From IMG/VR virus record IMGVR_UViG_3300021960_000017: a stretch of 64,000 nucleotides of DNA; one strand, 5' to 3'. This DNA comes from a virus. Taxonomy: Duplodnaviria > Caudoviricetes. Below, one piece after another: positions 1 through 64,000 of this stretch; positions within the stretch are counted from its first letter, which is position 1; the number at the start of each line of letters is the position of its first letter. The position numbers and the translations under genes were made by a program. The notes below the pieces were generated by a model. That model was not told the DNA's origin, did no database searches, and saw only the letters and a program-made list of their open reading frames with translations.

Positions 1-1
1 T

Positions 2-529
2 GTGCGTAACACTGTAAACATGATTGGTAGTTACAACGTTGGCATGGTGTGTACCAACCACACATACGCTTCACAAGACATGTTTGATCCGGATGACAAG
101 ATCTCTGGTGGACAAGGCTTTATCTATGCTTCAAGTATTGTAGTTGCAATGCGTAAGCTCAAGTTAAAGGAAGATCTGGATGGCAACAAGACAAGTGAAG
201 TAAATGGTATCCGTTCAGCGTGTAAGGTTATGAAGACACGCTATGCAAAACCTTTTGAAGGCGTGCAGGTTAAGATTCCATACGAAACAGGCATGGATCC
301 TTACAGTGGCCTAATGGATATGTTTGAAAAGCAAGGCCTACTCGTAAAGCAAGGCAACAGGCTAAAGTATACTACTGCGGCTGGTGAAGAAATCCTAGAG
401 TTCCGCAAGGGCTGGGATGGAGAAAAGTTAGAAGTTATCATGCATGACATTTCCAATGGATTGGTAAATAAGTCCATGGAAGTTGAACCTATAGAAAATA
501 CAACTGAACTCGTGGAGGAAGAAATATAA
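2..529 (+). CDS. uvsX: RecA-like recombinase UvsX, C-terminal part (5' end outside window)
   Basis: NHTY...GGQGFIYASSIVV and KTRYAKPF...KIPYETGMDPYSGL match the RecA/T4 UvsX C-terminal half; uvsY lies nearby. Confidence 0.92.
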   Translation: MRNTVNMIGSYNVGMVCTNHTYASQDMFDPDDKISGGQGFIYASSIVVAMRKLKLKEDLDGNKTSEVNGIRSACKVMKTRYAKPFEGVQVKIPYETGMDPYSGLMDMFEKQGLLVKQGNRLKYTTAAGEEILEFRKGWDGEKLEVIMHDISNGLVNKSMEVEPIENTTELVEEEI

Positions 530-747
530 TGGAAGATGAACTCTTAATTGAAACGTGGATAATTTTAAGAGAGTACATCAAAGACAAACAGAATGCAGCC
601 GACCATTGGATAGGGGAGCTTATAGATTTAGGAGTTAGCGACGAAACTCTAGAAGCCATGGCTGCAGAAGACAAATTTCTAGCAAAAGCAGTTGAATATA
701 ACGATAACGACCAAGATACCGACGATTATGATGATGAGGATTATTAG
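529..747 (+). CDS. small acidic hypothetical protein
   Basis: 72-aa ORF translationally coupled to uvsX (TAATG), with a D/E-rich tail. Confidence 0.7.
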   Translation: MEDELLIETWIILREYIKDKQNAADHWIGELIDLGVSDETLEAMAAEDKFLAKAVEYNDNDQDTDDYDDEDY

Positions 748-758
748 TAAGTAAGTAT

Positions 759-1376
759 ATGAAAAATCCCTCAGAGCGCACGTGGCAAATTATTGGTGCA
801 ATTTTTTCAGACAACAGCCATGTTGATATAACAGTAAAATTTAATACTAGTCAGTTTAACTTTAACGTTGTAACAGACTTTTCATTTGAAGACTATAATG
901 TTAGATGGAACGAGCTCATGGGGGATATTTCAATTAATAGAAAAGTTCTGGCTGAGTTTAATATGCCCTATAGTATGCATGGCAATATACCATTAGAGAT
1001 ATGTCTAAATACACCAGGAAAATTAATATATTCTAATATTAAGTGTAATTATACAGTTGCTTCTGTTGATACCTACACTGATCCTAAAATAACCTTTGGA
1101 AGCTCTTGCGGGATATATGTTTCTGAAAAAAGATTTTGTACTGAATCTGATAAATACAGTGAAAACAGAATTAATGTATTTGTAGATGGATATCCAATAG
1201 AAGCTAGGGATAGGGGTTGGGAATACCATATCACAAATTTAGGTAGCCCTGGGCACCTTTCATGTAATATAAAAGTAGATAAAACATATATAACAAGATA
1301 TAGTTTGCCAGCCGTAGTAGAAAGACAATTTGACGAGTCTTATGTACACTCCTACCTAATGAGAAAAAATACATAA
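759..1376 (+). CDS. hypothetical protein
   Basis: 205-aa ORF filling the gap; TAAGTA 5 nt upstream of the ATG. Confidence 0.65.
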   Translation: MKNPSERTWQIIGAIFSDNSHVDITVKFNTSQFNFNVVTDFSFEDYNVRWNELMGDISINRKVLAEFNMPYSMHGNIPLEICLNTPGKLIYSNIKCNYTVASVDTYTDPKITFGSSCGIYVSEKRFCTESDKYSENRINVFVDGYPIEARDRGWEYHITNLGSPGHLSCNIKVDKTYITRYSLPAVVERQFDESYVHSYLMRKNT

Positions 1377-1379
1377 ATA
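1374..1379 (+). promoter_or_regulatory. T4-type late promoter (TAAATA) for the dctP-like gene
   Basis: TAAATA motif recurring upstream of many structural/late genes; AGGAG RBS follows. Confidence 0.6.
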
Positions 1380-1410
1380 CATTATATTAATATACAGGAG
1401 TCTCCATACT

Positions 1411-2355
1411 ATGACAACTCAAAAAATAGTAAAATGGGTAATTGCACACGAACCTATTCATTTGTTTCTAAGAACTGCTGAAGCATTTGCAGCAGAAATC
1501 GAAGAAACTACAAAAGGTGCATTAAAAATTGAAGTATTAACTGTACCAGAATATGTAGAAAAATACAATGATGAAGCAGTGCGTGATGCTGGCGGAACTT
1601 ATGAGTCAATTTTTGATGCATTAGATGATAATCGCATATCAATGAGCCAAACAGTAGTTTCAGCATTTGGCAAAATTAACAAAGATTTTTATGCTTTAGA
1701 TTTGCCATTCTTATTCCGTGATCATGATCATGTAAGCTCAGTTGTTGATGGGCCGATTGGTAAAATACTATGTGATAGTTTAGCAGAACGTTCAGGATTA
1801 CGTGGTCTCGCATTTACATACAGTGGCGGGTATCGTGTTATCGGTTCAAATAAGCCAATTGTTTCATTAAATGATTTACAGGATTCAACTGTGCGTGTAA
1901 ATGGTAATCCAGTAAACTTTATGACAATGCAAAACATTGGCGCACAGCCTAAAACTCATAATGAATTAGGCTATGGCTATGATGAAATTGAACAGGGTTC
2001 TCTTGATGCAGCAGAAACAACTTATTTGCGTTTCAAAGGTACTCATGTGCTTAAAACTCAGCATAGTATGTTTATGACTACTATTGCAGTCAGTAAAAAG
2101 TTTTGGAACGAACTTGATGAAACAACTCAAGAGCTATTTAAAGTTGCGGCTGCTAATGCAGCAGCAATAGAACGTAAATGGTCTATTGAAGATTGTGAAA
2201 AGTTTGAACAAGATTGTGATAAAAATGGTATTACAATCTCCAGCATGACAGATGTAGATAGAACAAATCTTAAAGCTCTAACACAGTCAGTATATGATGT
2301 TGTTGATGAATTCTTCACACCCGGATTTGTTGCCAACATTCGTAATACACACTAA
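1411..2355 (+). CDS. dctP: TRAP transporter substrate-binding protein (DctP family), no signal peptide
   Basis: FAAEIEETTKGALKIEV, DLPFLFRDHDH, GLRGLAF, DLQDSTVRV (conserved carboxylate-binding Arg), GSLDAAE, ISMSQ; N-terminus lacks a hydrophobic leader. Confidence 0.88.
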   Translation: MTTQKIVKWVIAHEPIHLFLRTAEAFAAEIEETTKGALKIEVLTVPEYVEKYNDEAVRDAGGTYESIFDALDDNRISMSQTVVSAFGKINKDFYALDLPFLFRDHDHVSSVVDGPIGKILCDSLAERSGLRGLAFTYSGGYRVIGSNKPIVSLNDLQDSTVRVNGNPVNFMTMQNIGAQPKTHNELGYGYDEIEQGSLDAAETTYLRFKGTHVLKTQHSMFMTTIAVSKKFWNELDETTQELFKVAAANAAAIERKWSIEDCEKFEQDCDKNGITISSMTDVDRTNLKALTQSVYDVVDEFFTPGFVANIRNTH

Positions 2356-2380
2356 ATTAATAATAAACAAGTATGGACTT

Positions 2381-2418
2381 AAATACCAGGAAGTTAGAAA
2401 TTAACTTCCTGGTATTTT
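2381..2418 (+). terminator. intrinsic terminator, perfect 16-bp stem
   Basis: AAATACCAGGAAGTTA-gaaat-TAACTTCCTGGTATTT followed by T. Confidence 0.85.
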
Positions 2419-2437
2419 GCTGACTACAATTTCGCAC

Positions 2438-2465
2438 TTGACAAATTTGCAAAATACTATATAAT
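2438..2465 (+). promoter_or_regulatory. sigma70-type promoter for uvsY
   Basis: TTGACA-N16-TATAAT. Confidence 0.7.
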
Positions 2466-2472
2466 AATAATT

Positions 2473-2931
2473 ATGATAAACTGGTATACAAAAGTTACAG
2501 ACAATCTGGCCAACATACCAGATTTCATAACTTACTACGAAGCAGAGCTAGAATTAGCTAGGCGTGAAGTAGGCATACACGGCTTAGTAGAAAAGAGTAT
2601 AAAAGAACTTCCTGCAATTACTGAAATTAGATTCAATCAGTTGCAGGAAGTTGAAGCCGTTCTTAATTTTTTAAACATACAATTACGCAAAATTAGACGT
2701 AAACATTTTGTAAAGTATCTGGAAAACTATCCACGAGCACTTACTAGCAGAGATGCAGAAAAGTATGTGGATGGTGAAGATGAAGTGGTAGACTTCGAAT
2801 CACTTATTAATGAAGTTGCCTTATTACGCAACAAGTGGTTGGGCATAATGAAAGGATTGGATTCCAAGCAGTGGATGAGCGGACACATAGTTAGGTTACG
2901 CACTGCTGGTATGGAAGACGTCCAGGTATAA
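2473..2931 (+). CDS. uvsY: recombination mediator UvsY
   Basis: Helical protein with YLENYPRALTSRDAEKYVDGE...KGLDSKQW, typical of UvsY; near uvsX. Confidence 0.85.
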   Translation: MINWYTKVTDNLANIPDFITYYEAELELARREVGIHGLVEKSIKELPAITEIRFNQLQEVEAVLNFLNIQLRKIRRKHFVKYLENYPRALTSRDAEKYVDGEDEVVDFESLINEVALLRNKWLGIMKGLDSKQWMSGHIVRLRTAGMEDVQV

Positions 2932-3251
2932 TGGATAAGCATCAACGCATAATGGACTTGCTTGAACAAGTAGAACGGTTCTTAGAAGATTTCGAACAAG
3001 AAAAACATACAATGCTTAGAGCAATGCGTAACAAAGAAACATCTAAAGAGACCTGGGCCAAATATAGAGATTGCCAAAAGTTCTATTCTAACGCTAAACG
3101 AGAGTTAAATAGTGCACATAATGAATGTTTAGATGCTGTTAAAAGACCAACAGACGGTAAAATTCGTAGCATAGAAAATCATTTGAGAATGTTTAATGAA
3201 ACCTGGCAGTATGCTAGACAGTACAGTATGATAGGTGTATTATATAAATGA
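2931..3251 (+). CDS. hypothetical protein
   Basis: 106-aa ORF coupled to its neighbours. Confidence 0.7.
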   Translation: MDKHQRIMDLLEQVERFLEDFEQEKHTMLRAMRNKETSKETWAKYRDCQKFYSNAKRELNSAHNECLDAVKRPTDGKIRSIENHLRMFNETWQYARQYSMIGVLYK

Positions 3252-4012
3252 TATTTACTAGTGAGCAAGAAAGTCACGAGCATAGTTTAGAAACGCTAGA
3301 AAAGTTAAATGAACATTATGAGTTCAAAACTAGTGTAAGTAGTGTGTTAGATATAGGCTGCGGTAAAGAATTATTAGACCTAAAGTACTGGGCTAATATG
3401 ACTGATGAGTTTGATGAGGAAAATCCAGGACGTCGCCTCAATATAGACTGTGTTGGACTTAACAAAATTGATGTAGTACAGCCTGTAGAGAAAAACATAA
3501 CAACAGTTAAACATGACTTTAATACTGAACAAGGCATGGGAGAGTTTGAAAAGAAGTTTGACGTAGTTTGGTGCCATGATGTCATGCAGTACAGTTGGAG
3601 TCCATTGTGGTTTTTAAATAATGTTAATAAGGTTACAGCAGACGGCGGCATGCTTTATTTGTGTGTGCCAACTACAATAAATGTACTATACCATCAGTTT
3701 ACAAACTATACACTGCCGCTTAGTTTTAATACATTTACTACTACTCAACTATTATACCTGCTAGCACTTAACGGGTTTGATACTAAAAGTTTCTATATGA
3801 AGAAAGAAGCATATGTAGACAGGATAGAGGTTATGACTTATAAAGTCAGTGAACCACTTGACTATAATACAACTTGGTATCATTTAGTGGAAAAAGATTT
3901 ACTAACAACAAACATGTCAGAAATTATATATGAAAAAGGTTACTTGTCCAATCAGGGCCTAGTCACAACCTGGATGGATGGTCAAGTTTACGATTATAGA
4001 TACGAGCGTTAG
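3248..4012 (+). CDS. class I SAM-dependent methyltransferase
   Basis: VLDIGCG motif I, FDVVWCHDV motif, GGMLYL. Confidence 0.85.
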   Translation: MIFTSEQESHEHSLETLEKLNEHYEFKTSVSSVLDIGCGKELLDLKYWANMTDEFDEENPGRRLNIDCVGLNKIDVVQPVEKNITTVKHDFNTEQGMGEFEKKFDVVWCHDVMQYSWSPLWFLNNVNKVTADGGMLYLCVPTTINVLYHQFTNYTLPLSFNTFTTTQLLYLLALNGFDTKSFYMKKEAYVDRIEVMTYKVSEPLDYNTTWYHLVEKDLLTTNMSEIIYEKGYLSNQGLVTTWMDGQVYDYRYER

Positions 4013-4866
4013 AGCTTAGTCCTTAAACGCTGCCATTGTGTGCCTATTTCATCAGCACGCCATTCAATGTTACACATCTTGATTAGCCATTCACTACGAG
4101 CAAAGCAACGCACTTCTTGCATAGTACTACTCATATCCCAGGCTAAACTGTGTTCACTTACTATGCTAGGAATACCTTTTATAATACTGTTTACGCCGGC
4201 GTTACTACTAAAACTTACAGTTAAAAAAGTTTCTTTAAGTTGGTCTTCTAAGTCAAAACTGTCGTAAGTTTTCTGTACAGGCTTTGCAATATTCCATTCA
4301 CAGTTTTGCTCTTTATACCAACCAGGATCACTTATACTAAAATGTAAGTTTTCTCTAAAACGAGGATGTGCTCTTAGTACAATAGGATTATCATACTGTT
4401 TGCGTATTTCAGTTACAGTGTTGCGGAAGTAGGTGTCCATGTCTGGCATGCCTTCCCACTGTAAACTATGAGCATGCTGACCACATATTAATATGTAAGG
4501 CTTCTGTGCACAGTTCCAGGGCTCCTTTACGACACCTAATTGTTTGACCCTATCAGGATTTATGCCCACGTCCAGTGCAAAATCAGCATCTCGATTTATT
4601 CCATTAATACCTAGTTTCCAAGTTTCGTTGCGTATAAGGCCGCCAACTTCTATAACAACTACTGGCTTGCCCTGTGCACGATAATGATCCCATACTCGCT
4701 TATTACCACTCATCTTGCCAAACCAAAGTACACTCCATATAAGTGCAGCATCAGCATCCATGTTCCCCTCAACTAATTCATCTGTGCTTTTTATTGCATC
4801 AATTAGTTGGGGATAAACCATATTTTGGTTTGTTGGTAAGTTATTTGGGAAGTGTGATATCTTCAT
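4009..4866 (-). CDS. GT-B fold, KpsS/capsule-biosynthesis-like protein
   Basis: ILICGQ, IVLRAHPR, SFSSNAGVNSIIKGIP; start placed at MKISHF. Confidence 0.65.
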   Translation of the reverse strand: MKISHFPNNLPTNQNMVYPQLIDAIKSTDELVEGNMDADAALIWSVLWFGKMSGNKRVWDHYRAQGKPVVVIEVGGLIRNETWKLGINGINRDADFALDVGINPDRVKQLGVVKEPWNCAQKPYILICGQHAHSLQWEGMPDMDTYFRNTVTEIRKQYDNPIVLRAHPRFRENLHFSISDPGWYKEQNCEWNIAKPVQKTYDSFDLEDQLKETFLTVSFSSNAGVNSIIKGIPSIVSEHSLAWDMSSTMQEVRCFARSEWLIKMCNIEWRADEIGTQWQRLRTKL

Positions 4867-4879
4867 GGTAAATAGTAAT

Positions 4880-5770
4880 ATGCGTACATTATCAGTATTT
4901 ACCACGTGGCATCCTACAGGCTATAAAAAGTACGGTAACCACTTTATACAGGGCTTCCTACAAAACTGGCCTAGTGAAGTAAAGTTAACAATTTATGCAG
5001 AGGACCACGAGCCAAACACATACAATGCTGACAACATAGAAGTTTTGGATCAACGCTCTACACTGCCAGACCTTAAAGCCTGGCAAGAACGTCATAAAGA
5101 TAATCCACATGCTCACGGTTGGAATGCTGACAAGTCAAAGAAAAGTTTTCTATGGGATGCAAGTAGATTTGCAAACAAGGTGTTTGCACTCTGGCACTTT
5201 GCTAAACACACCGATGCAGACATTATGATCTGGTGTGATGGTGATGTGCGTACACATACTCCAATGCCTATGGAATTTTTACAAGAGATCGCTCCCAGTG
5301 AACAACAACTTACTACACACCTAGGACGCAAAACCTGGCCAGAATGTGGTTGGATGATGTTTAATAGACGCCACCCACAGTTTGAAGAGTTTATGAGTCA
5401 GTGGCGTTGGATATACGAAAGCGACGATATTTTTAATCATGAAGAGAGTCATGATAGTTTTATATTTGGAGAAATGGTACAGGACTTTGCAGATGCAGGG
5501 CATCGTGACCTAGGCGGTCCAAGTATGGGCGGTCATGTTTTTATTAACAGTGTACTAGGCAAGTATATGGATCATCTAAAAGGCTTCCGCAAGGAAGTGG
5601 GCAAAAGTTTAGTGGGTGATGTATATGCTAGGCAGTATGATCATTTTGCTACAGGCGAATGGTGGCAGGATCTCAGGCATGTTACTAAAGCAGACATCCG
5701 TAAGGAAAAATTAAAAAACCCGCACGAATACGATGCAGAACAACAAGTCAAATCGAAAGGTCTAAAATAA
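4880..5770 (+). CDS. GT-A fold glycosyltransferase
   Basis: FANKVFAL, IWCDGD (DxD-like), ECGWMMFN, HDSFIF, YMDHLKG; start placed at MRTLSV, 5 nt after TAAATA. Confidence 0.75.
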   Translation: MRTLSVFTTWHPTGYKKYGNHFIQGFLQNWPSEVKLTIYAEDHEPNTYNADNIEVLDQRSTLPDLKAWQERHKDNPHAHGWNADKSKKSFLWDASRFANKVFALWHFAKHTDADIMIWCDGDVRTHTPMPMEFLQEIAPSEQQLTTHLGRKTWPECGWMMFNRRHPQFEEFMSQWRWIYESDDIFNHEESHDSFIFGEMVQDFADAGHRDLGGPSMGGHVFINSVLGKYMDHLKGFRKEVGKSLVGDVYARQYDHFATGEWWQDLRHVTKADIRKEKLKNPHEYDAEQQVKSKGLK

Positions 5771-6573
5771 TGGGATGGAATCCGTTCAAAAAGTCAAGTT
5801 GGCAAAAAGTAGGCAATGATATTGCCAAAGGAACATCAACAGTAACAAACACTGTGGGAAAAACTGCAACAGATGTAGCAAATACAGTAGCAGATGGTAC
5901 AGTTGATGCCGCTAACACAGTAGCAAAAACAGCAACTGATGCATACAATGCAACCGCCCAAGCAACCACAGATGCTATTAACACAATTAACAGTCAAGTA
6001 CTTCGCCCAGCAACGCAAAGCACAGTAGACAGTTGGAACAAAGCAGCACAAGGTGCACAAATTGGCTGTGATGAATTTACAGCAGGTTGTGTTACAGCAG
6101 GAAAAGCATTTGAAGCAGGTGCTGAAGCTGTAGGCAAAGATCTTGTAGCAATGGGTGAATACCTAGCGGAGAATATTTGTACTATTACTGTTAGTGCAGC
6201 TATCTCAGGCGCATTTGCTGCTACACTAAACAACCCTGCGACCGAAGAAGAAACAACAGCAATGTTTGCTCCATTGTGTGCTGAAACAGCAGCCGCAGCA
6301 GCAGCAGGTGCAGTTGATCAAGCAGTAATTGCCACAGAATGTCATGCAGTTTGTGCTTACTTTGTTGAAATACTTTGGGCTATTCCGGATGTAAGAGAAG
6401 GTGTAGGCGGAGAAAAGGACGCACTTATTGGCGCTCTTGCTACACTCTTAGGACTAGCAATTAGTGAAGCACCCTGGGCGTATGTAAGTCCACAAACAGC
6501 AAGTTTAGTTGTAGCCGGCCTTGTTGGCTATGTTACAGCAAGTCTATGTTGCACAGGTAAATTGCCAGCATGA
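5770..6573 (+). CDS. Ala/Thr-rich protein with 11-mer repeats and a Cys-containing hydrophobic C-terminus
   Basis: KTATDVANTVA-type repeats; two C-terminal hydrophobic segments. Confidence 0.75.
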   Translation: MGWNPFKKSSWQKVGNDIAKGTSTVTNTVGKTATDVANTVADGTVDAANTVAKTATDAYNATAQATTDAINTINSQVLRPATQSTVDSWNKAAQGAQIGCDEFTAGCVTAGKAFEAGAEAVGKDLVAMGEYLAENICTITVSAAISGAFAATLNNPATEEETTAMFAPLCAETAAAAAAGAVDQAVIATECHAVCAYFVEILWAIPDVREGVGGEKDALIGALATLLGLAISEAPWAYVSPQTASLVVAGLVGYVTASLCCTGKLPA

Positions 6574-7343
6574 ACGGTGTTCTCAGTGTACTGCAAAATG
6601 TAAAGACAGTGTTTGCTCATCCTTATCCGCATGTTTGCGTAGAGGATGCGCTGCCTGATCACATTTATGCAGAACTTGAGGAAACTTTTCCTGAAGAACT
6701 AGTTACAAGTACACCTGCACATGATGGTGGCATCACTTACAGATACAAGAGTAATCCAGCACTAGTAGAAGGCAAAATACCAGCCATATGGCAAGAGTTT
6801 TTTGAATATCATACCAGTGCTGATTACTTTGGGGAATGTATCAGTTTATTTGAGCCACACCTTGAAAGGCTATATCCTGAACTGCTAACAGAACTATATG
6901 CTAAACCTGTGACAGTTAGGGATGTAGACAATAGTGGCCACTTTGTAACAGACTGTCAGTTTGTAGTACATGAGCCAGTAGACGAGACCGGCACAAGCAG
7001 AACACCTCATGTTGACAACCCAGTAGAAATTTATGCTGGGCTCTTGTATATGCGTAAGCCTGGTGACGAAAGTGTGGGCGGTAATTTTACTATACATGAA
7101 GTTACAGGTGAGATAACTGAAGTAAACAAAACACTGGGCAGACAAGTGGACAACAGTTTACATCATGCAGTAAAGCAAGTGCCCTATAAGCGCAATACCT
7201 TTTGCATGTTCCTTAATGTAAAGAACAGTGTACATAGTGTTACACCAAGAATCAATCCACAACATACTCGTAGAAGTATTAATATTATTGGCGAGTTCAA
7301 TGGTACAGGTCGTATGTGGAAAGTTAAAGAAATTAAAAACTAA
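6570..7343 (+). CDS. 2OG-Fe(II) oxygenase
   Basis: HVD...GLLYM...HSV...RRS (HxD..H..R facial triad). Confidence 0.85.
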   Translation: MNGVLSVLQNVKTVFAHPYPHVCVEDALPDHIYAELEETFPEELVTSTPAHDGGITYRYKSNPALVEGKIPAIWQEFFEYHTSADYFGECISLFEPHLERLYPELLTELYAKPVTVRDVDNSGHFVTDCQFVVHEPVDETGTSRTPHVDNPVEIYAGLLYMRKPGDESVGGNFTIHEVTGEITEVNKTLGRQVDNSLHHAVKQVPYKRNTFCMFLNVKNSVHSVTPRINPQHTRRSINIIGEFNGTGRMWKVKEIKN

Positions 7344-8575
7344 TGCAGTATACTATGGGCAAAGCTAGCTGGTGTTTTATGACAGGAGAGCATGTTGTAA
7401 AAAGTTACAGTACTAGAAATAAAAAAAGTGTTAAGCCTGCCCGCGGTAGCATATATGATTGTTGGTTACGAGAAACAACTTGTTTGCAAAGACTACAAGG
7501 AAAACTACATTTTCCTAACATGATAGGTGCAGACAAAACTGATCATAGTTTAGCAATGACATTAGTTGGCGAAAGTTTATTTCACACATGGCATGAACAC
7601 AATTTAACCAAGTATCATGATCAAATTGATTGTATTGCAAATGAACTAGAACATGCTAACATAATGTATTTCTATCCAGGAATGGATCCAGCAAGTAAAT
7701 CAAAAGACTTCGCAAAGTTTCCGCTAAGTAACTTTTGTATACAGGATGGCGAAATAAGTTTAATAGACTTTGAGATGTCGTGTCCAATAAACAGTCTAGC
7801 ACACGAAAGATTAAGTGATAGGTTAGGATATCTATACAGTTTTTACAACAAGGATGAGTTTAGACAAGCACTACACATTTGTCTAGATGATCCAAGACAA
7901 AGTTGGGAAAGTGAGCTAATGGCTAAACTATCTGACAAGTCTAAGTTTGATGAGTTACGCAAAGGTAATCCAAGAGAAATATGGGATAATATGACAATGT
8001 TTACACAACCACCAGAAAAAGTAGTCAAAGAATGGAACAAATATCAAAAGCGTTATGGCATTGCTGATGCAGAAGATAGAGTCCAACGTATGAAACTTGT
8101 TGAACTAGCACAACAATGGAACGGAAATGCACAATTGATTGATATTGGATGCAATGATGGATTCATTACCAAACTTATGGCACCACATGTAGCAAAAGCA
8201 ACAGGCGTAGAACCTTTTGTAAAGTTACGTGATGATAAAAAGCCAGCCAATGTAAAATGGTACACAGGCACATTCAATGACTATATGAAGTTCAAAGCAA
8301 CTGACTACTATGATATTGTATTAAGTTTAGCAGTGAGTATTCAATTGCGTGACTTTGGCGGATTAACAGAACAAGAGATAGTTGATGCTTATTACGACTT
8401 GTTAGCGCCTGGTGGTGTTGTTGTACACGAGACACAAAAACTTGAAAACCGCCCAAACAATATAGATCACACAAACAAGATGCTAGCAGCATTTAAAACA
8501 AAGTTTACACAGGAAGCACATGGACAGGCTCGTCCAAGTGGACAGCGAGAATACTATCACTTTAGGAAAGTATAA
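7343..8575 (+). CDS. kinase-like + SAM methyltransferase fusion
   Basis: N-terminal RE...L, SNFCI..ISLIDFE (kinase-like fold); C-terminal IDIGCNDG, YDIVLSLAV, LAPGGVVV. Confidence 0.75.
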   Translation: MQYTMGKASWCFMTGEHVVKSYSTRNKKSVKPARGSIYDCWLRETTCLQRLQGKLHFPNMIGADKTDHSLAMTLVGESLFHTWHEHNLTKYHDQIDCIANELEHANIMYFYPGMDPASKSKDFAKFPLSNFCIQDGEISLIDFEMSCPINSLAHERLSDRLGYLYSFYNKDEFRQALHICLDDPRQSWESELMAKLSDKSKFDELRKGNPREIWDNMTMFTQPPEKVVKEWNKYQKRYGIADAEDRVQRMKLVELAQQWNGNAQLIDIGCNDGFITKLMAPHVAKATGVEPFVKLRDDKKPANVKWYTGTFNDYMKFKATDYYDIVLSLAVSIQLRDFGGLTEQEIVDAYYDLLAPGGVVVHETQKLENRPNNIDHTNKMLAAFKTKFTQEAHGQARPSGQREYYHFRKV

Positions 8576-9378
8576 TGGCATTCAACAATATTATGCAGTT
8601 AGCCTGTGCTGAGATAAGCAAAACAACATCAGGCACTGTAGTAGAGTGGGGTAACCAACGTTTCCGTTACACAGAGAGTTGGGTGCAACAGTGCAGTGAG
8701 CGGGCAGGTAAACCTATACGCAAGCCTGTAAATTATGTTTGGGAATACTTTGAAGACATTGGCTTCCCAGAGTATTTGGCTATAGACATTAACACAGAGT
8801 TGCGAAGTGTAGCCATGGACTTAAACTTTATTCTCCGGGACAAATACAATTACATTAAACAATTTGATCTAGTGACCAATAATGGTACAGGAGAGCATAT
8901 ATTTGATCAGCGTACAGTGTTTGAAAACATGCACAATCTATGCAGGGTTGGCGGAGTAATGTTATGTGTACTGCCCTTTGCTCCTTGGATTAATCATGGC
9001 TTTTATAATTATCATCCTGCTTTATTTAGAGATATAGCAGCGGCTAATGGATATGAATGGCAGTTTTTATGGTTAGCACAAAACACAGGACGCTATATAG
9101 AAATGCCCACCACAATGGATGGCTGGGCAAACTTTGAACAAAAGAAACCAAGAGCCCCTGTAAGCGATTTGGAACGAGCATATGATGAACTACATCAGCG
9201 TGATAGCCGAGCACAAAATATAAGTTTAGTAGCAGCATATAGGAAACTTAAGGATCAACCTTTCCAGATTCCTATGCAGGGTCGATATGTTAATGATGTT
9301 GTCGCTGAATTAAGATCAGAATATAGTGATGCTAACATAGACACTAGACAGGGCAATCATACTAGTGCGGCTTATTAA
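8575..9378 (+). CDS. SAM-dependent methyltransferase
   Basis: MDLN, FDLVTNNGTGEHIFDQ, GGVMLCVLP, HGFYNY. Confidence 0.8.
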   Translation: MAFNNIMQLACAEISKTTSGTVVEWGNQRFRYTESWVQQCSERAGKPIRKPVNYVWEYFEDIGFPEYLAIDINTELRSVAMDLNFILRDKYNYIKQFDLVTNNGTGEHIFDQRTVFENMHNLCRVGGVMLCVLPFAPWINHGFYNYHPALFRDIAAANGYEWQFLWLAQNTGRYIEMPTTMDGWANFEQKKPRAPVSDLERAYDELHQRDSRAQNISLVAAYRKLKDQPFQIPMQGRYVNDVVAELRSEYSDANIDTRQGNHTSAAY

Positions 9379-9381
9379 AAA

Positions 9382-9987
9382 ATGAAAATAGCAGTCTGCA
9401 TAAGTGGGGAAAATAGAGGCAGCGAACAATTAGTTCTGGAAAGTATAGGCAAATATTTGCCTTATGATCAGTTTACTCACACTTGGGCAGAAACGCCACA
9501 GCCTGATTTGCCCGATTTAGAAAGTTTTTTACGGGCATTTAATACCTATATTCTGTCTTTACCAGACGGAAATCCTAGCAAGACTTGGTTCTCCCGCAAG
9601 TTTGATGGTGGAAGAACACAACACGATCGTGTATACCAATTGTATAATCACTGGCATTGTCTAGCCAAAGTACCTGAAGAATATGACATGATTATTCGTG
9701 TAAGGCCTGATGTAGTTTTATACGAGCACGATTGGCAGGCAGATGTTCAAGCAGCATATGAGCAGGATCTACTTTACGGGTATGGCAGCGGGCAAGGTGT
9801 AGAGCAAGGACTAAAAGATAGATTTGCCAGTGACTTTGTTATTATGCATCGCAGGGAGCGTATGCGGAATCCATACGATATAGATTTATGTCCTGGGCAT
9901 GTAGGATGGTGGATATGTTTACAAAAAAACATGGAAGAAAGATTTGTAAATAACAACAGCGTAGTTAAACTAGTAAGAGAGTTATGA
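9382..9987 (+). CDS. putative glycosyltransferase (MKIAVCISG family)
   Basis: MKIAVCISG start and YDMIIRVRPDV motif. Confidence 0.65.
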   Translation: MKIAVCISGENRGSEQLVLESIGKYLPYDQFTHTWAETPQPDLPDLESFLRAFNTYILSLPDGNPSKTWFSRKFDGGRTQHDRVYQLYNHWHCLAKVPEEYDMIIRVRPDVVLYEHDWQADVQAAYEQDLLYGYGSGQGVEQGLKDRFASDFVIMHRRERMRNPYDIDLCPGHVGWWICLQKNMEERFVNNNSVVKLVREL

Positions 9988-10610
9988 CACATCAACAACA
10001 GTTTAAAGATTTTATTCAAGCAGTAGCAGACTTTGACTATGTAATATTCAGAGGATTTTTAAGACTGCCTGACCTTCCTGATACAGATGTTGATTTAACT
10101 GTCAGACCAGATCAGTATGAACAGTTTTGTAAGATTGCTAGGGAATACTTAAAGCCAGGCACACATCAAAATTATGGTTATGCAGAATGGTGTGATATGC
10201 AATACTGGCCACATTTTACTACAGCACCACGAGATCCTAGGATACCCAACAAGCATCAGGCATTTAGAGTGGATTTTTACAACAGTTTATATTTTAAGTC
10301 TCCTCTAGAAGATTACACTACAAATTGGACTGTTAGTAAACGCTATTATGATAATGTTTTAAGCAGACGCAGACTGGAAAACTTTTACTATTTAATCAGT
10401 CCAGAAGACGAAATTGCTCTTACAATATGCAGGGGTGCACTAGACAACCAGGGTGCTTGGAAAGAAAAACATAAGACACGAATTCAGGAACTATTAAATA
10501 CAGTAGATAAACAAACAGCAATAAACACTATAGGCGAAGTTTTGCCAGACGCTGATAAAACTTATGAATTGCTTGTTGCTGAAAAATATGGTGATATAAA
10601 ATGGGACTAG
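9984..10610 (+). CDS. nucleotidyltransferase-like protein (Pol-beta superfamily)
   Basis: RG...DTDVDL and RVDF catalytic-Asp pattern. Confidence 0.65.
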   Translation: MTHQQQFKDFIQAVADFDYVIFRGFLRLPDLPDTDVDLTVRPDQYEQFCKIAREYLKPGTHQNYGYAEWCDMQYWPHFTTAPRDPRIPNKHQAFRVDFYNSLYFKSPLEDYTTNWTVSKRYYDNVLSRRRLENFYYLISPEDEIALTICRGALDNQGAWKEKHKTRIQELLNTVDKQTAINTIGEVLPDADKTYELLVAEKYGDIKWD

Positions 10611-10816
10611 TAGTTAAAAGTTTGGGTAGAGGGGAATGTAATTTTCCTGTTCCGGGTAATAGTCAGTTTCATATAGAGGATAATGTGGGGGACGAATTTC
10701 CTATACACATTCATTTTGGCCAACGCAGTCCTAAAAAATGGCTAGTAAGATTACATTTTACATATTCTGAATATGTAGAGTTTGCAGACAAAATCCTAAA
10801 AGCAGGAAGACTATAA
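10601..10816 (+). CDS. small hypothetical protein, paralog of the next gene
   Basis: IEDN...IHIHF...LVRLHF. Confidence 0.65.
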   Translation: MGLVVKSLGRGECNFPVPGNSQFHIEDNVGDEFPIHIHFGQRSPKKWLVRLHFTYSEYVEFADKILKAGRL

Positions 10817-11013
10817 TGGGACATATTGTTAAAAAAATTATAGGCGACGTTGAACAAGATCCAGGTTATGAAACTCTTACTGTAGAGGACAACAGCAATG
10901 CAATGGTACATGTTCATTTAAAAAACTTAAGATTTGATATTGATCATGACACATACAATGCTCTGCATGATGCCATTGCATCTAGCATAGAGGACATCAG
11001 GGCCAAGGTATGA
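10816..11013 (+). CDS. small hypothetical protein, paralog of the previous gene
   Basis: VEDN...VHVHL..LRFDI. Confidence 0.65.
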   Translation: MGHIVKKIIGDVEQDPGYETLTVEDNSNAMVHVHLKNLRFDIDHDTYNALHDAIASSIEDIRAKV

Positions 11014-11606
11014 AAGTTATAAAGGAACTCCAGTACTGGAATAAGCCAGGCGACAGGCGTTACCAAATACTTGAGGACTCTGATAAAACTTACTTTGCAG
11101 TTTACAATGTTGACGGGCTAGTACTTCCTCAACAAGTACTAGATTATTCGCAAAAACAAAATGACATTATACCTATATACGAATGTGGAGAATGGATACT
11201 AACAGAATATCTGGAAGATTTCCAGCCTGTAATAATAAGAGGTAGTTGCGACTTTTATGAAGACTTGCGGGTAAAAGAGTATAATGATTATTTTAAAGAT
11301 CCAAAAAATATCCTTGCTTATTATAAAAGAGTAATAAACGCCCATCAAGACTTTATTGCTGACACTCATTGGTATTTTGATGACAGAACTGGCACCAATG
11401 TACTAGTTAATCCTGACTTTACAGATTTGCGTATTATTGATGTTTGCAGTTTACGCCCAGTACAGCGTACTTTAAAAATTACATTTTCTCCTAGTGAATT
11501 TTTTTATCCCAGAGAATGGGAAAAAGCAATAGCACACAAGCATGGGTTAAAAAAGCCAGATCTAGAACATCTAGAAGAGTATGACTTTGCCATCTCTATA
11601 CTATAA
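11010..11606 (+). CDS. protein-kinase-like fold small-molecule kinase
   Basis: LTEYLE hinge, DDRTGTNVLV catalytic loop, IIDV. Confidence 0.65.
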   Translation: MKVIKELQYWNKPGDRRYQILEDSDKTYFAVYNVDGLVLPQQVLDYSQKQNDIIPIYECGEWILTEYLEDFQPVIIRGSCDFYEDLRVKEYNDYFKDPKNILAYYKRVINAHQDFIADTHWYFDDRTGTNVLVNPDFTDLRIIDVCSLRPVQRTLKITFSPSEFFYPREWEKAIAHKHGLKKPDLEHLEEYDFAISIL

Positions 11607-12366
11607 CAAACAAAGTCTCAATAGTAAGTGTAATTGGGTAATGGACAGTCTAGCAGTGGGCTGGGCTGGTGATGGACATCACTTTTGGGGATTTATAAAC
11701 GACAACCAAAAACAAATTGGTTATTTACAAGCACAAGGTGCTGACTGGTACTTTTGGGATATGCCCTACTGGGGACGCTGGCGGCCTGGTGCTGATGTAT
11801 TTTATTGGCGTGTTAGTAAAAACTCAATCCACGAAACACAAATAGTAAATAGACCCGATGATAGATTTAATCAATGGAACTTAAAAGTTAAACCCTGGCG
11901 CAACAGTGGGTCTGAGATAGTTGTTTGCCCAAGTAGTGACACCATAACACGCTATTGTACTGGGCAGGGGGAAAAGGAATGGACTGCCAGTGTAATAGCA
12001 GAATTACAAAAGTATACTGACAGACCAATTAGAGTAAGACCCAAACCTAGAGCAGGCAAAACTAGTGGCCCAGTAGCAGCACAAATTGCAGGTATTAATA
12101 GTTTTAAAGAAGACATACAGGATGCTTGGGCTGTAGTTACCAGCGTTAGTATGTGTGCAGTAGAAGCAATAAGCGAAGGTGTGCCTGTATTTTGTGATGT
12201 AAAAAGTTTTGCTTCACCAGTATCTGAAACACTACTAAGTAATATAGAACAGCCTAAACGGACTAACACGAGATCATGGTTTAATCACCTTGCTTACTGT
12301 CAGTTTACTCAACAAGAAATAAGATCAGGATTGGCCTACGGGATTCTAGAATGCAAAGAAAAATAG
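11581..12366 (+). CDS. GT-B fold, KpsS-like protein
   Basis: IVVCPSS, IRVRPKP, AVVTSVSMCAVEAISEGVPVF. Confidence 0.65.
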   Translation: MTLPSLYYNKQSLNSKCNWVMDSLAVGWAGDGHHFWGFINDNQKQIGYLQAQGADWYFWDMPYWGRWRPGADVFYWRVSKNSIHETQIVNRPDDRFNQWNLKVKPWRNSGSEIVVCPSSDTITRYCTGQGEKEWTASVIAELQKYTDRPIRVRPKPRAGKTSGPVAAQIAGINSFKEDIQDAWAVVTSVSMCAVEAISEGVPVFCDVKSFASPVSETLLSNIEQPKRTNTRSWFNHLAYCQFTQQEIRSGLAYGILECKEK

Positions 12367-13268
12367 TAGTTTATGGAACAGGAAGACCAAAAACAAGTCA
12401 AATAATGAGCGACTTTTTTGCTGGCGTAAATTATTCTGGCACTAATTGGATTGCTGAATATCACGGTATTGAAGAATTTTTACGCAAAGGTATACCCAGA
12501 GCAACAGATGCTATTGCTGTATTAGGAATACTAAGAGGCACTGGACTTGCAATGCAAAGAGCAGCATCATTAGGCATAGACAGATACTATGTAGACCATA
12601 GTTATTTTAATCCAGGATACGATGGCAAGTGTTGGCTAAGAGTAAGTAAAAATAGACATACTATGAATTATTTGCCCGAGGTAGACATAAGCAAAGATCG
12701 CTGGAAAATCTTTTTTGCAGAAACCAATCCAGTGCATCCATGGCGAACAAGAGAACAGAGAGGCGATAATATCCTAGTTTTACCGCCAACTCATGCAGTG
12801 CAATGGTATTTTAACACTGGCGACTGGGCTACAAAAATAGTAGATAAACTTAAAGAAATTTTACCACCAGAGCAACATCAAAATATCAAAGTAAGAGTTA
12901 AGCCTAATGAGCCTATTGTAGATAAAGCAGGCAATCTATTAAGATTAGAAAAACACAAAGATGAAAGTCAAGTACCACTAGAATATGATCTGGCTAGGAG
13001 TAATATAGTAATTGCTTATAATAGTAGTGTGGCATTACAGGCAACTATGCTTGGTATTCCAGTTATAACAAACAAACATTGCAGTGTTTATCCGATAAGT
13101 TTTAACTTAGAAGATTTGTATAAAGGTACAGACAGTGAAATATTCGACAATGAGCCTAACAGAGCAAAACTGTTACATTGGCTAGCCAATTGCCAATATA
13201 AACATAAGGAAATAGTGTCAGGTAAAATGTGGCAGCATATACTCGAGCATCAGGAGCCAGTAGACTAA
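12351..13268 (+). CDS. GT-B fold, KpsS-like protein
   Basis: ILVLPPT, IKVRVKP, IAYNSSVALQATMLGIPV. Confidence 0.65.
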   Translation: MQRKIVVYGTGRPKTSQIMSDFFAGVNYSGTNWIAEYHGIEEFLRKGIPRATDAIAVLGILRGTGLAMQRAASLGIDRYYVDHSYFNPGYDGKCWLRVSKNRHTMNYLPEVDISKDRWKIFFAETNPVHPWRTREQRGDNILVLPPTHAVQWYFNTGDWATKIVDKLKEILPPEQHQNIKVRVKPNEPIVDKAGNLLRLEKHKDESQVPLEYDLARSNIVIAYNSSVALQATMLGIPVITNKHCSVYPISFNLEDLYKGTDSEIFDNEPNRAKLLHWLANCQYKHKEIVSGKMWQHILEHQEPVD

Positions 13269-14134
13269 TGGCACACCCACAAGTAAACGAAATAATAAAA
13301 TCTAACCCTGCGCTAATGAAAGTAAAAACTCAGGTTTTGTATCTTCCTGAAAGCAAAGAATACTTTATACATATTCCTAAATGTGGAGGTACTAGTGTTA
13401 GAGATGTATTAATTTTAAAACATCTTGAAACAAAAATACCACTGGAAACAATAGAAACTGGTAACCATAGTAAATCAGCAGAAATAGGCAAACTTATAGA
13501 TTTAGAAACAAATAACTTTTTGGTAAGTGTAAGAAATCCTATTGGAAGATTTATGAGTGCCTATAATTTCCTTAAGGATATAGACAGACGTAAACTCGTA
13601 CATGCTGAACAAGGAAAAGTAGAACTTAATGAAGGGGAAAGACAGTTTTTATCAGATAGACTTGATGCTTTGGAATCCTTAGAAATAACAGGATTTGTTA
13701 ATTTTTTAAAAAATTTGGGAAAGCGACGAGACTTTTATAATACCTGGTACAGAGCAGAACCAGAGCCAAATCATTTTACCTGGGCGTTTGAACGACAAGT
13801 TGATTGGATTGCTGGTATACCTCAGGCAAATGTTAAGTGTTTCAAAATAGAAAGTCAGAAAATTTTTGAATACCTGGGCACAGCCTATGGCGGAAGTAAA
13901 GTTAAACAGTACAGTAGAAAAGCAAATTTAAAACTTAAAGATGCTATACACGAATATTTTGTAGAAGATTTTAGACGTTTAGGATATACAATAAGTGACG
14001 ACTTTAATGTTGTAAGACCAATAATGGTTAAACGAGAAGAAGAAAATAGAAAATGGGTCGATCAAGGTGGTGATGAAAATGCACCACAGTGGCTCAAGGA
14101 CTTTATGGCATCAGTTAAAATTAAAAAGACATAA
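13268..14134 (+). CDS. sulfotransferase (family 2)
   Basis: 5'-PSB FIHIPKCGGTSV and 3'-PB VRNPIGRFMSAY; start placed at MAHPQ. Confidence 0.88.
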   Translation: MAHPQVNEIIKSNPALMKVKTQVLYLPESKEYFIHIPKCGGTSVRDVLILKHLETKIPLETIETGNHSKSAEIGKLIDLETNNFLVSVRNPIGRFMSAYNFLKDIDRRKLVHAEQGKVELNEGERQFLSDRLDALESLEITGFVNFLKNLGKRRDFYNTWYRAEPEPNHFTWAFERQVDWIAGIPQANVKCFKIESQKIFEYLGTAYGGSKVKQYSRKANLKLKDAIHEYFVEDFRRLGYTISDDFNVVRPIMVKREEENRKWVDQGGDENAPQWLKDFMASVKIKKT

Positions 14135-14138
14135 TACA

Positions 14139-15128
14139 ATGTTTATACAAACCGTCAGACAAATATTTCCCAATAGCATAATTGTTGATGCTGCTCTAAA
14201 GTATCCTATAACGCCACAGGGCTGGGATGTAGAAATGCCAGGACGTTCAGAATGTAGATTTAATGAACCTGATTTTAAATTAGTTCTTAATCTGCAGGAC
14301 ATGCTTACTATGGGTCCAGATGGCATTCCAAATGAATTAACTCGCATACACAGTTTTTACAAGCCCTGGGCTGATATGAATAAAATAATAGTTGTAGTCT
14401 GGCCACTGCGTCTTGCAGATGAGTATGATGGAGAATTTCATCTTGTTGAATTTAGCACACATCAGTATGAAACTTGGCAGTCCTATAAGAATGGCGAAGA
14501 GGTTTTACGTGAAGCGTTTGATAAAAAACACAAGGACTTTCAGTATAATTTCCTGTGTATGAATAGGATATCTAAACCACATAGAAAGATCTTATACAGT
14601 AAACTAATGTCACTAAGCAGAGGCAATATTAGTTTACAAACACACGGCCATGAATTAAAATATCCAGGATTAGATTACAAAACCTATAACAATACCTATG
14701 ATAATTTGAGCAACCTGTTAAGTTTGAAACAAAACTTTAATACTAGTATGTTTAGTATTATATCCGAAAGCCAATATGAGGAACGCTGGGGTATAATAAG
14801 TGAAAAGACTTTTAATGCTATTGTAGCAGGCCATCCCTTTTTAGTTGCTGGGCACCAGAGCTGTTTAGATGACATAAAAAGTTTCGGATTTAAAACCTGG
14901 GACTGCATGTTTGATGAAGAATATCAATATGCACAAAATACACATAGAATAGATGCAATGCTAGAGTCAAATGGAAATTATCTGACACTAATAAAACCGC
15001 AACTGTTGCAAGGTCTAGTAGATTATCATCAGAGTGTTATAGATTATAATAGAGATTATTTCTTTAATAGATTTGGGCCAGATAGACTTGCTTACTTTAG
15101 AGCACAGTTACTAAACATTTGGGAGTAG
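14139..15128 (+). CDS. GT10 (fucosyltransferase)-like protein
   Basis: FLCMNR, SIISES...ISEKTFNAIVAGHPFLVAG. Confidence 0.6.
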   Translation: MFIQTVRQIFPNSIIVDAALKYPITPQGWDVEMPGRSECRFNEPDFKLVLNLQDMLTMGPDGIPNELTRIHSFYKPWADMNKIIVVVWPLRLADEYDGEFHLVEFSTHQYETWQSYKNGEEVLREAFDKKHKDFQYNFLCMNRISKPHRKILYSKLMSLSRGNISLQTHGHELKYPGLDYKTYNNTYDNLSNLLSLKQNFNTSMFSIISESQYEERWGIISEKTFNAIVAGHPFLVAGHQSCLDDIKSFGFKTWDCMFDEEYQYAQNTHRIDAMLESNGNYLTLIKPQLLQGLVDYHQSVIDYNRDYFFNRFGPDRLAYFRAQLLNIWE

Positions 15129-15869
15129 ATGCTGCTTGCCAAAGTCAGTATCATAAGGGTCTGGCTGCCCATGGAAGACAACGATGCTACACTGTTTATC
15201 TATTACCCAGGGTTGTTCAGGATCACAGTATTTGTTTTTAGCAGCAGGCCATTTGCCATGCTCATCTAATCCAGTGCCACTTTGTATTAAACCGCCCCTA
15301 AAAACATCCCACTTGAAACTCTGCGCCCAGGTCCTAGGCCACCATACTAGGTCAGATCTATCTTTAAAGTAATTGGTAATATAGTCCTGGTCGCCTAAAA
15401 ACCTTTTTATATATCCAGGTATATCCTGTATAAAATTAGTATAGATATCAGTATAGTCTGGTGCATAGTATCGCATAATGCTGCTATTGCTAACACTATA
15501 GTTAGGTATCCAGCGACTATTAAAGTCCTGACATATACCAAACTTATCAGGTTGATAGTCAAAGAACTTGTCTATATTTTTTACAAGCACAACGTCTAGA
15601 TCCATGTAAAAGACATCTTTAAATCCGTGTGCTGGATTAAACATTTGTATTTTATACCACCAGTATTTCCTCATGCCATTGGCTTCAGGCCAGTCTGGCA
15701 CAATATGTACTCGAGCGTCTATTGTCGGGTAAAAAGGATGGTGTTTGTCTGTTATAATATGAAAAATGTAGGGCTTTGATACAAAGCGTTTTACGGCGAT
15801 GTATAGCTGCCCTACATATATTTCAGGGGGATATTTGTCCCCAACACAGACACAAACAATATCAATCAT
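15111..15869 (-). CDS. GT-A glycosyltransferase (GT8-like)
   Basis: VCVCVGDKY, WWYKIQMF, YMDLDVV, NSSIM, GDQDYI, VVFHGQPDP. Confidence 0.85.
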   Translation of the reverse strand: MIDIVCVCVGDKYPPEIYVGQLYIAVKRFVSKPYIFHIITDKHHPFYPTIDARVHIVPDWPEANGMRKYWWYKIQMFNPAHGFKDVFYMDLDVVLVKNIDKFFDYQPDKFGICQDFNSRWIPNYSVSNSSIMRYYAPDYTDIYTNFIQDIPGYIKRFLGDQDYITNYFKDRSDLVWWPRTWAQSFKWDVFRGGLIQSGTGLDEHGKWPAAKNKYCDPEQPWVIDKQCSIVVFHGQPDPYDTDFGKQHLLPNV

Positions 15870-16240
15870 GCTTCCATAATTGTTTGTTTTTGTGTAGCAG
15901 GCCCACCAACAGTGCGTCTAACAATGTCAGTGCTTATGGGCTCTACATAATAGATTTCTAAAACCTGTGCAAATTCAGTGCCAGTTTCAAACCAATGGTA
16001 TTCATTGGGCGCAACAGTGGTAAATTCACCTGCGGTTATTTCTGTAATGTCTGTTAAATCGTAAGCATTTTTCCTTACATGAATTTGCATGCTTCCACTA
16101 ACACAATAAAATGCATTCCATTTAAACTCATGTTTGTGTTCGCTACACTTCATGTGTGGCTCAACATTTATACGATGTAGTTCGATCATCGGGGTAACTA
16201 ACAAACTCTCTGTAGTACCCCATACTTTACCTTGCAACAT
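15866..16240 (-). CDS. cupin-domain protein (sugar isomerase-like)
   Basis: CSEHKHEFKWNAFY and PNEYHWF cupin motifs. Confidence 0.85.
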   Translation of the reverse strand: MLQGKVWGTTESLLVTPMIELHRINVEPHMKCSEHKHEFKWNAFYCVSGSMQIHVRKNAYDLTDITEITAGEFTTVAPNEYHWFETGTEFAQVLEIYYVEPISTDIVRRTVGGPATQKQTIMEA

Positions 16241-16416
16241 TACATTGCGTTCTTTTTGTCCTGAATTTCAGCACGGCGAGCTTTTGCTAGTTTACCTAGT
16301 TCGCCAAGTGCTTTACGAGCACGAGCAGCCGCAGCCTTTACACCTTTGGTTTCGAATGCTTCGCTTTCTTTTACATATGCTTCAAATTGAGCAACAATAT
16401 CGTCATGACTAGACAT
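16240..16416 (-). CDS. histone H1-like Hc1-family nucleoid protein (58 aa, not in ORF track)
   Basis: Translated by hand: MSSHDDIVAQFEAYVKESEAFETKGVKAAAARARKALGELGKLAKARRAEIQDKKNAM; GxKAAAxRARK motif; AGGA RBS; TAAATA upstream (16446-16451). Confidence 0.8.
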   Translation of the reverse strand: MSSHDDIVAQFEAYVKESEAFETKGVKAAAARARKALGELGKLAKARRAEIQDKKNAM

Positions 16417-16448
16417 ATTCTATTCCTTTCTGTTAGTCGATTAAATAT

Positions 16449-17213
16449 TTATTCTAATGGTAAACGTTCTATATCTTCTTCAACACAATTGGTGCCATAT
16501 TGTATTTCAACCAGCTTAAGAGGTTTATCTGTTTCATTGGCGAGCTGATGCCACATGCCAACAGGTATATGAAGGTTTTGGTGTTTATTATAAACTCCAA
16601 ACAGTTCGTAATCACTACTTGTATTAATTGTATAAACTGTAGCAGTACCTTCTGCTACAAACCAGTGTTCAGATCGCTCTTGGTGCTTTTGCATTGATAG
16701 TTTGCTGCCTGGATCTACTGCCAGTTCTTTCAACTTTGTATGACTGCCATACTCGTGCACTACTCGATAATATCCCCATTGTCTCTGGGTTTTAGGAGCT
16801 TTCCACTCTTCTAAAATCCAACTTGAACTATTTGCTTTATTCTCGCCGCCTACACCAAATACAAACTCAACATCATCGAACACCATTTCTGGGATGTTGT
16901 CAGCAGTCCTATCACCACCGTTAACAAATACAATTTGTGCGTCAGGGTATTTATCCTTTACACGCTGTATTGCCCCAATAGCTGAGTTATCATCGTCAGG
17001 AAAGGCAACAATTTCGTCAACCACACTTAAACTTTCAACAATGGTGGAACGCTCTTGCCAGGGCATAAAACTTCTGCCTTTTTTTCTTGCTAACCATGCG
17101 TCACTGTTAACACCTATAATTAGGCGATCGCCTAACTGTCTTGCCGCTTTAAAATAACTAATATGGCCAGAATGTATGGGATCGAATCCACCAGTTGCTA
17201 AAACTATTTTCAT
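16449..17213 (-). CDS. cytidylyltransferase (RfaE-II/TagD-like) fused to a mannose-6-P isomerase-type cupin
   Basis: TGGFDPIHSGH (HxGH), NGGDR, NSSS; C-terminal RQWGYY, LSMQKHQERSEHW, WHQLAN, EEDIER. Confidence 0.9.
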   Translation of the reverse strand: MKIVLATGGFDPIHSGHISYFKAARQLGDRLIIGVNSDAWLARKKGRSFMPWQERSTIVESLSVVDEIVAFPDDDNSAIGAIQRVKDKYPDAQIVFVNGGDRTADNIPEMVFDDVEFVFGVGGENKANSSSWILEEWKAPKTQRQWGYYRVVHEYGSHTKLKELAVDPGSKLSMQKHQERSEHWFVAEGTATVYTINTSSDYELFGVYNKHQNLHIPVGMWHQLANETDKPLKLVEIQYGTNCVEEDIERLPLE

Positions 17214-17263
17214 AAGATTTGTCCTTATAAATATATGTGTATATTATAAGGTAATTCGCAAAA

Positions 17264-17947
17264 ATGTTCAATATATATGTTGGCTGGGATAGCAGAGAAG
17301 ACATTGCTTACCAGGTATGTGAGCATAGTATCTTAAGAAGAACATTTCGTAAAAAAGTAAATGTTATTCCACTTAAACAGCATGAATTAAGAGAACAAAA
17401 AGTCTACTGGAGAGATATAGACAAACTTGCCAGTACTGAATTTACCTTTACAAGATTTTTAGTACCCTACCTAAACGAGTACGCTGGATGGGCAGTGTTT
17501 TGTGACAGTGACATGGTGTGGCTTACAGATGCGTGTGAGTTAATTAAAGGGTTGGATCCGTCTAAAGCAGTGTATGTAGTTAAACATGACTACAACCCTC
17601 CTGAAGGTATAAAGATGGACGGCCAGTTACAGTTGCCCTACCCTCGCAAGAACTGGAGCAGTATGATGATATTTAACTGCGAGCATCCTAGTTGTAAGGG
17701 ATTAGATTTAGAAACGGTTAATAGTAAAACAGGTGCATACTTGCATCGTTTTGAATGGTGTTCGGATAGTGAAATAGGAGAACTGGGCCCTGAATGGAAC
17801 TGGTTAGTAGGACACTATCAGGAAGGCACTGATGGTACTCCCAAAGTCCTACACTATACAGAAGGTGGGCCCTGGTTCGAAAACATGCGTGATTGTGAAT
17901 ACGATCACATCTGGAAAAAAGAAGTTATTAACCTTTATAGTTCATGA
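17264..17947 (+). CDS. GT-A glycosyltransferase
   Basis: YVGWDSRE, STEFTFTRF, FCDSDM, RKNWSS, EWNWL, HYTEGGPWF. Confidence 0.88.
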   Translation: MFNIYVGWDSREDIAYQVCEHSILRRTFRKKVNVIPLKQHELREQKVYWRDIDKLASTEFTFTRFLVPYLNEYAGWAVFCDSDMVWLTDACELIKGLDPSKAVYVVKHDYNPPEGIKMDGQLQLPYPRKNWSSMMIFNCEHPSCKGLDLETVNSKTGAYLHRFEWCSDSEIGELGPEWNWLVGHYQEGTDGTPKVLHYTEGGPWFENMRDCEYDHIWKKEVINLYSS

Positions 17948-18996
17948 TGCAAAATATACGAGAAAGATTTGACAAGACGGGAATTGCGCTGTTTAGGGAA
18001 GTGCAAATACTTGACTTGGGTAAAACTGGACAAGAAATATTTGTAGAAGGCGAAGATATATATCCCCTATTGTTGGGCAAGAATAAGAATGCAGCACTTC
18101 AGCATTTAAAAATATCTGATCACCAGCCAGTGTTTAATAAAAAAGAGGGTAAATATTTTTATTGGTATACCAGACCAACTTTTAATTATTATCATACTTT
18201 CCTGGACAGTTTTGGATGCCTTTGTAGATATTTAGAGTTAAAAGAACGTATACCAGATTTGCAGTTTATGTTTAATCAGAGCCCAACGCCCAAAGGAGGT
18301 TCACTAAAGCATCCTCCTTATGTTTATGAACTATTAGAATTGTTAGGAATAGATTACCAACTAACCGATGAAAATACACAATATGAATTAGTATATTTTG
18401 GTGATACTATGTGTAACGATCCCGGCACTGGTAAACGTATATGGCCCAGTATAGAACAATATACCCAACTTAATAATTTAATACAACTAGCACATAAAAA
18501 AGTAAATTTACCACCTATAGAAAGGGTGTATTTAAGTAGACGTGCTCATGCAAATCCTTTAAAAAATCGAAAGGATATTATTGGCGAGGATAATACTGTA
18601 AAACGCGGTCTTACAAACGAAGATCAAGTTGTAGATATTTTATCAAGTTTGGGCTATACAGAAGTTTTTGGGGAAAACTATACACTAGCAGAAAAAATAG
18701 TGTTGTTTAATGGAATGAAAAAATATATTAGTACTGCGGGTGCTGGAGTTACTAATATAATCTGGACAATGCCAAACCCGTGCAGTGTAGGCGGAATACA
18801 TACGCCAGGATTTCCTTTTCCTTCAGCAAATCACAAACGACATATATGTTGCCATCCAGATTTTATAAAAGCAAAAATAGATAATTATCCAGGAAAAGTT
18901 CGTTATGTAGACGAATCAGGTAACCCAGCAGATTATAATAGGCCCTGGTATATCAATAACCTAGTAGCATTCGAAAACTGGGCGAAAACTATCTAA
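17944..18996 (+). CDS. GT61 (DUF563)-like glycosyltransferase
   Basis: NYYHTFLD, VYLSRR, RGLTNEDQV, EKIVLF, GAGVTNIIW. Confidence 0.8.
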   Translation: MMQNIRERFDKTGIALFREVQILDLGKTGQEIFVEGEDIYPLLLGKNKNAALQHLKISDHQPVFNKKEGKYFYWYTRPTFNYYHTFLDSFGCLCRYLELKERIPDLQFMFNQSPTPKGGSLKHPPYVYELLELLGIDYQLTDENTQYELVYFGDTMCNDPGTGKRIWPSIEQYTQLNNLIQLAHKKVNLPPIERVYLSRRAHANPLKNRKDIIGEDNTVKRGLTNEDQVVDILSSLGYTEVFGENYTLAEKIVLFNGMKKYISTAGAGVTNIIWTMPNPCSVGGIHTPGFPFPSANHKRHICCHPDFIKAKIDNYPGKVRYVDESGNPADYNRPWYINNLVAFENWAKTI

Positions 18997-19129
18997 ATGA
19001 TCCAATAACCAATAATACTAACAGGCTTAGGAAGCCTAGAATTATTACCCAGCCGATAAATCCTAGCACGCCGGGAAACCATTGTGCTAGGAGTATAACA
19101 ATTATTACTAATAGTAAAAATGCTATCAT
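18989..19129 (-). CDS. 46-aa hydrophobic membrane peptide (not in ORF track)
   Basis: Translated by hand: MIAFLLLVIIVILLAQWFPGVLGFIGWVIILGFLSLLVLLVIGSFR; ATGA overlap with the upstream gene. Confidence 0.65.
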   Translation of the reverse strand: MIAFLLLVIIVILLAQWFPGVLGFIGWVIILGFLSLLVLLVIGSFR

Positions 19130-19371
19130 CTTGGTTTGCTATTGTTAAGGGCTTCTTCTTGTGCAGTTGCCATATTGCCCATTATATCCGAAAACATTCT
19201 AAACATAACAGCACTTTTGTCTTCTTCTTTCTGGGTAATAATACAACTAGCAGTTACGTCTGGTTGCGAAATCACCTTTGCGCGAGCAGCCAAACATTCG
19301 TCCATGTCAGTAAACCAAGCATTGCCAACTATTGTGCCAGCAACAGCAGTGACCATCATAATTGTATTCAT
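19126..19371 (-). CDS. small hypothetical early protein
   Basis: 81 aa; own sigma70 promoter and AAGGA RBS. Confidence 0.7.
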   Translation of the reverse strand: MNTIMMVTAVAGTIVGNAWFTDMDECLAARAKVISQPDVTASCIITQKEEDKSAVMFRMFSDIMGNMATAQEEALNNSKPR

Positions 19372-19398
19372 AGGTCCATCCTTTAATTAACTATACTT

Positions 19399-19426
19399 AT
19401 GATAACACACCTATTAATGGTGTCAA
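19399..19426 (-). promoter_or_regulatory. early sigma70-type promoter
   Basis: GG-TTGACA-N16-TATCAT with extended TG. Confidence 0.75.
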
Positions 19427-19451
19427 CCAGGATATTTTTTTTGTATTTTGG

Positions 19452-19479
19452 TTGACTTTCTGGCTATCCGTGTTAATAT
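19452..19479 (+). promoter_or_regulatory. early sigma70-type promoter
   Basis: GG-TTGACT-N16-TAATAT with CGTG before the -10. Confidence 0.75.
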
Positions 19480-19508
19480 GATCATAGTTAAAGAAAACGG
19501 AGAGAGCA

Positions 19509-19700
19509 ATGAGCAAAGAAGTTAGTGTACAAGAGCTATTTGCAAGCCTGCCAAATGTAGGTAACCTTGTAAAGTTTGATGTACGCACAGGCACCGTTTG
19601 TGGCACAGTAGTTGCTGTAACAGACAAGGCTGCTGTAGTTGAATCCGCACTAGGCGGTGTAATGTATCCTGTCCCTTTTAATAAGGTAAGGCCACTTTAA
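19509..19700 (+). CDS. small hypothetical early protein
   Basis: 63 aa, GGAGAGAGCA leader. Confidence 0.7.
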   Translation: MSKEVSVQELFASLPNVGNLVKFDVRTGTVCGTVVAVTDKAAVVESALGGVMYPVPFNKVRPL

Positions 19701-19707
19701 AAACTGG

Positions 19708-19735
19708 TTGACAACTGCGTTATTCGTGTTAATAT
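19708..19735 (+). promoter_or_regulatory. early sigma70-type promoter
   Basis: GG-TTGACA-N16-TAATAT with CGTG before the -10. Confidence 0.78.
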
Positions 19736-19764
19736 AGGTATAGTTAAACAAAAGGAGAGAGCAA

Positions 19765-19986
19765 ATGGCTACCGATTTAAGAAGCAACACAGAAGGTTTA
19801 CAGCTCACTCGTTTTTGGGGCGGAGAAAACCGCGGTGTTTGTGTACAGGTCACCTCCACTTACCGTAATCTTGCTAGTAACGAATTCTTTCAGTATGTAA
19901 CACTGAGCCGTGAAGAAGCTCGTACACTTGCAAATGATTTGCTGGCATTTGCTAACAAGCGTGAAATAGACATCACACGAGCATAA
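19765..19986 (+). CDS. small hypothetical early protein
   Basis: 73 aa, GGAGAGAGCAA leader. Confidence 0.7.
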   Translation: MATDLRSNTEGLQLTRFWGGENRGVCVQVTSTYRNLASNEFFQYVTLSREEARTLANDLLAFANKREIDITRA

Positions 19987-20181
19987 ATGGAAGATAAAAA
20001 ACAAGAGTTTTGGGACGCATTGCGTATGCCTGTTGAGGCAGATAGAAACTGTTCTAACTGTTTACACGGAGGAATAGACACTAAATTCAGATGCTTTCGG
20101 TGTACGCACTGTCCTAGACCAGCTGGTTACTATAGTCCATATGACAAATTAGAAAATTTGTGGGAATGGGATAAAAGTTGA
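19987..20181 (+). CDS. small Cys-rich (CxxC...CxxC) protein
   Basis: CSNC and CFRCTHC. Confidence 0.6.
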   Translation: MEDKKQEFWDALRMPVEADRNCSNCLHGGIDTKFRCFRCTHCPRPAGYYSPYDKLENLWEWDKS

Positions 20182-20190
20182 TAAAAATGG

Positions 20191-20218
20191 TTGACGTAAT
20201 AGCAATCCGTGCTATTAT
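20191..20218 (+). promoter_or_regulatory. early sigma70-type promoter
   Basis: GG-TTGACG-N16-TATTAT with CGTG before the -10. Confidence 0.75.
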
Positions 20219-20243
20219 GAAGGTATAAAGAGGAGAGAGAGAA

Positions 20244-20396
20244 ATGATAAAGTTCGTAATTACAGCCTACACAGAAAAAGGCCCTTATTCCCAAACTTCA
20301 CGTGGCACCGTAAAAGGCATGAACGACGCCTGCACTGAATTACTTCGTGATCCTAGTATTGTTCGTTACACCGTTGAAGAGGTGGAGATAGACTAA
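20244..20396 (+). CDS. 50-aa hypothetical early protein (not in ORF track)
   Basis: MIKFVITAYTEKGPYSQTSRGTVKGMNDACTELLRDPSIVRYTVEEVEID; strong GAGGAG RBS; stop overlaps the next ATG. Confidence 0.7.
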   Translation: MIKFVITAYTEKGPYSQTSRGTVKGMNDACTELLRDPSIVRYTVEEVEID

Positions 20397-21445
20397 TGGA
20401 TTATGTTCTTATCGCAGACGGGCAGTATCAAAAACTGCAAATCAGAGACAAAGTGTTCCCTGTAGTAAAGGGCTTTAAAACTGGCGCCCGCGGGTCCTAC
20501 ATTACTGTGGATGCTAGCATCCTTGGTAGTGACTATGCTCGCCCAGTGCGTATTAAGTGCAGCAAAAAGGATCTAACCTTTGTAGAAGCAGATGCTTACA
20601 AGCGTCAGCTGGCTGCACTAGACATTAATCGGGATATCAAAGCTAAAAAGCAAACGACCTTTACAGAAGCTCAAGATGAGCAACGCATGAAAGAGATTGA
20701 GGAGCGTTTCGAAATCCTCAACGAAATGACAGGTGCTCTTAAGAGCGGTGACATTCGTGCAATGATTGTTACAGGTCCTCCGGGTGTAGGCAAGAGCTAT
20801 GGCGTTACACAGACACTAGAAGCACAAAGCATCTTTGAAGATGTTGCCAGTCAAAAGCGTAAGTTTGAAGTTGTCAAGGGTGCAATGACTGCACTAGGCT
20901 TGTATGCCAAACTATACGAGTACAGCGATAAAGGTAGCGTACTGGTATTCGATGACTGTGACAGTGTACTTATGGACGACCTTGCACTTAACATTCTTAA
21001 GGCTGCACTAGACTCAGGAAAGAAGCGTAAGATATTCTGGAATGCAGACAGTGCTAAATTGCGTAGTGAAGGCATTCCAAGTGACTTTGAGTTTAAAGGT
21101 ACTGCTTGCTTTATTACAAACATCAAGTTCGAGAATGTAAAGAGCAAACGGTTACAGGATCACTTAGAGGCACTGCAATCACGCTGCCACTATCTGGACC
21201 TTACACTAGACACAATGCGTGACAAGTTCCTACGCATCAAACAGATTGCTAGAACTGGCAAGTTGTGGGGTGCAGACTATGGCTTTACTCCAGAAGGAGA
21301 ACAGGAAATCCTAGACTTTATGTATGCTAACCGCAACAAACTCCGCGAAATGAGCCTGCGTATGGCTCTTAAGATTGGTGACCTTAAAAAAATATCAGAA
21401 AAGTGGAAAAGTCTTGCAGAAAGTACTTGCATGAAGCGAGTATAA
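20396..21445 (+). CDS. AAA+ family ATPase
   Basis: Walker A GPPGVGKS, Walker B VLVFDDCD, FITN sensor, ALQSRC arginine finger. Confidence 0.88.
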   Translation: MDYVLIADGQYQKLQIRDKVFPVVKGFKTGARGSYITVDASILGSDYARPVRIKCSKKDLTFVEADAYKRQLAALDINRDIKAKKQTTFTEAQDEQRMKEIEERFEILNEMTGALKSGDIRAMIVTGPPGVGKSYGVTQTLEAQSIFEDVASQKRKFEVVKGAMTALGLYAKLYEYSDKGSVLVFDDCDSVLMDDLALNILKAALDSGKKRKIFWNADSAKLRSEGIPSDFEFKGTACFITNIKFENVKSKRLQDHLEALQSRCHYLDLTLDTMRDKFLRIKQIARTGKLWGADYGFTPEGEQEILDFMYANRNKLREMSLRMALKIGDLKKISEKWKSLAESTCMKRV

Positions 21446-21513
21446 TGTAGTATACTACAAGTTAGTTAGCTGTATCACTTGCTCCTCTCCTCCTCCAGAT
21501 GCAGTTAACACTG

Positions 21514-21550
21514 GGCGGTGTGTTTAGAAATAGACACACCGCCACTCTTT
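21514..21550 (+). terminator. intrinsic terminator
   Basis: GGCGGTGTGTTTA-gaaa-TAGACACACCGCC followed by a T-rich tract. Confidence 0.75.
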
Positions 21551-21564
21551 TATTATAATAAAGT

Positions 21565-22224
21565 ATGAGTGATATGCTTTTATACACGGTAGGTGACAGT
21601 TTTACATTTGGACAGGAACTAACCGATCCTGAGAAATCCTGTTGGCCTAGACTTGTAGCAGACGCCATTGATTATAAATTAATTAATGATGGCCGGCCAG
21701 GAGTAGGTAATGAGTTTATGGTTAAAAAAACTATGCAGGCTGTTGGCGAAATAAAGCCTGATTTGGTTATAGTATCCTGGTCTAGTGCTGGGCGTTGCGA
21801 GTATGCAGATGAATGGGGAGCATATGATATTTGGCCTGCATGTAGCAGTCGTGTGTTTGACCAAGATCCTAAACTATCCTACCGTAAGCAATTAATAAAA
21901 TACATTACAGCCTATAATAATGAAGAACATGAATACCGTAGATGGTTACGACAAGTTATTCTTTTACAGAGCTTTTTAAAATGTTATAATGTAAACTATA
22001 AATTTGTATCAGCATTTGACAATCAACGCCGCAATAAACGATATATGAAGCATAGTGACGGCTATGTTCAAATGATAGATACCGATAACTTTATAGGTTG
22101 GCCATATGAAGGGCTTGTGGAATGGTCTTACAGAACTCCTCAAGGCCCTGGTGGTCATCCACTTGAAGAAGGTCACCAAAAGGTAGCGGAGAAGATAGTT
22201 GAAGCCTTGCGTATTACACGTTAA
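21565..22224 (+). CDS. SGNH/GDSL hydrolase-like protein
   Basis: GDSFTFG, NDGRPGVGN, GGHPLEEGH. Confidence 0.8.
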   Translation: MSDMLLYTVGDSFTFGQELTDPEKSCWPRLVADAIDYKLINDGRPGVGNEFMVKKTMQAVGEIKPDLVIVSWSSAGRCEYADEWGAYDIWPACSSRVFDQDPKLSYRKQLIKYITAYNNEEHEYRRWLRQVILLQSFLKCYNVNYKFVSAFDNQRRNKRYMKHSDGYVQMIDTDNFIGWPYEGLVEWSYRTPQGPGGHPLEEGHQKVAEKIVEALRITR

Positions 22225-23656
22225 AGACGAAGTTAATGTTAAGATAGAAGGCTTAGATTTGGATACTCGCCGCAAGTTGAGTAATAAATTTAAGTATGAG
22301 ATACCTGGTGCTCGTTACATGCCAGCAGTAAGACTTGGACGCTGGGACGGCAAGATGGCTTTCTTCCAGTTAGGCGGCAGTACCTATATTAACTTGCTGC
22401 CTGAGATACTTCCCATCCTTAGCAGTGACGGTTATGATGTTACACTTAATGACGTCAGAGACTATCAGATGGATTATCCGCTGGAGCCAGTGGATGAGAA
22501 TAGTTATGCTGACAAAGTATGGCCTGACAAGCATCCAGCAGCAGGGCAGCCAATCATACTCAGAGACTATCAAGTAGAAGTTATTAATAACTTTTTAACT
22601 AACCCACAAAGCCTACAAGAAGTAGCAACTGGTGCTGGCAAAACACTTATAACCGCAGTGCTAAGTCACAGATGCGAAGCACATGGACGCACTATTGTTA
22701 TTGTGCCCAACAAGAGTTTGGTGACACAAACAGAAGCAGACTACATCAACATGGGGTTAGATGTGGGCGTGTTTTATGGAGACCGTAAAGAGTTTGGGCA
22801 TACACATACCATCTGTACCTGGCAAAGCCTAAACATACTTCTTAAGAATACAAAGAACCAGGTTGCTCCTATAACTATACAAGAGTTTCTAGAGGGCGTC
22901 GTGTGCATCATGGTAGATGAGGTGCATATGGCTAAAGCAGATGCACTAAAGACATTACTCACTGGCGTAATGAGCCAGATACCCATACGCTGGGGATTAA
23001 CTGGAACAGTACCCAAGGAAGACTTTGAAAAGATCAGTTTGGTGTGCAGTTTAGGTCCAGTTATTAATCACATTAGTGCTGCTGATTTACAGGAAAAAGG
23101 AGTACTTGCAAATTGCGAAGTGAATGTGTTACAATTAATAGACTTAAAAGAGTACACAAACTATCAGAGTGAACTAAAATACCTACTAGAGCAGGAAGAT
23201 AGAATAGATTACATTGCTGGTGTAATTGAACAAATTAGACTTACAGGGAATACCCTAGTATTAGTGGATAGGATAAATGCAGGAACAAAAATTACCCAGA
23301 GGATTCCGGGCGCCGTTTTTGTCAGCGGTGGCACGAAGGCACAAGCTCGTAAACAAGAATATGACGAAGTCGCAGATTCTAGCGATAAGGTTATTGTGGC
23401 CACTTATGGTGTTGCCGCTGTGGGTATTAATATCCCTCGCATTTTCAATCTCGTACTTTTGGAGCCTGGTAAGAGCTTCGTTAGAGTTATACAATCTATA
23501 GGGCGAGGTATTCGTAAAGCAGAAGACAAGGACTTTGTTCAAATCTGGGACATTACAAGTACTTGTAGATTTGCAAAACGACATCTAACAAAAAGAAAAG
23601 CATTTTATACTGAAGCAAAATACCCATTTAACGTACAGAAAGTAGACTGGAAATGA
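22199..23656 (+). CDS. uvsW: SF2 DNA helicase UvsW
   Basis: LRDYQ, ATGAGKT, MVDEVH, GLTGT, AVGINIP, QSIGRGIR. Confidence 0.92.
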   Translation: MKPCVLHVKDEVNVKIEGLDLDTRRKLSNKFKYEIPGARYMPAVRLGRWDGKMAFFQLGGSTYINLLPEILPILSSDGYDVTLNDVRDYQMDYPLEPVDENSYADKVWPDKHPAAGQPIILRDYQVEVINNFLTNPQSLQEVATGAGKTLITAVLSHRCEAHGRTIVIVPNKSLVTQTEADYINMGLDVGVFYGDRKEFGHTHTICTWQSLNILLKNTKNQVAPITIQEFLEGVVCIMVDEVHMAKADALKTLLTGVMSQIPIRWGLTGTVPKEDFEKISLVCSLGPVINHISAADLQEKGVLANCEVNVLQLIDLKEYTNYQSELKYLLEQEDRIDYIAGVIEQIRLTGNTLVLVDRINAGTKITQRIPGAVFVSGGTKAQARKQEYDEVADSSDKVIVATYGVAAVGINIPRIFNLVLLEPGKSFVRVIQSIGRGIRKAEDKDFVQIWDITSTCRFAKRHLTKRKAFYTEAKYPFNVQKVDWK

Positions 23657-24279
23657 CTTTATTTTTAAATGGGTGTAGTTATGGCGCGGCATGGAAGGAT
23701 TTCCCAGGTGTAAATCTTAGTAGGGGTGGTGGCAGTTTTTATAGAAGTATAAGAACTACTATGGAATGGATAGCAGTAAACGGAAAACCCGTCTATGTTT
23801 TTATACCTATTACAGTTTGCACTAGATTTGAAGTAAGCAAAGTAGTAGTTGATCAACCTATAGAAGGAGCATATGATCTTGCTCCGTTTGAACATTATAA
23901 AATAGAGGGTCAACTATCTGATAGTTGTTATAGATCCTGGGACTATCTTTTTATGAATATTATAATGTTTGCTAGTTGGTTGGATCAACAAGGTATAAAA
24001 TATTTGATCTGGGATCAGTGTAATAAGTTTGAAAATGTGCATATTACCGGATTTAAAGCATTTGAAAAACTTAAATGGATACAGGAAAATCCAAGGATTG
24101 TTCCACTGTTTGAGTTTTGCGGCAATCAATATATGTATGACAATGGCGGTGAGAGTTTTGATAATGACGCTAATTTGGAACCTTGTATTAGGCATTATGC
24201 GCCAGAGTCATATACAATTTTAAAGCATTATTTAGACAATTATATAAAAACAAAATTAAATGAAAGGGTAGATTGGTGA
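23653..24279 (+). CDS. SGNH-like protein
   Basis: LNGCSY, NLSRGGGS, C-terminal RHY. Confidence 0.65.
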   Translation: MTLFLNGCSYGAAWKDFPGVNLSRGGGSFYRSIRTTMEWIAVNGKPVYVFIPITVCTRFEVSKVVVDQPIEGAYDLAPFEHYKIEGQLSDSCYRSWDYLFMNIIMFASWLDQQGIKYLIWDQCNKFENVHITGFKAFEKLKWIQENPRIVPLFEFCGNQYMYDNGGESFDNDANLEPCIRHYAPESYTILKHYLDNYIKTKLNERVDW

Positions 24280-24776
24280 GAATATTAACACTTGAAGATG
24301 CAGCATTTGAAATGAATGAACTACCTGATGAGGTAGATGATTTGCGTTTTGCTGTACTGGATAATTCAGATCCAGTAAATCCAGACTACTTTTTTATTCC
24401 TCTTATATTTCTAGAAAGTTTTAATGCGCCAGCACTTGTATTACGGATAGCTGGAAATATTATTAAGATGCCAGTGGACTGGAAGATTCTAATTGGCGAA
24501 CCTGAGCATGGCGACCTGGAAATGTGTAACCTGAGTAGCCTTAATGACAGAGGATTTAAAGCATTTAGTTTTAATCCTATTAGCGGGTTTTTAGCAGACT
24601 ATCTTCCTATTGACATTGTAGATTTGTATACTGATGTTAAGTGGTTTTTCCCTAAAATTAAACAGGGCCAAATACTAGCTATTCCTATTGAAACTGGACC
24701 CAAGCCAAGGTGTGTCTATTGTGCTAAAGAAATTAACAAGCAGAACGAAATAATAGACATTAGTAAGGTGTTATGA
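24273..24776 (+). CDS. hypothetical protein (probably core)
   Basis: 167-aa ORF with core-like codon usage in the replication operon. Confidence 0.75.
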   Translation: MVRILTLEDAAFEMNELPDEVDDLRFAVLDNSDPVNPDYFFIPLIFLESFNAPALVLRIAGNIIKMPVDWKILIGEPEHGDLEMCNLSSLNDRGFKAFSFNPISGFLADYLPIDIVDLYTDVKWFFPKIKQGQILAIPIETGPKPRCVYCAKEINKQNEIIDISKVL

Positions 24777-25000
24777 GTTTAGATCTTCATGGTATGACAA
24801 TACACGAAGGCTGGATTTATTTTAATAATGAAGTAGACCAGGCCTTTTGGCGTGGTGTTAAGTCCATGAAGGTAATTACAGGTAAAGGACTTATGCTGCA
24901 TGAGTTTCCAACATGGGCAAGAAACCATCCTAAAATTCGCGAAGTTGAGTTAAACAAAGATGGTGGAAGTTTTCGTGTTTGGTTAAAGAAGAATGCCTAA
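24773..25000 (+). CDS. stand-alone Smr-domain endonuclease
   Basis: LDLHG and KVITGKG motifs, GGSF. Confidence 0.85.
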   Translation: MSLDLHGMTIHEGWIYFNNEVDQAFWRGVKSMKVITGKGLMLHEFPTWARNHPKIREVELNKDGGSFRVWLKKNA

Positions 25001-25262
25001 AATTATCGTAAGAGAAGATTATAGAGTATATTATTATATGGTGGATCCGCAAAGCAGAAGTCACAGAGATGCTATTGCAGAAGTACAGCGTAAGGTTAAT
25101 GATTTTTTTGCGAGTAGAGATATTCAAGCAACTAGACATATACATCGCAGTTCACAGGGCAAGGGTATGATGTGGATTCATTTTGAAACTCTAAACGACA
25201 GCAATATGTTTTACATGGCTCTAGCAGAACATATTACTAGTAAAGGAGTAAGATTTGACTGA
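24993..25262 (+). CDS. hypothetical protein
   Basis: 89-aa coupled ORF. Confidence 0.65.
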   Translation: MPKIIVREDYRVYYYMVDPQSRSHRDAIAEVQRKVNDFFASRDIQATRHIHRSSQGKGMMWIHFETLNDSNMFYMALAEHITSKGVRFD

Positions 25263-25689
25263 ACTGCCTCTTAATCAGGTATTGGGTGCTCTTGATAAAA
25301 AGGATATGAAGTTCTGGGATCGTTGCACACCTGAACAGCAAAAGAAGATTGCTCCATTTCTACTAAACAGATATATGAGTATTGTGAAAGGTAGTGCAGA
25401 GTTGCATGCTTATTATCTCATGGCTACCAATCAGCGTGTGAATGTAAACTATTTTGCACTCAGTAAGCATCCTAAACTTGTATGGCAACTGTTATGTACC
25501 GTGAGCCCAGGCATGGGCAATCAGTTCCATCAGTGGATAGGCAACAAAAAGAAAAAGTCCAGTAATACGGACATACGCAAAAGACTCGCAGAGTTATATC
25601 CTAATTACAAAGAGGATGAACTAGACTTACTAGCCAGTATTACTACAGCATCTGAATTAAAACAACTGGCTGAGGCTAGTGGACAATGA
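25255..25689 (+). CDS. clamp-loader small subunit (T4 gp62-like)
   Basis: FWD..TPEQQKKIAPFLLNRYMS, HPKLVWQLL, YPNYKEDEL. Confidence 0.75.
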   Translation: MTELPLNQVLGALDKKDMKFWDRCTPEQQKKIAPFLLNRYMSIVKGSAELHAYYLMATNQRVNVNYFALSKHPKLVWQLLCTVSPGMGNQFHQWIGNKKKKSSNTDIRKRLAELYPNYKEDELDLLASITTASELKQLAEASGQ

Positions 25690-26483
25690 TAGACTTTAAC
25701 ACAGATAAAGTTGTAATTGCTTACTATCCTCCGGGCGCCGGCGGAAAGACTGTCTTAAACTGTCTAGGAATAAGCAAAAACTTTTGTATACAAGATATTG
25801 ATGCGCCGCTAGACAGTCTTAGCAAGTTTAATCTTATAAAAACACGAATAGATCAATATGAAATAAGCAATAATTGGTCAGATTTAGATTTAGGTTGTGT
25901 ACAACTTTATGGATTAGATGCATTTAAAGGGTTTAGTCCTGCTTTTTATCGTACTGCAATTTATAATGAAAAATTAGTAGAATTATTTCAAAGTGGTATA
26001 TATATGCCAATTGTTTGCCATACATATGCACAATTAAAAAATGTCCTTGGTATTTTTCCTAACAGCCAAATAATTGGGTTGCAGAATAGTTTTAATTTTA
26101 CAGCAAGCCGAAATTACGAAATTTTTAATATTAAAAAAGGATATAATGAAATAAAAGGTGACAATTGGCCCAGGGTAGTACCTAAAAAATTTTCCGATTT
26201 CCCAAAGGAAATTCAACAGGAAATACTAAATGACTTTCCCACATTTTATAATGCAATAACAAACAGAAAACATTATAACGATACATTTTTACAAGATGTT
26301 CATATGGATCATATATGGGATGTGCAATGGTTTTCAAATGTAGAAAAAACTTTAACTGAACTAAAATCCCTTTATAATGCTCTGAAGTTGGATGATTTTG
26401 ATACAGAAAAAATCCGATATTATTACACTAGATGGAAAACAAAAGTATATGATATATCCATGGATAACAATAAAGTCGTATAA
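25686..26483 (+). CDS. P-loop/sulfotransferase-like hypothetical protein
   Basis: N-terminal YYPPGAGGKTV loop; internal YNEIKGDNWP module. Confidence 0.55.
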   Translation: MIDFNTDKVVIAYYPPGAGGKTVLNCLGISKNFCIQDIDAPLDSLSKFNLIKTRIDQYEISNNWSDLDLGCVQLYGLDAFKGFSPAFYRTAIYNEKLVELFQSGIYMPIVCHTYAQLKNVLGIFPNSQIIGLQNSFNFTASRNYEIFNIKKGYNEIKGDNWPRVVPKKFSDFPKEIQQEILNDFPTFYNAITNRKHYNDTFLQDVHMDHIWDVQWFSNVEKTLTELKSLYNALKLDDFDTEKIRYYYTRWKTKVYDISMDNNKVV

Positions 26484-27220
26484 TGCAAATGAATGACTTT
26501 ACAAGTGTTATAAAAGATGCTATAATTAATTATAGTATGGAACCTAAAGATTATACATGTAAGTATTGTGGCAGATCGTATCGTAAAGAAAGCACTCTAG
26601 CAGCGCATCTATGTGAGCCTAAACGTAGAGCACAACAGGAGCGCGAACCTGGTGTACAGATTGGTATGCAGGCTTATTTGCGTTTCTATGAGCTCACACA
26701 GGGCAGTGCTAAACTAAAAACATATGCTGACTTCAGTGAATCGCCATACTATAATGCTTTCGTGAAGTTTGGCAGACATTGTCAGAGCATTCGTGCAATA
26801 AACATCAGTGGCTTTATAGACTATGTAATTAAGGAAAACAAGAAGCTGGATAACTGGACCAAGGACAGTGTATACCAGGACTTCTTGTTTATGCATCTAA
26901 AACGAGAGAGTGTACAGGATGCACTGGAGCGTAGTCTGGAAACCATGGCAGATTGGGCGGCTGAAAAGGAAAGTGTATACAATCATTATTTCCTATATGC
27001 TAGTAAAAATCGTATTGTAAGTGATATTACCAAGGGACGCATCAGCAGTTGGGTTGTGTTTAACAGTAGTACTGGTATTGAAATGCTGGACAAGTTGAGT
27101 ACTGAACAAATTGAGATAGCGTTTCCCTATATTGATCCAGACTTTTGGAAACGCAAGTTTGTGGACTATGTTGCTGATACTGAATGGGTAAAGCATATAC
27201 TAAGTGAGGCAAAAATATAA
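26483..27220 (+). CDS. zinc-finger (C2HC) protein
   Basis: YTCKYCGRSYRKESTLAAHLC. Confidence 0.75.
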   Translation: MQMNDFTSVIKDAIINYSMEPKDYTCKYCGRSYRKESTLAAHLCEPKRRAQQEREPGVQIGMQAYLRFYELTQGSAKLKTYADFSESPYYNAFVKFGRHCQSIRAINISGFIDYVIKENKKLDNWTKDSVYQDFLFMHLKRESVQDALERSLETMADWAAEKESVYNHYFLYASKNRIVSDITKGRISSWVVFNSSTGIEMLDKLSTEQIEIAFPYIDPDFWKRKFVDYVADTEWVKHILSEAKI

Positions 27221-28263
27221 TGTTTGTGTCGGGTACTATAGAAGATTGCTTTACAATGCAATTTTTTGACATTTTATCAGCATATGCAAAAGCAAATAAT
27301 ATCAATATTGATACAGATAAAAAGTTTTATCTAATAGATCATGTTACAGATGATTATCCCCCTGGCTATGATCATTACTTTGTTGAAAATGGAAATGAGC
27401 ATTTATCTGTCTTAGGAAAAGCAAAACGTCTAGTAGACGAACAAAAAGCAGATTTACTATATGGGAGTTATCTGCATAAAAAGCATCCCTTATTTGATAG
27501 AACTATTAGTATGGCTGGAAGTACTAATCTTTCCAATATTTTTTATACAAGTCCTTTTTATTTTACTAGTTTGTTATTTAAAAAACAACATCGCGATAAA
27601 AATTTAACTTTTATAAATGGCGAAAACAGAAGTGTACGACATTATTTTTTAGATCAAGTTAGCAAATATATGGATTTAGTAATTAACAATAGTCAGTCAA
27701 CAATCAAAACAAATCTAACTGGATATTATAATAATGCTGATAATATCTTTGCAAATTATTGTAACAATTTATATGACATAGATAATTCACCTACCAATCA
27801 TATTAGTACGAATATAATAAGTTTTGGAAAATTTGGTCAAACCAGATTAAGTTATGAACCTTTGCCAGAGTATTTTACAAGTCGTTGTATGGTTTATCCA
27901 GAAACTACCTTTTATAACTGGGAAATATTTATTACTGAAAAAACATGGAAATGTGTAAAAGCAAAAACACACTGGATTATATTTGCAGGTGCAGGTAGTT
28001 ATGAAGTAATGCGTGAAGTAGGATTAAGGAGCATTATAGAACTATGTCCAGATTCTATGAATGACTTTGACAGTATCGAAGATCATATCCTTAGAATAGA
28101 AAAAATTAGTAAATGTTGTGAATATATTTCTAATAACAGTAGCATATTTGATAGTTCTGAAGCACATAATATGTTAGAATTAAATTATGAAAATTTCCAT
28201 AATCCATTATTAAGTGTGGAACGTTGCGTAAAACCCTTTATTGATAGGTATATAAGCACATGA
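27220..28263 (+). CDS. GT10-like protein (paralog of 14139..15128)
   Basis: FINGENR, VYPETT...FITEKTWK..KAKTHWIIFAG. Confidence 0.55.
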   Translation: MFVSGTIEDCFTMQFFDILSAYAKANNINIDTDKKFYLIDHVTDDYPPGYDHYFVENGNEHLSVLGKAKRLVDEQKADLLYGSYLHKKHPLFDRTISMAGSTNLSNIFYTSPFYFTSLLFKKQHRDKNLTFINGENRSVRHYFLDQVSKYMDLVINNSQSTIKTNLTGYYNNADNIFANYCNNLYDIDNSPTNHISTNIISFGKFGQTRLSYEPLPEYFTSRCMVYPETTFYNWEIFITEKTWKCVKAKTHWIIFAGAGSYEVMREVGLRSIIELCPDSMNDFDSIEDHILRIEKISKCCEYISNNSSIFDSSEAHNMLELNYENFHNPLLSVERCVKPFIDRYIST

Positions 28264-28823
28264 TTGACTTGCCTGATATTGATATAGACTTTAAAAATAG
28301 ATCTGATATTTTAAAGTTTATAGAGCATACACCTGCAAGATTAGAGACTGGCAGGCAGCATAACACTGGTGTATACTTTACTGACATACCCAGTGCAGGT
28401 GATGGTATGAGTACCTTTGATCACAAGCAAGCGGAACAACTGGGTTACTTTAAATTAGATTTGCTCAATGTAAGCGTATATGATCAGGTAAGAGACGAAG
28501 TACATTTAGTAGAATTAATGACTACAGAACCTCGGTGGAATAGACTCTGGGAAGATAGGGAGTTTTGTGAACAAATTGTACACATTGGTAATCATTATGA
28601 TTTAATTAAACAAATGAAGCCAGACAGTATACCCAGGATGGCTATGTTTTTAGCAGTGATGCGGCCAGGTAAAGCACACTTGCGTAACAAACCCTGGGCG
28701 GAAATTGCCAAAACTGTCTGGCAGCGACCTGAAAACGACAAATACTTTTTTAAGAAATCACACAGTGTAAGTTATGCACATCTTGTAGTCGTGCACATGA
28801 ATTTACTTGACTCGCTTAACTAG
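28260..28823 (+). CDS. minimal DNA polymerase III alpha (DnaE)-like protein, 187 aa
   Basis: PDIDIDF, HNTGVYF, FKLDLL, LAVMRPG, FKKSHSVSYA. Confidence 0.85.
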   Translation: MIDLPDIDIDFKNRSDILKFIEHTPARLETGRQHNTGVYFTDIPSAGDGMSTFDHKQAEQLGYFKLDLLNVSVYDQVRDEVHLVELMTTEPRWNRLWEDREFCEQIVHIGNHYDLIKQMKPDSIPRMAMFLAVMRPGKAHLRNKPWAEIAKTVWQRPENDKYFFKKSHSVSYAHLVVVHMNLLDSLN

Positions 28824-29177
28824 TGTAATATTTTTTCGCTTACTGCGACTTTTGGCCATCTCTAGTATGTTAACACTTGGTCCAAATATTATTTCTACAT
28901 CTTTAATATTAAGAGTAATTAAACTATAAGTGAACTTTGCCCAATCACCTTTTAGAAATAAGTTGATAGGAATTTTTTGGTTACTTTCCCACCACCAGGT
29001 TTCACCTAATTCCAAAAATTCTTGTCTATCGTCCTCAGTCTTTAGTGCTTCATAATTGTAAATGCTACAAACAGTATCATCGGAATTTTGTATTATTCCT
29101 AGATACTCATCACCACCATAACTAACAAGGCTTAAAAACGGATATTTTTCTTTTATTTCGTCGCTGATTCTTGCCAT
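28803..29177 (-). CDS. hypothetical protein
   Basis: 124-aa ORF, convergent with mini-DnaE. Confidence 0.75.
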   Translation of the reverse strand: MARISDEIKEKYPFLSLVSYGGDEYLGIIQNSDDTVCSIYNYEALKTEDDRQEFLELGETWWWESNQKIPINLFLKGDWAKFTYSLITLNIKDVEIIFGPSVNILEMAKSRSKRKNITLVKRVK

Positions 29178-29202
29178 TATAAAAACTATAAATAGTAGTG
29201 AT

Positions 29203-29961
29203 ATGACTACTATTACCAGTTACTTATACGAGCAAAATATTAAGGTTACCACAACTGATGTAACCGTGGGAAATGTTATGAGTATGTTTTACACACCAAA
29301 CATCAAAGTCTACAGAGGGATCGATAATCCTGTTAGAGTAAACTTTGTTAACAGGGATCAGAAGAAGGTCAGCCTAACTGATAAAACTGTTACCTTTGTT
29401 ATGATAGACAAAGAGACAAACAAAACACTCCTACAAAGAAGTGTTACAAGTATAAACCCAGCCGCTGGTACAGCAGAGTTTACACTCAGAGATGTTGACA
29501 TGTACAACCTAGACGGCAAATATTATACATATGCTTTTAAAGTTGTTAACGGCGAAGGCAGAACACAAATTGGTTATAGTGATGACAACTATGGTGCAGG
29601 TGGTGTGCTTGAGCTTATAGAAGGCGTTTATCCAACATTTGCTGCTAGTACTCTAGAAGATTTTGGTGCTGGCGATAATGGAAGTATCATTTATATTGAT
29701 CCATATGTTAATTCGAACAATGCGTTACACACCGCACAAGTTTATTTTTCAAGTGCATTTACAGGCACACTAACAGTCAAAGGCAGTTTAAGTCCAGGAG
29801 GTAGTGGACTTACAGCAGACGACTTTACTACTATTACAACTCAAACCTACACTGCACAGTCAGATAATGTTGCTTTTAGTTGGAATGGTGTTTACAGTGC
29901 TATACAATTTGTTCGCAGTACAACAACTGGAACACTTAGTAAAGTGCTGTATAGGCCATGA
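29203..29961 (+). CDS. putative virion structural protein
   Basis: TAAATA at 29189-29194; beta-rich T/S/G composition. Confidence 0.55.
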   Translation: MTTITSYLYEQNIKVTTTDVTVGNVMSMFYTPNIKVYRGIDNPVRVNFVNRDQKKVSLTDKTVTFVMIDKETNKTLLQRSVTSINPAAGTAEFTLRDVDMYNLDGKYYTYAFKVVNGEGRTQIGYSDDNYGAGGVLELIEGVYPTFAASTLEDFGAGDNGSIIYIDPYVNSNNALHTAQVYFSSAFTGTLTVKGSLSPGGSGLTADDFTTITTQTYTAQSDNVAFSWNGVYSAIQFVRSTTTGTLSKVLYRP

Positions 29962-30617
29962 AGTTAGTAGGATTTGGCTGTAGTTTTACATATGGAAGCG
30001 AACTAATAGATCCCAACATAAATGAATGGGATCAACATCATACAAATAAAAAGTATAGAGAAAGTCATGCCTGGTTAGGCTTACTTGCTAAACGACTAGG
30101 GTGCGAGTTTGATAATCGAGGTGAACCTGCTAATAGTAACTTTGCAATAGGTCAACAAGTTGCTGAATATGTTCGAACAAATCGTGAGAATTTACAAGAT
30201 ATTACTATTTGTATTGGATGGACTGGGCGACCAAGAATGAGCTGGTATGATGATCACTGGACACACAATGGTTTTGTCAGCGATAAAACAGGCTGGACAG
30301 ACAGTTGTCGGGAATGGGTAACTAGACACACTAGTCAAAGTTTAGATATGTTTACTGATAATGCTAAATTGATTGCTAATAGTGTGTGTAAGTTTTACGA
30401 TGTTAATCTACTACAGTTTAATTCACTTGGAAAACATGGGACAACAGGCTATAACAAATACCTTGCTGACGGATCCAGTATGGATGAATATTTAAGAAGT
30501 AAACAAGTTGATTTCGAAAAAAACTTTTTTGCAAGTGGCGATCATCCCAACGAAAGTGGTCATGAAGAATGGACAACATTTATGTGTGACTGGATAACGG
30601 GAAACAACCTTGTCTAA
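29958..30617 (+). CDS. SGNH-like protein
   Basis: GFGCSFTYG, NRGEPANSN, GDHPNESGH. Confidence 0.8.
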   Translation: MKLVGFGCSFTYGSELIDPNINEWDQHHTNKKYRESHAWLGLLAKRLGCEFDNRGEPANSNFAIGQQVAEYVRTNRENLQDITICIGWTGRPRMSWYDDHWTHNGFVSDKTGWTDSCREWVTRHTSQSLDMFTDNAKLIANSVCKFYDVNLLQFNSLGKHGTTGYNKYLADGSSMDEYLRSKQVDFEKNFFASGDHPNESGHEEWTTFMCDWITGNNLV

Positions 30618-31173
30618 AAAACTTTGGCAGTTTGGATGTAGTGTAAGCCTTGGTGAAGAAGCAACAAAGCCATATGGCGTCTGGATTGCAGAACATATTG
30701 GATATGAGTTTATCCAGCAAAGCGAAAGCAGTGCTAGCAATCCAAGTATAGCATTAAAGTTTTGCGAACTATATACCAAAATTGACAGTGAAGACCTAGT
30801 AATATTTGGCTGGAGCCATCCTAGCAGATCAAGTTGGTACAATAAACATGCACAGGGATGGGAACATTTAAATTATATACAACAGAAAAAGCGGGGAGAT
30901 CCGTTAACTGGAAGTGTGGTAGATTACATAACACACCAAATATGTGATTATGTTATAAACACCAACGATTGGTATCCTAAACATATTGTAGACACAACCT
31001 GTAAACTTAATAACCTAAAATATCTACATGTAGATTGTGTTCCAGGAATGGTAGATTATTTAATGCATGAACAAGCCAAATACATAGCAGACCACTTGCA
31101 TCCTAATGATCTAGGACATGAACGAATTTTCCACTTGATTAAATCGGACATTTTTAGTATAATTAATACATGA
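30610..31173 (+). CDS. SGNH-like protein
   Basis: FGCSVSLG, SSASN, DHLHPNDLGH. Confidence 0.75.
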   Translation: MSKKLWQFGCSVSLGEEATKPYGVWIAEHIGYEFIQQSESSASNPSIALKFCELYTKIDSEDLVIFGWSHPSRSSWYNKHAQGWEHLNYIQQKKRGDPLTGSVVDYITHQICDYVINTNDWYPKHIVDTTCKLNNLKYLHVDCVPGMVDYLMHEQAKYIADHLHPNDLGHERIFHLIKSDIFSIINT

Positions 31174-32129
31174 ATTCTATACAGCAAGCAGTAATTGATA
31201 ATCTGCCCAGGCAGAAGCGTAGTCCAGGTGGCTGGTATACGTTTAATGCTGTATGCTGTCATCACAATGGAGAGAGCCTGGACAAGCGTGGTAGAGGCGG
31301 TGCTATAACAGATGGCGAGGCAATAACCTATCACTGCTTTAACTGTGGATTTAAAACTGGCTGGCGTCCTGGCAGACATGTTAGTTACAAGTTTCGTAAA
31401 CTGCTAACCTGGTTAGGCGTAGAAGAAAATGAGCGTCAGCGTCTTGTAGTAGAAGCACTACGCATCAAGGAAACTGTAGTTGTTGAAGAGGAAGATGAGC
31501 CTGAATTTACTATAGAGTTTCCAGTTAGAAAACTTCCTGAAAATTGTGTACCATTAACTGAAGCACCGGCTGAGTTACAGGAGTATGCAGTCAGCAGATG
31601 CTTGCCAGTAGATGAATTGCTCTGGAGTAATACTAGAGCAGGCGGGTTATATCGTCGGATAATTGTACCTTGTACGTGGGACAATCGAGTCATAGGGTCA
31701 ACTGCCAGGGCGGTTACTGACGATATAAAACCCAAATACTTTAACAACTATGAAGCCAACTATGTTTATGGAATAGATCGCCAATTAAAGGATGGAAAGT
31801 TTAGCATAGTGTGCGAGGGTATTTTGGATGCACTAGTAATTGGTGGTATAAGTATACTAACTAACAGGTGTAATGACATACAAGCACAGATAATAGACAC
31901 GTTGGGTAGAGAAATTGTGCTGGTTCCTGACAGAGACAGGGCAGGACAATCACTAATAGATGATGCACTAGAGCATGGCTGGAGTGTAAGTTTTCCTGAA
32001 TGGGAACCAGATGTAAAAGATATTAATGCCGCAGTGGTACGATATGGCAAACTTTTTACTTTAAAATCCATTATTGATGCAAAACAAACCAATAGACTAA
32101 AAATAAACTTAATGAGGAAAAAGTTATAA
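31170..32129 (+). CDS. DNA primase (Zn-binding + TOPRIM, gp61-like)
   Basis: CCH...YHCFNC, CEGILDAL, PDRDRAG, KDIN. Confidence 0.9.
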   Translation: MNSIQQAVIDNLPRQKRSPGGWYTFNAVCCHHNGESLDKRGRGGAITDGEAITYHCFNCGFKTGWRPGRHVSYKFRKLLTWLGVEENERQRLVVEALRIKETVVVEEEDEPEFTIEFPVRKLPENCVPLTEAPAELQEYAVSRCLPVDELLWSNTRAGGLYRRIIVPCTWDNRVIGSTARAVTDDIKPKYFNNYEANYVYGIDRQLKDGKFSIVCEGILDALVIGGISILTNRCNDIQAQIIDTLGREIVLVPDRDRAGQSLIDDALEHGWSVSFPEWEPDVKDINAAVVRYGKLFTLKSIIDAKQTNRLKINLMRKKL

Positions 32130-32962
32130 TGGATATCTGGCTAGGGTTTCTGCCTGGAAGCGGTGCTACTAGTATAGAAATGCTTTTACGGTCTGACTGC
32201 ACTAGTTTGGAAACATTACCTGTTGATGATTTTTGGGTTGAGGGGAAAGATTTTGTTACAGGGCATGGTAGTGGCAAACAATGGCATCCTTACACCTCCC
32301 AAGAGTTATTTAATCCAAAATATAAAAAAGCTAAAGTTAATATTTTTACACCTATAATTCCTATGTCAGATCTCAAAGGTAAGGAAATTTTAGAACATAT
32401 TTATATTCAACCAGGAATAAAATTTTATCTTGGACCATCATGTAAACGTAGTTGTGAATTTGCAGTAATAACAACACAAAAAGTACCTTCTTACCCTAAC
32501 AACATTATAAATTTGGAGCATTCTGCTCAATGGAGTACTGGTAGTCTTGATAAATGGGAAATTAGGGAAGCAATAAGTCTAAACTTTATGCAATGGTTTG
32601 TACCACAAATGATAGAACAATGGCAAATTGCTAGCAATCTTGGGTTTACTTGTATAGATACATTAGAACTGTTTAGTTGTTATCCAACAGTAGTAGATAG
32701 CATAGTAAACCAAATTGGGTGTACTATTACTGATAATGAAATGTATAAGCAGCATGTTAATCACTGGTTTACGGGACAAGATAAAATATGGAATGATTGG
32801 GACAGATATAATGAATATAAAAATGGTAAAGGAAAATTAACAGGAGATATTGTACATGAAGCAATGATCCAGTATAATTTAAGAGAACGTGGAATAGAAT
32901 TAAAGTGTTATGGATTAAACGAGTTTCCAGACGCCCAGACATTAAAGGATTTTTATGAGTAG
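32129..32962 (+). CDS. P-loop/sulfotransferase-like hypothetical protein
   Basis: N-terminal FLPGSGAT loop, similar to 25686 and 34856. Confidence 0.5.
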   Translation: MDIWLGFLPGSGATSIEMLLRSDCTSLETLPVDDFWVEGKDFVTGHGSGKQWHPYTSQELFNPKYKKAKVNIFTPIIPMSDLKGKEILEHIYIQPGIKFYLGPSCKRSCEFAVITTQKVPSYPNNIINLEHSAQWSTGSLDKWEIREAISLNFMQWFVPQMIEQWQIASNLGFTCIDTLELFSCYPTVVDSIVNQIGCTITDNEMYKQHVNHWFTGQDKIWNDWDRYNEYKNGKGKLTGDIVHEAMIQYNLRERGIELKCYGLNEFPDAQTLKDFYE

Positions 32963-34352
32963 AGAATACACACCAGATTTACAAAAACTGTTTTTAGAAA
33001 TGATGATGCAGGATGCACAGAATTATGTGCGAGTGCAGAACATTTTTAATCCAGAGAACTTTGACCGTAGTTTGCGTGATGCAGCAAAGTTTATTAAAGA
33101 GCATGCTACTAAGCATAGTACTATGCCTACATATGAACAGTTAAATGCAGTAACGCAGGTAGATGCAAAGCCTATTCCAGAGATGGCAGAAGGGCACAAC
33201 GATTGGTTCCTGGAAGAGTTTGAATCATTTACTAAACGGCAGGAACTGGAACGTGCTATTCTTAAAGCAGCAGACTTATTGGAAAAAGGAACATATGATC
33301 CCGTAGAAAAACTAATCAAAGATGCAGTGCAGATCAGTCTAACCAAGGACATGGGCACAGACTATTTTGAAGATCCTCGCAGCAGACTTATGAAGTTAAA
33401 AGACAACAATGGCCAAGTAAGCACAGGTTGGCCTGCGCTGGATCGCAAATTGTTTGGTGGCATGAACAAAGGTGAGTTGAACATTTTTGCAGGTGGTAGT
33501 GGTAGTGGTAAGAGTTTGTTTATGCAGAACTTGGCTGTTAACTGGGCAACGGCAGGACTCAATGGTGTATATTTGACACTGGAACTTAGTGAAGAACTGA
33601 GTGCAATGCGTATTGATAGTATGCTCACAAACATTGCCAGTAAAGAGATATTCAAGGATCTTGACACAGTAGAGATGAAAGTCAAGATGGTTAGCAAAAA
33701 AGCAGGCAACTTGCAGATTAAATATTTGCCAGCACAGAGCACAGTTAATGATGTTAGAGCATACTTAAAAGAACTTGAGATTACAAAGAACATGCGTATT
33801 GACTTCCTGCTTATTGATTATCTGGACTTGTTGATGCCAGTTAGTGCAAAGGTAAGTCCCAATGATTTGTTTGTTAAAGACAAGTATGTGAGTGAAGAAC
33901 TACGCAACTTGGCTAGAGAACTTAACACAATCTTTGTAACAGCATCGCAGTTGAACAGAAGTGCAGTTGAAGAGATTGAGTTTGATCACAGCCATATTAG
34001 TGGTGGTATCAGTAAGATTAATACAGCAGACAATGTGTTTGGTATCTTTACGAGTAGAGCAATGCGTGAGCGTGGACGCTATCAGATACAGTTAATGAAA
34101 ACTAGAAGTTCAAGCGGTGTTGGCCAAAAGGTAGACCTGGAGTTTGACATTGAAAGTTTGCGTATTAGAGACCTTGGCGAAGATGAAGACTATCAGAACT
34201 TTAAGAAGCAAAGCAGTTCAATCTACGAGCAACTAAAGAACGGAGACAAAACTCCTGAAGCTGAGGGCGATGCTGAAGTAAGTAAGATTACAGCAAATGT
34301 GCAGAGCAGTAAACTTAAAGACATGTTAGCAAGTTTAAAGCAAAGTGACTAA
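32955..34352 (+). CDS. replicative DNA helicase (DnaB/gp41-like)
   Basis: GGSGSGKS, TLELSE, LLIDYLDL, TASQLNR, MKTR. Confidence 0.93.
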   Translation: MSREYTPDLQKLFLEMMMQDAQNYVRVQNIFNPENFDRSLRDAAKFIKEHATKHSTMPTYEQLNAVTQVDAKPIPEMAEGHNDWFLEEFESFTKRQELERAILKAADLLEKGTYDPVEKLIKDAVQISLTKDMGTDYFEDPRSRLMKLKDNNGQVSTGWPALDRKLFGGMNKGELNIFAGGSGSGKSLFMQNLAVNWATAGLNGVYLTLELSEELSAMRIDSMLTNIASKEIFKDLDTVEMKVKMVSKKAGNLQIKYLPAQSTVNDVRAYLKELEITKNMRIDFLLIDYLDLLMPVSAKVSPNDLFVKDKYVSEELRNLARELNTIFVTASQLNRSAVEEIEFDHSHISGGISKINTADNVFGIFTSRAMRERGRYQIQLMKTRSSSGVGQKVDLEFDIESLRIRDLGEDEDYQNFKKQSSSIYEQLKNGDKTPEAEGDAEVSKITANVQSSKLKDMLASLKQSD

Positions 34353-34878
34353 AATACACACATTTAGTGATGGATTCGGTGCTGGTCATGCTTTTCCTAT
34401 GTGGCCCCAGATGATTGCTGCAAGTGGGTTTGATGTAGTTAATTATAGTGAAGTTAGCATTAGCGTTCCTGAACTACTGGATTTGTTTTATAAATCTTAT
34501 AACTTTTATGATAGATTTTTAGTACAACTTCCTGAGTTTGGTAGAATAATTGGTGTTAGGATGCCAGCACAGACAGATAGAAATCTTCATACCAGGGATC
34601 AAAATCTTCTAACGGATTTAAAAAATAAAAACTTTCGTAATGTAACCATACTACATGTGCCAGAAATGGATAAGTGGAGTAGGCAATTTTCTGACAGAGG
34701 AGAAGAACCTCAACCTCAGCCAGTGGTTCATGCTAGATGGTTGACGCAAAACTTTCCTGATTTAATTAGCCCAAACATATACTATACTATAGAAAAATTT
34801 GGCAAGTGGGAACCCTATTACTGGGATAGAGAACAACAATGGAAAGACTTAATAAATGAAGCTAGTTTGTTTCAGTAA
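34345..34878 (+). CDS. degenerate SGNH-like protein
   Basis: FSDGF in place of GDSF; WPQMI; QPQPVVHARW in place of HP..GH..W. Confidence 0.5.
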   Translation: MTKIHTFSDGFGAGHAFPMWPQMIAASGFDVVNYSEVSISVPELLDLFYKSYNFYDRFLVQLPEFGRIIGVRMPAQTDRNLHTRDQNLLTDLKNKNFRNVTILHVPEMDKWSRQFSDRGEEPQPQPVVHARWLTQNFPDLISPNIYYTIEKFGKWEPYYWDREQQWKDLINEASLFQ

Positions 34879-35491
34879 TAACACCGGTGGCGGATTAATT
34901 TGTGATTTACTAAATCATAAGCACACTTGGTCTGATAGTTATAAAATTTCAAATATAGAACATAATGTTTTTAAACAAACTGATACTCCGACTATATCTA
35001 CTAAGATATCAGACCTTGACATGTGGAATAAAGTTTCAAAAAAATATAAAAACTCTAACCAATGGTACGGAACACATGTTCATCCTAGTGCTATTCCCAA
35101 TCTAAATGACTTTGAAGAAGTATTAATTATAACAACTACTGGTCGTGACAGTAAATTATATAGATGGTTAAGGTATTACTACGGGTGGTTTTATAGTGTT
35201 GAACCCAATTGGATTGAAGATGATAACTTAGAACACATTGACAAAATTAGAGAAATGGCAAAAAATGTATTCATTGAATTCTCAGGATGGAAAGATTATC
35301 CATGTGTTGAGTTTTCAGATATAGTGTCTGGAAAATTTGTAACTGAGAGAAATCTCAATGTTGAAAGATTCAATGATTGGCAATCTAAAAATCAGTTTTT
35401 GTTTAATAGCTCTATTAACAAATGGGGTGTTTTAAGATTTGATGAAGCAGAATATGAAATAACTACTGGGCTAGCATACAAGTATCATTAA
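34856..35491 (+). CDS. P-loop/sulfotransferase-like hypothetical protein
   Basis: N-terminal FSNNTGGGLICDLL; GTHVHP. Confidence 0.5.
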   Translation: MKLVCFSNNTGGGLICDLLNHKHTWSDSYKISNIEHNVFKQTDTPTISTKISDLDMWNKVSKKYKNSNQWYGTHVHPSAIPNLNDFEEVLIITTTGRDSKLYRWLRYYYGWFYSVEPNWIEDDNLEHIDKIREMAKNVFIEFSGWKDYPCVEFSDIVSGKFVTERNLNVERFNDWQSKNQFLFNSSINKWGVLRFDEAEYEITTGLAYKYH

Positions 35492-37181
35492 GATACTTGT
35501 CTAGTCTATAGCCCTTTGCTTCCCAACAGTCAATATAGCGTGTGCCGTTAGTCATTCGTATCTTGCCTGATCCTACAATAACATCGTGGTCTCTGTAGCC
35601 AAAGGGCTTCTTAATAGTTACGTCTACATATTCACTGTTGCCTACACCTAGCGTAACAAATGTAACATATCTTCCTTGCTCCCCCTTGAATACACGGCCG
35701 TTTGCTACTAGTCCTGCAAAGTTTACACGGTCCAGATAGGTTTCTTGTACAAACATATTGGGCATAAACTCTGGCTGTGACCAATAGCCATTGCGTTTGT
35801 ATTGTGTTACGGGAGATTCACATACACCGTTTTCGTATCCTAGTTCACGCAGGTCCCAGCCTGCTGTTTTTGCTTCCTGTTTGTGCACCCAGCGTTTATA
35901 TGATCCCTGGCAATGTTTGAGTGCTGCTTGCCAGAACTTCATAGGATTGTGTGCTTTTTGATATGCCAGTGCCCAGATAAGTCTGCCCAGGTTTACAGCA
36001 TGAGCACGACATAAACCAAAGTTGCCCAGCCCATATAACTCTTGTATAATTGCTTCCTTGTCATCATGCTCGCCCATGCGAGTCATAAACTCCATTACAC
36101 GCTCTTCATCTTTTTTAGCAAATGCCCGTCTGTACATGTCTGCTTCATACAAGTCACAACCTATGAGTTTGGCTATTTTGCGTATAGCATCGTCTTCATA
36201 TACAATAGTGTCCTCCAGTCTGTTCTCTGTCCAGTCCTGGAAAAAACTTGCCTTTTGTCTGCCAGTGGTTGCAACAGGGCGTATAAGTGCTGTAGCAAAT
36301 ACACAGTCTGCTTTTGATTGAGGTTGTATTGCACGGAATAGGCGGCGCATTGCAGGGGACTCCGCTTGTGTTACACCAATTACATCGCCTCTGCATAGCA
36401 GTTGACTTGTCTCAAAGTCTTGTTCTGGATATGCTTCCAGTGGTGTGTCAGGGTCTATTTCTATAAGTTGGCTTAGTCCACGGTTAGCCAGTATGTCTAT
36501 TTTAAGGTGCTCTAGATCTTCTACTTCACGTTTGTCTAATAATATTTGATTGTCTTTGTTGAATAAACTCTTGGGTAGTTTTCTTTCAAATACAAGAACA
36601 CCACCACAGTGTTTGCTGATACTACGTTTTTTGCCTATTAGTTTTCTTTCTATTCTCATGGCCTCTTCCTTGTCAATGTCTAAATCTTCATAACGAAAAT
36701 TGCGAGGAAGTCTACCAGACGCACCTAGACGGCGTGCCGCTTCTCTACGTGCACTGCGCTCCTTGTATAGCACATAGTTACTGATTCTTGCTGAACGTTC
36801 TGGCCAATTTGCAAAGATACGTTGCATGACAGTGTCCTGTTGCCAATGCGGAAAGTCTATGTCTACGTCTGGTAGATCATCCCTCAGTGGATTTAAGAAA
36901 CGTGCAACCGGTATTTGCCACCTTATGGGATCAACGTCTGTTATTCCTAGAAGATAACAGACAAGACTAGACCCTGCCGAACCCCGAGTCATATGTGTAA
37001 TGTCCTCGGTCAGAGCTAATACGTCACAAATTGTTAGGAAATAATCAGTAAAGCGAAGTTTGAGTATAATCTCAAGTTCTTCGACTAGTCTATCGTGGTA
37101 CTCTTGAGCCTCTGGTATGTGCCTTACAAACCTGCCAAGTAGCCTATCTAATTGAGCCTTCGCGTCTTTTGGTAATTTCAT
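35463..37181 (-). CDS. dnaE: compact DnaE-like DNA polymerase III alpha lacking the PHP domain
   Basis: RGSAGSSLVCYLLGIT, PDVDIDF, HCGGV, KIDIL, CRAHAV, C-terminal OB fold; 572 aa. Confidence 0.88.
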   Translation of the reverse strand: MKLPKDAKAQLDRLLGRFVRHIPEAQEYHDRLVEELEIILKLRFTDYFLTICDVLALTEDITHMTRGSAGSSLVCYLLGITDVDPIRWQIPVARFLNPLRDDLPDVDIDFPHWQQDTVMQRIFANWPERSARISNYVLYKERSARREAARRLGASGRLPRNFRYEDLDIDKEEAMRIERKLIGKKRSISKHCGGVLVFERKLPKSLFNKDNQILLDKREVEDLEHLKIDILANRGLSQLIEIDPDTPLEAYPEQDFETSQLLCRGDVIGVTQAESPAMRRLFRAIQPQSKADCVFATALIRPVATTGRQKASFFQDWTENRLEDTIVYEDDAIRKIAKLIGCDLYEADMYRRAFAKKDEERVMEFMTRMGEHDDKEAIIQELYGLGNFGLCRAHAVNLGRLIWALAYQKAHNPMKFWQAALKHCQGSYKRWVHKQEAKTAGWDLRELGYENGVCESPVTQYKRNGYWSQPEFMPNMFVQETYLDRVNFAGLVANGRVFKGEQGRYVTFVTLGVGNSEYVDVTIKKPFGYRDHDVIVGSGKIRMTNGTRYIDCWEAKGYRLDKYLNDTCMLAQ

Positions 37182-37256
37182 TGCCTTTGTTTGCCTAAAT
37201 GCCTAAAGTTTTCGTTTTTTGCCTAAGTCATTACTGAGTAATGACGTTTTTATTTA
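37182..37256 (-). promoter_or_regulatory. late promoter + palindrome + 4x (T/A)AGGCA leader of the dnaE-like gene
   Basis: TAAATA 37251-37256; GTCATTACT-N-AGTAATGAC 37227-37245; repeats at 37220, 37200, 37192, 37182. Confidence 0.65.
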
Positions 37257-37289
37257 GCAATCAAGGCCAACAAATTTAATTTTTTTGAT

Positions 37290-37598
37290 TTATAATAGTT
37301 TCTTTTTTAGGATTTGGCGCACATCGTCATCTGAAAACTTAATATGCCAAGTGCCATTAAATGTTACATAATCAACATTTGTCAAATATGCATAGTCTTT
37401 ATTATCTGTTGTCATGGTACTGTATTGAAACAGTTCAGATAATATTAAATCTTTATACCTGATAGTGTTTATTTTGATATAACTATCAGAGTGTGTTCTA
37501 TAATTTTTTCCGTAAAAATGTAATTTTACTTCAGTAGGTGATATTTCTTCACGCTTTATATAAAATGGACCTATAGTTTCAAATTCAAATTCTATCAT
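37290..37598 (-). CDS. hypothetical protein
   Basis: 102-aa ORF coupled to the upstream gene. Confidence 0.6.
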   Translation of the reverse strand: MIEFEFETIGPFYIKREEISPTEVKLHFYGKNYRTHSDSYIKINTIRYKDLILSELFQYSTMTTDNKDYAYLTNVDYVTFNGTWHIKFSDDDVRQILKKKLL

Positions 37599-38236
37599 TT
37601 ATATCTCGTTAATATTAAAACACTTCTGCGAGGATACTTACCACTAAAGTTTGCACTTACGTGAAAACGGTTTCTAGGCCAAGTCATTGCTGTACCCAAA
37701 GTCCAATGATGTATAAAGTCTACAGTAAACCCTGATAATTTATTATAGTCTAAATGTGTAAGGTACGTGTAATCAGTTTTGTCAAATGGTGTGTTGTCTA
37801 GACCGTATTCTTCTCTAGTAGTTTGTTTATAAGTAGTAACACCTTTATTTCCTAAACCTGTTTCAGCATTAAACGAAACAGCTCGGTCACTGCTTTGATC
37901 AAAAATCAGTGTATAATAGGATTCCTCATCTACGTGCGTTAACGGAATAAGATAACTAGTAGCTATATTGTCATTTTTGTCATGTTCAATATAGCCATCA
38001 CTATGTACGCCACCTGCACCATAATCACTATTGATATTTACAGTAGTAATAACTTCATTATCAGGTAGTTTCGCTTGCAGTTGTTCAAGTTTATGAGCAA
38101 AAAAAGGCTGTGCATAGTGGCACATTGTTTGATAACGAAGGCCGTTGTTACGACTTAACTCTTTAGGAAGCACTGAGTCGTACCATAAAAACCATTCGCA
38201 TTCTTCTTGGGTAAAAAAGTTGGGTATCTGTTTCAT
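37595..38236 (-). CDS. 2OG-Fe(II) oxygenase-like protein
   Basis: VHSDG...SYLIPL...RFHVS...RRS. Confidence 0.65.
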   Translation of the reverse strand: MKQIPNFFTQEECEWFLWYDSVLPKELSRNNGLRYQTMCHYAQPFFAHKLEQLQAKLPDNEVITTVNINSDYGAGGVHSDGYIEHDKNDNIATSYLIPLTHVDEESYYTLIFDQSSDRAVSFNAETGLGNKGVTTYKQTTREEYGLDNTPFDKTDYTYLTHLDYNKLSGFTVDFIHHWTLGTAMTWPRNRFHVSANFSGKYPRRSVLILTRYK

Positions 38237-38850
38237 ATTGATTTAAGTTTATTACTGACCATATCAAATACTAAAGCGTTGCCTTGTGTAGACAAATGAT
38301 TGATAAGTCCAGGATATTTTTTTTGTATTTTAACTAAGTTGATTGCATGATCTTCGGTTATAAATTGTGGATCTACGTTTAGATTATTTACTACAACGCA
38401 AGGTACTGCGCCAATCTTAAGATTAATTTCTTTGCGGAGCAGCCTGTAAATATTATTTTGATACTGTTCATCAAAATGATAAAAGAAAAAGTTTCTTGCA
38501 GTTCTTAATGCAGTATTAAATGGATTCAGAAGATTCCACCATCTTGTGTAATGATACTCAATATCAGCTAACATTAAGTCTGCATTATGGTGTAGTTTAT
38601 CACTATAGTGTACTGGATGTTTTTTTGTATTAACTCTCAATGGCGAAGTGTGGCTAACAATAACACAATCGTAGTCGCTGATATTTTTAACAGATTCAAT
38701 TTGTTGTAGGATTTTATATTCACCAACGCCAGCTTGTGCAAGATTTGTAACTGTGTGTTGTTTAGCTATCAGATTTGGCCAGCCTGAATCATCGTTATAC
38801 TTTACCGACCAATCAGCCGCATAACTATCACCTATGATAAGTATTTTCAT
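38233..38850 (-). CDS. SGNH-like protein
   Basis: IIGDSYA, NLAQAGVGE, INHLSTQGN. Confidence 0.78.
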   Translation of the reverse strand: MKILIIGDSYAADWSVKYNDDSGWPNLIAKQHTVTNLAQAGVGEYKILQQIESVKNISDYDCVIVSHTSPLRVNTKKHPVHYSDKLHHNADLMLADIEYHYTRWWNLLNPFNTALRTARNFFFYHFDEQYQNNIYRLLRKEINLKIGAVPCVVVNNLNVDPQFITEDHAINLVKIQKKYPGLINHLSTQGNALVFDMVSNKLKSI

Positions 38851-38859
38851 TATTATAAT

Positions 38860-38887
38860 AATATAACGGATGCCAATATTAAGTCAA
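38860..38887 (-). promoter_or_regulatory. sigma70-type promoter
   Basis: TTGACT-N16-TATATT. Confidence 0.6.
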
Positions 38888-38888
38888 C

Positions 38889-39662
38889 TTATATCTGAAG
38901 AGTTTCCATTCCTCTAGCATATTTCTCAAGATGTTTAACATATTCAACCATACTATGGTCACCGAAGTTATCAATCTTACCTGCTAGTAGACCTCTCCAC
39001 ATGCCGCGGAATCTGTCCTTAACCATCTGGAAACCAGTTGGGTTACGAACATTACCCCAGGTGTTTAAGTAGTGCTGCTCGCCATGGTGTCTATAACCCA
39101 TAATTCTCAACGGTACACGAGTAACAATGTCGTTATTGTTTACCCAGCGATGGTGTGTAACTGCCAAACTATCTACATATTTTTTCCAACCTACTCTAGG
39201 TGACCCATATGTGTATAGTTCTTCTACTGCTGGAATACCTTCGTATAAGTGACAGCGGCTAGCCATAATAGTTGCCATTGCTGCACCTAAACTGTGGCCG
39301 CAAAACCATAGTTTTTGTTTTGTTTTCTGAATATCTTCAAGCACCATTGGCCAAAGTTCGTCTACCTCTGCTTTGAAGCCACGGTGTACACGGCTAACTG
39401 TCTCTGCTACAACTGGCATTGCCTGTAAGTCTGCTTTAATGTCGTTAAGTTCTGTTGGCTGTGTGCCTCTGCATGCAATAACACAATCGTCTTTGTTTTG
39501 AAAACGATATGCCTGTGCGCCATCTCTGTTATAAAATTTTGTTGTTGTAAATCCTAGAACTTTTGCAGCGGCTTTGGCGCCTTTCTCGTCTAGATATGCT
39601 ATTTGTGCAAGTTTTGCAAATAAAAGGCTTCTTTCTTGAAAATTCTGCTCAGTGATAGACAT
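38889..39662 (-). CDS. lipase, class 3 (alpha/beta hydrolase)
   Basis: ACRGT, VHRGF, GHSLG, YTYGSPRVG, NNNDIVTRVP, DH. Confidence 0.92.
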   Translation of the reverse strand: MSITEQNFQERSLLFAKLAQIAYLDEKGAKAAAKVLGFTTTKFYNRDGAQAYRFQNKDDCVIACRGTQPTELNDIKADLQAMPVVAETVSRVHRGFKAEVDELWPMVLEDIQKTKQKLWFCGHSLGAAMATIMASRCHLYEGIPAVEELYTYGSPRVGWKKYVDSLAVTHHRWVNNNDIVTRVPLRIMGYRHHGEQHYLNTWGNVRNPTGFQMVKDRFRGMWRGLLAGKIDNFGDHSMVEYVKHLEKYARGMETLQI

Positions 39663-39687
39663 TGCTCTTCTCCCTTTGTTATAATAA

Positions 39688-39702
39688 TATTTAACATAAA
39701 TA
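39688..39702. promoter_or_regulatory. back-to-back divergent late promoters
   Basis: TATTTA (39688-39693, minus) and TAAATA (39697-39702, plus). Confidence 0.55.
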
Positions 39703-39723
39703 CATGAAAATAGGCGTAGTAGA

Positions 39724-39978
39724 ATGAAAAAGCATACCCGCAGTATATTGCAGGAGCTCAGTTTAGCAGCTCATAAGAAAGATCGTCAGCATCTTATTGA
39801 AACTCGCGGCGAGAATATTATTGAAAGTGCAATTAATATTATTGAAGAAATCTATAGAAACTACGACGCTGAAACTGCCGGCGATCTTGAGCGCAGATTT
39901 ATTAACAGTATTCGCAATCGTGACACCAAGCGTTTTATAGTGGGCATGAAGCGAGCAGACACAGATGAAAATAAATGA
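39724..39978 (+). CDS. hypothetical late protein
   Basis: 84-aa ORF after the late promoter. Confidence 0.7.
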   Translation: MKKHTRSILQELSLAAHKKDRQHLIETRGENIIESAINIIEEIYRNYDAETAGDLERRFINSIRNRDTKRFIVGMKRADTDENK

Positions 39979-41212
39979 AGTAGCATTCACTCAAGCATGG
40001 TATCTTGTTGAGGGTAAAGAGGGCAAGAATGTCCACTTAACTCATCTAGAAGACCTAGTGTTTGATGAAGGCTATGCTGGTGCACAAAAAGCTCTACAGT
40101 ATGTAAACGGTGTGCGTGACATGCTAGCACAGGGTGGCGGCAAGCAGAAAGTAACAGTAAAATGGGACGGTGCACCTGCTATATTTGCTGGCACAGATCC
40201 GGCAGATGGTAAGTTTTTTGTTGGCACCAAGAGCGTGTTTGCTCAGTCTCCTAAATTAGTTAAAGACAAAGCAAGTTTAGACGAGTATTATGCTGGTACA
40301 GCATTACACGATATACTGGGACAAAGTTTTACCTATTTAAAAAAGTTAGGCATACAGGGTGTGCTACAGGGCGACCTATTGTTTAGCCCACTAAGGCCTC
40401 CTGAAACATCTGAAATAGATGGTGAAAGTTATATTACTTTTAGACCTAACACAATTACATATGCTGTAAAAGATGGAACAGACTTAGCAAATCGTATTAA
40501 ACGTGCTAAACTAGGTGTAGTATTCCATACAACATACTCAGGCCCTAGTGTAGCAGACATGCAGGCAGAGTTTGGTGCTGATGTAAGCAGTTTAAAAGGC
40601 AGCTCAGATGTTTGGGTTGAGGATGCTTACTACAAAGATTATACTGGCACAGCCACACTAACTGATGCTGAAAATAAGGAAATGCTAGCCAAGGTACAGG
40701 GTATTAGCAACCAACTTAAAAAGACAGATCCTGCTACTTTTGACAAGTTCTTAAATGAACCTGACATAAGTGCTATGCTTAATATTTTTATGAACAGCCG
40801 AGTGCGTAGCGGTGAAATGGTAGGCGATCCTAAAGCATTTATAAATGGATTCCTTCAATTTTATAAAGACCGTATGCAAAAAGAAGTAGAGAAACTAAAA
40901 GGTGGCGCAGATTCACCAGCAGGCCAACGTCGCATGGAAAAGATAAATGCCATGAACGACTTTGTTAAAGATAACTTCAGTACACTTGTTAGTATGCTTG
41001 ACATTTATAGACAATTAATTGGTGCTAAACTATCCCTAATAAGCAAACTAAATACGGTAGAGGGTATTGGTACTTTCCTTAAAACTGATACTGGTTATAA
41101 GGTTACTAATCCTGAAGGCTATGTGGCAATAGGCCATGAAGGTGGTGCAGTTAAATTCAACGATAGATTGGAATTTAACCGTGCTAACTTTATGCTTGCC
41201 AAGGAATGGTAA
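39965..41212 (+). CDS. RNA-ligase-like (KxDG) putative virion protein, DUF6267-like
   Basis: HLTHLED, VTVKWDGAPA, FVGTKS, LQGDLLF, PEGYV. Confidence 0.7.
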   Translation: MKINEVAFTQAWYLVEGKEGKNVHLTHLEDLVFDEGYAGAQKALQYVNGVRDMLAQGGGKQKVTVKWDGAPAIFAGTDPADGKFFVGTKSVFAQSPKLVKDKASLDEYYAGTALHDILGQSFTYLKKLGIQGVLQGDLLFSPLRPPETSEIDGESYITFRPNTITYAVKDGTDLANRIKRAKLGVVFHTTYSGPSVADMQAEFGADVSSLKGSSDVWVEDAYYKDYTGTATLTDAENKEMLAKVQGISNQLKKTDPATFDKFLNEPDISAMLNIFMNSRVRSGEMVGDPKAFINGFLQFYKDRMQKEVEKLKGGADSPAGQRRMEKINAMNDFVKDNFSTLVSMLDIYRQLIGAKLSLISKLNTVEGIGTFLKTDTGYKVTNPEGYVAIGHEGGAVKFNDRLEFNRANFMLAKEW

Positions 41213-41887
41213 ATGTTTGAATTTTTAAAAGAAGAATTAACAGAAGCAAAGTATATTAGATCTCCTCGCGACACAGTAGGCCGTAGTGATCAAGGTATTG
41301 CTGAAAGTTTCTTTGAACATTTATTAGTTCTACAACAAATGCGTTTTGAAAATCCAGCATATGCTCAGAAGTATGCTAGTGATACGTTACGCTACATGAG
41401 CTTTAACAATGTTAGAACTGGCGCAACTGATTTGCACAATCTAGCAAGCATACTTAATAATCCAACTAGATTTGCAGACAAAATGGGCACAAGTGGCTTA
41501 CAATTTGACGAACTAGGATTTAAACGCTACCTTCGCAATATTAAAGATGGCAAATATATGCCCGCTCAAGACCGTGCATTCTTTTATAAAATGCAAAAAA
41601 ATCTAGGCATAAAAAATGGTCTACTCAACCAGGCAAGACGCATGATGAGTGATTATACTGCGGCTAGTGGCAGTGAGCGTACTAATGTAAGTGCTAGAAT
41701 GGTAAATGCATTTAGACAAGATGGCCAATATCGCAGTGATATGTTTAGTCCATATGCTAAAACAATTAAAAACAATAAACTACTTCCTGACACAGAAAAG
41801 CCAGGAATGAGTTTGGCTGCAAAGACTGCTATTGCTACTGTAGGCGGTTTTGCTGCTGGATATGCAATTTCTAGAGCTCTAGACTAA
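41213..41887 (+). CDS. putative virion/head protein
   Basis: N-terminal LKEELTEA propeptide-like segment; hydrophobic G/A C-terminus. Confidence 0.55.
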   Translation: MFEFLKEELTEAKYIRSPRDTVGRSDQGIAESFFEHLLVLQQMRFENPAYAQKYASDTLRYMSFNNVRTGATDLHNLASILNNPTRFADKMGTSGLQFDELGFKRYLRNIKDGKYMPAQDRAFFYKMQKNLGIKNGLLNQARRMMSDYTAASGSERTNVSARMVNAFRQDGQYRSDMFSPYAKTIKNNKLLPDTEKPGMSLAAKTAIATVGGFAAGYAISRALD

Positions 41888-41949
41888 AACTTTTACTTTT
41901 CCGTGATAAATATCAGTAAGCTCGAAATGATCGGGCAATGGAGAAAGAA

Positions 41950-42366
41950 ATGGCAGAAATTACCAGAGTTCACGGTAATGCTTTTGGCGTTGTAGCCAAT
42001 GACCGCGGCGAAGCCGGTAGCGGTGCAATTAGTGCAGACGAAACAGTAATTCTTAATGGTCCACAGTTAGACTTCTTTAAGATCATTGTTAAGGATGTAT
42101 CAGGTAACGTAGAGGATCTACGCAACGAATTAGACGCAGGTGAAGGTGTAGAAGCAATTCTACGTCACATTGGTCTTAAGGGTAACATTGAAATTTACCA
42201 AGTTGAGGGCGACACAAGTGGTCAAATTAGTGTTGCTATTTACCCAGCAGGTGCTTATACAGCATCAACACTTCAAACAGCAGTTCGTACATTAAGTGCT
42301 GCTGGCGCTAACAACCTCGACTGCTCAAGCAGCGATGTAACAGATCCTGGCTTCGAGCTAGTATAA
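41950..42366 (+). CDS. putative abundant virion protein
   Basis: TAAATA upstream, GGAG RBS, high-expression codon bias; start placed at MAEIT. Confidence 0.6.
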   Translation: MAEITRVHGNAFGVVANDRGEAGSGAISADETVILNGPQLDFFKIIVKDVSGNVEDLRNELDAGEGVEAILRHIGLKGNIEIYQVEGDTSGQISVAIYPAGAYTASTLQTAVRTLSAAGANNLDCSSSDVTDPGFELV

Positions 42367-42386
42367 TATAAAAGGGAACAGTTCAA

Positions 42387-42692
42387 ATGGCTGATTTAAG
42401 TGAAGGCGTAAGAAACGCACAAACATATAGCGGTGACCGTCAGGTAGCCCTAACAAGTCTCTCAAAGAGCAACATGACACAGGACGAGCTCGACGCAGCA
42501 ATCCAGTTCATTCAGAAGACAGCAACAGTTATCGGTATCGGTGACGACACAGCAGGTGGCTTTAACGCTGGTGTTAGTGATGTTGTTTATGTACTTTCAG
42601 AAGGTCCTGCTCCAGCAGCAGGTTCAGACTTCGGTGAAGGCACAACAGGTGTAACAGCGGCAGTTGTTGCATACTTTGACAACCTTCTCTAA
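42387..42692 (+). CDS. putative abundant virion protein
   Basis: High-expression codon bias, followed by a terminator. Confidence 0.6.
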   Translation: MADLSEGVRNAQTYSGDRQVALTSLSKSNMTQDELDAAIQFIQKTATVIGIGDDTAGGFNAGVSDVVYVLSEGPAPAAGSDFGEGTTGVTAAVVAYFDNLL

Positions 42693-42711
42693 GGTTTAAA
42701 AATAAACTGTT

Positions 42712-42744
42712 AAAAGGGCGGTGTTTTTACATCGCCCTTTTTTA
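42712..42744 (+). terminator. intrinsic terminator
   Basis: AAAAGGGCGGTGT-tttt-ACATCGCCCTTTT + TTT. Confidence 0.85.
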
Positions 42745-42762
42745 TTCTACATACATAATAAT

Positions 42763-43182
42763 ATGAGACATTGTTCAAGCGTATGGCAGGATCATCCTGG
42801 CATACATAAAGTAGATATCGATAAACTAAGTCCAATGAGTTGGCATGCAGATAACCGTTGGTACTGGCGAGATTTGCCACGCATAATGGATGACGGTTTG
42901 TGGTATCCATTACTATATTATAAATGTACACTAGACTGGTGGAACACAAGTTTCTACAAACGCAAAGGTTCACACGAAATGTGGACGCATATAAATCCTC
43001 CCCAAGTAAATGAAGATGGTATGATATGGGGCGTGTATATGGGCACAAACAGATTGAAATGTCTTAAGTTTATGTCGTATAATAGTGTTGATTGTATAGA
43101 ATGCAAAGGCCAGGCACAGTTAATCGAGCTAGGTGTATATTTAAGAGACAAGGATCCACTACACAATGCCGTTACAGTATGA
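42763..43182 (+). CDS. ParB/Srx-like domain protein
   Basis: IMDDGLWYPLL...VYMGTNRL..LKFMSY..VDCI. Confidence 0.5.
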   Translation: MRHCSSVWQDHPGIHKVDIDKLSPMSWHADNRWYWRDLPRIMDDGLWYPLLYYKCTLDWWNTSFYKRKGSHEMWTHINPPQVNEDGMIWGVYMGTNRLKCLKFMSYNSVDCIECKGQAQLIELGVYLRDKDPLHNAVTV

Positions 43183-43633
43183 AGAAATATGGCACCTGCT
43201 CACACTGGTTGACATTACAGAAACTGGACATACCAGAGGCACCGGACTATTAAGAAATCAACAACGTAATTTCGAAACTGTTCAGCAAGTAATAGGTATG
43301 CTAACACAGCCTTTTGGAATAGGGCCTCCTTCTAGTTACAAGTGGGGTAAAGTACATAGACGGTTTAAAGACACAGGCACGGTATGGGGCGAGGTCCATG
43401 ACTTTACTCAGGAAATGCTTGCAGATTTAAATGTGTGGTTGTGGCGTTTTGGTATAGAGCGTGAAGGTGTTTTTGATTTACATGAAAAATTTGACGGTAA
43501 AAATTTACTTAATGCGTTTGAAAATGTGCCTGTTATAACTGGATTAACAGAAAATGCAGTACTACAACCACCTGTGTTTAGTATATCCCCTAAACTACAA
43601 AATGTGCTATTAATATGTGAGACTAGGCGGTAA
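43166..43633 (+). CDS. hypothetical protein
   Basis: 155-aa ORF. Confidence 0.7.
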   Translation: MPLQYEEIWHLLTLVDITETGHTRGTGLLRNQQRNFETVQQVIGMLTQPFGIGPPSSYKWGKVHRRFKDTGTVWGEVHDFTQEMLADLNVWLWRFGIEREGVFDLHEKFDGKNLLNAFENVPVITGLTENAVLQPPVFSISPKLQNVLLICETRR

Positions 43634-43634
43634 C

Positions 43635-43734
43635 TAAATATGTATGATGCATTAGGCACAACTAGGCTCATTATAGGCAAAAAAATAGGCATACAATCAA
43701 GCATCACCCAAAGGAGTTGGTGAGACCGTAATCA
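43635..43734 (+). promoter_or_regulatory. late promoter + structured leader with 4x TAGGC
   Basis: TAAATA 43635-43640; TAGGC at 43653, 43663, 43674, 43686; GATGC/GCATC flanks; TCACC(C)AA-AGGAG-TTGGTGA hairpin. Confidence 0.65.
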
Positions 43735-43983
43735 ATGGCAGACATTGAAAAAGAAAGTTTAGAAGCACACGTAGAGTTGTGCTCTGAAAGGTATAAAGCA
43801 TTGCACGATAAACTCGATGCAGTAAATCTTCGTCTTGACAAACAAGACAAGACACTAACTCACATCGCTACTAGTATTAGCAAAATGGAAGAAGGACGCA
43901 ACAAGCAAGTAATGGCTTGGGGTGCAGGTATTATTGCTGCACTTGCTGCGGCAGTAGGCGTTTTACTTTTAAAAGTCCTTTAA
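43735..43983 (+). CDS. coiled-coil + C-terminal TM protein (XhlA/holin-like)
   Basis: Heptad region followed by WGAGIIAALAAAVGVLLL. Confidence 0.55.
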   Translation: MADIEKESLEAHVELCSERYKALHDKLDAVNLRLDKQDKTLTHIATSISKMEEGRNKQVMAWGAGIIAALAAAVGVLLLKVL

Positions 43984-44003
43984 TAAAACTCATAAATACA
44001 TAT

Positions 44004-44273
44004 ATGTTAACGAGCGAAATTACAGAAGCTATGGCGTGGGCAAAGCGTGGCAATACAGTTGTCCGTAAGTTCCGTTGTTCTAGTGGCAGACGCAAAGGGC
44101 GTATTGTTGCTAAACCTGCTCAGTGTTTTGCTGCACCTGACATACAAAAGCGTATTAAGTTAAAGATGACTAAAATGCGTTTAGGTAGCAAGATGATCAG
44201 AAAGTCTAAAAGGACCAAAAAGGTTAATCCTGCTAGTAAGAGAGTAGCAGCCCTTAATAGGAGTAGCAGATGA
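44004..44273 (+). CDS. highly basic putative head protein
   Basis: K/R-rich; ATG 5 nt after TAAATA; ITEA propeptide-like site. Confidence 0.65.
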   Translation: MLTSEITEAMAWAKRGNTVVRKFRCSSGRRKGRIVAKPAQCFAAPDIQKRIKLKMTKMRLGSKMIRKSKRTKKVNPASKRVAALNRSSR

Positions 44274-44563
44274 AAATTTTAGAAGTTTTAACTCCCAAAC
44301 TAAAAAAGGGCAGTAATGTTGTTATCAACGAATCCCCTTACCAAGTGATTAATTATGAAGGCAATGTGTTAACCGCAGTGCCGCAGGGTGGAGACCAACC
44401 TATTAAAATTGATGTAACAGGCTGGGTATTAGAATTTAGTCCACAGGGTCTAGTATTTAGACAGCCTAAAAGCCCAGCAGAAAAAGATCGTAGTCTACCA
44501 CCTGGCAGTATTGTTGACATACAGGGCACGCCTAGAATCATAGGAACTCCAGAGAGGGGTTGA
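44270..44563 (+). CDS. hypothetical (putative head) protein
   Basis: MKILE start. Confidence 0.65.
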   Translation: MKILEVLTPKLKKGSNVVINESPYQVINYEGNVLTAVPQGGDQPIKIDVTGWVLEFSPQGLVFRQPKSPAEKDRSLPPGSIVDIQGTPRIIGTPERG

Positions 44564-44564
44564 T

Positions 44565-44783
44565 ATGAGATTTTTAGAATTTTCCAAGGGACCAAGTACC
44601 TATATAACAAATGAAGAGCAAGATTTGTTGCACCATGTAGACGCAAATGGTGTTTTGTATAAAAAGAAGTTATCAGAACGTGAAGCAGAGATAGCAAACA
44701 GACTTGTAAACCGAGATTTGCTATTAAGGAAAAGAATCAATGATCAAATTACATACCAAAGAAGCTCTAAGTCAAAACCTTAA
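44565..44783 (+). CDS. hypothetical (putative head) protein
   Basis: MRFLE start. Confidence 0.65.
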   Translation: MRFLEFSKGPSTYITNEEQDLLHHVDANGVLYKKKLSEREAEIANRLVNRDLLLRKRINDQITYQRSSKSKP

Positions 44784-45162
44784 TAAAATAATCGAAAACA
44801 ATACAACATTAAAAATATTACAAAAATCAGATAAGATCTTTGTTAATAATAAAACAATAAAACAAGAAGGTGACTTTTTTGTTTTAGATAATGCTGAGTA
44901 TTTCTTTAGAAAAAAGTCTGCTGTAGCATATGCAGTTTGTTTAGAAAATAAAAATTCCAGCCTGGCTAGTAAAATACAACGGCTTGACAGTAATTTAGGC
45001 AAACTTTATGAAGATTATTTCTGGTACAGCAATGGTGTAAAGAACACAAAAGACAAAATTAAAAAAATAAATCTATTTAATAGATTATCAGATCTCAAGC
45101 CTAAACTCATGTCCACAAAACGAGAGCTGGATCTAACTTTGAAATCCGTAAAAATAGCATAA
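44740..45162 (+). CDS. hypothetical protein
   Basis: 140-aa ORF. Confidence 0.65.
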   Translation: MIKLHTKEALSQNLNKIIENNTTLKILQKSDKIFVNNKTIKQEGDFFVLDNAEYFFRKKSAVAYAVCLENKNSSLASKIQRLDSNLGKLYEDYFWYSNGVKNTKDKIKKINLFNRLSDLKPKLMSTKRELDLTLKSVKIA

Positions 45163-45188
45163 ATACAATAATAGTTGAGGAAATTACA

Positions 45189-45986
45189 ATGAATTTAGAC
45201 GACCTTATTCCGGCTCCCAATGCTAAGAAGGTAGCACAAATTGCAGGCAAGACATTTGGCTACACACTTGATTTAGACAAATTGAATCACGACAAGGCGG
45301 TAAAGTTACGTGAATCTTTTGCAGGCAAACTAGCACATATTGAAAAGAAACTAGGTGCTAAGATTGGCAATAACAGAAGTTATTTGCAAAACAAACTCTT
45401 CTTAGAAGCTATTGACAAGTTTATTGCAGAAGGCCATGGCGTGCATGGTAAGGTTTGTAAAGATTGTGGTTGTGAATTTGATAATCCAAAGCCAGGTTGT
45501 GACTGCAAACATGACGGTCATAATGCTAATGGCAGCAACTGGATCAGTGCACTAGAATTAGAAGAATCAGTTGTTACTGAAGGCACACTTGAAAATTCAG
45601 AACTAGTGCTTGCTGCTAAAGACATGGTAGACAAGATCCAGGCTATGGTAGAAGATCTAGGCGAGATGCAAAACGAACAATTAGGTCCTCTTACAGATGC
45701 TATTAGAGACGAGATGGGTACCGACGTTGCAGACCAATTTAAAGTTGCAATGGAACAGGTAGTAGTTAGCGCACTTGAAAATATGAGAGCAAGTCGCGAC
45801 GCTGCTGACCAAGCAAGTAGAATCCTACAAGGCGAAGCACCACCAGCAATGATGGGTCCAGAAGAGGAACCAGCAATGGAACCAACAACTGACATGGACA
45901 TGGAACAGCCAGCTGAAGAAGACTTTGGTGCTGCTGATGCCGCACAAGCAGGTGACGAAGAGCTAGGCAGAGAACGCCGTGGCTAA
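45189..45986 (+). CDS. putative prohead core/scaffold protein
   Basis: Late promoter; helical acidic C-terminal half; internal Cys/His cluster (CKDC..CDCKHDGH). Confidence 0.5.
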   Translation: MNLDDLIPAPNAKKVAQIAGKTFGYTLDLDKLNHDKAVKLRESFAGKLAHIEKKLGAKIGNNRSYLQNKLFLEAIDKFIAEGHGVHGKVCKDCGCEFDNPKPGCDCKHDGHNANGSNWISALELEESVVTEGTLENSELVLAAKDMVDKIQAMVEDLGEMQNEQLGPLTDAIRDEMGTDVADQFKVAMEQVVVSALENMRASRDAADQASRILQGEAPPAMMGPEEEPAMEPTTDMDMEQPAEEDFGAADAAQAGDEELGRERRG

Positions 45987-47166
45987 ACTGTTTGCAGACT
46001 ATCTAAAAGAAGCAGACGAAAATCCCGCAGCCATTATAATGAGCGTTGCAGAACTTATGCGTAAGGATATGGATGCAGATAATGAGGTTGCTAAAACCAG
46101 TATTCCATTTTTCCTAATGCAGTTACGCAATGCTGGACTGCCTATTTCCTACGCTGGCTTAAAAGCATACTACAATGCTCATCCAGAACTTAAGAATGTT
46201 ATACAAACATTCAATGATGAGGAAATCATATTTGTAGGACAAGGCGACGAAGCTGACGGCGAAACACTAGGCGAACCACAGGGCGACATTCCTCCTGAAG
46301 AAGTGGTAGACAACATGGCAAAACGTGCTATGAATAAGAGAATGAACGAGGAAGAAGTTGAGCTTGATGAAGCAAGAGTCCCTAAAGATGACTTAAACTG
46401 GGTTGCAACAGGTGGAGAATTCGGTAAGAAAAGAAGATTTCCTGGTTACATTATTAAAAAAGAAGGCATTAAGTACAACGCATACGACGAAGATGATATG
46501 GACCGAAGAGCGGGAGCTATGTCTTTAGAGGGTTTGGCTAGAATGTTGAAGCCTTATATAGATAGAAGAATAGGTGGCGGTTGGGAACTAAGTAAAGCTC
46601 TTGGATTGGATGACACAATGATAGAAGGCAAAGATCAAGGCGCTTCCAAAGAAGAGGAAGATGAATTCCATGTTGCACTAGACGATTTAGTGCACAAAAC
46701 TTTTGGCCATAGTAGTATGGAAAAGAAGAAGAAACCAGCAAGGGAAGAAAGGATGTCTCAAGAAGAATTCGACTACTGGCAATCACCAGAGAGTCTAGCA
46801 AAACTTGCAGGCATTGCTGAAGCAAAAGCAGATCCCAAGATTGTAGCAAAATTTGCAAGAGTTCCAGGAAGCCAGCGTTCATACTACATTATGAAGTGGG
46901 CAGAAGAAAACGGCATTGATGGCAACGAAGCAATGGAGCTTGCTGGCTATGAAAAAGGTAGCTATATGGGCTATGGCACTTATAACTGGCGCTATGTTGG
47001 TGAATCAGACATTAGCGAACGCAAACTTACAGGTGGTGAAAAGCGTAGCCGCGAAGCCAATGTAAAAAAATTAAAAAAGCATAAGGGCGACTTTGAAAAA
47101 CGCTATGGCAAAGATGCTGAAAGCGTAATGTATGCCGTTGCTACAAAGCGTGCTAAAGGGGACTGA
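45979..47166 (+). CDS. multi-module putative internal head protein
   Basis: Modules separated by [ILV]xE sites (LKEA, LDEA, MIEG, IAEA, ISER). Confidence 0.55.
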   Translation: MAKLFADYLKEADENPAAIIMSVAELMRKDMDADNEVAKTSIPFFLMQLRNAGLPISYAGLKAYYNAHPELKNVIQTFNDEEIIFVGQGDEADGETLGEPQGDIPPEEVVDNMAKRAMNKRMNEEEVELDEARVPKDDLNWVATGGEFGKKRRFPGYIIKKEGIKYNAYDEDDMDRRAGAMSLEGLARMLKPYIDRRIGGGWELSKALGLDDTMIEGKDQGASKEEEDEFHVALDDLVHKTFGHSSMEKKKKPAREERMSQEEFDYWQSPESLAKLAGIAEAKADPKIVAKFARVPGSQRSYYIMKWAEENGIDGNEAMELAGYEKGSYMGYGTYNWRYVGESDISERKLTGGEKRSREANVKKLKKHKGDFEKRYGKDAESVMYAVATKRAKGD

Positions 47167-47168
47167 TA

Positions 47169-47528
47169 GTGGCATATTTACCTACAGGTGCACAAGCTCG
47201 TGAGCGTTCACAAAACAACAATACAATAGCACAACAGATTGCTATTATGGAAATTGCAGTTTTGAATGCTATAGCAAGCAATGCGTTTAGTGCAACCATC
47301 AGTAATACTAGCACAGTAACAATACAGGGGTCTACTATTACTGGTAGCCCAATGACAGACAACGACGCAGCAGGTATAAACTACTACAAAGCCTGGCAGG
47401 GCACTATCACAGATGCAGTTGCTACAGAGCAAATGAACGAAGTTATTGCACACTTTGAAGGCAAAGGCTATACTATTGCTCGTAAAAGCACAAGCGGCAC
47501 ATATTTTTATTGGTATCTAACCTGGTAA
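47169..47528 (+). CDS. putative virion protein
   Basis: GTG start, 119 aa, T/S/A-rich. Confidence 0.6.
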   Translation: MAYLPTGAQARERSQNNNTIAQQIAIMEIAVLNAIASNAFSATISNTSTVTIQGSTITGSPMTDNDAAGINYYKAWQGTITDAVATEQMNEVIAHFEGKGYTIARKSTSGTYFYWYLTW

Positions 47529-47543
47529 ATGCTATAATTTAGT

Positions 47544-48224
47544 ATGATAACAGAACAATTTGCTTATGGTAGTTTAAAGCGTAAAAGCGTAGACGGCCAA
47601 AGATTGTACACTACGCCTGACGGTTTAGCAGTGCCCAGTGTTACAACAATACTAGATAAAACAAAACCAGAACAAGCAAAGCAAGCTCTGCGTGAGTGGA
47701 AAAAGCGAGTAGGTGAAACAAAGGCTGCTGAAATTACTAAAGAAGCAGCAGGCAGAGGCACTCGTATGCATGCCTATTTGGAGCAGTATGTTAAAGAAGA
47801 TAACATAAGTGAACCCGGTAGTAATCCATATAGTCAGCAAAGTTACAAGATGGCCAACATTATTGTGGAACAAGGCTTATGCAATGCTGATGAATTTTGG
47901 GGCACAGAAGTCCCACTTTACTTTCCACAAGTATATGCTGGCACTACGGACTGTTTAGGCGTTTACAACGGCAAACCTGCAATCATTGACTTCAAGCAAA
48001 CAAACAAGCCCAAAAAGACTGAATGGATAAGTGATTACTTTATGCAGTTATGTGCATATGCTGATGCTCACAATGAAGTATATGGAACTGATATTGAGCA
48101 AGGCGTTATACTAATGTGTAGCAAAGATTTCCAATTCCAAACCTGGGTTATAGAAGGAGAAACCTTTCAAGACTACAAACGTCAATGGTGGACACGAGTA
48201 GGCGAATACTACGGCGCAAACTAA
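47544..48224 (+). CDS. PD-(D/E)XK exonuclease
   Basis: PSVTTIL, RGTRMH, EVPL, YAGTTD, IIDFKQT, QLCAY. Confidence 0.88.
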   Translation: MITEQFAYGSLKRKSVDGQRLYTTPDGLAVPSVTTILDKTKPEQAKQALREWKKRVGETKAAEITKEAAGRGTRMHAYLEQYVKEDNISEPGSNPYSQQSYKMANIIVEQGLCNADEFWGTEVPLYFPQVYAGTTDCLGVYNGKPAIIDFKQTNKPKKTEWISDYFMQLCAYADAHNEVYGTDIEQGVILMCSKDFQFQTWVIEGETFQDYKRQWWTRVGEYYGAN

Positions 48225-48251
48225 TAAATAACATATATTAGGAGTTTAGCC

Positions 48252-49823
48252 GTGGCTGTAGTACAAATTTCCAGAATACAACACCGCAGTGGTGTCTATG
48301 AAAACTTACCTCAACTCGCAAGAGGTGAGATAGGTTTGGCTGTGGACACACGTCAGGTTTATATTGGCAACGGTGGCAGTGATGCTCCAACTACAGAAAA
48401 TTTAGAAATCCTAACAAGTCGTAGTGATGTTCTAGCACTTGCTGATACCTATACATACAGTGATGTTCAAATTGGATTTAGTGCCCAAACAGGTGTTAGT
48501 GCACTTACTCCTATTACTAGAACACTACAAAATAAACTTGATGACTTTGCGAATGTAAGAGATTTTGGTGCAGTAGGTGACGGCGCAACAGATGATACTG
48601 CGGCTATTAACCGTGCACTTTATGAACTTTTCTCTAGAGAAACAGAAAAAAGAATACGCAGAGCACTGTATTTCCCAGGTGGTGATTATCTAGTAAGCAA
48701 CGAAATTAAAATCCCAACTTATGCCAAACTAGTTGGCGAAGGACCTGACAGTACAATTATTCGTAGCAATGACTCAACAGGGCCAGTAGCACAGTTTGCA
48801 GATAGTTTACAGCAAATTGATGCAAGTGTAGGATCAAGTAGTGCTACACGTCCAAGTTTTATTACTGTAGAAGGTATTACCTTTAAAGCAGACAATGATA
48901 TTGATGTTTTTAAAGTAGATCAAGCAAGTAATGTTCATTTTATAAATTGTGTATTTCAAGCTAACAAAACCACTGCACCTATTACAGTGGGCAATCAAAA
49001 GGCCTGTGTTAGACTTACAAGCAGTGCAAGTTATCAAACAGAGTTTGTAACATTTAGAAACTGTACACTACAAGGGCAAAGTTTTATTGTGATAGCAGAT
49101 GACGATATGAAGAATGTATTGTTTGATGGTTGTAAAATGGTTACAGCCTTCAAAGGTATGAAGATTGGCGAAACAATAACAGGCAGTGCTCCAAGTATTA
49201 TTGGTCCTAAAAGCATGAAGGTTATCAACACTCTTTTTGATGACATCTACAACAATGCTATTCACATTTACAGCACTATTAGAGGATTTGTTAGTAGCAA
49301 TAACATCTTTAAGGATTGTGGCAACAATGGACTTGGCAGCGGCAACCCTAATCATGATGTAATACTTTTTGCAGGCCAAGGCTGTTACAGTTTTGGTGAT
49401 AGTTTTGACAGACCAGACGTTGATGTAACTAGCACAACTAGAAAAATAGATCATGGTGCTAGAAACATCGCTACCGAAGACGATACCCTACAGGTAGGTT
49501 CACATATTAGACGCACTCAAGCCAACATAACACTTGCTAATAATACTACAGCAAGCACTGGTGTAACATTTGCTGACAATGGTGACTATTATGCAATTGA
49601 AATAGACTATTACATAAGCAGAAACAGCAAGTTTAGACAGGGCAAACTTACTATTACACATGATAGTTCAGCACAAGTACTTGATGATGATTTTAACGAA
49701 AATAATGGTGATGTAGGCGTAACATTTGCTTTATCCAATGCTGCTAATGTAACAACATTAAATTATACAACTGATAACCAAACAACAGGTACAGTGTACC
49801 TCACTACAAGAATAATAAGATAA
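48252..49823 (+). CDS. tail fibre/tailspike: Mtd_N-like head + pectin-lyase-like beta-helix
   Basis: ISRIQHRSG...LPQLARGEIG; NVRDFGAVGDGATDDTAAINRAL, LYFPGGDY. Confidence 0.85.
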   Translation: MAVVQISRIQHRSGVYENLPQLARGEIGLAVDTRQVYIGNGGSDAPTTENLEILTSRSDVLALADTYTYSDVQIGFSAQTGVSALTPITRTLQNKLDDFANVRDFGAVGDGATDDTAAINRALYELFSRETEKRIRRALYFPGGDYLVSNEIKIPTYAKLVGEGPDSTIIRSNDSTGPVAQFADSLQQIDASVGSSSATRPSFITVEGITFKADNDIDVFKVDQASNVHFINCVFQANKTTAPITVGNQKACVRLTSSASYQTEFVTFRNCTLQGQSFIVIADDDMKNVLFDGCKMVTAFKGMKIGETITGSAPSIIGPKSMKVINTLFDDIYNNAIHIYSTIRGFVSSNNIFKDCGNNGLGSGNPNHDVILFAGQGCYSFGDSFDRPDVDVTSTTRKIDHGARNIATEDDTLQVGSHIRRTQANITLANNTTASTGVTFADNGDYYAIEIDYYISRNSKFRQGKLTITHDSSAQVLDDDFNENNGDVGVTFALSNAANVTTLNYTTDNQTTGTVYLTTRIIR

Positions 49824-49829
49824 TAATAT

Positions 49830-50300
49830 ATGTGGTATGCAGATCCCCAGTCTAGGATTCTAGACTGGTTTAAATTTCGCCAATCCCTGGACATTATGTC
49901 TGAATATGAGGCAGTTTGTGCTACTAATAAATTGTATCACACTGCTCCTATTAGTAATAGATACTATCATTTTGATTTTCCTGAGGAATGGCCTGATCCC
50001 TGGGAATTAATTGTGGAAAATCATTACGATGATATTGCAAGAGCACTAGGAATGTTATATACTTTAAGATATAGTAGGCATGAGTTGTCCGGTGAGCTTA
50101 GATGCTACTCAGACAAAAACCACAGTAAGGAATATAATTTAGCATGGTTGTGCGAAGGAAAATATGTACTTAATTACGATCTCGGAGTTGTCGTAAATAC
50201 TAACATCGAACTTAAAGAATTAAATTTAAAAGCAAGAGTAACTCTAGAGGAACTAGTAGGAAATGAGTCAAATTCAAGTAACAAAAAGGAATGGTCGTAA
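49830..50300 (+). CDS. hypothetical protein
   Basis: 156-aa ORF. Confidence 0.7.
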   Translation: MWYADPQSRILDWFKFRQSLDIMSEYEAVCATNKLYHTAPISNRYYHFDFPEEWPDPWELIVENHYDDIARALGMLYTLRYSRHELSGELRCYSDKNHSKEYNLAWLCEGKYVLNYDLGVVVNTNIELKELNLKARVTLEELVGNESNSSNKKEWS

Positions 50301-52551
50301 AGAACCTTTAGACCTAGAAAAGTTACACAAAGTTGTATTTTATGCATGTAACGGTATTACAGGCGTTAGTGCAAGTGAAGTAGAAATCCGCAGTCATTTA
50401 CAATTTTTTGATGGTATTGAAACCAGCACTATACAAGAAACACTTATAAAGAGTACAGCAGATCTAATCAGTGAAGAAACTCCGGGATATCAGTATGTTG
50501 CTGGCAGACTTATTAACTATCACCTACGCAAAATGGTTTATGGGCAGTTTGAACCATGGCCACTATATAAACTCGTAAAGCGCAATGTAGAGACTGGTTT
50601 TTACGATCCAGCATTACTTGAAGATTATACTGAAGACGAGTGGAACGAATTAAACAATTATATTAAGCACGACAGAGATGAAAATTCAACTTATGCTGGC
50701 ATGGAACAGTGGCGCGGCAAATATCTAGTAAAGAATCGTGTAACTAACGAAATATTTGAAACACCGCAAATGGCTTATATGTGTATTGCTGCTACCCTTT
50801 TTAGCAAGTATACAGAAAATCGTTTGCGTTGGGTAAAAGATTATTATGACGCTATATCTACTTTTTATATTAGCCTACCTACTCCTGTTATGGCTGGTGT
50901 ACGAACACCGCAAAGACAGTTTAGTAGTTGCGTGCTTATTGAAACTGACGACAGCCTTGATAGTATTAACGCCACTGCTAGTAGCATTGTAAAATATGTT
51001 AGCCAGAAGGCTGGCATTGGCATTGGTGCCGGCAATATTCGTGCTATCGGCAGTCCAATCCGCCGCGGCGATGCTTATCACACAGGTGTTATTCCTTTTT
51101 ATAAACTATTCCAGAGTGCTACTCGTAGTTGTAGCCAGGGCGGTGTACGCAACGGTGCTGCTACCCTATACTATCCTATCTGGCATTTGGAAGTTGAAGA
51201 CCTACTAGTACTTAAAAACAACAAAGGCACAGAAGACAATCGTGTACGCCATATGGATTACGGTGTGCAGTTTAATAAACTAATGTACGAGCGTTTAATC
51301 ACTGGCGGCAACATTACACTGTTCAGCCCAAGTGATGTGCCCGGCTTATACGATGCATTCTTTGCAGACCAGGATAGGTTCAAGGAGCTCTATGAAACTG
51401 CAGAACGCAATACCCGTTTGCGTAAAAAGACTGTAAGGGCTGCTGACCTATTCTCAGCGTTCATGGAGGAACGCAAAAACACTGGACGCATTTATCTAAT
51501 GAATGTGGACCATGCTAATGACCACGGCAGTTTTAAAGCAGATGTTGCACCTATTAAACAGAGCAACCTTTGCTGTGAAATTGACCTACCTACCAAGCCG
51601 CTGTCAGACTTCAATGATCCAGAAGGGGAAATTGCACTATGTACACTTAGCGCAATTAACTGGGGACTTATTAGGGATCCTAAAGATTTTGAGAAGCCTT
51701 GCACTCTAGCAGTGCGCGGATTGGATGCACTATTAACATATCAAAACTATCCTGTCAAGGCAGCGGAACGTGCTACTATGCTACGTCGCCCATTGGGTAT
51801 TGGTATTATCAATCTAGCATACTGGCTAGCACGTAATGATACAAACTACACTAATCCTAACCTAGAGCTAGTAGACGAATATGCAGAAGCATGGAGTTAC
51901 TATCTTATTAAGGCTAGTGCTGATCTTGCTGTTGAGCAGGGTGCATGTCCTGGAACTAACGAAACAAAATATGGTGATGGTATTACGCCTAACCAAACAT
52001 ACAAATCAGACCTGGACGAACTTGTAGCACACACTGAGCGCATGGACTGGACTGGGTTGCGTAAGCAACTAGCAGAAACAGGCATTCGCAACAGCACACT
52101 AATGGCACTTATGCCAGCAGAAACAAGTGCACAAATCTCCAACAGCACTAACGGTATTGAGCCTCCTCGTGCCTATGTAAGCGTAAAGCAAAGCAAGGAC
52201 GGTGTGCTAAAGCAAGTAGTGCCAGGTTATCCGCGTTTAAAGAATAAATACGAACTACTATGGGATCAGGAGTCACCTGAAGGTTATCTAAAGATTATGG
52301 CTGTACTACAAAAGTACATTGACCAGGGTATTAGTGTTAATACCAGTTACAATCCTACCTTCTTTGATGACGAAAAGATTCCAATGAGTACTATGTTAAA
52401 GCACCTTATCATGTGTTATAAGTATGGTCTCAAGCAGTTGTATTACTTCAACACCTACGATGGTGCAGGTGACGATGTAGCGGAAAAGGAACAAATCAGC
52501 ATTGAACTATCTGAAATAGACGATGCAGATTGTGAAAGTTGTGTAATTTAG
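50263..52551 (+). CDS. nrdA: class Ia ribonucleotide reductase alpha subunit
   Basis: ATP cone (VTKRNG), PTPVMAG, SSC, SNLCCEI, LMPAETSAQI, CESC C-terminus. Confidence 0.97.
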   Translation: MSQIQVTKRNGRKEPLDLEKLHKVVFYACNGITGVSASEVEIRSHLQFFDGIETSTIQETLIKSTADLISEETPGYQYVAGRLINYHLRKMVYGQFEPWPLYKLVKRNVETGFYDPALLEDYTEDEWNELNNYIKHDRDENSTYAGMEQWRGKYLVKNRVTNEIFETPQMAYMCIAATLFSKYTENRLRWVKDYYDAISTFYISLPTPVMAGVRTPQRQFSSCVLIETDDSLDSINATASSIVKYVSQKAGIGIGAGNIRAIGSPIRRGDAYHTGVIPFYKLFQSATRSCSQGGVRNGAATLYYPIWHLEVEDLLVLKNNKGTEDNRVRHMDYGVQFNKLMYERLITGGNITLFSPSDVPGLYDAFFADQDRFKELYETAERNTRLRKKTVRAADLFSAFMEERKNTGRIYLMNVDHANDHGSFKADVAPIKQSNLCCEIDLPTKPLSDFNDPEGEIALCTLSAINWGLIRDPKDFEKPCTLAVRGLDALLTYQNYPVKAAERATMLRRPLGIGIINLAYWLARNDTNYTNPNLELVDEYAEAWSYYLIKASADLAVEQGACPGTNETKYGDGITPNQTYKSDLDELVAHTERMDWTGLRKQLAETGIRNSTLMALMPAETSAQISNSTNGIEPPRAYVSVKQSKDGVLKQVVPGYPRLKNKYELLWDQESPEGYLKIMAVLQKYIDQGISVNTSYNPTFFDDEKIPMSTMLKHLIMCYKYGLKQLYYFNTYDGAGDDVAEKEQISIELSEIDDADCESCVI

Positions 52552-52560
52552 GGGAAGAAA

Positions 52561-53733
52561 ATGGCAGTATTGGACACAGACAACAGAGACCACAAAAACA
52601 GAAAAAGTTTTTTAGACGGCAATGTGGGCGTACAACGCTATGACGATGTAAAGTATCGTGCGTTTGACAAACTTACTGACAAGCAACTTGGTTTCTTCTG
52701 GCGTCCTGAAGAGGTAGATATTTTGCGTGATGCAAAAGACTTTAAAGAACTTACTGATCACGAAAAGCATATCTTTACTAGTAACCTAAAGCGTCAAATC
52801 CTACTAGACAGTGTGCAAGGACGCTCACCTAACCTTGCGTTTCTTCCACTAGTAAGTTTACCAGAACTAGAAACATGGATTGAAACCTGGGCATTTAGTG
52901 AAACTATTCACAGTCGCAGTTACACACATATTATTCGTAATGTGTATGCTGATCCGAGCAAGGTGTTTGACGAGATGTTAGACATCCAAGAGATTGTAGA
53001 TTGTGCAGACGATATTACACGGCACTATGATGATTTAGTTCGTATGGCTGGCTGGTACAATTTACTGGGCGTTGGTAAGCATCTTGTTGTCAGCGGCAAA
53101 GAACACGATACTTCCAAAGTAAACGGTAACTTCAGCAACGTTGCAACAGAGATCAATGTTGATTTGTATGAACTAAAAAAGAAGTTATGGCTTACACTAA
53201 TGAGTGTAAACATTCTAGAAGGTGTTCGCTTTTATGTAAGTTTTGCTTGCTCGTGGGCATTTGCAGAACTTAAGAAGATGGAAGGCAACGCCAAGATTAT
53301 TAAGTTTATCGCTCGCGACGAAAATGTGCATTTGGGTAGTACACAACAATTATTAAAACTATTGCCCAAAGAAGATCAAGACTTTGCAAAGATTGCTGAT
53401 GAAACATTGGAAGAATGTGTACAAATGTTTGTAAGTGCAGTTGAGCAGGAAAAGCGTTGGGCAGAATACTTGTTTAAAGACGGCAGCATGATTGGCTTGA
53501 ATGCACAACTACTAAGTCAGTATATTGAATGGATTGCTAACAAGCGTATGATTGCCATTGGTATCAAGAGTCCATTTAATGTTCCACAGGCTAGCCCACT
53601 TCCCTGGACACAGAAGTGGATCAGTGGCGGCGAAGTACAAGTAGCACCACAGGAAACAGAAATTAGCAGTTATATTATTGGTGGAACTAAACAGGATGTT
53701 GAAGAGAACACCTTTAGTGGTCTTAGTTTATAA
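52561..53733 (+). CDS. nrdB: class Ia ribonucleotide reductase beta subunit
   Basis: FFWRPEE, LLDSVQGR, ETIHSRSY, EGVRFY, RDENVH, APQETEISSY. Confidence 0.97.
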   Translation: MAVLDTDNRDHKNRKSFLDGNVGVQRYDDVKYRAFDKLTDKQLGFFWRPEEVDILRDAKDFKELTDHEKHIFTSNLKRQILLDSVQGRSPNLAFLPLVSLPELETWIETWAFSETIHSRSYTHIIRNVYADPSKVFDEMLDIQEIVDCADDITRHYDDLVRMAGWYNLLGVGKHLVVSGKEHDTSKVNGNFSNVATEINVDLYELKKKLWLTLMSVNILEGVRFYVSFACSWAFAELKKMEGNAKIIKFIARDENVHLGSTQQLLKLLPKEDQDFAKIADETLEECVQMFVSAVEQEKRWAEYLFKDGSMIGLNAQLLSQYIEWIANKRMIAIGIKSPFNVPQASPLPWTQKWISGGEVQVAPQETEISSYIIGGTKQDVEENTFSGLSL

Positions 53734-53810
53734 TGAAGACCCTAGTGTTAGGCGGACTAATAGTAGTCTGGATGATGGCTCTATTAGTAATAATTCATTT
53801 CCATGCATGA
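53733..53810 (+). CDS. 25-aa hydrophobic peptide (not in ORF track)
   Basis: MKTLVLGGLIVVWMMALLVIIHFHA; TAATG coupling to nrdB. Confidence 0.45.
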   Translation: MKTLVLGGLIVVWMMALLVIIHFHA

Positions 53811-54255
53811 AATAGAAGACTGGATATTAAACTTTTTGAGTAAACCCAATAGTGCTTTTGCAGGGATGCCTCCTTGTCCTTATGCAAAACGAGCATGGTT
53901 AGATGATAAGGTTATAGTGCATAAAATTTATCCATGGAATATAGAAGACGCTCTGCGTTGGACCTTAACTTACTTTCCACCTGACAAAGATGTAGTTCTG
54001 TTTTGTATGGATCCAAAACTCATTTCTGCAGAGCATCTTGAAAAACTTGCAATAAGTACTGATGACTATATTATTTTAGACGACCATCCTGCTAATCCTG
54101 AAGTTGTAGATGGAGTCTTGCTTAATCAAGGAACATATGCTATACTATTTGTACAGCGTAGGAAAGAATTAGAAAAGGCACGTCAAGAACTTTCCCAAAC
54201 AAATTATTATAAAAATTTTACAGAAGAGTATAAAAACGACGTAGTAAATAGATGA
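53803..54255 (+). CDS. DUF1415-like protein
   Basis: WI..FL...PPCPYAK and DDHP resemble the CPFAK/FHP motifs of DUF1415. Confidence 0.55.
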   Translation: MHEIEDWILNFLSKPNSAFAGMPPCPYAKRAWLDDKVIVHKIYPWNIEDALRWTLTYFPPDKDVVLFCMDPKLISAEHLEKLAISTDDYIILDDHPANPEVVDGVLLNQGTYAILFVQRRKELEKARQELSQTNYYKNFTEEYKNDVVNR

Positions 54256-54686
54256 CATTATATGCATATATTGATTTAACAGAAACAAACTATACTCCAC
54301 AACTTGAATATGAAATACTACCAAAGGACACAGATCCTGTTCCATTGTTAGAAATATACAAACAGTATTGTAAGCATAAAGAGTTTGAGAGTGCGTGGCC
54401 TATGTTTGCAGAAGAATTTGCAGCACCTCATAATGACATAATTGCATATAGAGTTAAAGATAAGATTGTAGCGTGGAGTTTGATATACAAGATTGCAAAA
54501 GACACTGTATGGAATATGCAATTTGCTTGGGACTACAAACAACCCAAATTAAAACTAGGCTATAAAAGTATAAGAACAGAGTGTGCCATTTATAGGGAAC
54601 TTGGATATAAAACTATGATGATAGATGATGACGTTCCTTATAAAGCAGAGTTACAAGGCTTTAAAATTTTTGGACCTATAAAATGA
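54252..54686 (+). CDS. Arg/Leu-tRNA-protein transferase (ATE_C)-like GNAT
   Basis: AYRVKDKIVAWS...FAWDYKQPKLKLGYKSIRTECAIYRELGY resembles ATE FYDP..LSLG....EI..A...G. Confidence 0.5.
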   Translation: MTLYAYIDLTETNYTPQLEYEILPKDTDPVPLLEIYKQYCKHKEFESAWPMFAEEFAAPHNDIIAYRVKDKIVAWSLIYKIAKDTVWNMQFAWDYKQPKLKLGYKSIRTECAIYRELGYKTMMIDDDVPYKAELQGFKIFGPIK

Positions 54687-55003
54687 ACGTATATACAATA
54701 TACGCAGATCTTACAGAAGGTGCAAATGTAGACGACTTTTTGTCTAGCATCAAAGAGTTCTTTGGAACTCTGGACACACTTGTTGCCTATCGTATCACAC
54801 GAATGAAACTGGGATTTCGCAGCAAAGATATAGGCGAGTGGCGTATAGATATGGAATTCAAAACCATGCAAGACCTAGATGATGCTATGGAACGTGTTTT
54901 ACACAATAGGAAGACAGTGGACAGTCATATACATTTTACACAGTATATAGATGCTGACAGTCTAGATCATTTTTTATACAGGGACTTTCCAGATGAAGTA
55001 TAA
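54683..55003 (+). CDS. DUF6614-like protein
   Basis: YRITRMKLGF...EWRIDMEF...DLDDA. Confidence 0.55.
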   Translation: MNVYTIYADLTEGANVDDFLSSIKEFFGTLDTLVAYRITRMKLGFRSKDIGEWRIDMEFKTMQDLDDAMERVLHNRKTVDSHIHFTQYIDADSLDHFLYRDFPDEV

Positions 55004-56198
55004 CATCTGGAACAAATGGGACCCGCTTAAGGTTGTAATGTTAGGCGACAACTGGGGTCCTGAATTTTTCCAAGGTATTAAAGATGATAGGATTCGTAGT
55101 CCATTACAGCAAATAGCAGAGGAAACTCTAGAAGAACTAGCATATTTTGAAAGTGTACTTAAAGACTTTGGCTGTACTGTTCTTAGACCTGTAATAGACA
55201 GAAACGATCGTATCGAGAATTATGTAAGTGAAAACGGAAAAATAAACGGTGGTGTTCCGCGTACCGCATTACAACCAAGAGATAGTCAAATAGTAAGTGG
55301 AAATGTTTTATATAGTGAATTTACTGACAATCCAGGAATAGTACAAGGATTAAAACAATACGGCGAAGTTAACCCTTTTTTAGACCAGCAGGATATTCAA
55401 CTTATTCTTCATAATAATCCTATGGATCAAGATCAATTTGATCGACGTGCTGGCGCCGATTACCCTACATATGAATATTATTTAGAAAATAGAAAAGACA
55501 AAAATAAATTTTTAGATTATGTTTGGGAAGAACTTAATAGTTTTGTTGATTTAGAAGGGATGCCTACTAGTGCAAACTCTTTTTTAATTGGTAAAGACAT
55601 ATATGTAGATTTTAAGTGCCCGCTACCCTATAGAATCTTAGAGAAGATTTTTCCAGATATCCGCATAAATGTTTTATCGCATGGCCATACCCACGCTGAT
55701 GCTTGTTTTCATCCTATTAAACCAGGAGCAATTTTAAGCATTACAGATTTCCAAAACTATGAAGAAACATTTTTTAATTGGGATGTTTGTTATTTAAAGG
55801 GTGAGAGTTGGGATAAAGTTAAGGGGTTTATAAAGTTAAAGAAAGAAAATCTTGGAGCATGGTGGGTTCCTGGTGCTGAAGATAATCCACAGTTTTCTAA
55901 CTTTGTTAATAGTTGGCTAGATGAATGGGTTGGATATGTTGAAGAATCAGTATTTGATGTTAATGTATTAGTGTTAGATGAACATCATGTTTGCGTTAAC
56001 AACATGGAAAATCCGCAACTATTAGAGTTTTTAAAAAAACATAAAATGGAGCCTATTCACATTCCCTGGAAGCATAGATATTTCTGGGACGGTGGATTAC
56101 ACTGTATTACTTTAGATTTATACAGAGAAGGTGTACAGCAAGACTATTTCCCTGATCGTAAACAACCAATAGTCCAAAAGGAATTAGTAAATTGTTAA
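54993..56198 (+). CDS. amidinotransferase (glycine/inosamine-P type)
   Basis: WNKWDPLK, LQPRD, HAD, FDVNVLV, WDGGLHC (catalytic Cys). Confidence 0.88.
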   Translation: MKYNIWNKWDPLKVVMLGDNWGPEFFQGIKDDRIRSPLQQIAEETLEELAYFESVLKDFGCTVLRPVIDRNDRIENYVSENGKINGGVPRTALQPRDSQIVSGNVLYSEFTDNPGIVQGLKQYGEVNPFLDQQDIQLILHNNPMDQDQFDRRAGADYPTYEYYLENRKDKNKFLDYVWEELNSFVDLEGMPTSANSFLIGKDIYVDFKCPLPYRILEKIFPDIRINVLSHGHTHADACFHPIKPGAILSITDFQNYEETFFNWDVCYLKGESWDKVKGFIKLKKENLGAWWVPGAEDNPQFSNFVNSWLDEWVGYVEESVFDVNVLVLDEHHVCVNNMENPQLLEFLKKHKMEPIHIPWKHRYFWDGGLHCITLDLYREGVQQDYFPDRKQPIVQKELVNC

Positions 56199-57358
56199 GA
56201 GAAAAGTATAACATATGGAACAAATGGGATCCGCTTAAAGTTTGTATGTTAGGCAACAATTATGCTCCAGAATTTTTTAACGGCCTTCCAGACAAAGCAG
56301 GCGATCCACTAAAGCGCATATGTGAAGAGACTCTTGAAGATCTTGCAGGATTTAAAAAAATACTACAAGACTTTGGAGTAGAAGTAATACAGCCAGAAAT
56401 GGATCCTAACGAACGCTTTATTGACAATCCTAGCCGGTATCCAAGAGGACCACTACAACCAAGAGATCGTCAAATTGTACTTGCAAACAAATGTTATATA
56501 AGCGGCAATGATCATCCTTCAATTAAAACATGTCTGGAAAATTATGGTGAAGTAACAGATATAAGAGATGTAGATATTCACGTTCCTTATTATATGACTA
56601 GAGAAAGATATGACTTTATTCGTGGAGATGATTACCCAAGTTATGAAGACTTTTTAGAACATAGAAAAAATAAAGATTTTTTTAAAGATTTTGTATGGGA
56701 GGAACTTTTAGAAGTTAAAATAGACCTATCTCTTGACAGTGCTAGTAGTTTTCCTCTTGGTGATAATTTTACTATAGGCATAGGATTTGAGAAAAATATA
56801 TTTTTTTCTCACATTATACAAGAAATGAAATATTATTACACAGTTTTAGATCATTTTCATTGTAAATTAGTGCCTGTAATTGGTCATTCAGATTCAAATT
56901 TCCATCCTATTAAGCCAGGTGCAATATTAAGTTTGCATGATGTCCAAAATTATGAGAAAAATTTTCCTGGCTGGGATGTTTGCTATTTGCCAGAACAGGG
57001 TTGGAGTAAAGTTGAATCTTTTTTAAAACTTAAAAGATTAAACAAGGGCAAATGGTGGGTAGCAGGCGAAGAGGATAATGATGAGTTTACACATTTTGTA
57101 GAAACATGGTTGCAGGATTGGGTTGGATATGTAGAAGAAACAGTGTTTGACGTAAATGTTCTAATGCTAGACGAAAATCATTGTTGTGTTTCTAACCCCA
57201 ATAACGAGCAAGTAAACGCATTTTTTAAAAAACATAAAATCGAACCTGTGCATATTCCTTGGCGACATAGATGGTTTTGGGATGGCGGGTTACATTGTAT
57301 TACATTAGAGTTATACAGAGAAGGTAAACAACAAAATTATTTCAAAGGAGTTTGTTAG
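56192..57358 (+). CDS. amidinotransferase, tandem paralog
   Basis: WNKWDPLK, LQPRD, HSD, FDVNVLM, WDGGLHC. Confidence 0.88.
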   Translation: MLREKYNIWNKWDPLKVCMLGNNYAPEFFNGLPDKAGDPLKRICEETLEDLAGFKKILQDFGVEVIQPEMDPNERFIDNPSRYPRGPLQPRDRQIVLANKCYISGNDHPSIKTCLENYGEVTDIRDVDIHVPYYMTRERYDFIRGDDYPSYEDFLEHRKNKDFFKDFVWEELLEVKIDLSLDSASSFPLGDNFTIGIGFEKNIFFSHIIQEMKYYYTVLDHFHCKLVPVIGHSDSNFHPIKPGAILSLHDVQNYEKNFPGWDVCYLPEQGWSKVESFLKLKRLNKGKWWVAGEEDNDEFTHFVETWLQDWVGYVEETVFDVNVLMLDENHCCVSNPNNEQVNAFFKKHKIEPVHIPWRHRWFWDGGLHCITLELYREGKQQNYFKGVC

Positions 57359-57631
57359 TTGTTAACACTATACACAAAAAATTTATGCCCTTATTGCGAT
57401 ATGGCTAAAACATATCTACTTGCTTATGAAATTCCCTTTACAGAAGTAAACATTGAAGAAGATACTGAAGCACGAGAGTTTGTATTAAGCAAAGGCCATC
57501 GCACAGTGCCACAGATATACCGAGACGGAGAATTATTTGTTGAGGGCGGCGCTGAAGGCTTGATTAAAGTAGGTCATGAAACTATCAAAGAGCGTTTAGG
57601 TGATTTAAATCTAGGCGGCCTAAGTCTCTGA
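57359..57631 (+). CDS. glutaredoxin (NrdH/Grx-like)
   Basis: CPYC, RTVPQI, GG; TTG start; near nrdAB. Confidence 0.9.
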   Translation: MLTLYTKNLCPYCDMAKTYLLAYEIPFTEVNIEEDTEAREFVLSKGHRTVPQIYRDGELFVEGGAEGLIKVGHETIKERLGDLNLGGLSL

Positions 57632-57668
57632 ATAATAGTAGCAGTTAATTGTACGGATAAATATTAGC

Positions 57669-57953
57669 ATGGCAAGACCTGTAGTAAGAATCGGTGACAG
57701 AAATAGTGCTGGCGGCGTAGCAGTTAGTCCAGTGCGTAATGTGCATGCTAATTTTAGACCTTTTGCAAGGTTTATGAGTAGTGTAACACCTCACCCCCCA
57801 TGTCCTAGAGTTCCAATCCACTGTGGCGCAAAAGCAGCATTGCCAGGCAGTAGAACAGTTCGTGCTGGTGGCAGACCTGTTGTTAGACGTGGAGATGTAG
57901 ACACTTGTGGACACCCTAGAGCATCAGGTTCTAGAAACGTCTTGTGTGGATAA
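57669..57953 (+). CDS. PAAR-repeat spike-tip protein (T4 gp5.4-like)
   Basis: VRIGD, PHPPC, GSRTVRAGGRPVVRRGD..TCGH, GSRNV; ATG 5 nt after TAAATA. Confidence 0.9.
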   Translation: MARPVVRIGDRNSAGGVAVSPVRNVHANFRPFARFMSSVTPHPPCPRVPIHCGAKAALPGSRTVRAGGRPVVRRGDVDTCGHPRASGSRNVLCG

Positions 57954-57956
57954 TTA

Positions 57957-59858
57957 ATGGCAACTATTAAAGCAACTATCACTAGTCTTGGTCTTAATGC
58001 ACTGGGTGGTGCAGTAAATGGTCAGGGTTTAAATAACCTAGGTAAAATTTTAAGTCAGCCTATGTCTAACCTTGGTGGATTTGGCGGTCAGATGGATGCC
58101 CAGGCTAAAATTGCAAATATAATTAAAACAGATTACGATACTCCAGCATTATTAAATGCTGGTGGTTTTAATCCATTAGTTTACCTTAGCAATGCATTAA
58201 CTGGTGTAGCAGATGAAGTAGGCAGCGCAACTAGTGATGGTCGTGGTGCTATTTCCGGATCACTAGGATCAGGTTTTCAAGCTCTAGATGGATCAGGTAT
58301 AGTAGATGCAATTAGTATACACACAGAGTACCTTAAAGGAAGTTATGGTGCTAATAGTATTATGCAGTGTTTTGTTGGTGTAGAAGCATTTTGCTTTATC
58401 AGTAAAGAAATGTACCAAACACTCGAAGGCGGTCTAGCAGCTCGTTTTGGTAGCGCATTTGCTGCGTTAAACAGTAGTTTACCAGCAAGTGAAACATTAT
58501 CAGCAGTAGATAGTACATTTTTAGCAAATAATAGTAACAGTGAAGTAGAGGAAATATTAGGTGGCGAATATGCCTTTACCAATTTTCTTGGTGTTAATAT
58601 AAACAACATCACAGACGCAATAACAAATGGTTTTAGTAATTTTATTACTGGTAATGTAAAAACAACTTTAGCACAACTTGCAGTTGATTTTACCAACCTT
58701 GGTAATGCGTATGATCTTACAGACATAGACAACTTTGGAAATCCCGGACAGATAGTAGACAGATTAATTAGTGTGGGTGCTGGTGATATTACGGGTGTAA
58801 TAGATGCTATGCAGGATATTGGTGGAAATCAATTACTTGCAAATGTTGGTAATTTATCCAGTAGCCAGTTTAACAGTCAATTAACAGATGCATTAAGTTT
58901 AATTACCAACTCTGAGATGATTGCAATAGCGCAACAAGCATTAGGTAGTAATGTTCCTAATTTGACTAGTTTGGCTGACTTAACTGATATAAGGAAAGTA
59001 TTACCAACGAGTTTTGATAATATTAGTCCTAATACTTTTACTCAACTAGTTGTTGAACTTAAAAATTTAAATATTGGAAATTTACAAACACCGCAACAAC
59101 TTGGTACATTACTCGGACGATTCGATTTTCCTGTAAGTTTGCCTACAATAGAAAATTCAACAGTATTAATTGACAATGACGCCGCTGCAAATATTAGAAC
59201 TAAGTTTTTAAATAAAAACTTTAAAGACATGAAAGTAAGTGATGCAATAGGGTCACTTGCGGGTGTTGGTATAAGAAACCCAATTACTAGGTTTACTAAT
59301 GCTATGACAGAAATGGCTAACGCTGGTGCATTTACTGCATTAAATGCTTTATATACTCGTCTTAATGCAGGGTTAAATGGAGATTATAATACAGGCGCTG
59401 TATATGGTGTAGATACTATTGATGATCCGGTAACCAGTATAAGTTATAATGACATGGATGCGTTTGTTAATGCTACACTTTCCCTTATTGGCGCAGAGAT
59501 AACCAGCATTGCGAGCACGGCTGCTTACAGTGATGCTTTTAATAGAGCCCGTGATGCAATTACAGAAATACAGCAAAAAATTTACGATGAAAGCATTACA
59601 TATATTCCTATGATGGATTTGCATTTAAATGATAGAAATAATGATCCTGTAAATGTATATGGTTTTGCGACAAGCATGGAGTCAAGAGTAGAAGACCCTG
59701 ATGCTTTAGATGTACTAAAAGGATTAGCAGAGGCGGCTAAATTACAGAATGATAAGTTTGGTAGCTATTGGGACGCATTTATAAGCGAAACCGTTAATAG
59801 AAACGCTGTTCAAACGCATTCAATAGACTGGATTGCAGAAGATAAAATAGAAATTTAA
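57957..59858 (+). CDS. putative tail/baseplate structural protein
   Basis: 633 aa, G/N/S/T-rich, immediately downstream of the PAAR gene. Confidence 0.55.
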   Translation: MATIKATITSLGLNALGGAVNGQGLNNLGKILSQPMSNLGGFGGQMDAQAKIANIIKTDYDTPALLNAGGFNPLVYLSNALTGVADEVGSATSDGRGAISGSLGSGFQALDGSGIVDAISIHTEYLKGSYGANSIMQCFVGVEAFCFISKEMYQTLEGGLAARFGSAFAALNSSLPASETLSAVDSTFLANNSNSEVEEILGGEYAFTNFLGVNINNITDAITNGFSNFITGNVKTTLAQLAVDFTNLGNAYDLTDIDNFGNPGQIVDRLISVGAGDITGVIDAMQDIGGNQLLANVGNLSSSQFNSQLTDALSLITNSEMIAIAQQALGSNVPNLTSLADLTDIRKVLPTSFDNISPNTFTQLVVELKNLNIGNLQTPQQLGTLLGRFDFPVSLPTIENSTVLIDNDAAANIRTKFLNKNFKDMKVSDAIGSLAGVGIRNPITRFTNAMTEMANAGAFTALNALYTRLNAGLNGDYNTGAVYGVDTIDDPVTSISYNDMDAFVNATLSLIGAEITSIASTAAYSDAFNRARDAITEIQQKIYDESITYIPMMDLHLNDRNNDPVNVYGFATSMESRVEDPDALDVLKGLAEAAKLQNDKFGSYWDAFISETVNRNAVQTHSIDWIAEDKIEI

Positions 59859-59893
59859 CAAATTTTTCCAGTATTACTTACATAAATAAACAC

Positions 59894-60170
59894 TGTAACG
59901 TCGAAGGGCGTTGAAAAACGTAATGGACATGGGGGCAGTACCCATCGTCTCCACCATAAGCACATGGCATTTGTAGTGTGTTTATGTGGGGACGAACCAG
60001 GATCGACATGCGTGGAGTATACAACTGGAGTTATCGGTAGGCGTGACCGTAAATCAGCAAAACAAAGTAAATGCAAACGATAATTTTGCATCTGAGGATT
60101 TTGCCCTAGCGGCATAATACCTATGGGCGTACAGGGCGCCTGGAAACAGAAGGGACTTAGGTCCCACCTG
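59894..60170 (+). ncRNA. ssrA: two-piece (circularly permuted) tmRNA
   Basis: Acceptor piece: T-arm ATGGG-GGCAGTA-CCCAT and CGTCTCC-A-CCA (ends 59956); hairpin intervening sequence 59957-59987; coding piece starts GGGGACG (59988) giving G3.U70; tag GCA AAC GAT...GCA TAA = ANDNFASEDFALAA at 60073-60117; outer ends approximate. Confidence 0.95.
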
Positions 60171-60195
60171 CATTCTTCAGAATAAGGAGTTTAAT

Positions 60196-61137
60196 ATGAA
60201 GAAGCTAATAGTTGCTGCCGCTGCGGTAGCATGTTTAACAACACCTGCGATAGCAGAAGAAAAGGCTGCAAGTCCTATTGATAACATGAACATCAAGACA
60301 TTCGGCCAAGTTCGTGCATATGCACAGGTAGATTCACGTGACAATGTTGATGCAGAAGTAACTTCTGATACAACTAGATTTGGCTTTACAGCTAATGGTC
60401 AGGCAGGTGCAGTTGGTCTATTCGGTGAATTAAGTGCAAATGTTAATGCCAATGACGGCAACGCACTTACAACCCGCTTTGGTTATGTTGGTGCTTCACT
60501 ACCAAAACTTGGTAGCATTAGCCTAGGTAGACAGCATAGCGTACAAGACGGTTTCACTGATCAGGCAGACATCTTCATGAGTGCAGGCAACAACAGTATT
60601 CAGCAAATGGGCTTTTACCAAAACAATAGTGTAAAGTACACAAATGAATTTGGTGGTGTCAAAGTTGCAGCACTTGTTGCAATGGCTGATGGCGACGCTG
60701 CAAACAACGACATTGACCGTTACGAAGTAGGCGTTAGTGCTTATGGTTTTGGCGTTTCAATGGGCAAAGAAGAAGATACTGATACATCATACTATGGCAT
60801 TGGTTACGGCGCAACATACGGTAAGCTCACTGTTGGTGCAACTTACAGCATCAAAGACGTAAACGATGGTGGTGGTTTTGGCGATATTATCCTGTACAAC
60901 AGTGACAAGACTACTGCGGTTACCCGTGGTGCAGAAGTTGCTGTAGGTTTCGCTATGACAGACAAGATCACAATCAACGGTGGTTACAATGTTACAGACG
61001 CTGACGGTGACGAAGGTAATGCTATTGGTGAAGTAGTATACGGCCTTGGTTCAAACGCTGTAGCATTTGCTAGTGTTGAATACGATATTGATGCAAGCGA
61101 GTCAATCACTCGTGCAGGTCTCAATATTAAATTCTAA
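60196..61137 (+). CDS. outer-membrane porin (Gram-negative porin family)
   Basis: Signal peptide ...TPAIA/EEK, TTRFGF, RFGYVG..LGSISLGRQ, alternating beta strands, C-terminal Phe. Confidence 0.9.
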   Translation: MKKLIVAAAAVACLTTPAIAEEKAASPIDNMNIKTFGQVRAYAQVDSRDNVDAEVTSDTTRFGFTANGQAGAVGLFGELSANVNANDGNALTTRFGYVGASLPKLGSISLGRQHSVQDGFTDQADIFMSAGNNSIQQMGFYQNNSVKYTNEFGGVKVAALVAMADGDAANNDIDRYEVGVSAYGFGVSMGKEEDTDTSYYGIGYGATYGKLTVGATYSIKDVNDGGGFGDIILYNSDKTTAVTRGAEVAVGFAMTDKITINGGYNVTDADGDEGNAIGEVVYGLGSNAVAFASVEYDIDASESITRAGLNIKF

Positions 61138-61161
61138 TAATAACATAAGATGTTATATAAT

Positions 61162-61196
61162 AGAGGGGAGAGTAAAATCTCCCCTCTTCTTTTTTT
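61162..61196 (+). terminator. intrinsic terminator
   Basis: AGAGGGGAGA-gtaaaa-TCTCCCCTCT + TCTTTTTTT. Confidence 0.9.
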
Positions 61197-61238
61197 GCCT
61201 GCTATAAATATGATATCTACAGGTAGGTACACACATAC

Positions 61239-61472
61239 ATGAAAAAAATCTTTATCTTGATGATAGGGTTTTCTCTATCAGGCTGTGCCGTGCCAGGTGC
61301 AATTGAACTTGCTAGCACTGTAGGCAGCTGGGCTGCTGATGGGCTAGTGCAGGCTGAAACAGGAAAAAACATACCTGATAAATTAGTAAGTGATCTAGTA
61401 GGTAAAGATTGTACACTAAAAAATATTTTTAAGAAAAAGTTAGATATTTGTAAAGAAATCGAAGAGGAATAG
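61239..61472 (+). CDS. putative lipoprotein
   Basis: MKKIFILMIGFSLSG/C lipobox. Confidence 0.75.
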   Translation: MKKIFILMIGFSLSGCAVPGAIELASTVGSWAADGLVQAETGKNIPDKLVSDLVGKDCTLKNIFKKKLDICKEIEEE

Positions 61473-61475
61473 CTA

Positions 61476-61676
61476 ATGGCTAAGAAGAATAAAAACGACA
61501 AAGTACTAATGATTCCAGAAGGCGAGACTCGCGCCAATGCAAGTTTTCATTTTGTATATCCTAAAACAATAGGTGAAATTAGAAAAGACAAGAAGTTGCG
61601 TATGCGTAAATACCATCCTGGTAAGCGTGAGCATGTTTGGTTTGTAGAAACCAGAATGCCAAACCATAGTAGATAA
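61476..61676 (+). CDS. rpmG: divergent ribosomal protein bL33-like
   Basis: KLRMRKYHPGKREHVWFVETRM aligns with bL33 [22 protein letters not shown]; N-terminal KVLMI..FHFVYPK matches the bL33 strands. Confidence 0.7.
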   Translation: MAKKNKNDKVLMIPEGETRANASFHFVYPKTIGEIRKDKKLRMRKYHPGKREHVWFVETRMPNHSR

Positions 61677-61709
61677 GCCTATAAATAAAACATACCAGGA
61701 GATATCAAA

Positions 61710-61874
61710 ATGGCAAAAGGTGCAAAATCTATTGGTTCTAGCAAAGGCGTAAAACTAACCCTAAACAGAACTGGTACAAAAAAGCGTACAAGTATTGGTC
61801 AGAGCAACAATACAAAACCCAAAAATAAACATGCACGGCAGGACTTCAAAGCATATCGAGGACAAGGCAAATAA
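61710..61874 (+). CDS. 54-aa basic protein ending YRGQGK (not in ORF track)
   Basis: MAKGAKSIGSSKGVKLTLNRTGTKKRTSIGQSNNTKPKNKHARQDFKAYRGQGK; TAAATA and AGGAG upstream. Confidence 0.75.
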   Translation: MAKGAKSIGSSKGVKLTLNRTGTKKRTSIGQSNNTKPKNKHARQDFKAYRGQGK

Positions 61875-61899
61875 ATACTCCTGAAGAGGAGTATCGATT

Positions 61900-62343
61900 A
61901 TGTATGAATATCGAGTAACAGTTTTGAAAGTAGTCGACGGTGACACCGTAGACGTGGATATTGATTTAGGTTTTGGTGTTTGGCTACGCAATGAGCGTGT
62001 TCGTATAATGGGCATAGACACTCCAGAATCTCGCACTAGTGATCCAGTAGAAAAGAAGTTTGGCCTTGCTGCAAAAAACAGATTAAAGCAACTTCTTGGT
62101 AAAGAAGCCATACTTAAAACACAGGTAGACAAAGATGGCGAGGATATGAAGGGCAAGTTTGGCCGTATACTTGGTGACTTTGAATGCTATGACGCAAAGA
62201 ATGACAGACATACCGTAGTAACTGAAATATTAATACAAGAAGGTCACTGTGTTCCTTACTTTGGCGGTAGCAAAGAAGACGTTCAAGAGCAGCATATGCG
62301 TAACAGAGAACGTCTAATTGCTGAAGGTATTGTTACACTATAA
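61900..62343 (+). CDS. thermonuclease (SNase-like)
   Basis: VVDGDTV, RVRIMGIDTPE, KFGRILG, LIQEGH. Confidence 0.9.
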   Translation: MYEYRVTVLKVVDGDTVDVDIDLGFGVWLRNERVRIMGIDTPESRTSDPVEKKFGLAAKNRLKQLLGKEAILKTQVDKDGEDMKGKFGRILGDFECYDAKNDRHTVVTEILIQEGHCVPYFGGSKEDVQEQHMRNRERLIAEGIVTL

Positions 62344-62347
62344 ACGG

Positions 62348-62375
62348 TTGACAAGCGTAAAATAACTGCTATAAT
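62348..62375 (+). promoter_or_regulatory. sigma70-type promoter
   Basis: GG-TTGACA-N16-TATAAT with extended TG. Confidence 0.8.
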
Positions 62376-62390
62376 GATCATATATTAACT

Positions 62391-63140
62391 ATGACGGAGG
62401 TTCCTGTGGGACCAAGAGCAGGACTGTTAATTATAGGATTTATGGCAGGCGTTGTCTCCTACTACTATGGTGGTGATCCTAGAACTGAAATAAAGTTTGT
62501 TGATGTTGAGCGGGTAGTTGAAAAACTAGTGCCTGTTGAGCGTGTAGTTGTCAAAGAAGTAGTAGTTCCTACTGTGGTAGAAAAAGTAGTAGTTAAAGAA
62601 GTTCCTACTACTAAAACTGTTATACAAACAAAAACAGTCTATGTCCCCGACACCAAAGAAAAAAATAGCGTACATGAAGATGACCTTTATTGTATGGCAC
62701 TAAACATATATCGTGAAGCAGCAAACCAAAGCCTTGCTGGCATGGTTGCTGTTGGCAGGGTAGTAATGAATAGAGTCAATGATAGAAGGTTTCCTGGTAC
62801 TGTGTGTGAAGTTATATACGAAGGACCTGTAAAAGAAAGTTGGAAAACTAAACAGAATCCTAATCTTGCAGAAGAAGATCGTGTATATTATCCACGTAAA
62901 AATCTTTGTCAATTTAGTTGGTATTGCGACGGCAAAAGAGACGAAGTGATAAACACTGAAAACAATATAAAGTGGCAAACCGCTACAGATATTGCCTATG
63001 ACATTTTGGCATATGATAGATGGAAAGGATTGGTAGAAGGATCTACACATTATCATGCAAACTATGTAAAGCCTACTTGGCGTAAGAGCATGACACTTGT
63101 AGCACATATTGATGATCATATCTTCTACAGAGCTGACTAA
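62391..63140 (+). CDS. SleB-like cell wall hydrolase with N-terminal TM anchor and VEK-rich stalk
   Basis: CMALNIYREA, VGRVVMNRV, FPGTVCEVI, CQFSWYCDG, THYHA, HIFY. Confidence 0.9.
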   Translation: MTEVPVGPRAGLLIIGFMAGVVSYYYGGDPRTEIKFVDVERVVEKLVPVERVVVKEVVVPTVVEKVVVKEVPTTKTVIQTKTVYVPDTKEKNSVHEDDLYCMALNIYREAANQSLAGMVAVGRVVMNRVNDRRFPGTVCEVIYEGPVKESWKTKQNPNLAEEDRVYYPRKNLCQFSWYCDGKRDEVINTENNIKWQTATDIAYDILAYDRWKGLVEGSTHYHANYVKPTWRKSMTLVAHIDDHIFYRAD

Positions 63141-63898
63141 TGTTTAACACAGATGGTTTAGAAAAAGCACGACAAGATTTTAAACAGAATAGGTTCTGTG
63201 TTATTGACAACATTATACAAGAGCCCTGGATAGGCGAGTTATATAAATGCTTGCCTAATATGAACATGGGTTATTGGATGTGTGCTGGACACAAGCATCA
63301 AAAGATAAGCCAAGAGCAGGCAAAAACACTGGACATGGCTGGTTATAAAAGTTATCATAAAACAGCAGCACAACAAGATTTCGGGTACTGGCATCGTGCG
63401 AAATGGATATTAAAAGAAGAAGACCTAATAGAGAATGATTTTCCAAGAGTAATAGAATTTACTAGAGTTGTTTTAGGAGATTACTCACTGGGGAAACCAG
63501 AGACTACATTTTTGGATATTGCTGAGTATATCAGCGAATTTACCAATATGTTTACTGAACAACCCAGTTACAGTGCATATGATAATGAGAGTTGGCTAAA
63601 TGCACATCATGATCCAAGACGCTGGTTAGCATATATTTTCTATTTTAATCCTGGGTGGCAAGCCCATTGGGGCGGGCAACTATGCATAATGAATGATGAT
63701 GAAACTACAATTAAGCATAGCATTGAACCATTTGGTAACCGTTTGTTAATAATGGATGTAAGTGAAACAACTGGTCCAAGAATTAACAAGCACTTTATTA
63801 GCCCTGTAAGTTATATTGCTCCTTATCCAAGATATAGTTTGGCAGGTTGGTTTTACCCAAAGGACGCAAGTGGCGCAATGCCTGTAATGAGACACTAA
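63140..63898 (+). CDS. 2OG-Fe(II) oxygenase (prolyl-hydroxylase-like)
   Basis: HHD..LAYIFYFN..W...GGQL...HFI...RYSLAGW. Confidence 0.88.
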   Translation: MFNTDGLEKARQDFKQNRFCVIDNIIQEPWIGELYKCLPNMNMGYWMCAGHKHQKISQEQAKTLDMAGYKSYHKTAAQQDFGYWHRAKWILKEEDLIENDFPRVIEFTRVVLGDYSLGKPETTFLDIAEYISEFTNMFTEQPSYSAYDNESWLNAHHDPRRWLAYIFYFNPGWQAHWGGQLCIMNDDETTIKHSIEPFGNRLLIMDVSETTGPRINKHFISPVSYIAPYPRYSLAGWFYPKDASGAMPVMRH

Positions 63899-63905
63899 AT
63901 AACAT

Positions 63906-64000
63906 ATGGAAAACAAACACACACAAGAACAGGAAGGCCCAGTCCAAAGTCATGACCCAGATCAGAGAGTATGGGAATATGATGGAACTGGACAAAAGAT
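63906..64000 (+). CDS. partial ORF running off the window end
   Basis: ATG after TAAATA (63896-63901); open frame MENKHTQEQEG... Confidence 0.5.
   Translation, partial: MENKHTQEQEGPVQSHDPDQRVWEYDGTGQK

Follow-up and report, generated by a model that had tools for sequence, protein, structure and literature searches.

The locus considered here lies in a stretch of 64,000 nucleotides (IMG/VR record IMGVR_UViG_3300021960_000017; Caudoviricetes), referred to below as the window. The window belongs to a large phage which encodes ribonucleotide reductase, an exonuclease, tail-spike-like proteins and a piece of a DnaE-like polymerase. It also encodes a DUF6267 protein, common to T4-like marine myoviruses, and its genes use canonical AGGAG-type Shine-Dalgarno sites. 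A two-piece (permuted, alpha-type) tmRNA gene is present at 59852–60160 on the plus strand (Rfam RF04321, 120.8 bits; RF01849, 112 bits), which ARAGORN did not report; a TAAATA box is located at about 59883, near the 5' end of the tmRNA.

On the plus strand a 155-aa ORF (43166–43633) is followed, after some 100 bases, by an 82-aa ORF (43735–43983). Judging from the relatives, these 100 bases are a conserved 5' untranslated leader of a giant-phage late mRNA, with the 82-aa ORF directly 3' of it. The earlier note's description of the product of this ORF as holin-like is weakly founded. The product has an N-terminal coiled coil and a single C-terminal membrane helix, and its similarity to XhlA-type proteins is only faint (phrog_1193, E 2.5e-4; Pfam XhlA, E 0.12; an Atlas XhlA cluster at rank 37). 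The 155-aa neighbour is conserved and without a family match. Its structural model, a confident one (pLDDT 82), is a ferredoxin-like alpha/beta sandwich, the best PDB match of which, to ribosomal protein S6, is non-significant (E 0.025). It was considered as a candidate regulator and, being without a significant structural relative, we make no call on it.

Downstream of the 82-aa gene there is a very basic 89-aa ORF (44004–44273, plus strand) and, beyond it, further small ORFs, one of which matches the virion structural protein family phrog_16215; these genes together suggest a set of small late virion proteins. Within the last codons of the 82-aa ORF there is a hairpin of terminator-like form with a tail rich in T (43931–43967, plus strand), and another TAAATA box (43993–44006 region, plus strand) stands only 5 nt before the next ATG at 44004. 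It is possible, then, that the 82-aa gene is transcribed as a short unit of its own; the gene starting at 44004 would have almost no leader.

The leader consists of three modules, namely a stem (P1), a 50-nt nearly G-free loop carrying four UAGGC(A/U) units, and a hairpin (P2). The 5' arm of P1, GAUGC (43646–43650, plus strand), is at the predicted 5' end of the mRNA, and the 3' arm, GCAUC, is at 43701–43705; the array between them (UAGGCA, UAGGCU, UAGGCA and UAGGCA; 43653–43691) is set in an A/C-rich tract. As the earlier note had reported, the four copies of TAGGC begin at 43653, 43663, 43674 and 43686 on the plus strand, with spacings of 10, 11 and 12 nt, and they are bracketed by GATGC and GCATC at the positions of the two arms. 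The hairpin that it had recognized is likewise present: P2 pairs UCACC (43704–43708) with GGUGA (43719–43723) around a 10-nt loop, and holds Shine-Dalgarno-like bases, AGGAG (43712–43716), 18 nt before the ATG at 43735. Bases 43704–43705 (UC) serve both as the end of the P1 3' arm and as the first two bases of P2. The last unit ends at 43691, some 43–45 nt before the AUG, with P2 in between, and the repeats of this leader do not extend over the ribosome site as in the T4 type.

As a single word TAGGC is not enriched in the window (118 found versus 105.6 expected). Pairs of the word 5–8 nt apart, on the other hand, number four against an expectation of 0.40, a count reached in none of 100 shuffles, and three of these four pairs fall in the array at 43653–43691. 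The word AGGCWAAYA showed no clustering at other places in the window. A fifth TAGGC (43624) forms part of the last codons of the upstream 155-aa ORF and is not conserved in relatives. We rejected a 27-codon ORF within the leader (ATG at 43641), which is not conserved and has an early stop in the closest relative.

With both flanking proteins (82-aa and 155-aa) as queries, 159 IMG/VR loci from uncultured aquatic phages were collected. An orthologue of the 82-aa gene is present in 124 of them, giving 83 distinct upstream regions, that of the window included. Against the GenBank phage collection, neither blastn with 41000–47000 nor tblastn with the two proteins gave a match, and these searches yielded no cultured phage with the gene pair. 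When (not G)(not G)GGC(A/U) is counted as a unit, at least two units occur in 61 of the 83 distinct regions and at least three in 44. The exact frame of GATGC, a loop of 47–63 nt and GCATC is kept in 41 of the 83, GATGC always being accompanied by GCATC. The consensus of the 137 units in these 41 leaders is W-W-A-GGC-A-C-A, with flanking positions that are never G; they recur every 10–13 nt (mode 12), and the remainder of the loop contains 3.7% G versus 21% in the window. The units are found only on the sense strand, between promoter and AUG, and among the orthologous loci the element always abuts the 82-aa gene. The relatives bear out the earlier suggestion of a leader RNA with several equally spaced units resembling protein sites. 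About a quarter of the distinct regions (21/83) have a short leader only, without the array, and the control would therefore appear to be dispensable in some clades.

A box of the T4 late promoter type, CTAAATA (43634–43640, plus strand), ends 5 nt before GATGC. In T4, late transcripts begin about 6 nt downstream of the (TA)TAAATA box, and on this rule the transcript is predicted to start at about G43646. TAAATA is present in all 83 distinct orthologous upstream regions, and in the 41 framed leaders the gap between box and GATGC is 5 nt in 15 cases, 6 nt in eight and 8 nt in nine. Fourteen of the 67 copies of TAAATA in the window are situated in the 4% of its DNA that is intergenic, an approximately five-fold enrichment; these copies are mostly oriented to the nearby gene start, and nearly every intergenic gap has one. 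A box about 6 nt upstream of the start and enriched before genes is what one would expect of a T4-type late promoter, and the present box conforms to this. For the jumbo phage CBB, a relative, the proposed late promoter is ATAAATA, used with a gp55-like sigma factor (PMC5259590). Two public metatranscriptome runs contain contigs with the leaders of relatives (85–90% identity), one of which, of 574 nt, runs from the last part of the upstream ORF through the leader into the 82-aa ORF. Since these contigs show neither start nor strand, and the libraries may hold DNA, we do not regard them as evidence of transcription.

Folding of single sequences gave values no better than shuffles (z 0.03 for the whole leader; 0.13 and −0.39 for its parts), and the case for structure is therefore made by comparison among the relatives. 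The arms of P2 vary by clade while pairing is kept: TCACC/GGTGA, TCGCC/GGTGA (with a G.U pair), TCGCA/TGCGA and TCGCTT/AAGCGA, and further ATCCTG/CAGGAT, ATCTC/GAGAT and TCGTTTAA/TTAAACGA. The change from A-U to G.U leaves a pair in the sense RNA only. In almost every leader P2 begins at the TC of GCATC. A MAFFT alignment of 38 leaders misplaced the 3' arm of P2, and an arm search and a model-fitted alignment were used in its place. The arm search gave a mean stem length of 5.05 versus 3.47 in shuffles, with a combined p of 9e-5 (Fisher, 20 arm types). In the model-fitted alignment, which leans towards the structure, 94.7% of the P2 cells pair, and sliding the partner columns destroys this pairing; cells changed on both sides number 17 versus 5.1 ± 3.1 in shuffles (0/500). 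A covariance model, of the kind that the earlier note had proposed, was built from 12 close leaders and gave 30 matches in 0.8 Mb, all at the orthologous position. The compensatory changes support the P2 hairpin.

In most clades the Shine-Dalgarno site (GAGG, AGGA, GGTGA or GAGA) is on the 3' side of the P2 loop or in its 3' arm, 3–8 nt before the AUG. With its covariation and with the site in its loop or 3' arm, P2 has the arrangement of hairpins that sequester a Shine-Dalgarno sequence. The Shine-Dalgarno sequence of the window's own clade is weak, since the conserved GGUGA sits 11 nt before the AUG. The AGGAG in the loop is peculiar to the window, the loops of close relatives being unrelated in sequence.

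It was this loop which the earlier note had compared with the binding mode of CsrA/RsmA; the note took the element for a leader or a small RNA, and supposed a multi-site protein-binding RNA that may time lysis or act as a sponge. A multi-site RNA of this type would either titrate CsrA or exert control through loop-displayed GGA, and one AGGAG is indeed found in a hairpin loop of the window. Nevertheless the reading fails because that AGGAG is not conserved, being replaced in close relatives, and the repeated word is GGC(A/U), not GGA. No Rfam family matches the element, at the gathering threshold or with E up to 10, and this includes CsrB, RsmY and RsmZ. There is no terminator between the element and the 82-aa ORF, for which reason we consider the element to be a 5' leader, not a small RNA, and no separate transcript is expected which could serve as a sponge; its constant position against the 82-aa gene likewise speaks against a free-standing RNA. 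We find the CsrA explanation scarcely credible.

The core of P1 is of another character. GATGC and GCATC are invariant in the 41 leaders, and since they never vary covariation cannot prove this stem; the invariance itself hints at a role that is sequence-specific. Flanking pairs lengthen P1 to 6–7 bp in 39 of the 41 leaders, and in one clade it becomes a stem of 9 bp with a bulge (GATGCTAGA with TCTAGACATC). The 5' structured element of T4-like leaders may have its counterpart here in P1, which encloses the G-poor repeat tract, or in some clades in an extra 5' hairpin; no pseudoknot was found in the leader. As the UC at 43704–43705 is common to both stems, P1 and P2 might be expected to compete, and their predicted pairing probabilities are anti-correlated across the 41 leaders (r −0.78; 0.39 and 0.35, respectively, in the window). 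In the literature searched, the architecture of a stem-enclosed word array with a competing hairpin holding Shine-Dalgarno-like bases is undescribed.

The word is not confined to the 82-aa gene. On the minus strand of the window, the leader of the DnaE-like polymerase gene (37182–37256) comprises CTAAATA, a 5' hairpin, three copies of UAGGCA and an AAGGCA abutting the AUG; the kinship with another TAGGC element of the window which the earlier note had implied is supported by this shared array. The product of the gene carries Pfam DNA_pol3_alpha and its finger domain. The layout is kept in 13 distinct orthologous leaders, in which the 5' hairpin covaries (GTCATTAC/GTAATGAC, GTTGCA/TGCAAC, GTGTGACA/TGTCACAC) and the last unit is the only Shine-Dalgarno-like element.

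A third gene with this array, absent from the window and present in relatives, is that for the single-stranded DNA-binding protein (SSB). Its identification is based upon the model of a 330-aa protein, which matches the gp32 cores of RB69 and T4 (E 8e-7, probability 1.00). In 72 distinct SSB leaders a 5' hairpin is followed by mostly 2–4 units, one of which often overlaps the Shine-Dalgarno site or the AUG. A repeat tract over the ribosome site is therefore found in the SSB and DnaE-like leaders, and 5'-terminal hairpins are found in all three leader families. The SSB and 82-aa genes are together on a single contig in five relatives; in four of these each of the two leaders has units, and the fifth is without an 82-aa leader; AGGCA units occur in both leaders of relatives G005 and G008.

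Several scans point to the same small set of genes. Low-G clusters of at least three units occur almost only before the 82-aa and DnaE-like genes in 1.54 Mb of related loci. A pattern scan of five partial relatives (~680 kb) returned only SSB and 82-aa leaders, the SSB site being that which precedes the 330-aa gene, and a scan for the promoter box plus two units again yielded these two leaders only. A strict scan of IMG/VR for three copies of TAGGCA gave for the most part tandem repeats that are unrelated, and what passed the filter consisted mainly of SSB and 82-aa leaders.

Many of the SSB genes (L161, L175–L254) have a sigma-70-like promoter (a TTGACA-type box, a spacer of ~17–18 nt, and TATACT) with TAAATA inside the spacer. 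Such overlapping promoters would give both early and late transcription. T4 gene 32 is transcribed both early and late. On one IMG/VR contig an SSB-type leader (L274:1027–1250, plus strand) precedes a 230-aa ORF which is not SSB. This leader has sigma-70-like and TAAATA promoters, a hairpin, a GGCA-type array with four evenly spaced AUAGGCA, and AGGAG; the N-terminus of the ORF resembles a GIY-YIG homing endonuclease, and the whole may be an insertion that has borrowed the SSB leader.

The SSB of the relatives is closest to those of the jumbo phages Phosso, PA5oct, Atu_ph07 and the Rak2/CBB group. In the cultured jumbo relatives (L169–L172) each SSB leader has its own repeated word, which is UUAGCAC-like in Atu_ph07, GRCUC in Phosso, GAAGCA/GAAGC-like in CBB and UAGGAUAA-like in PA5oct. 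The Atu_ph07 word, searched for as TAGCAC pairs, has only one other site in that phage, inside a CDS on the other strand, and precedes no other gene; the pattern of the CBB word was found nowhere in the form searched.

Need a protein be involved at all? One might suppose that the tract is a ribosome standby site or enhancer, that the 5' stem guards against decay dependent on the 5' end, and that P2 sets a low basal rate of initiation. Each unit holds AGG, which is Shine-Dalgarno-like, the genes of the window use AGGAG-type sites, the last unit of the polymerase leader is the only such element there, and the 5'-terminal hairpins recur in all three families. But the C that follows GG does not vary and has no partner in the anti-Shine-Dalgarno sequence, variants such as GGA or GAG, which an enhancer should tolerate, were not seen among the units, and a regular spacing restricted to three gene families out of hundreds would be unexpected of a general enhancer. 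We consider a protein-free leader unlikely.

The repeats might alternatively act in DNA, the TAGGCA copies and the GATGC/GCATC inverted repeat being bound by a transcription regulator just downstream of the late promoter. A spacing of 10–12 bp is near the helical repeat, and the core of the inverted repeat is invariant, without covariation, as would suit a DNA site. Such a regulator would not account for units that keep to the sense strand between promoter and AUG and that in two gene families overlap the Shine-Dalgarno site or the AUG. Moreover, the strand-specific depletion of G in the linkers and the G.U-tolerant covariation of the adjoining P2 are properties of RNA, and we regard an element acting in DNA as very unlikely.

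A translation control site that serves a single RNA-binding protein common to several genes is the most likely role of the leader, ahead of a small RNA or a CsrA sponge. Our preferred explanation, to which we would give a little less than an even chance, takes it for a translational operator like that of T4 gene 32, which has come to serve a small regulon and which SSB probably binds; at the 82-aa gene it would work via competition between two stems. That SSB genes of unrelated lineages are preceded by repeat arrays, with a word peculiar to each, points to SSB itself. Taking as observed the anatomy, its conservation, the covariation of P2 and the word common to three gene families, we infer where the transcript starts, which protein binds and in which direction it regulates. 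The T4-type late promoter CTAAATA would start the leader RNA at about G43646. A single-strand-binding regulator, most likely the phage SSB, would coat the array whenever there is more of it than the single-stranded DNA can take up. With SSB and polymerase, the coated array of the leader would block the ribosome site directly. In the 82-aa leader it would instead stop P1 from closing; with P1 open the shared UC would stay in P2, the Shine-Dalgarno bases would be hidden, and less of the 82-aa membrane protein would be made.

Against an SSB operator stand the invariant GGC of the units and their period of 10–13 nt, which would fit a sequence-specific, perhaps oligomeric, binder at least as well as SSB. 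The distance of the array from the AUG, the orthologous regions that lack an array, the single-sequence folding energies, the invariant core of P1 and the confinement of the Atu_ph07 word to the SSB leader also weigh against it. The same architecture and regulon might accordingly be served by a dedicated RNA-binding protein, whether a functionally RegA-like product of the phage or a protein of the host, reading (A/U)GGCA(C) as an oligomer with one unit per subunit. The exclusion of G from the flanks of an invariant GGC would agree with this, as would the tight period, which suits a sequence-specific multimer. TRAP and HutP are multimers which bind spaced units of RNA in this sequence-specific manner. 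A regulon that mixes replication genes with a late membrane protein is also in keeping with a dedicated regulator. As to which protein this might be, the ferredoxin-like 155-aa neighbour has no significant structural relative, and a search of five partial relatives for the RegA family (PF01818) gave no match, the control genomes being without a match too, so that this negative carries little weight. The recurrence of repeat arrays before SSB genes in unrelated lineages, each with a different word, points to SSB in preference to a dedicated protein. We allow the dedicated protein a minor though appreciable probability.

If the SSB operator is correct, its implications are several. T4 and its close relatives provide the textbook example of an SSB that regulates its own synthesis at the mRNA. 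Hundreds of contigs of uncultured aquatic giant phages now point to an operator of that sort, in which the word is another one and is sharply defined, and two further genes, for a polymerase and for a late membrane protein, seem to have come under it. Should SSB indeed bind, the word would define which RNA sequence a gp32-type protein recognizes, a question still open for T4 gp32. The three gene families would be an example of an SSB-centred translational regulon, and the 82-aa leader a compact two-stem leader and a candidate protein-responsive switch. The fullest form of this proposal, in which P1 and P2 compete for UC, the array is the sensor, and an XhlA-like, possibly lysis-related protein is tied to free SSB and hence to the state of phage DNA replication, seems to us quite unlikely. 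Were it true, a late or lysis function would be subject to a replication checkpoint in giant phages of a widespread, uncultured aquatic clade. The word array is in addition a practical marker with which such leaders can be annotated in metagenomic phage genomes.

Among known systems, the RNAs of the CsrB/RsmY/RsmZ type resemble the leader in carrying several repeated purine-rich words on one RNA. They display GGA in hairpin loops, are stand-alone small RNAs with a terminator and bind a host protein, none of which holds here. The RegA regulon of T4 is similar in that a single phage protein represses a set of mRNAs, its sites being short, single-stranded and located at or close to the ribosome sites (PMC3014915). 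Unlike the present arrays, RegA sites are A/U-rich, single and unstructured, and RegA does not control T4 gene 32 (PMC3014915).

The gene V protein (gp5) of M13/f1, an SSB, represses the mRNA of gene II, a different replication gene (PMC535899). It offers a precedent for an SSB which represses an mRNA other than its own, as the 82-aa leader would require. The gene V protein differs in fold and phage family, and has a single short target with no spaced array.

The closest comparison is with gene 32. In T4 the operator begins with a 5' pseudoknot; beyond it, more than 40 nt of unstructured RNA carry UUAAA/UAAA repeats across the ribosome site, and gp32 coats this tract of its own mRNA cooperatively when it exceeds the available single-stranded DNA (PMC535899; PMC3014915). 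Repression responding to free SSB is experimental in T4, whereas binding in the present phages is predicted from sequence. T4 gp32 covers ~7 nt and discriminates little between sequences, as against the invariant GGC of the units. The word also differs, being (A/U)GGCA(C) in an A/C-rich tract instead of UUAAA in an A/U-rich one, as do the period of 10–13 nt, the stem or hairpin in place of the T4 pseudoknot, and the possession of the array by three genes. The 82-aa leader departs further, since its array is enclosed by a stem and cut off from the AUG by a hairpin which holds the Shine-Dalgarno bases, and since the gene that it precedes is for a membrane protein, not SSB. What the leaders would share with gene 32 of T4, T2 and RB69 is structure predicted at the 5' end and, after it, a tract of little structure with copies of a short word and, as in gene 32, the word array of this clade precedes the gene for an SSB of the gp32 fold and overlaps its ribosome site.

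Follow-up and report, generated by a model that had tools for sequence, protein, structure and literature searches.

We found that three small genes, p150, p144 and p106, form a conserved unit in aquatic phages, with amidinotransferase (AT) genes as a facultative fourth member, and that the phage-specific, translationally coupled operon they make up may encode a short biosynthetic or tailoring pathway acting on an arginine-derived (guanidino) substrate. This pathway is a tentative assignment, held at somewhat less than even chances. The window, that is, the whole stretch of 64,000 nucleotides analysed here, comes from an uncultured marine T4-like phage and carries the operon between two genes that serve as context only:

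52561..53733, plus strand: nrdB, ribonucleotide reductase small subunit, upstream neighbour (Pfam Ribonuc_red_sm, 8.8e-47)
53733..53810, plus strand: predicted ORF of 25 aa, hydrophobic, spanning the nrdB stop to the p150 start
53803..54255, plus strand: p150 (150 aa), thiolate-heme sandwich superfamily, putative heme oxygenase
54252..54686, plus strand: p144 (144 aa), predicted ATE_C-family single-domain GNAT
54683..55003, plus strand: p106 (106 aa), DUF6614
54993..56198, plus strand: AT1 (401 aa), amidinotransferase family by sequence, divergent subtype
56192..57358, plus strand: AT2 (388 aa), amidinotransferase family by sequence, main marine-phage clade
57359..57631, plus strand: glutaredoxin, downstream neighbour (Pfam Glutaredoxin, 4.9e-17), syntenic in relatives

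In the ORF list, stops and starts overlap across all six ORFs on one strand from nrdB to the glutaredoxin gene, exactly where the sequence-only reading of this DNA had placed them. Five of the genes are real rather than chance ORFs, since they are conserved across more than 100 phage loci. The 25-aa peptide, which that reading had counted as part of the module, drops out: the gap between nrdB and the p150 gene is 1–5 nt in seven syntenic relatives, there is no room for the ORF in L005, L007, L008, L011, L012 and L013, and relaxed tblastn returned no credible match to it. Judged from these spacings, the peptide lies outside the conserved module. The neighbouring nrdB is 69–77% identical in syntenic T4-like marine loci and 41% identical in the rearranged locus L010.

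Firstly, we delimited the conserved unit. Of 80 phage loci collected with p144 as the seed, 68 contain the trio p150-p144-p106, its genes overlapping by 4 nt, and the trio occurs in 559 or more viral contigs from aquatic phages. None of 50,697 GenBank phage records contains it, and among 185,579 genomes of cellular species a single one does; no member of the operon has been studied. An AT gene lies within 8 kb in 20 of the 80 trio loci, none does in the other 60, and ATs also occur without the trio (L006, L015–L017, L021), so that the link between the two is not obligate. Genes of the six-gene module proposed earlier do co-occur in many phage genomes, but what is conserved is the trio. In addition, an AT within 8 kb is about what chance would give, because each of the five large trio contigs searched holds 2–5 AT-family matches. 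Only splicing of an AT into the operon is informative, and the spliced loci are not phylogenetically independent. At least six arrangements place an AT in or directly beside the trio, in differing genome contexts (after p106, in the p144/p106 gap, in the p150/p144 gap, replacing p106, divergent, or flanking); it is inserted among the trio genes with 4-nt overlaps at L035, L038, L039, L053, L059 and L084.

The placement between nrdB and the glutaredoxin gene, reported by the sequence-only reading, holds here and characterizes a single marine lineage. In other genomes the trio is flanked by a baseplate gene on one side and by segE/gp47/gp46 on the other, and the genes around the cassette vary and are often on the opposite strand. 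Some operons contain extra genes for small-molecule enzymes (a radical SAM gene in L009 and an ATP-grasp-like lead), and PRTase and PNP_UDP_1-like genes come after the trio in other phages. These last neighbours, the position among nucleotide-metabolism genes seen here and a Firehammervirus AT homologue amid radical SAM genes could point to DNA bases, nucleotides or tRNA as the target of the cassette, which might for instance shield phage DNA through a guanidino or aminoacyl hypermodification. We consider this very unlikely: in the loci read, none of the known genes for base hypermodification (hydroxymethylase, 5-hmdU kinase, aGPT-Pplase, DpdA/Que) was seen next to the cassette, the nrd context is confined to the one lineage, and the variable neighbours, often on the other strand, also argue against it.

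Secondly, we examined the amidinotransferases. By profile and motif comparison, AT1 and AT2 are true members of the amidinotransferase family (AGAT/StrB1-type, pentein superfamily). The family profile (A3) matched AGAT (3.1e-16), SxtG (6.3e-14), HsvA (3.2e-11) and StrB1 (1.1e-8) in the PDB, the alignments covering two stretches (profile positions 43–240 and 313–376), and it matched no deiminase, DDAH or other pentein enzyme there. AT2 by itself matched HsvA (1.6e-4), SxtG and AGAT in phmmer. In the A3 alignment C369, H368, H232, D234 and R91 are invariant, and 90% or more of the sequences retain D92; these positions line up with F-H-C, M-H-I-D and P-R-D of AGAT. AT1 keeps PRD, THAD and GGLHC. 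The catalytic Cys, the H-x-D motif (THAD in AT1, GHSD in AT2) and the PRD Asp are retained in both proteins, and GGLHC stands in each, as had been read from the DNA alone. Thus the phage ATs resemble AGAT, SxtG, HsvA and StrB1 in the aligned and conserved Cys nucleophile of G-x-H-C, H-x-D and PRD Asp, but differ from them in their very low identity beyond the motifs, in a conserved insert of ∼35 aa (G-x-D-[WY]-P-S-Y-E ... VWEEL) and in being virus-encoded and multi-copy. They gave no Pfam match at E up to 1. Going by sequence and tree position, the two ATs are two distinct subtypes: they share 52% identity, AT1 has an insert and a C-terminal tail and falls outside the main clade with L016–L020, and AT2, for which we counted 1945 metagenomic homologues, falls within the main marine-phage clade (support 99/99). 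The Firehammervirus homologue comes from a Campylobacter phage.

The trio and AT sets are cargo in hyperplastic regions, and adjacency without shared function could arise in this way. The two could then be unrelated functions, the ATs working alone, for instance by amidinating polyamines or other amines (agmatine/arcaine-type products, for DNA packaging or nitrogen economy), and the trio doing something separate, the two being brought together because T4-like genomes take up both at the same insertion hot spots. ATs without the trio in several contexts, the 60 trio loci lacking a nearby AT and the multiple AT copies in trio phages fit such an account, as does the presence of HsvA, a polyamine amidinotransferase, among the closest solved AT relatives. 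We nevertheless judge it improbable, because several lineages have an AT inserted among the trio genes with overlaps of 4 nt, and an AT directly adjoins the trio in four or more distinct genome settings.

Thirdly, we assigned p144. On the strength of its AlphaFold2 (AF2) model (pLDDT 94) and its relatives, it is confidently a GNAT fold, and probably a member of the ATE_C family, which bears out the earlier description of the 144-aa protein. The window copy scores 20.1 bits against Pfam ATE_C (PF04377), under the 25-bit cut-off; 24 of 36 relatives match ATE_C (best 2e-9), and nine of ten distant relatives of 225–268 aa exceed the cut-off. The top folds matched by the model are L-PGS/MprF, VipF and FemX (Z 14.0–14.3), followed by Sbb17 (Z 12.4) and human ATE1 (Z 10.8), with Foldseek E values of about 1e-5; the acetyl-CoA GNATs VipF and MAB_4324 are also among the top matches. 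The single GNAT domain takes up all 144 residues and aligns to the catalytic second GNAT domain of tRNA-dependent ligases. Like ATE1 and Bpt, the characterised ATE_C members, which are aminoacyl-tRNA-protein transferases, p144 has the ATE_C signature (F-x-W-D, L-G, E, Y-K, G) on a GNAT fold; unlike them it is a one-domain protein of a phage-restricted family, without the Cys-rich N-terminus and without ATE_N, which was matched neither in p144 nor in ten longer relatives. Sbb17/Sba18, FemX and the MprF C-domain are among its highest structural matches (Z 12–14); in contrast to p144, these are double-GNAT proteins of about 290–400 residues, and p144 has no significant sequence similarity to them.

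The ATE_C-like sequence of p144 underlies the main rival to a biosynthetic role, an N-degron writer, which the sequence-only reading had also put forward; here p144 would be a minimal Bpt/ATE-like transferase adding a destabilising residue to protein N-termini, to be read by a phage ClpS and degraded by host ClpAP, so that proteolysis is redirected during infection; p150 (heme- and O2-dependent) and p106 would prepare or sense N-termini, and the ATs would be unrelated or modify N-terminal or side-chain amines. In its favour, five of ten large trio-bearing contigs encode ClpS, among them the two with a completeness of at least 90%, and one UvsW-bearing contig encodes ClpS and a 260-aa ATE_C relative 3.5 kb apart; only 15 of 50,697 GenBank phage records encode ClpS. 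However, the trio-free control contigs are only 10–23% complete, so that these counts do not demonstrate an enrichment, and ClpS never adjoins the trio, lying 12–126 kb away. The missing ATE_N domain also counts against this redirection of proteolysis, which gives no role to the spliced AT, to p106 or to a putative heme oxygenase with a guanidine-hydroxylase fold; we hold it to be unlikely.

Fourthly, we analysed p150, putatively a new small family of heme oxygenases in the thiolate-heme sandwich superfamily (DUF6875/cytochrome P422, DUF1415, YqcI/YcgG). The earlier label 'DUF1415-like' stands at this superfamily level only: the window copy has no Pfam match, and one orthologue scores 16.4 bits against DUF1415 (PF07209; cut-off 26). 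DUF6875 (PF21780) is matched over the N-terminal 65 residues in 11 of 28 relatives (best 9e-5), the best relative scoring about 21.8–23.0 bits for a cut-off of 24.5. A search of five trio-bearing phage records with PF08892 (YqcI/YcgG) returned nothing at E up to 1, control genomes being matched. The AF2 model (pLDDT 94) resembles AFDB clusters named DUF6875 and DUF1415 (TM about 0.5–0.62; 0.49–0.59 for DUF1415). In the p150 alignment (A2) C25-P26 is invariant and 90% or more of the sequences have P24, Gly being only a consensus residue; the resulting motif is G-x-P-P-C-P, not the R-x-G-x-V-C-P of P422, with the Arg absent and the spacing off by one. Thus p150 is like P422 and DUF1415 in weak profile matches over the N-terminal 50–70 residues, Cys-Pro included, and unlike them in that every match of its family falls under the Pfam cut-offs. 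It is also smaller than P422 (180–300 aa) and lacks the substrate loops; the Trp-binding motifs SBR1-3 of P422 were not identified in it, and tryptophan is the substrate of P422 enzymes. The Cys of the DUF6875/P422 profile ligates heme (bioRxiv 10.64898/2025.12.11.692455).

AglA heads two independent structure searches with p150 and is its only clear solved relative: it is the best PDB match in Foldseek (E 0.02, TM 0.49), and VIA-align gives Z 6.3, below 8, with an rmsd of 3.8 over 137 of 150 residues (next row Z 4.3). In AglA, a Cys-ligated heme serves to N-hydroxylate the guanidine of a bound arginine derivative (PMC12866846). The N-terminal Cys of p150 lies in the same region as the AglA heme ligand Cys44, matched by region only; p150 is about 90 residues shorter (150 versus 243) and lacks the substrate-pocket loop L2. 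Within the operon we identified no redox partner for p150, and the adjacent glutaredoxin is found in this lineage only.

The remaining trio protein, p106, belongs to DUF6614 (PF20319), as had been proposed, with 55.5 bits (7.2e-15) against a cut-off of 25 and residues 1–105 covering profile positions 1–107 of 116. It is probably a dimeric alpha/beta-barrel (ABM-like) protein; its atlas features point to DUF6614, DUF6974, ABM and DUF4286, and R37, R40, K42, R46, E52, H82, H96, R100, D101 and D104 are invariant in its alignment (A4).

We propose that the trio would form the core of the pathway, with the amidinotransferases as optional front-end modules. AT1 and AT2 would move the amidino group of L-arginine, through the Cys-His-Asp pentein mechanism and a Cys-amidino intermediate, to one or two amine acceptors. 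The ATE_C-type GNAT p144, drawing on an aminoacyl-tRNA, would create an amide bond to a scaffold amine, or would attach Arg itself; its top folds include tRNA-dependent transferases for small molecules and lipids (MprF, FemX, Sbb17), which supports the pathway. p150, as a minimal AglA/P422-fold thiolate-heme enzyme, would oxidise the product, most plausibly by guanidine N-hydroxylation, and p106, a barrel rich in invariant Arg and His, may be an accessory catalyst or binding subunit. The argolaphos cluster encodes AlpD, a YqcI/YcgG hydroxylase, next to an ATP-grasp ligase and the GNATs AlpF and AlpO, for which an aminoacyl-tRNA-dependent ligase activity has been proposed (PMC8976061). This pairing of an AglA-type enzyme with a tRNA-dependent GNAT provides a precedent for p150 with p144; p150 shares with AglA and AlpD (argolaphos, D-cycloserine and guanitoxin pathways) an arginine-chemistry setting and a GNAT of aminoacyl-tRNA-ligase type nearby, as in the alp cluster. 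The arginine/guanidino reading is further strengthened by the fact that the sole solved relative of p150 N-hydroxylates a guanidine. The intact catalytic residues of the ATs, the 4-nt overlaps kept within the trio, the splicing of ATs into it and the extra small-molecule enzyme genes of some operons also speak for the pathway.

Against the pathway stand the small size of p150 relative to AglA and P422, its missing substrate loops and its scores below Pfam cut-offs, as well as the lack of an identified redox partner in the operon, the non-obligate link between trio and ATs, and the cargo regions in which both lie. In addition, all characterised ATE_C proteins, to our knowledge, target protein N-termini and not small molecules. 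The sequence-only reading would have fallen had the 144-aa protein lacked a GNAT/ATE fold or had the genes not co-occurred in other genomes, and both the fold and the co-occurrence were found; families, folds, catalytic residues, the conservation of the operon and its restriction to phages together make the guanidino pathway the best reading, if a tentative one, with the trio instead of six genes as its unit. A more specific version, which we regard as doubtful, is that aquatic T4-like phages carry a conserved, phage-only, natural-product-style operon, consisting of a minimal thiolate-heme oxygenase, a tRNA-dependent GNAT ligase of one domain, a barrel protein and plug-in amidinotransferases, that makes an N-oxygenated guanidino pseudo-peptide during infection. 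If true, viruses would be making a metabolite of a new class, and no non-P450 thiolate-heme enzyme smaller than p150 would be known.

The six open reading frames between nrdB and glutaredoxin (grx) lie on one strand at 53733-57358, and the ORF listing, in which their starts and stops overlap, bears out the coupling described in the sequence-only reading. Upstream of the string are nrdA and nrdB, and downstream of it are grx and a PAAR protein.

53733-53810, 25-aa ORF
53803-54255, p150, putative thiolate-heme protein
54252-54686, p144, ATE_C-like GNAT
54683-55003, p106, DUF6614 protein
54993-56198, AT1, amidinotransferase of 401 aa
56192-57358, AT2, amidinotransferase of 388 aa
57669-57953, PAAR-motif protein, gp5.4-like, after grx and syntenic in relatives

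The 25-aa ORF, which had been counted as a member of the module, has no counterpart anywhere in the loci of relatives and drops out of it; the five conserved operon proteins are small and soluble-looking. The PAAR gene is followed by a gene for a 633-aa protein, likewise syntenic in relatives; with these two genes a baseplate block begins. Between 49.5 and 60.5 kb, sites resembling sigma-70 promoters or terminators did not exceed chance level, and no T4-type late promoter (TATAAATA) was found within the six-ORF region. Since the string holds no promoter-like or terminator-like signal above chance, its genes look, from the sequence, co-transcribed with the nucleotide-metabolism genes. No tRNA gene was found in the 64-kb window. 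The window DNA is nearly complete in 10 public metagenome runs, of estuary, marine and aquatic type, that belong to at least six studies, and no RNA run carrying it was found among the public runs listed.

We showed that the trio formed by p150, p144 and p106 is conserved well beyond this phage. It is kept in 68 of 80 phage loci seeded on p144, with the genes mostly arranged in this sequence and overlapping by 4 nt, so the expectation that these genes co-occur in other genomes is upheld. In the p144-seeded phages, the usual site of the trio has a T4 baseplate gene on one side and segE/gp47/gp46 on the other. Among loci seeded on AT2, seven marine T4-like contigs share the order nrdB-p150-p144-p106-AT-grx-PAAR, some with a gene of about 228 aa between p144 and p106; elsewhere the module is relocated or rearranged, and the amidinotransferase gene also occurs alone in further contexts. 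The 228-aa gene is conserved in five marine loci and had no Pfam match and no PDB profile match; its protein-atlas features, taken as a lead only, are those of ATP-grasp/PurP-type ligases (0.91). The added genes in these relatives are as follows.

L008:2107-2793, ~228-aa insert gene
L004:515-1228, ~228-aa insert gene
L009:6951-7691, ~228-aa insert gene
L013:7020-7703, ~228-aa insert gene
L102:8534-9217, ~228-aa insert gene
L009:4904-6100, radical SAM gene of a single syntenic relative, with nrdB on one side and p150 on the other

The genes that follow the trio are variable and include a phosphoribosyltransferase with a PNP-like gene, a B12-binding radical SAM gene and a sulfotransferase-like gene. 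The B12-binding radical SAM gene, together with a 172-aa gene, stands beside the trio in another 12-15 loci, where the opposite strand is often used. Loci of a freshwater-type T4-like lineage (L061, L072, L079, L082, L088 and L101) have a phosphoribosyltransferase gene and then a short PNP_UDP_1-like gene directly after p106 on the same strand. A possible alternative reading of the whole cassette is that it juxtaposes independent functions within a hyperplastic region. An amidinotransferase gene lies within 8 kb in only 20 of the 80 p144-seeded loci, and several genes of the family occur somewhere in all five large trio contigs searched, so that proximity alone is close to chance. The informative link is the splicing of the amidinotransferase gene into the operon at differing junctions, together with its abutment on the trio in at least four unrelated contexts.

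The module appears to be restricted to phages. At least 559 viral contigs encode p144, and the sources of the trio are marine, estuarine and other aquatic samples. The window region had no megablast match in GenBank phages, and neither p144 nor p106 had a tblastn match in 50,697 GenBank phage records. A single match to p144 was obtained among 185,579 species genomes, on the 27.8-kb 'Legionellales bacterium' MAG contig PBLX01000063.1 (L102), which carries p150, p144, the 228-aa gene, p106 and an amidinotransferase gene in phage order. We rejected it as a cellular homologue because it carries the phage cassette itself; the contig probably comes from a phage and ended up in a bacterial bin. Presence in so many viral contigs, together with absence from the cultured-phage records searched and from nearly all cellular genomes, thus points to a widespread viral function that has gone unstudied.

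The GNAT fold of p144 is confirmed, and its family carries an ATE_C sequence signal. AlphaFold models the protein with high confidence (pLDDT 94) as a GNAT; the window protein scores slightly below the ATE_C cut-off, and the domain is recognized in 24 of 36 relatives, with E-values down to 2e-9. An exhaustive profile search gave only 179 p144 representatives. Its second tier consists of proteins of 225-268 aa, of which nine of ten tested exceed the ATE_C cut-off and none of the ten matched ATE_N. In structure searches, the closest folds are mostly catalytic second domains of aminoacyl-tRNA-dependent transferases, namely L-PGS/MprF, FemX, Sbb17 and then ATE1 (Z 14.3-10.8), and acetyl-CoA GNATs are also among the top folds (VipF, Z 14.1; MAB_4324, Z 13.2).

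The main rival explanation takes p144 as a protein N-terminal transferase feeding a phage ClpS. Five of the ten large trio contigs encode ClpS, among them the two whose completeness is at least 90%, and on another, phage-like contig a ClpS gene lies 3.5 kb from a gene for a 260-aa ATE_C protein.

L113:229-546, ClpS, trio contig G001
G002:C1:260704-260940, ClpS, trio contig
G003:C1:212442-212675, ClpS, trio contig
G006:C1:294667-294903, ClpS, trio contig
G010:C1:18900-19133, ClpS, trio contig
L105:2178-2465, ClpS near the 260-aa ATE_C gene

ClpS matches are rare among cultured phages (15 of 50,697 GenBank phage records). However, the trio-free control contigs are only 10-23% complete, and enrichment of ClpS with the trio is not established.

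The window p150 had no Pfam match. In 11 of 28 relatives the N-terminal 65 residues match DUF6875, with a top score of 23 bits (cut-off 24.5), and one relative matches DUF1415. DUF6875 is now named cytochrome P422, a group of Cys-ligated heme enzymes (bioRxiv 10.64898/2025.12.11.692455). Cys25-Pro26 is invariant in the p150 family alignment, and the p150 model (pLDDT 94) is similar to AFDB clusters named DUF6875 and DUF1415. A profile search of PDB sequences gave nothing meaningful; the only convincing match to a solved structure is AglA (Foldseek E 0.02; VIA-align Z 6.3, next row 4.3), a thiolate-heme enzyme of the YqcI/YcgG type whose reaction is N-hydroxylation of the guanidine group in aminomethylphosphonate-linked arginine (PMC12866846). 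Compared with all these relatives, p150 is much smaller and lacks their substrate loops. Genes resembling p150 also occur alone in cultured cyanophages, phage HMO-2011 and roseophages.

L103:3884-4435, p150-like gene of S-RIM32, without p144 or p106
L104:3986-4513, p150-like gene of HMO-2011, without p144 or p106

Hosts of such solitary genes include the cyanomyophages S-RIM32, S-RIM44, Syn1, S-PM2 and S-H9-2 and podophages of SAR116 and roseobacters. The third trio protein, p106, belongs to DUF6614 in Pfam, has ABM/barrel-like features and comes from a family in which Arg, His and Asp occupy many invariant positions. Druad1, a 44-aa anti-Druantia protein reported as 'DUF6614' (bioRxiv 10.1101/2024.04.14.589459), was set aside as a guide to p106, being too short and too weakly assigned.

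Used as a single query, AT2 aligned with HsvA, SxtG and AGAT over their C-terminal 70 residues. In the PDB, a profile built from 29 family sequences matched AGAT (3e-16), SxtG, HsvA and StrB1, each in two stretches, and hit no other pentein enzyme. Family invariants, among them a PRD motif, H232-x-D234 and H368-C369, align to the substrate-binding Asp, the M-H-I-D motif and the catalytic Cys of AGAT. AT1 and AT2 are 52% identical; AT2 falls within the main marine clade (support 99/99), whereas AT1 does not and shares an unresolved grade with sequences of the L016-L020 type, and by these sequences the pair is no recent duplicate. Both share a conserved insert, Y..I.G.D[YW]PSYE ... F.DFVWEEL (55436-55534 and 56609-56708). 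An unrelated 265-aa ORF at 25686-26483 holds a stretch, Y.EIKGDNWP ... FSDFPKEIQQEIL, that by eye resembles the insert as a shared 35-aa module; pairwise BLAST was not significant (E 0.26-0.36). The family has 1945 metagenomic homologues, and distant relatives are found in cyanophage S-SCSM2R and Campylobacter Firehammervirus phages.

L003:6020-11575, distant homologue of Campylobacter phage CPt10, within a string of five radical SAM genes
L002:5512-6405, short homologue ORF266 of Synechococcus phage S-SCSM2R, adjoining 2OG-Fe(II) oxygenase genes and KdsA/KdsB

The function of the Firehammervirus homologue appears uncharacterised; the S-SCSM2R protein is reported to be part of the virion proteome (PMC12801897). 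The treatment of creatine in an AMG paper (PMC11360552) was set aside, its subject being GAMT and not the amidinotransferase family of AT1 and AT2.

The reaction of amidinotransferases is guanidine formation. In the argolaphos cluster, a hydroxylase of the YqcI/YcgG kind accompanies an ATP-grasp ligase and GNATs proposed as aminoacyl-tRNA ligases (PMC8976061); in the marine operon, the 228-aa insert gene has ATP-grasp-like features, taken as a lead only. The chemistry of the amidinotransferases, the guanidine-oxidizing relative of p150 and this gene pairing together suggest a short pathway acting on an arginine-derived substrate, in which an amidinotransferase would supply the guanidine and p150, by analogy with its sole solved relative, may oxidize it. 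The arginine/guanidino pathway first proposed from the sequence is thereby retained as the best-supported reading, held tentatively, and is weakened by the scarcity of nearby amidinotransferase genes in the p144-seeded loci. Modification of nucleic acid by the cassette is another possible role.

No publication dealing with ATE_C-like or YqcI/YcgG-like genes of phages was found. Each component has a place in a known superfamily; the arrangement, a trio confined to phages with amidinotransferases as plug-in genes, is undescribed. If the module makes a metabolite, it would be a rare multi-step, secondary-metabolite-like pathway native to phages, and would provide, in minimal form, two kinds of enzyme that currently attract interest in biocatalysis: thiolate-heme N-H/C-H hydroxylases and tRNA-dependent amide ligases. 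If it is instead an N-degron writer working with the phage ClpS, these phages would rewrite the protein-degradation code of their hosts.

What the first reader, a model, noticed from the sequence alone, without database searches (positions are those of the whole stretch)
61476..61676. Phage-encoded divergent ribosomal protein bL33
Seen: the C-terminal KLRMRKYHPGKREHVWFVE matches the bL33 signature; it is Zn-free, with an insertion and a short C-terminal extension. Established: phage ribosomal proteins are rare (mostly bS21 and bL12), and bL33 sits near the E-site. Inference: it replaces host bL33 to tune translation late in infection. It lies 1.3 kb from the tmRNA.
Basis: partly seen in the sequence, partly recalled or inferred. 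Interest (0 to 1): 0.7.

Follow-up and report, generated by a model that had tools for sequence, protein, structure and literature searches.

The report
Phage-borne ribosomal protein bL33 gene
An uncultured giant marine phage carries a real, well-conserved copy of the small ribosomal protein bL33; its odd features are those of the bL33 of the ocean bacteria SAR86 and SAR11, and bL33 genes in aquatic viruses have been reported before.

Summary
The 66-codon ORF at 61476-61676 (+) is real and is a true bL33 homologue. On its own it falls just below the curated cut-offs (PF00471 19.4/25 bits; TIGR01023 20.2/23.95). The family evidence is strong. A profile of its relatives hits only L33 chains in the PDB and matches canonical bL33 by hhalign at 96.6%. 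It finds one site per genome in 244 of 300 Gammaproteobacteria, and every locus I read out there was a canonical 50-66 aa bL33. The AlphaFold model's top 50 neighbours are all bL33.

The gene belongs to a virus-only clade on at least 128 IMG/VR contigs and in no GenBank phage record. It is under purifying selection (median dN/dS 0.13).

The "divergent" traits are lineage traits, not phage inventions. The loop insertion and the MP(P/N)HS(K/R) tail are shared with the sole bL33 of SAR86, and the tail with the bL33 of SAR11-type cells. Lack of cysteines is normal in Proteobacteria.

Viral bL33 was already described (Mizuno 2019; PhiMa05 2026), so this is a new member of a known kind. Ribosome incorporation and "late tuning" remain inference; two TATAAATA motifs hint at late expression.

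Another first-reader note on this same genome (e1-5379042) flagged the same gene. Side lead: SAR86's bL33 looks foreign, possibly exchanged through phages.

The parts
61476..61676 (+). bL33 homologue: 66 aa, Cys-free, with the MPNHSR tail
   Evidence: ORF. PF00471 19.4 bits and TIGR01023 20.2 bits, both below cut-off. Family profile against PDB: 50 of 50 hits are L33, best E = 5e-7. hhalign against canonical bL33: 96.6%. AF2 pLDDT 83.7, and the top 50 Foldseek hits are all bL33. dN/dS 0.13.
61464..61468 (+). Shine-Dalgarno-like GAGGA, 7 nt before the ATG and inside the end of the upstream gene
   Evidence: Read from the sequence.
61239..61472 (+). 77-aa lipoprotein-like gene (signal peptide plus Cys). 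Its stop lies 3 nt before the bL33 start. It sits upstream of bL33 in 9 related viral loci.
61203..61210 (+). TATAAATA, the T4 late-promoter consensus, 29 nt upstream of the lipoprotein-bL33 unit
   Evidence: All 4 plus-strand copies in the window lie 9-30 nt upstream of ORF starts. The total count is not above chance.
61680..61687 (+). Second TATAAATA, 23 nt upstream of the 54-aa gene
61710..61874 (+). 54-aa very basic protein ending in YRGQGK. It lies directly downstream of bL33 in 13 related viral loci. Function unknown.
   Evidence: phmmer on the fetched loci; viral hypothetical clusters; no family match.
61874..61895 (.). Palindromic hairpin right after the 54-aa gene; possible end of the transcription unit
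   Evidence: scored on the minus strand; no T-run on the plus strand.
61162..61187 (+). Strong intrinsic terminator after the porin gene. It separates the tmRNA-porin unit from the lipoprotein-bL33 unit.
59852..60160 (+). Permuted (two-piece) alpha-type tmRNA, tag ANDNFASEDFALAA. It is a neighbour of the bL33 gene, not in the same transcription unit.
   Evidence: RF01849 112 bits, RF04321 120.8 bits; tag frame; 44 nt are 93% identical to the ssrA of phage Melnitz.

Best explanation
The ORF encodes a genuine, functional homologue of large-subunit ribosomal protein bL33. It is carried by an uncultured giant marine or estuarine phage.

It belongs to a virus-only clade inside an unusual group of bL33 proteins that end in (K/R)(M/L)PPHSK. 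That group also contains the only bL33 of SAR86 bacteria and the bL33 of SAR11-type bacteria. An ancestor of these phages therefore took the gene from such a host lineage (or exchanged it with one) and has kept it under purifying selection.

Most likely (inferred, not shown) the protein is made during infection, probably from a T4-type late promoter together with a small lipoprotein. It would then enter host 50S subunits at the normal bL33 site beside the E-site tRNA. bL33 is one of the loosely bound, exchangeable ribosomal proteins. The phage copy would replace or top up the host copy and help keep the few ribosomes of a slow-growing, streamlined host working. This would sit alongside the phage's own tmRNA and, in its closest relative, bS21 and tRNAs.
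For: Homology:
- PF00471 and TIGR01023 are the top hits, though below cut-off.
- 23 of 24 close relatives hit PF00471.
- The family profile against PDB gives 50 of 50 hits as L33, best E = 5e-7.
- hhalign against canonical alpha/gamma bL33 gives 96.6%, E = 6e-10.
- The wider profile (A2, which includes SAR86-like, SAR11-like and viral rows) finds one site per genome in 244 of 300 Gammaproteobacteria; all 28 such loci that I read out outside SAR86 are canonical-looking bL33 of 50-66 aa.
- AF2 model pLDDT is 83.7. Its top 50 PDB neighbours all come from ribosome large-subunit entries; the chains I could match to the sequence searches are named L33. Target TM reaches 0.79.

Functional cellular orthologues:
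- In two complete SAR86 genomes the only PF00471 match is this type.
- A SAR11-type 1.16-Mb genome has the tailed form in a normal cellular context.

Phage context:
- The window holds RNR, DnaB, a DNA polymerase, an SNase-like nuclease and an endolysin.
- 128 IMG/VR contigs of up to 316 kb carry the clade.

Selection:
- Median dN/dS is 0.13 over 260 pairs. Window against its nearest relative: dN 0.088, dS 0.68.

Translation toolkit:
- The tmRNA lies 1.3 kb upstream.
- The closest relative contig carries bL33 next to 8 tRNA genes, plus bS21 and an alpha-type tmRNA.

Precedent:
- Viral bS21 and bL12 enter E. coli 70S ribosomes. bL33 is listed among the exchangeable proteins enriched in viruses (PMC6375957).
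Against: - There is no evidence of expression or ribosome incorporation.
- The host is unknown. The phage protein is only 41-51% identical to SAR86 bL33, and by my reading of the alignments about 35-45% identical to the SAR11 type, so fit to a given host ribosome is not assured.
- The same clade sits in phages of different architecture (window-like, and T4-like with PolB and plastocyanin). These phages may have different hosts.
- The protein itself scores below both curated HMM cut-offs.
- TATAAATA is not enriched overall in the window (5 found, 8.2 expected).
- The tmRNA is in a separate transcription unit behind a terminator, so the proximity may carry no functional meaning.
Confidence: 0.6

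Rival explanations
1. The protein is a bL33 descendant that has left the ribosome. It would act as a small RNA-binding factor, for example on phage mRNAs, the phage tmRNA or tRNAs. Alternatively it could be a decoy that blocks the bL33 site or 50S assembly and so shuts down or re-programmes host translation.
For: - The viral clade sits on a long branch, separate from every cellular clade.
- It falls below the Pfam and TIGR cut-offs.
- It is paired in 13 loci with a conserved, very basic 54-aa protein of unknown function.
- It occurs in phages of different architecture.
Against: - The core bL33 motif (KL-x-x-RKY-x-P-x-x-R-x-H-V-x-F-x-E) and the fold are kept.
- The tail and the insertion are the same as in SAR86's only, and therefore ribosomal, bL33.
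- The strong purifying selection resembles that on other viral ribosomal proteins shown to enter ribosomes (PMC6375957).
Confidence: 0.2
2. The gene is a recently captured host gene carried as a neutral passenger, with no role for the phage.
For: Phages do sample host DNA at random (Mizuno 2019 discussion).
Against: - At least 128 viral contigs carry it, and they form a deep virus-only clade.
- Median dN/dS is 0.13, with synonymous sites saturated in most pairs.
- No cellular genome held a near-identical copy. The best cellular match is 51%. The one 66% match, in a 'Legionellales MAG', is most likely a mis-binned viral contig: same 27770-bp length, window-clade protein identical to IMG/VR locus L077.
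Confidence: 0.04
3. The stretch is cellular DNA (a contaminant, a chimeric assembly, or a prophage-borne host gene). On that reading the ORF is simply a bacterium's own rpmG.
For: The flanking genes look host-like (porin, lipoprotein, tmRNA).
Against: - The same gene order (bL33, SNase, Hydrolase_2 endolysin, 2OG oxygenase) recurs on independent viral contigs.
- The window is full of phage replication genes.
- The stretch is held by metagenomes from several studies.
- Complete SAR86 and SAR11-type genomes carry a different, single bL33.
Confidence: 0.03

Closest known systems
Virus-encoded bL33 on uncultivated aquatic viral contigs (Mizuno et al. 2019, Nat Commun 10:752, PMC6375957)
   Same: A PF00471-type gene on aquatic phage contigs, under purifying selection (their dN/dS is 0.09; 0.13 here). 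Their proposed role is replacement of an exchangeable host ribosomal protein. They report at least two independent virus-host transfers.
   Different: They found 12 contigs using Pfam thresholds. The window's protein and most of its clade score below that threshold, so the clade (at least 128 IMG/VR contigs) is probably much under-counted. The link to SAR86- and SAR11-type bL33 is not described in the parts of the paper that I read.
Cellular bL33 of the SAR86 cluster (e.g. CP097968.1, OX044367.1)
   Same: Length 64-67 aa, no Cys, the same IPEGE(T/S)R loop insertion and the same LPPHSK tail. Identity to the window protein is 41-51%. It is the sister or neighbouring clade in every tree.
   Different: It is chromosomal, it is the only bL33 of the cell, and it forms its own clade (98/92 to 100/95 support). 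The window protein belongs to a separate virus-only clade.
bL33 of SAR11-type (Pelagibacteraceae) cells, 63 aa
   Same: No Cys and the KKLPPHSK tail. It belongs to the same tailed superclade (100/100 support).
   Different: It lacks the 4-residue loop insertion and keeps the canonical FYYxxKKP motif. By my reading of the alignments it is about 35-45% identical to the window protein.
bL33 of the jumbo cyanophage PhiMa05 (ISME J 2026, PMC13157829)
   Same: A bL33 gene in a jumbo phage that also carries other translation genes.
   Different: In the paper's trees the PhiMa05 copy groups with Vampirovibrio bL33, and the authors suggest acquisition from such a host. tblastn of the window protein against GenBank phage records found no relative.
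bS21 of pelagiphage HTVC008M and of other phages
   Same: A small, exchangeable ribosomal protein encoded by phages of streamlined marine bacteria. The window's closest relative contig carries bS21 as well.
   Different: It belongs to a different protein and a different subunit. For bS21, incorporation into 70S ribosomes has been shown experimentally; for viral bL33 I found no such test in the papers I read.
Zinc-independent (C-) bL33 paralogues of Zur regulons (B. subtilis, mycobacterial alternative ribosomal proteins)
   Same: A Cys-free bL33.
   Different: Those are back-up paralogues beside a Cys-containing primary copy. Here Cys-free is simply the normal state of the proteobacterial lineage, and nothing points to zinc control.

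Membership tests
bL33 (RpmG; Pfam PF00471, TIGR01023) | Scores at or above the curated HMM cut-off | tested here: not met
   PF00471 gives 19.4 bits against a cut-off of 25. TIGR01023 gives 20.2 against 23.95. This is an operational threshold, not a biological feature. Some clade members and the SAR86 orthologue do pass it.
bL33 (RpmG; Pfam PF00471, TIGR01023) | Homology to bL33 by profile methods, with no competing family | tested here: met
   Profile against PDB: 50 of 50 hits are L33, E down to 5e-7. hhalign: 96.6%, E = 6e-10. The wider profile gives one hit per genome in 244 of 300 Gammaproteobacteria, and all 28 non-SAR86 loci read out are canonical-looking bL33.
bL33 (RpmG; Pfam PF00471, TIGR01023) | Small four-stranded beta (zinc-ribbon-like) fold of bL33 | tested here: met
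   AF2 pLDDT is 83.7, with strands at 9-14, 26-29, 42-47 and 52-59. The Foldseek top 50 are all from ribosome large-subunit entries, matching L33 chains. Target TM is 0.6-0.79 and rmsd 2.2-3.1 A. E-values are weak (6e-3 or higher), as expected for a 66-aa query.
bL33 (RpmG; Pfam PF00471, TIGR01023) | Conserved core K-L-x-x-(R/K)-K-(Y/F)-x-P-x-x-(R/K)-x-H-V-x-(F/Y)-x-E | tested here: met
   Residues 40-58 (KLRMRKYHPGKREHVWFVE) line up with this core in canonical bL33. K40, L41, R42, K45, Y46, H53, V54 and F56 are invariant in the clade, and P48 and E58 are nearly invariant.
bL33 (RpmG; Pfam PF00471, TIGR01023) | Is a stoichiometric component of the 50S subunit at the E-site side | not testable with these tools
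   Needs ribosome purification with mass spectrometry or cryo-EM. The indirect support is that the nearest cellular relatives are the sole bL33 of SAR86 genomes.
Virus-encoded ribosomal proteins (auxiliary translation genes of phages) | Lies on a bona fide viral genome | tested here: met
   Phage replication and lysis genes surround it in the window. Synteny recurs on independent viral contigs. 128 IMG/VR contigs carry the clade.
Virus-encoded ribosomal proteins (auxiliary translation genes of phages) | Kept by selection in the virus | tested here: met
   Median pairwise dN/dS is 0.13 over 260 unsaturated pairs.
Zinc-starvation back-up (C-) ribosomal paralogue | Coexists with a Cys-containing primary copy and is under Zur-type control | tested here: not met
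   All cellular relatives read here (SAR86, the SAR11 type, canonical alpha and gamma) are Cys-free single copies. No Zur-box analysis was done.

The most novel reading that the evidence does not exclude
Marine phages may act as a shuttle for a core ribosomal protein gene between the ocean's most abundant bacteria. On this reading, the tailed bL33 arose in a SAR11-like alphaproteobacterial lineage, was taken up and diversified in giant phages, and a phage-type copy then replaced the native rpmG of the gammaproteobacterial SAR86 lineage.

The points in favour are these. SAR86's only bL33 falls inside the tailed clade among viral sequences. It is not next to rpmB. A tree that forces it together with other Gammaproteobacteria is rejected (p-AU 0.02).

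The window's gene would then be a living member of the donor pool.
Probability: 0.3. Interest if true: 0.7.

Novelty: new member of a known kind. Interest (0 to 1): 0.4.

Why it matters
The case shows that threshold-based surveys under-count virus-encoded bL33. A whole virus-only clade on large marine phages scores just below the Pfam cut-off.

It also gives a concrete candidate for testing whether phages refit the large ribosomal subunit of slow-growing ocean bacteria. The candidate comes with natural partners: a tmRNA, tRNAs, bS21 in a sister genome, and a conserved 54-aa basic neighbour.

The shared tail and insertion among SAR11-type cells, SAR86 and phages suggest that even ribosomal protein genes move between dominant marine lineages, perhaps through phages. 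That would matter for phylogenomics that relies on ribosomal protein markers.

Tried and rejected
- ARAGORN found no tRNA or tmRNA in the window. Rfam did find the permuted tmRNA, so I set the ARAGORN blank aside.
- PHROGs has no family for the protein.
- tblastn against 50,697 GenBank phage records found no relative of the window type (one E = 0.1 hit), the 71-aa viral type or the SAR86-like viral type.
- DNA search of 59800-64000 against phages matched only 44 nt of the Melnitz ssrA.
- No whole genome is held for the window.
- Host inference failed. The phage porin has no match in three SAR86 genomes, one SAR11-type genome and one other alphaproteobacterial genome. The tmRNA alignment to a SAR11-type tmRNA is poor and the tags differ. 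An alpha-type tmRNA is known to circulate in phages of both SAR11 and OM43 (PMC9004378), so it does not name the host.
- The contigs for three distant metagenomic relatives were too short to classify.
- The look-up of sequencing runs: no RNA holder listed.
- TATAAATA is not enriched in the window overall. Only its positions are suggestive.
- Complex prediction was not used, because bL33 binds mainly rRNA.
- The zinc-starvation reading was considered and dropped (see the membership test).
- A literature search for SAR86 together with L33/rpmG found nothing relevant.

Full report
**1. The observation**

The window holds a 66-codon ORF at 61476-61676 (+). A GAGGA box lies 7 nt upstream. The start codon lies 3 nt after the stop of a 77-aa lipoprotein-like gene.

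The protein has no cysteine. Rfam finds a permuted alpha-type tmRNA at 59852-60160 (RF01849 112 bits, RF04321 120.8 bits), which ends 1316 nt upstream of the gene. ARAGORN missed it. All parts of the observation are therefore confirmed.

**2. Is it bL33?**

Alone, the protein falls just short of the curated thresholds. PF00471 gives 19.4 bits against a cut-off of 25, over residues 36-60. TIGR01023 gives 20.2 against 23.95, over residues 1-60. phmmer against PDB chains lists almost only bL33 and mitochondrial bL33m, with a best E of 6e-4.

The family evidence settles the question:
- 24 clusters of close relatives (59-100% identity) exist in public metagenomes.
- 23 of these 24 hit PF00471.
- Their profile hits 50 PDB sequences, all L33, with E down to 5e-7.
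- The same profile aligns to a profile of canonical alpha- and gammaproteobacterial bL33 with hhalign probability 96.6% and E = 6e-10.
- A wider profile, which also contains SAR86-like, SAR11-like and other viral rows, was run over 300 evenly sampled Gammaproteobacteria. It hits one place per genome in 244 of them. All 28 loci that I read out outside SAR86 encode a canonical-looking bL33 of 50-66 aa. One of the 300 genomes, G041, is flagged unpublished. It contributes only to this tally.
- An AlphaFold2 model built on the family alignment has pLDDT 83.7 and four strands. Its 50 best Foldseek neighbours all come from bacterial or mitochondrial ribosome large-subunit entries, and the chains I could cross-check against searches are named L33. 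Target-normalised TM reaches 0.79 and rmsd is 2.2-3.1 A. E-values are weak, as expected for 66 residues.

**3. Is it on a phage, and is it kept?**

The window encodes ribonucleotide reductase, a DnaB helicase, a DNA polymerase, helicases, a tailspike-like protein, an SNase-like nuclease and a Hydrolase_2 endolysin. Earlier notes of this scan describe the same genome as an uncultured giant T4-like marine phage.

The gene order bL33, SNase, Hydrolase_2, 2OG-oxygenase recurs on independent metagenomic contigs. The same bL33 clade also sits beside a family-B DNA polymerase and a plastocyanin-like gene on a 179-kb T4-like contig.

IMG/VR holds 128 contigs with the clade, up to 316 kb long. GenBank phage records hold none.

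Pairwise Nei-Gojobori dN/dS over 260 unsaturated pairs has a median of 0.13. Window against its nearest relative gives dN 0.088 and dS 0.68. The gene is therefore a long-standing, selected phage gene. It is not a passenger or an assembly artefact.

**4. What the "divergence" really is**

Compared with canonical proteobacterial bL33 of 50-57 aa, the window protein has three differences:
- about 4 extra residues in the first hairpin loop (IPEGETRAN);
- 2-3 extra residues in the second loop;
- a 5-6 residue tail (MPNHSR; MPPHSK in most relatives).

A scan of one genome per prokaryotic species found at least 478 cellular loci with the same features. Nearly all are SAR86 cluster genomes, 41-51% identical over the full length.

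In two complete SAR86 genomes this is the only PF00471 match. It stands alone between gcvT/RidA-like genes and membrane protein genes.

A second search showed that a 63-aa form with the same KKLPPHSK tail but without the loop insertion is the bL33 of SAR11-type cells. One such protein is named Pelagibacteraceae L33. Another lies among rpmF, plsX, rplM and rpsI on a 1.16-Mb chromosome.

The insertion, the tail and the lack of cysteines are therefore lineage characters of a "tailed" bL33 group. They are not phage inventions. Cys-free bL33 is also the rule in the alpha- and gammaproteobacterial genomes I read.

**5. Phylogeny**

All trees rest on only about 66 columns.

Rooted on canonical alpha and gamma bL33, the tailed proteins form one clade (99/96 to 100/100 support). 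Within it, a long-stemmed "insertion" clade (100/100 in the reduced tree) holds three groups:
- the virus-only clade of the window (96/86);
- the SAR86 cellular clade (98/92);
- further viral sequences that resemble SAR86 bL33.

One of those viral sequences lies 3 kb from a T4-type terminase and near a gp32-like gene, so it is truly viral.

Other viral types resemble SAR11 bL33 more closely. A 71-aa form sits on phage-like contigs with ClpP, a DnaE-like polymerase and DnaB. A further form resembles another small alphaproteobacterial genome.

This fits, and extends, the statement of Mizuno et al. 2019 that bL33 reached viruses at least twice.

**6. Mechanism**

What is shown: the ORF is a selected bL33 homologue on a phage.

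What is inferred: it is translated during infection and enters host 50S subunits at the bL33 site near the E-site tRNA, replacing or supplementing the host protein. bL33 belongs to the loosely bound, exchangeable ribosomal proteins that are enriched in viruses. For viral bS21 and bL12, incorporation into E. coli ribosomes has been shown (PMC6375957).

On timing, a T4 late-promoter consensus (TATAAATA) lies 29 nt upstream of the lipoprotein-bL33 unit, and another lies 23 nt upstream of the next gene. All four plus-strand copies in the window lie 9-30 nt upstream of ORF starts, but the motif is not enriched overall. This is a hint only.

On neighbours, a strong terminator at 61162-61187 separates the tmRNA-porin unit from the bL33 unit. 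The tmRNA is therefore a neighbour and not an operon partner.

The association with translation genes does recur. The closest relative contig (203 kb, 88% identical bL33) has eight tRNA genes 0.6 kb downstream of bL33, a bS21 gene (62.9 bits) and an alpha-type tmRNA. A 316-kb relative has bL33 plus the tmRNA. I could check this only in the relative.

The host is unknown. SAR86 genomes have a one-piece tmRNA and no alpha-type tmRNA. A SAR11-type genome has an alpha-type tmRNA but with a different tag. Alpha-type tmRNAs also circulate in phages of both SAR11 and OM43 (PMC9004378).

**7. Comparison with what is known, and novelty**

Virus-encoded bL33 has been published. Mizuno et al. report 12 aquatic contigs with dN/dS 0.09. 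The jumbo cyanophage PhiMa05 also carries one. The finding is therefore a new member of a known kind.

Three points appear to be new relative to the papers I read:
- the size of this sub-threshold, virus-only clade;
- its shared derived characters with SAR86 and SAR11-type bL33;
- a conserved 54-aa basic partner gene.

**8. Side lead**

SAR86's only bL33 is not gammaproteobacterial in type. In SAR86, rpmB is followed directly by a Maf-like gene, and rpmG lies 436-684 kb away. A tree that forces SAR86 together with canonical Gammaproteobacteria is 42 log-likelihood units worse, with p-AU 0.02. That grouping was named after I had seen the tree. In the trees the SAR86 clade sits among viral sequences, but with weak support.

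Phage-mediated replacement of a core ribosomal protein in SAR86 is therefore possible but not shown. My cellular sample was limited to the 80 best loci, and the alignment is very short. One of the 61 Alphaproteobacteria, G343, is flagged unpublished. It contributes only to the tally of that call.

**9. Verdict**

The identification as phage bL33 is supported. "Divergent" is explained by ancestry. The functional claims remain inference. Interest is moderate.

Noticed in passing
window 61710-61874 (+): A 54-aa, very basic protein ending in (F/H)K-x-YRGQG. It lies directly downstream of bL33 in 13 other viral loci and has its own TATAAATA motif. It has no Pfam, NCBIfam or PHROG match. In the ESM Atlas it falls among viral hypothetical clusters. 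It could be a partner of the phage bL33 or another ribosome-associated peptide.
   Followed up: partly
L114 / L171 (SAR86 CP097968.1), L172 (OX044367.1), L338: The only bL33 of SAR86 genomes belongs to the tailed SAR11/phage group, not to gammaproteobacterial bL33. rpmB is followed by a Maf-like gene instead of rpmG. Forcing SAR86 together with canonical gamma bL33 is rejected (p-AU 0.02). This suggests replacement by a foreign copy, possibly via phages.
   Followed up: partly
L092 (PBLX01000063.1, 'Legionellales MAG', 27770 bp) and L077 (IMG/VR UViG 2786546787_000014, 27770 bp): The two contigs have the same length and encode an identical bL33. The MAG contig is most likely a mis-binned phage contig.
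   Followed up: partly
L008 8760-11452 (IMG/VR UViG 3300033273_000374): In the closest relative, bL33 is followed by a lysozyme-like gene and an array of 8 tRNA genes (Thr, Leu, Ser, Pro, Asp, Ala, Asn, Glu). The same 203-kb contig also carries bS21 and an alpha-type tmRNA.
   Followed up: partly
window 61239-61472 (+): A 77-aa lipoprotein-like gene is translationally coupled to bL33 (its stop lies 3 nt before the bL33 ATG). A 94-aa homologue lies upstream of bL33 in 9 related loci. This is an odd partner for a ribosomal protein gene.
   Followed up: partly
window 17226, 29187, 61203, 61680 (+): All four plus-strand TATAAATA motifs lie 9-30 nt upstream of ORF starts, although the motif is rarer in the window than chance predicts. 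This is consistent with T4-type late promoters.
   Followed up: partly
L089-L091, L232, L234 and L328 (G333): A further viral bL33 type (68-69 aa) lies on phage-like contigs beside porin, RpiB, UvdE and ferredoxin genes. It groups with the bL33 of a 1.4-Mb alphaproteobacterial genome, which points to another separate virus-host exchange.
   Followed up: partly
window 59986-60117 (+): The tag reading frame of the phage tmRNA ends in ANDNFASEDFALAA. The SAR11-type genome G303 has ANESYAIAA, so the phage tmRNA is not a close copy of that host type.
   Followed up: partly
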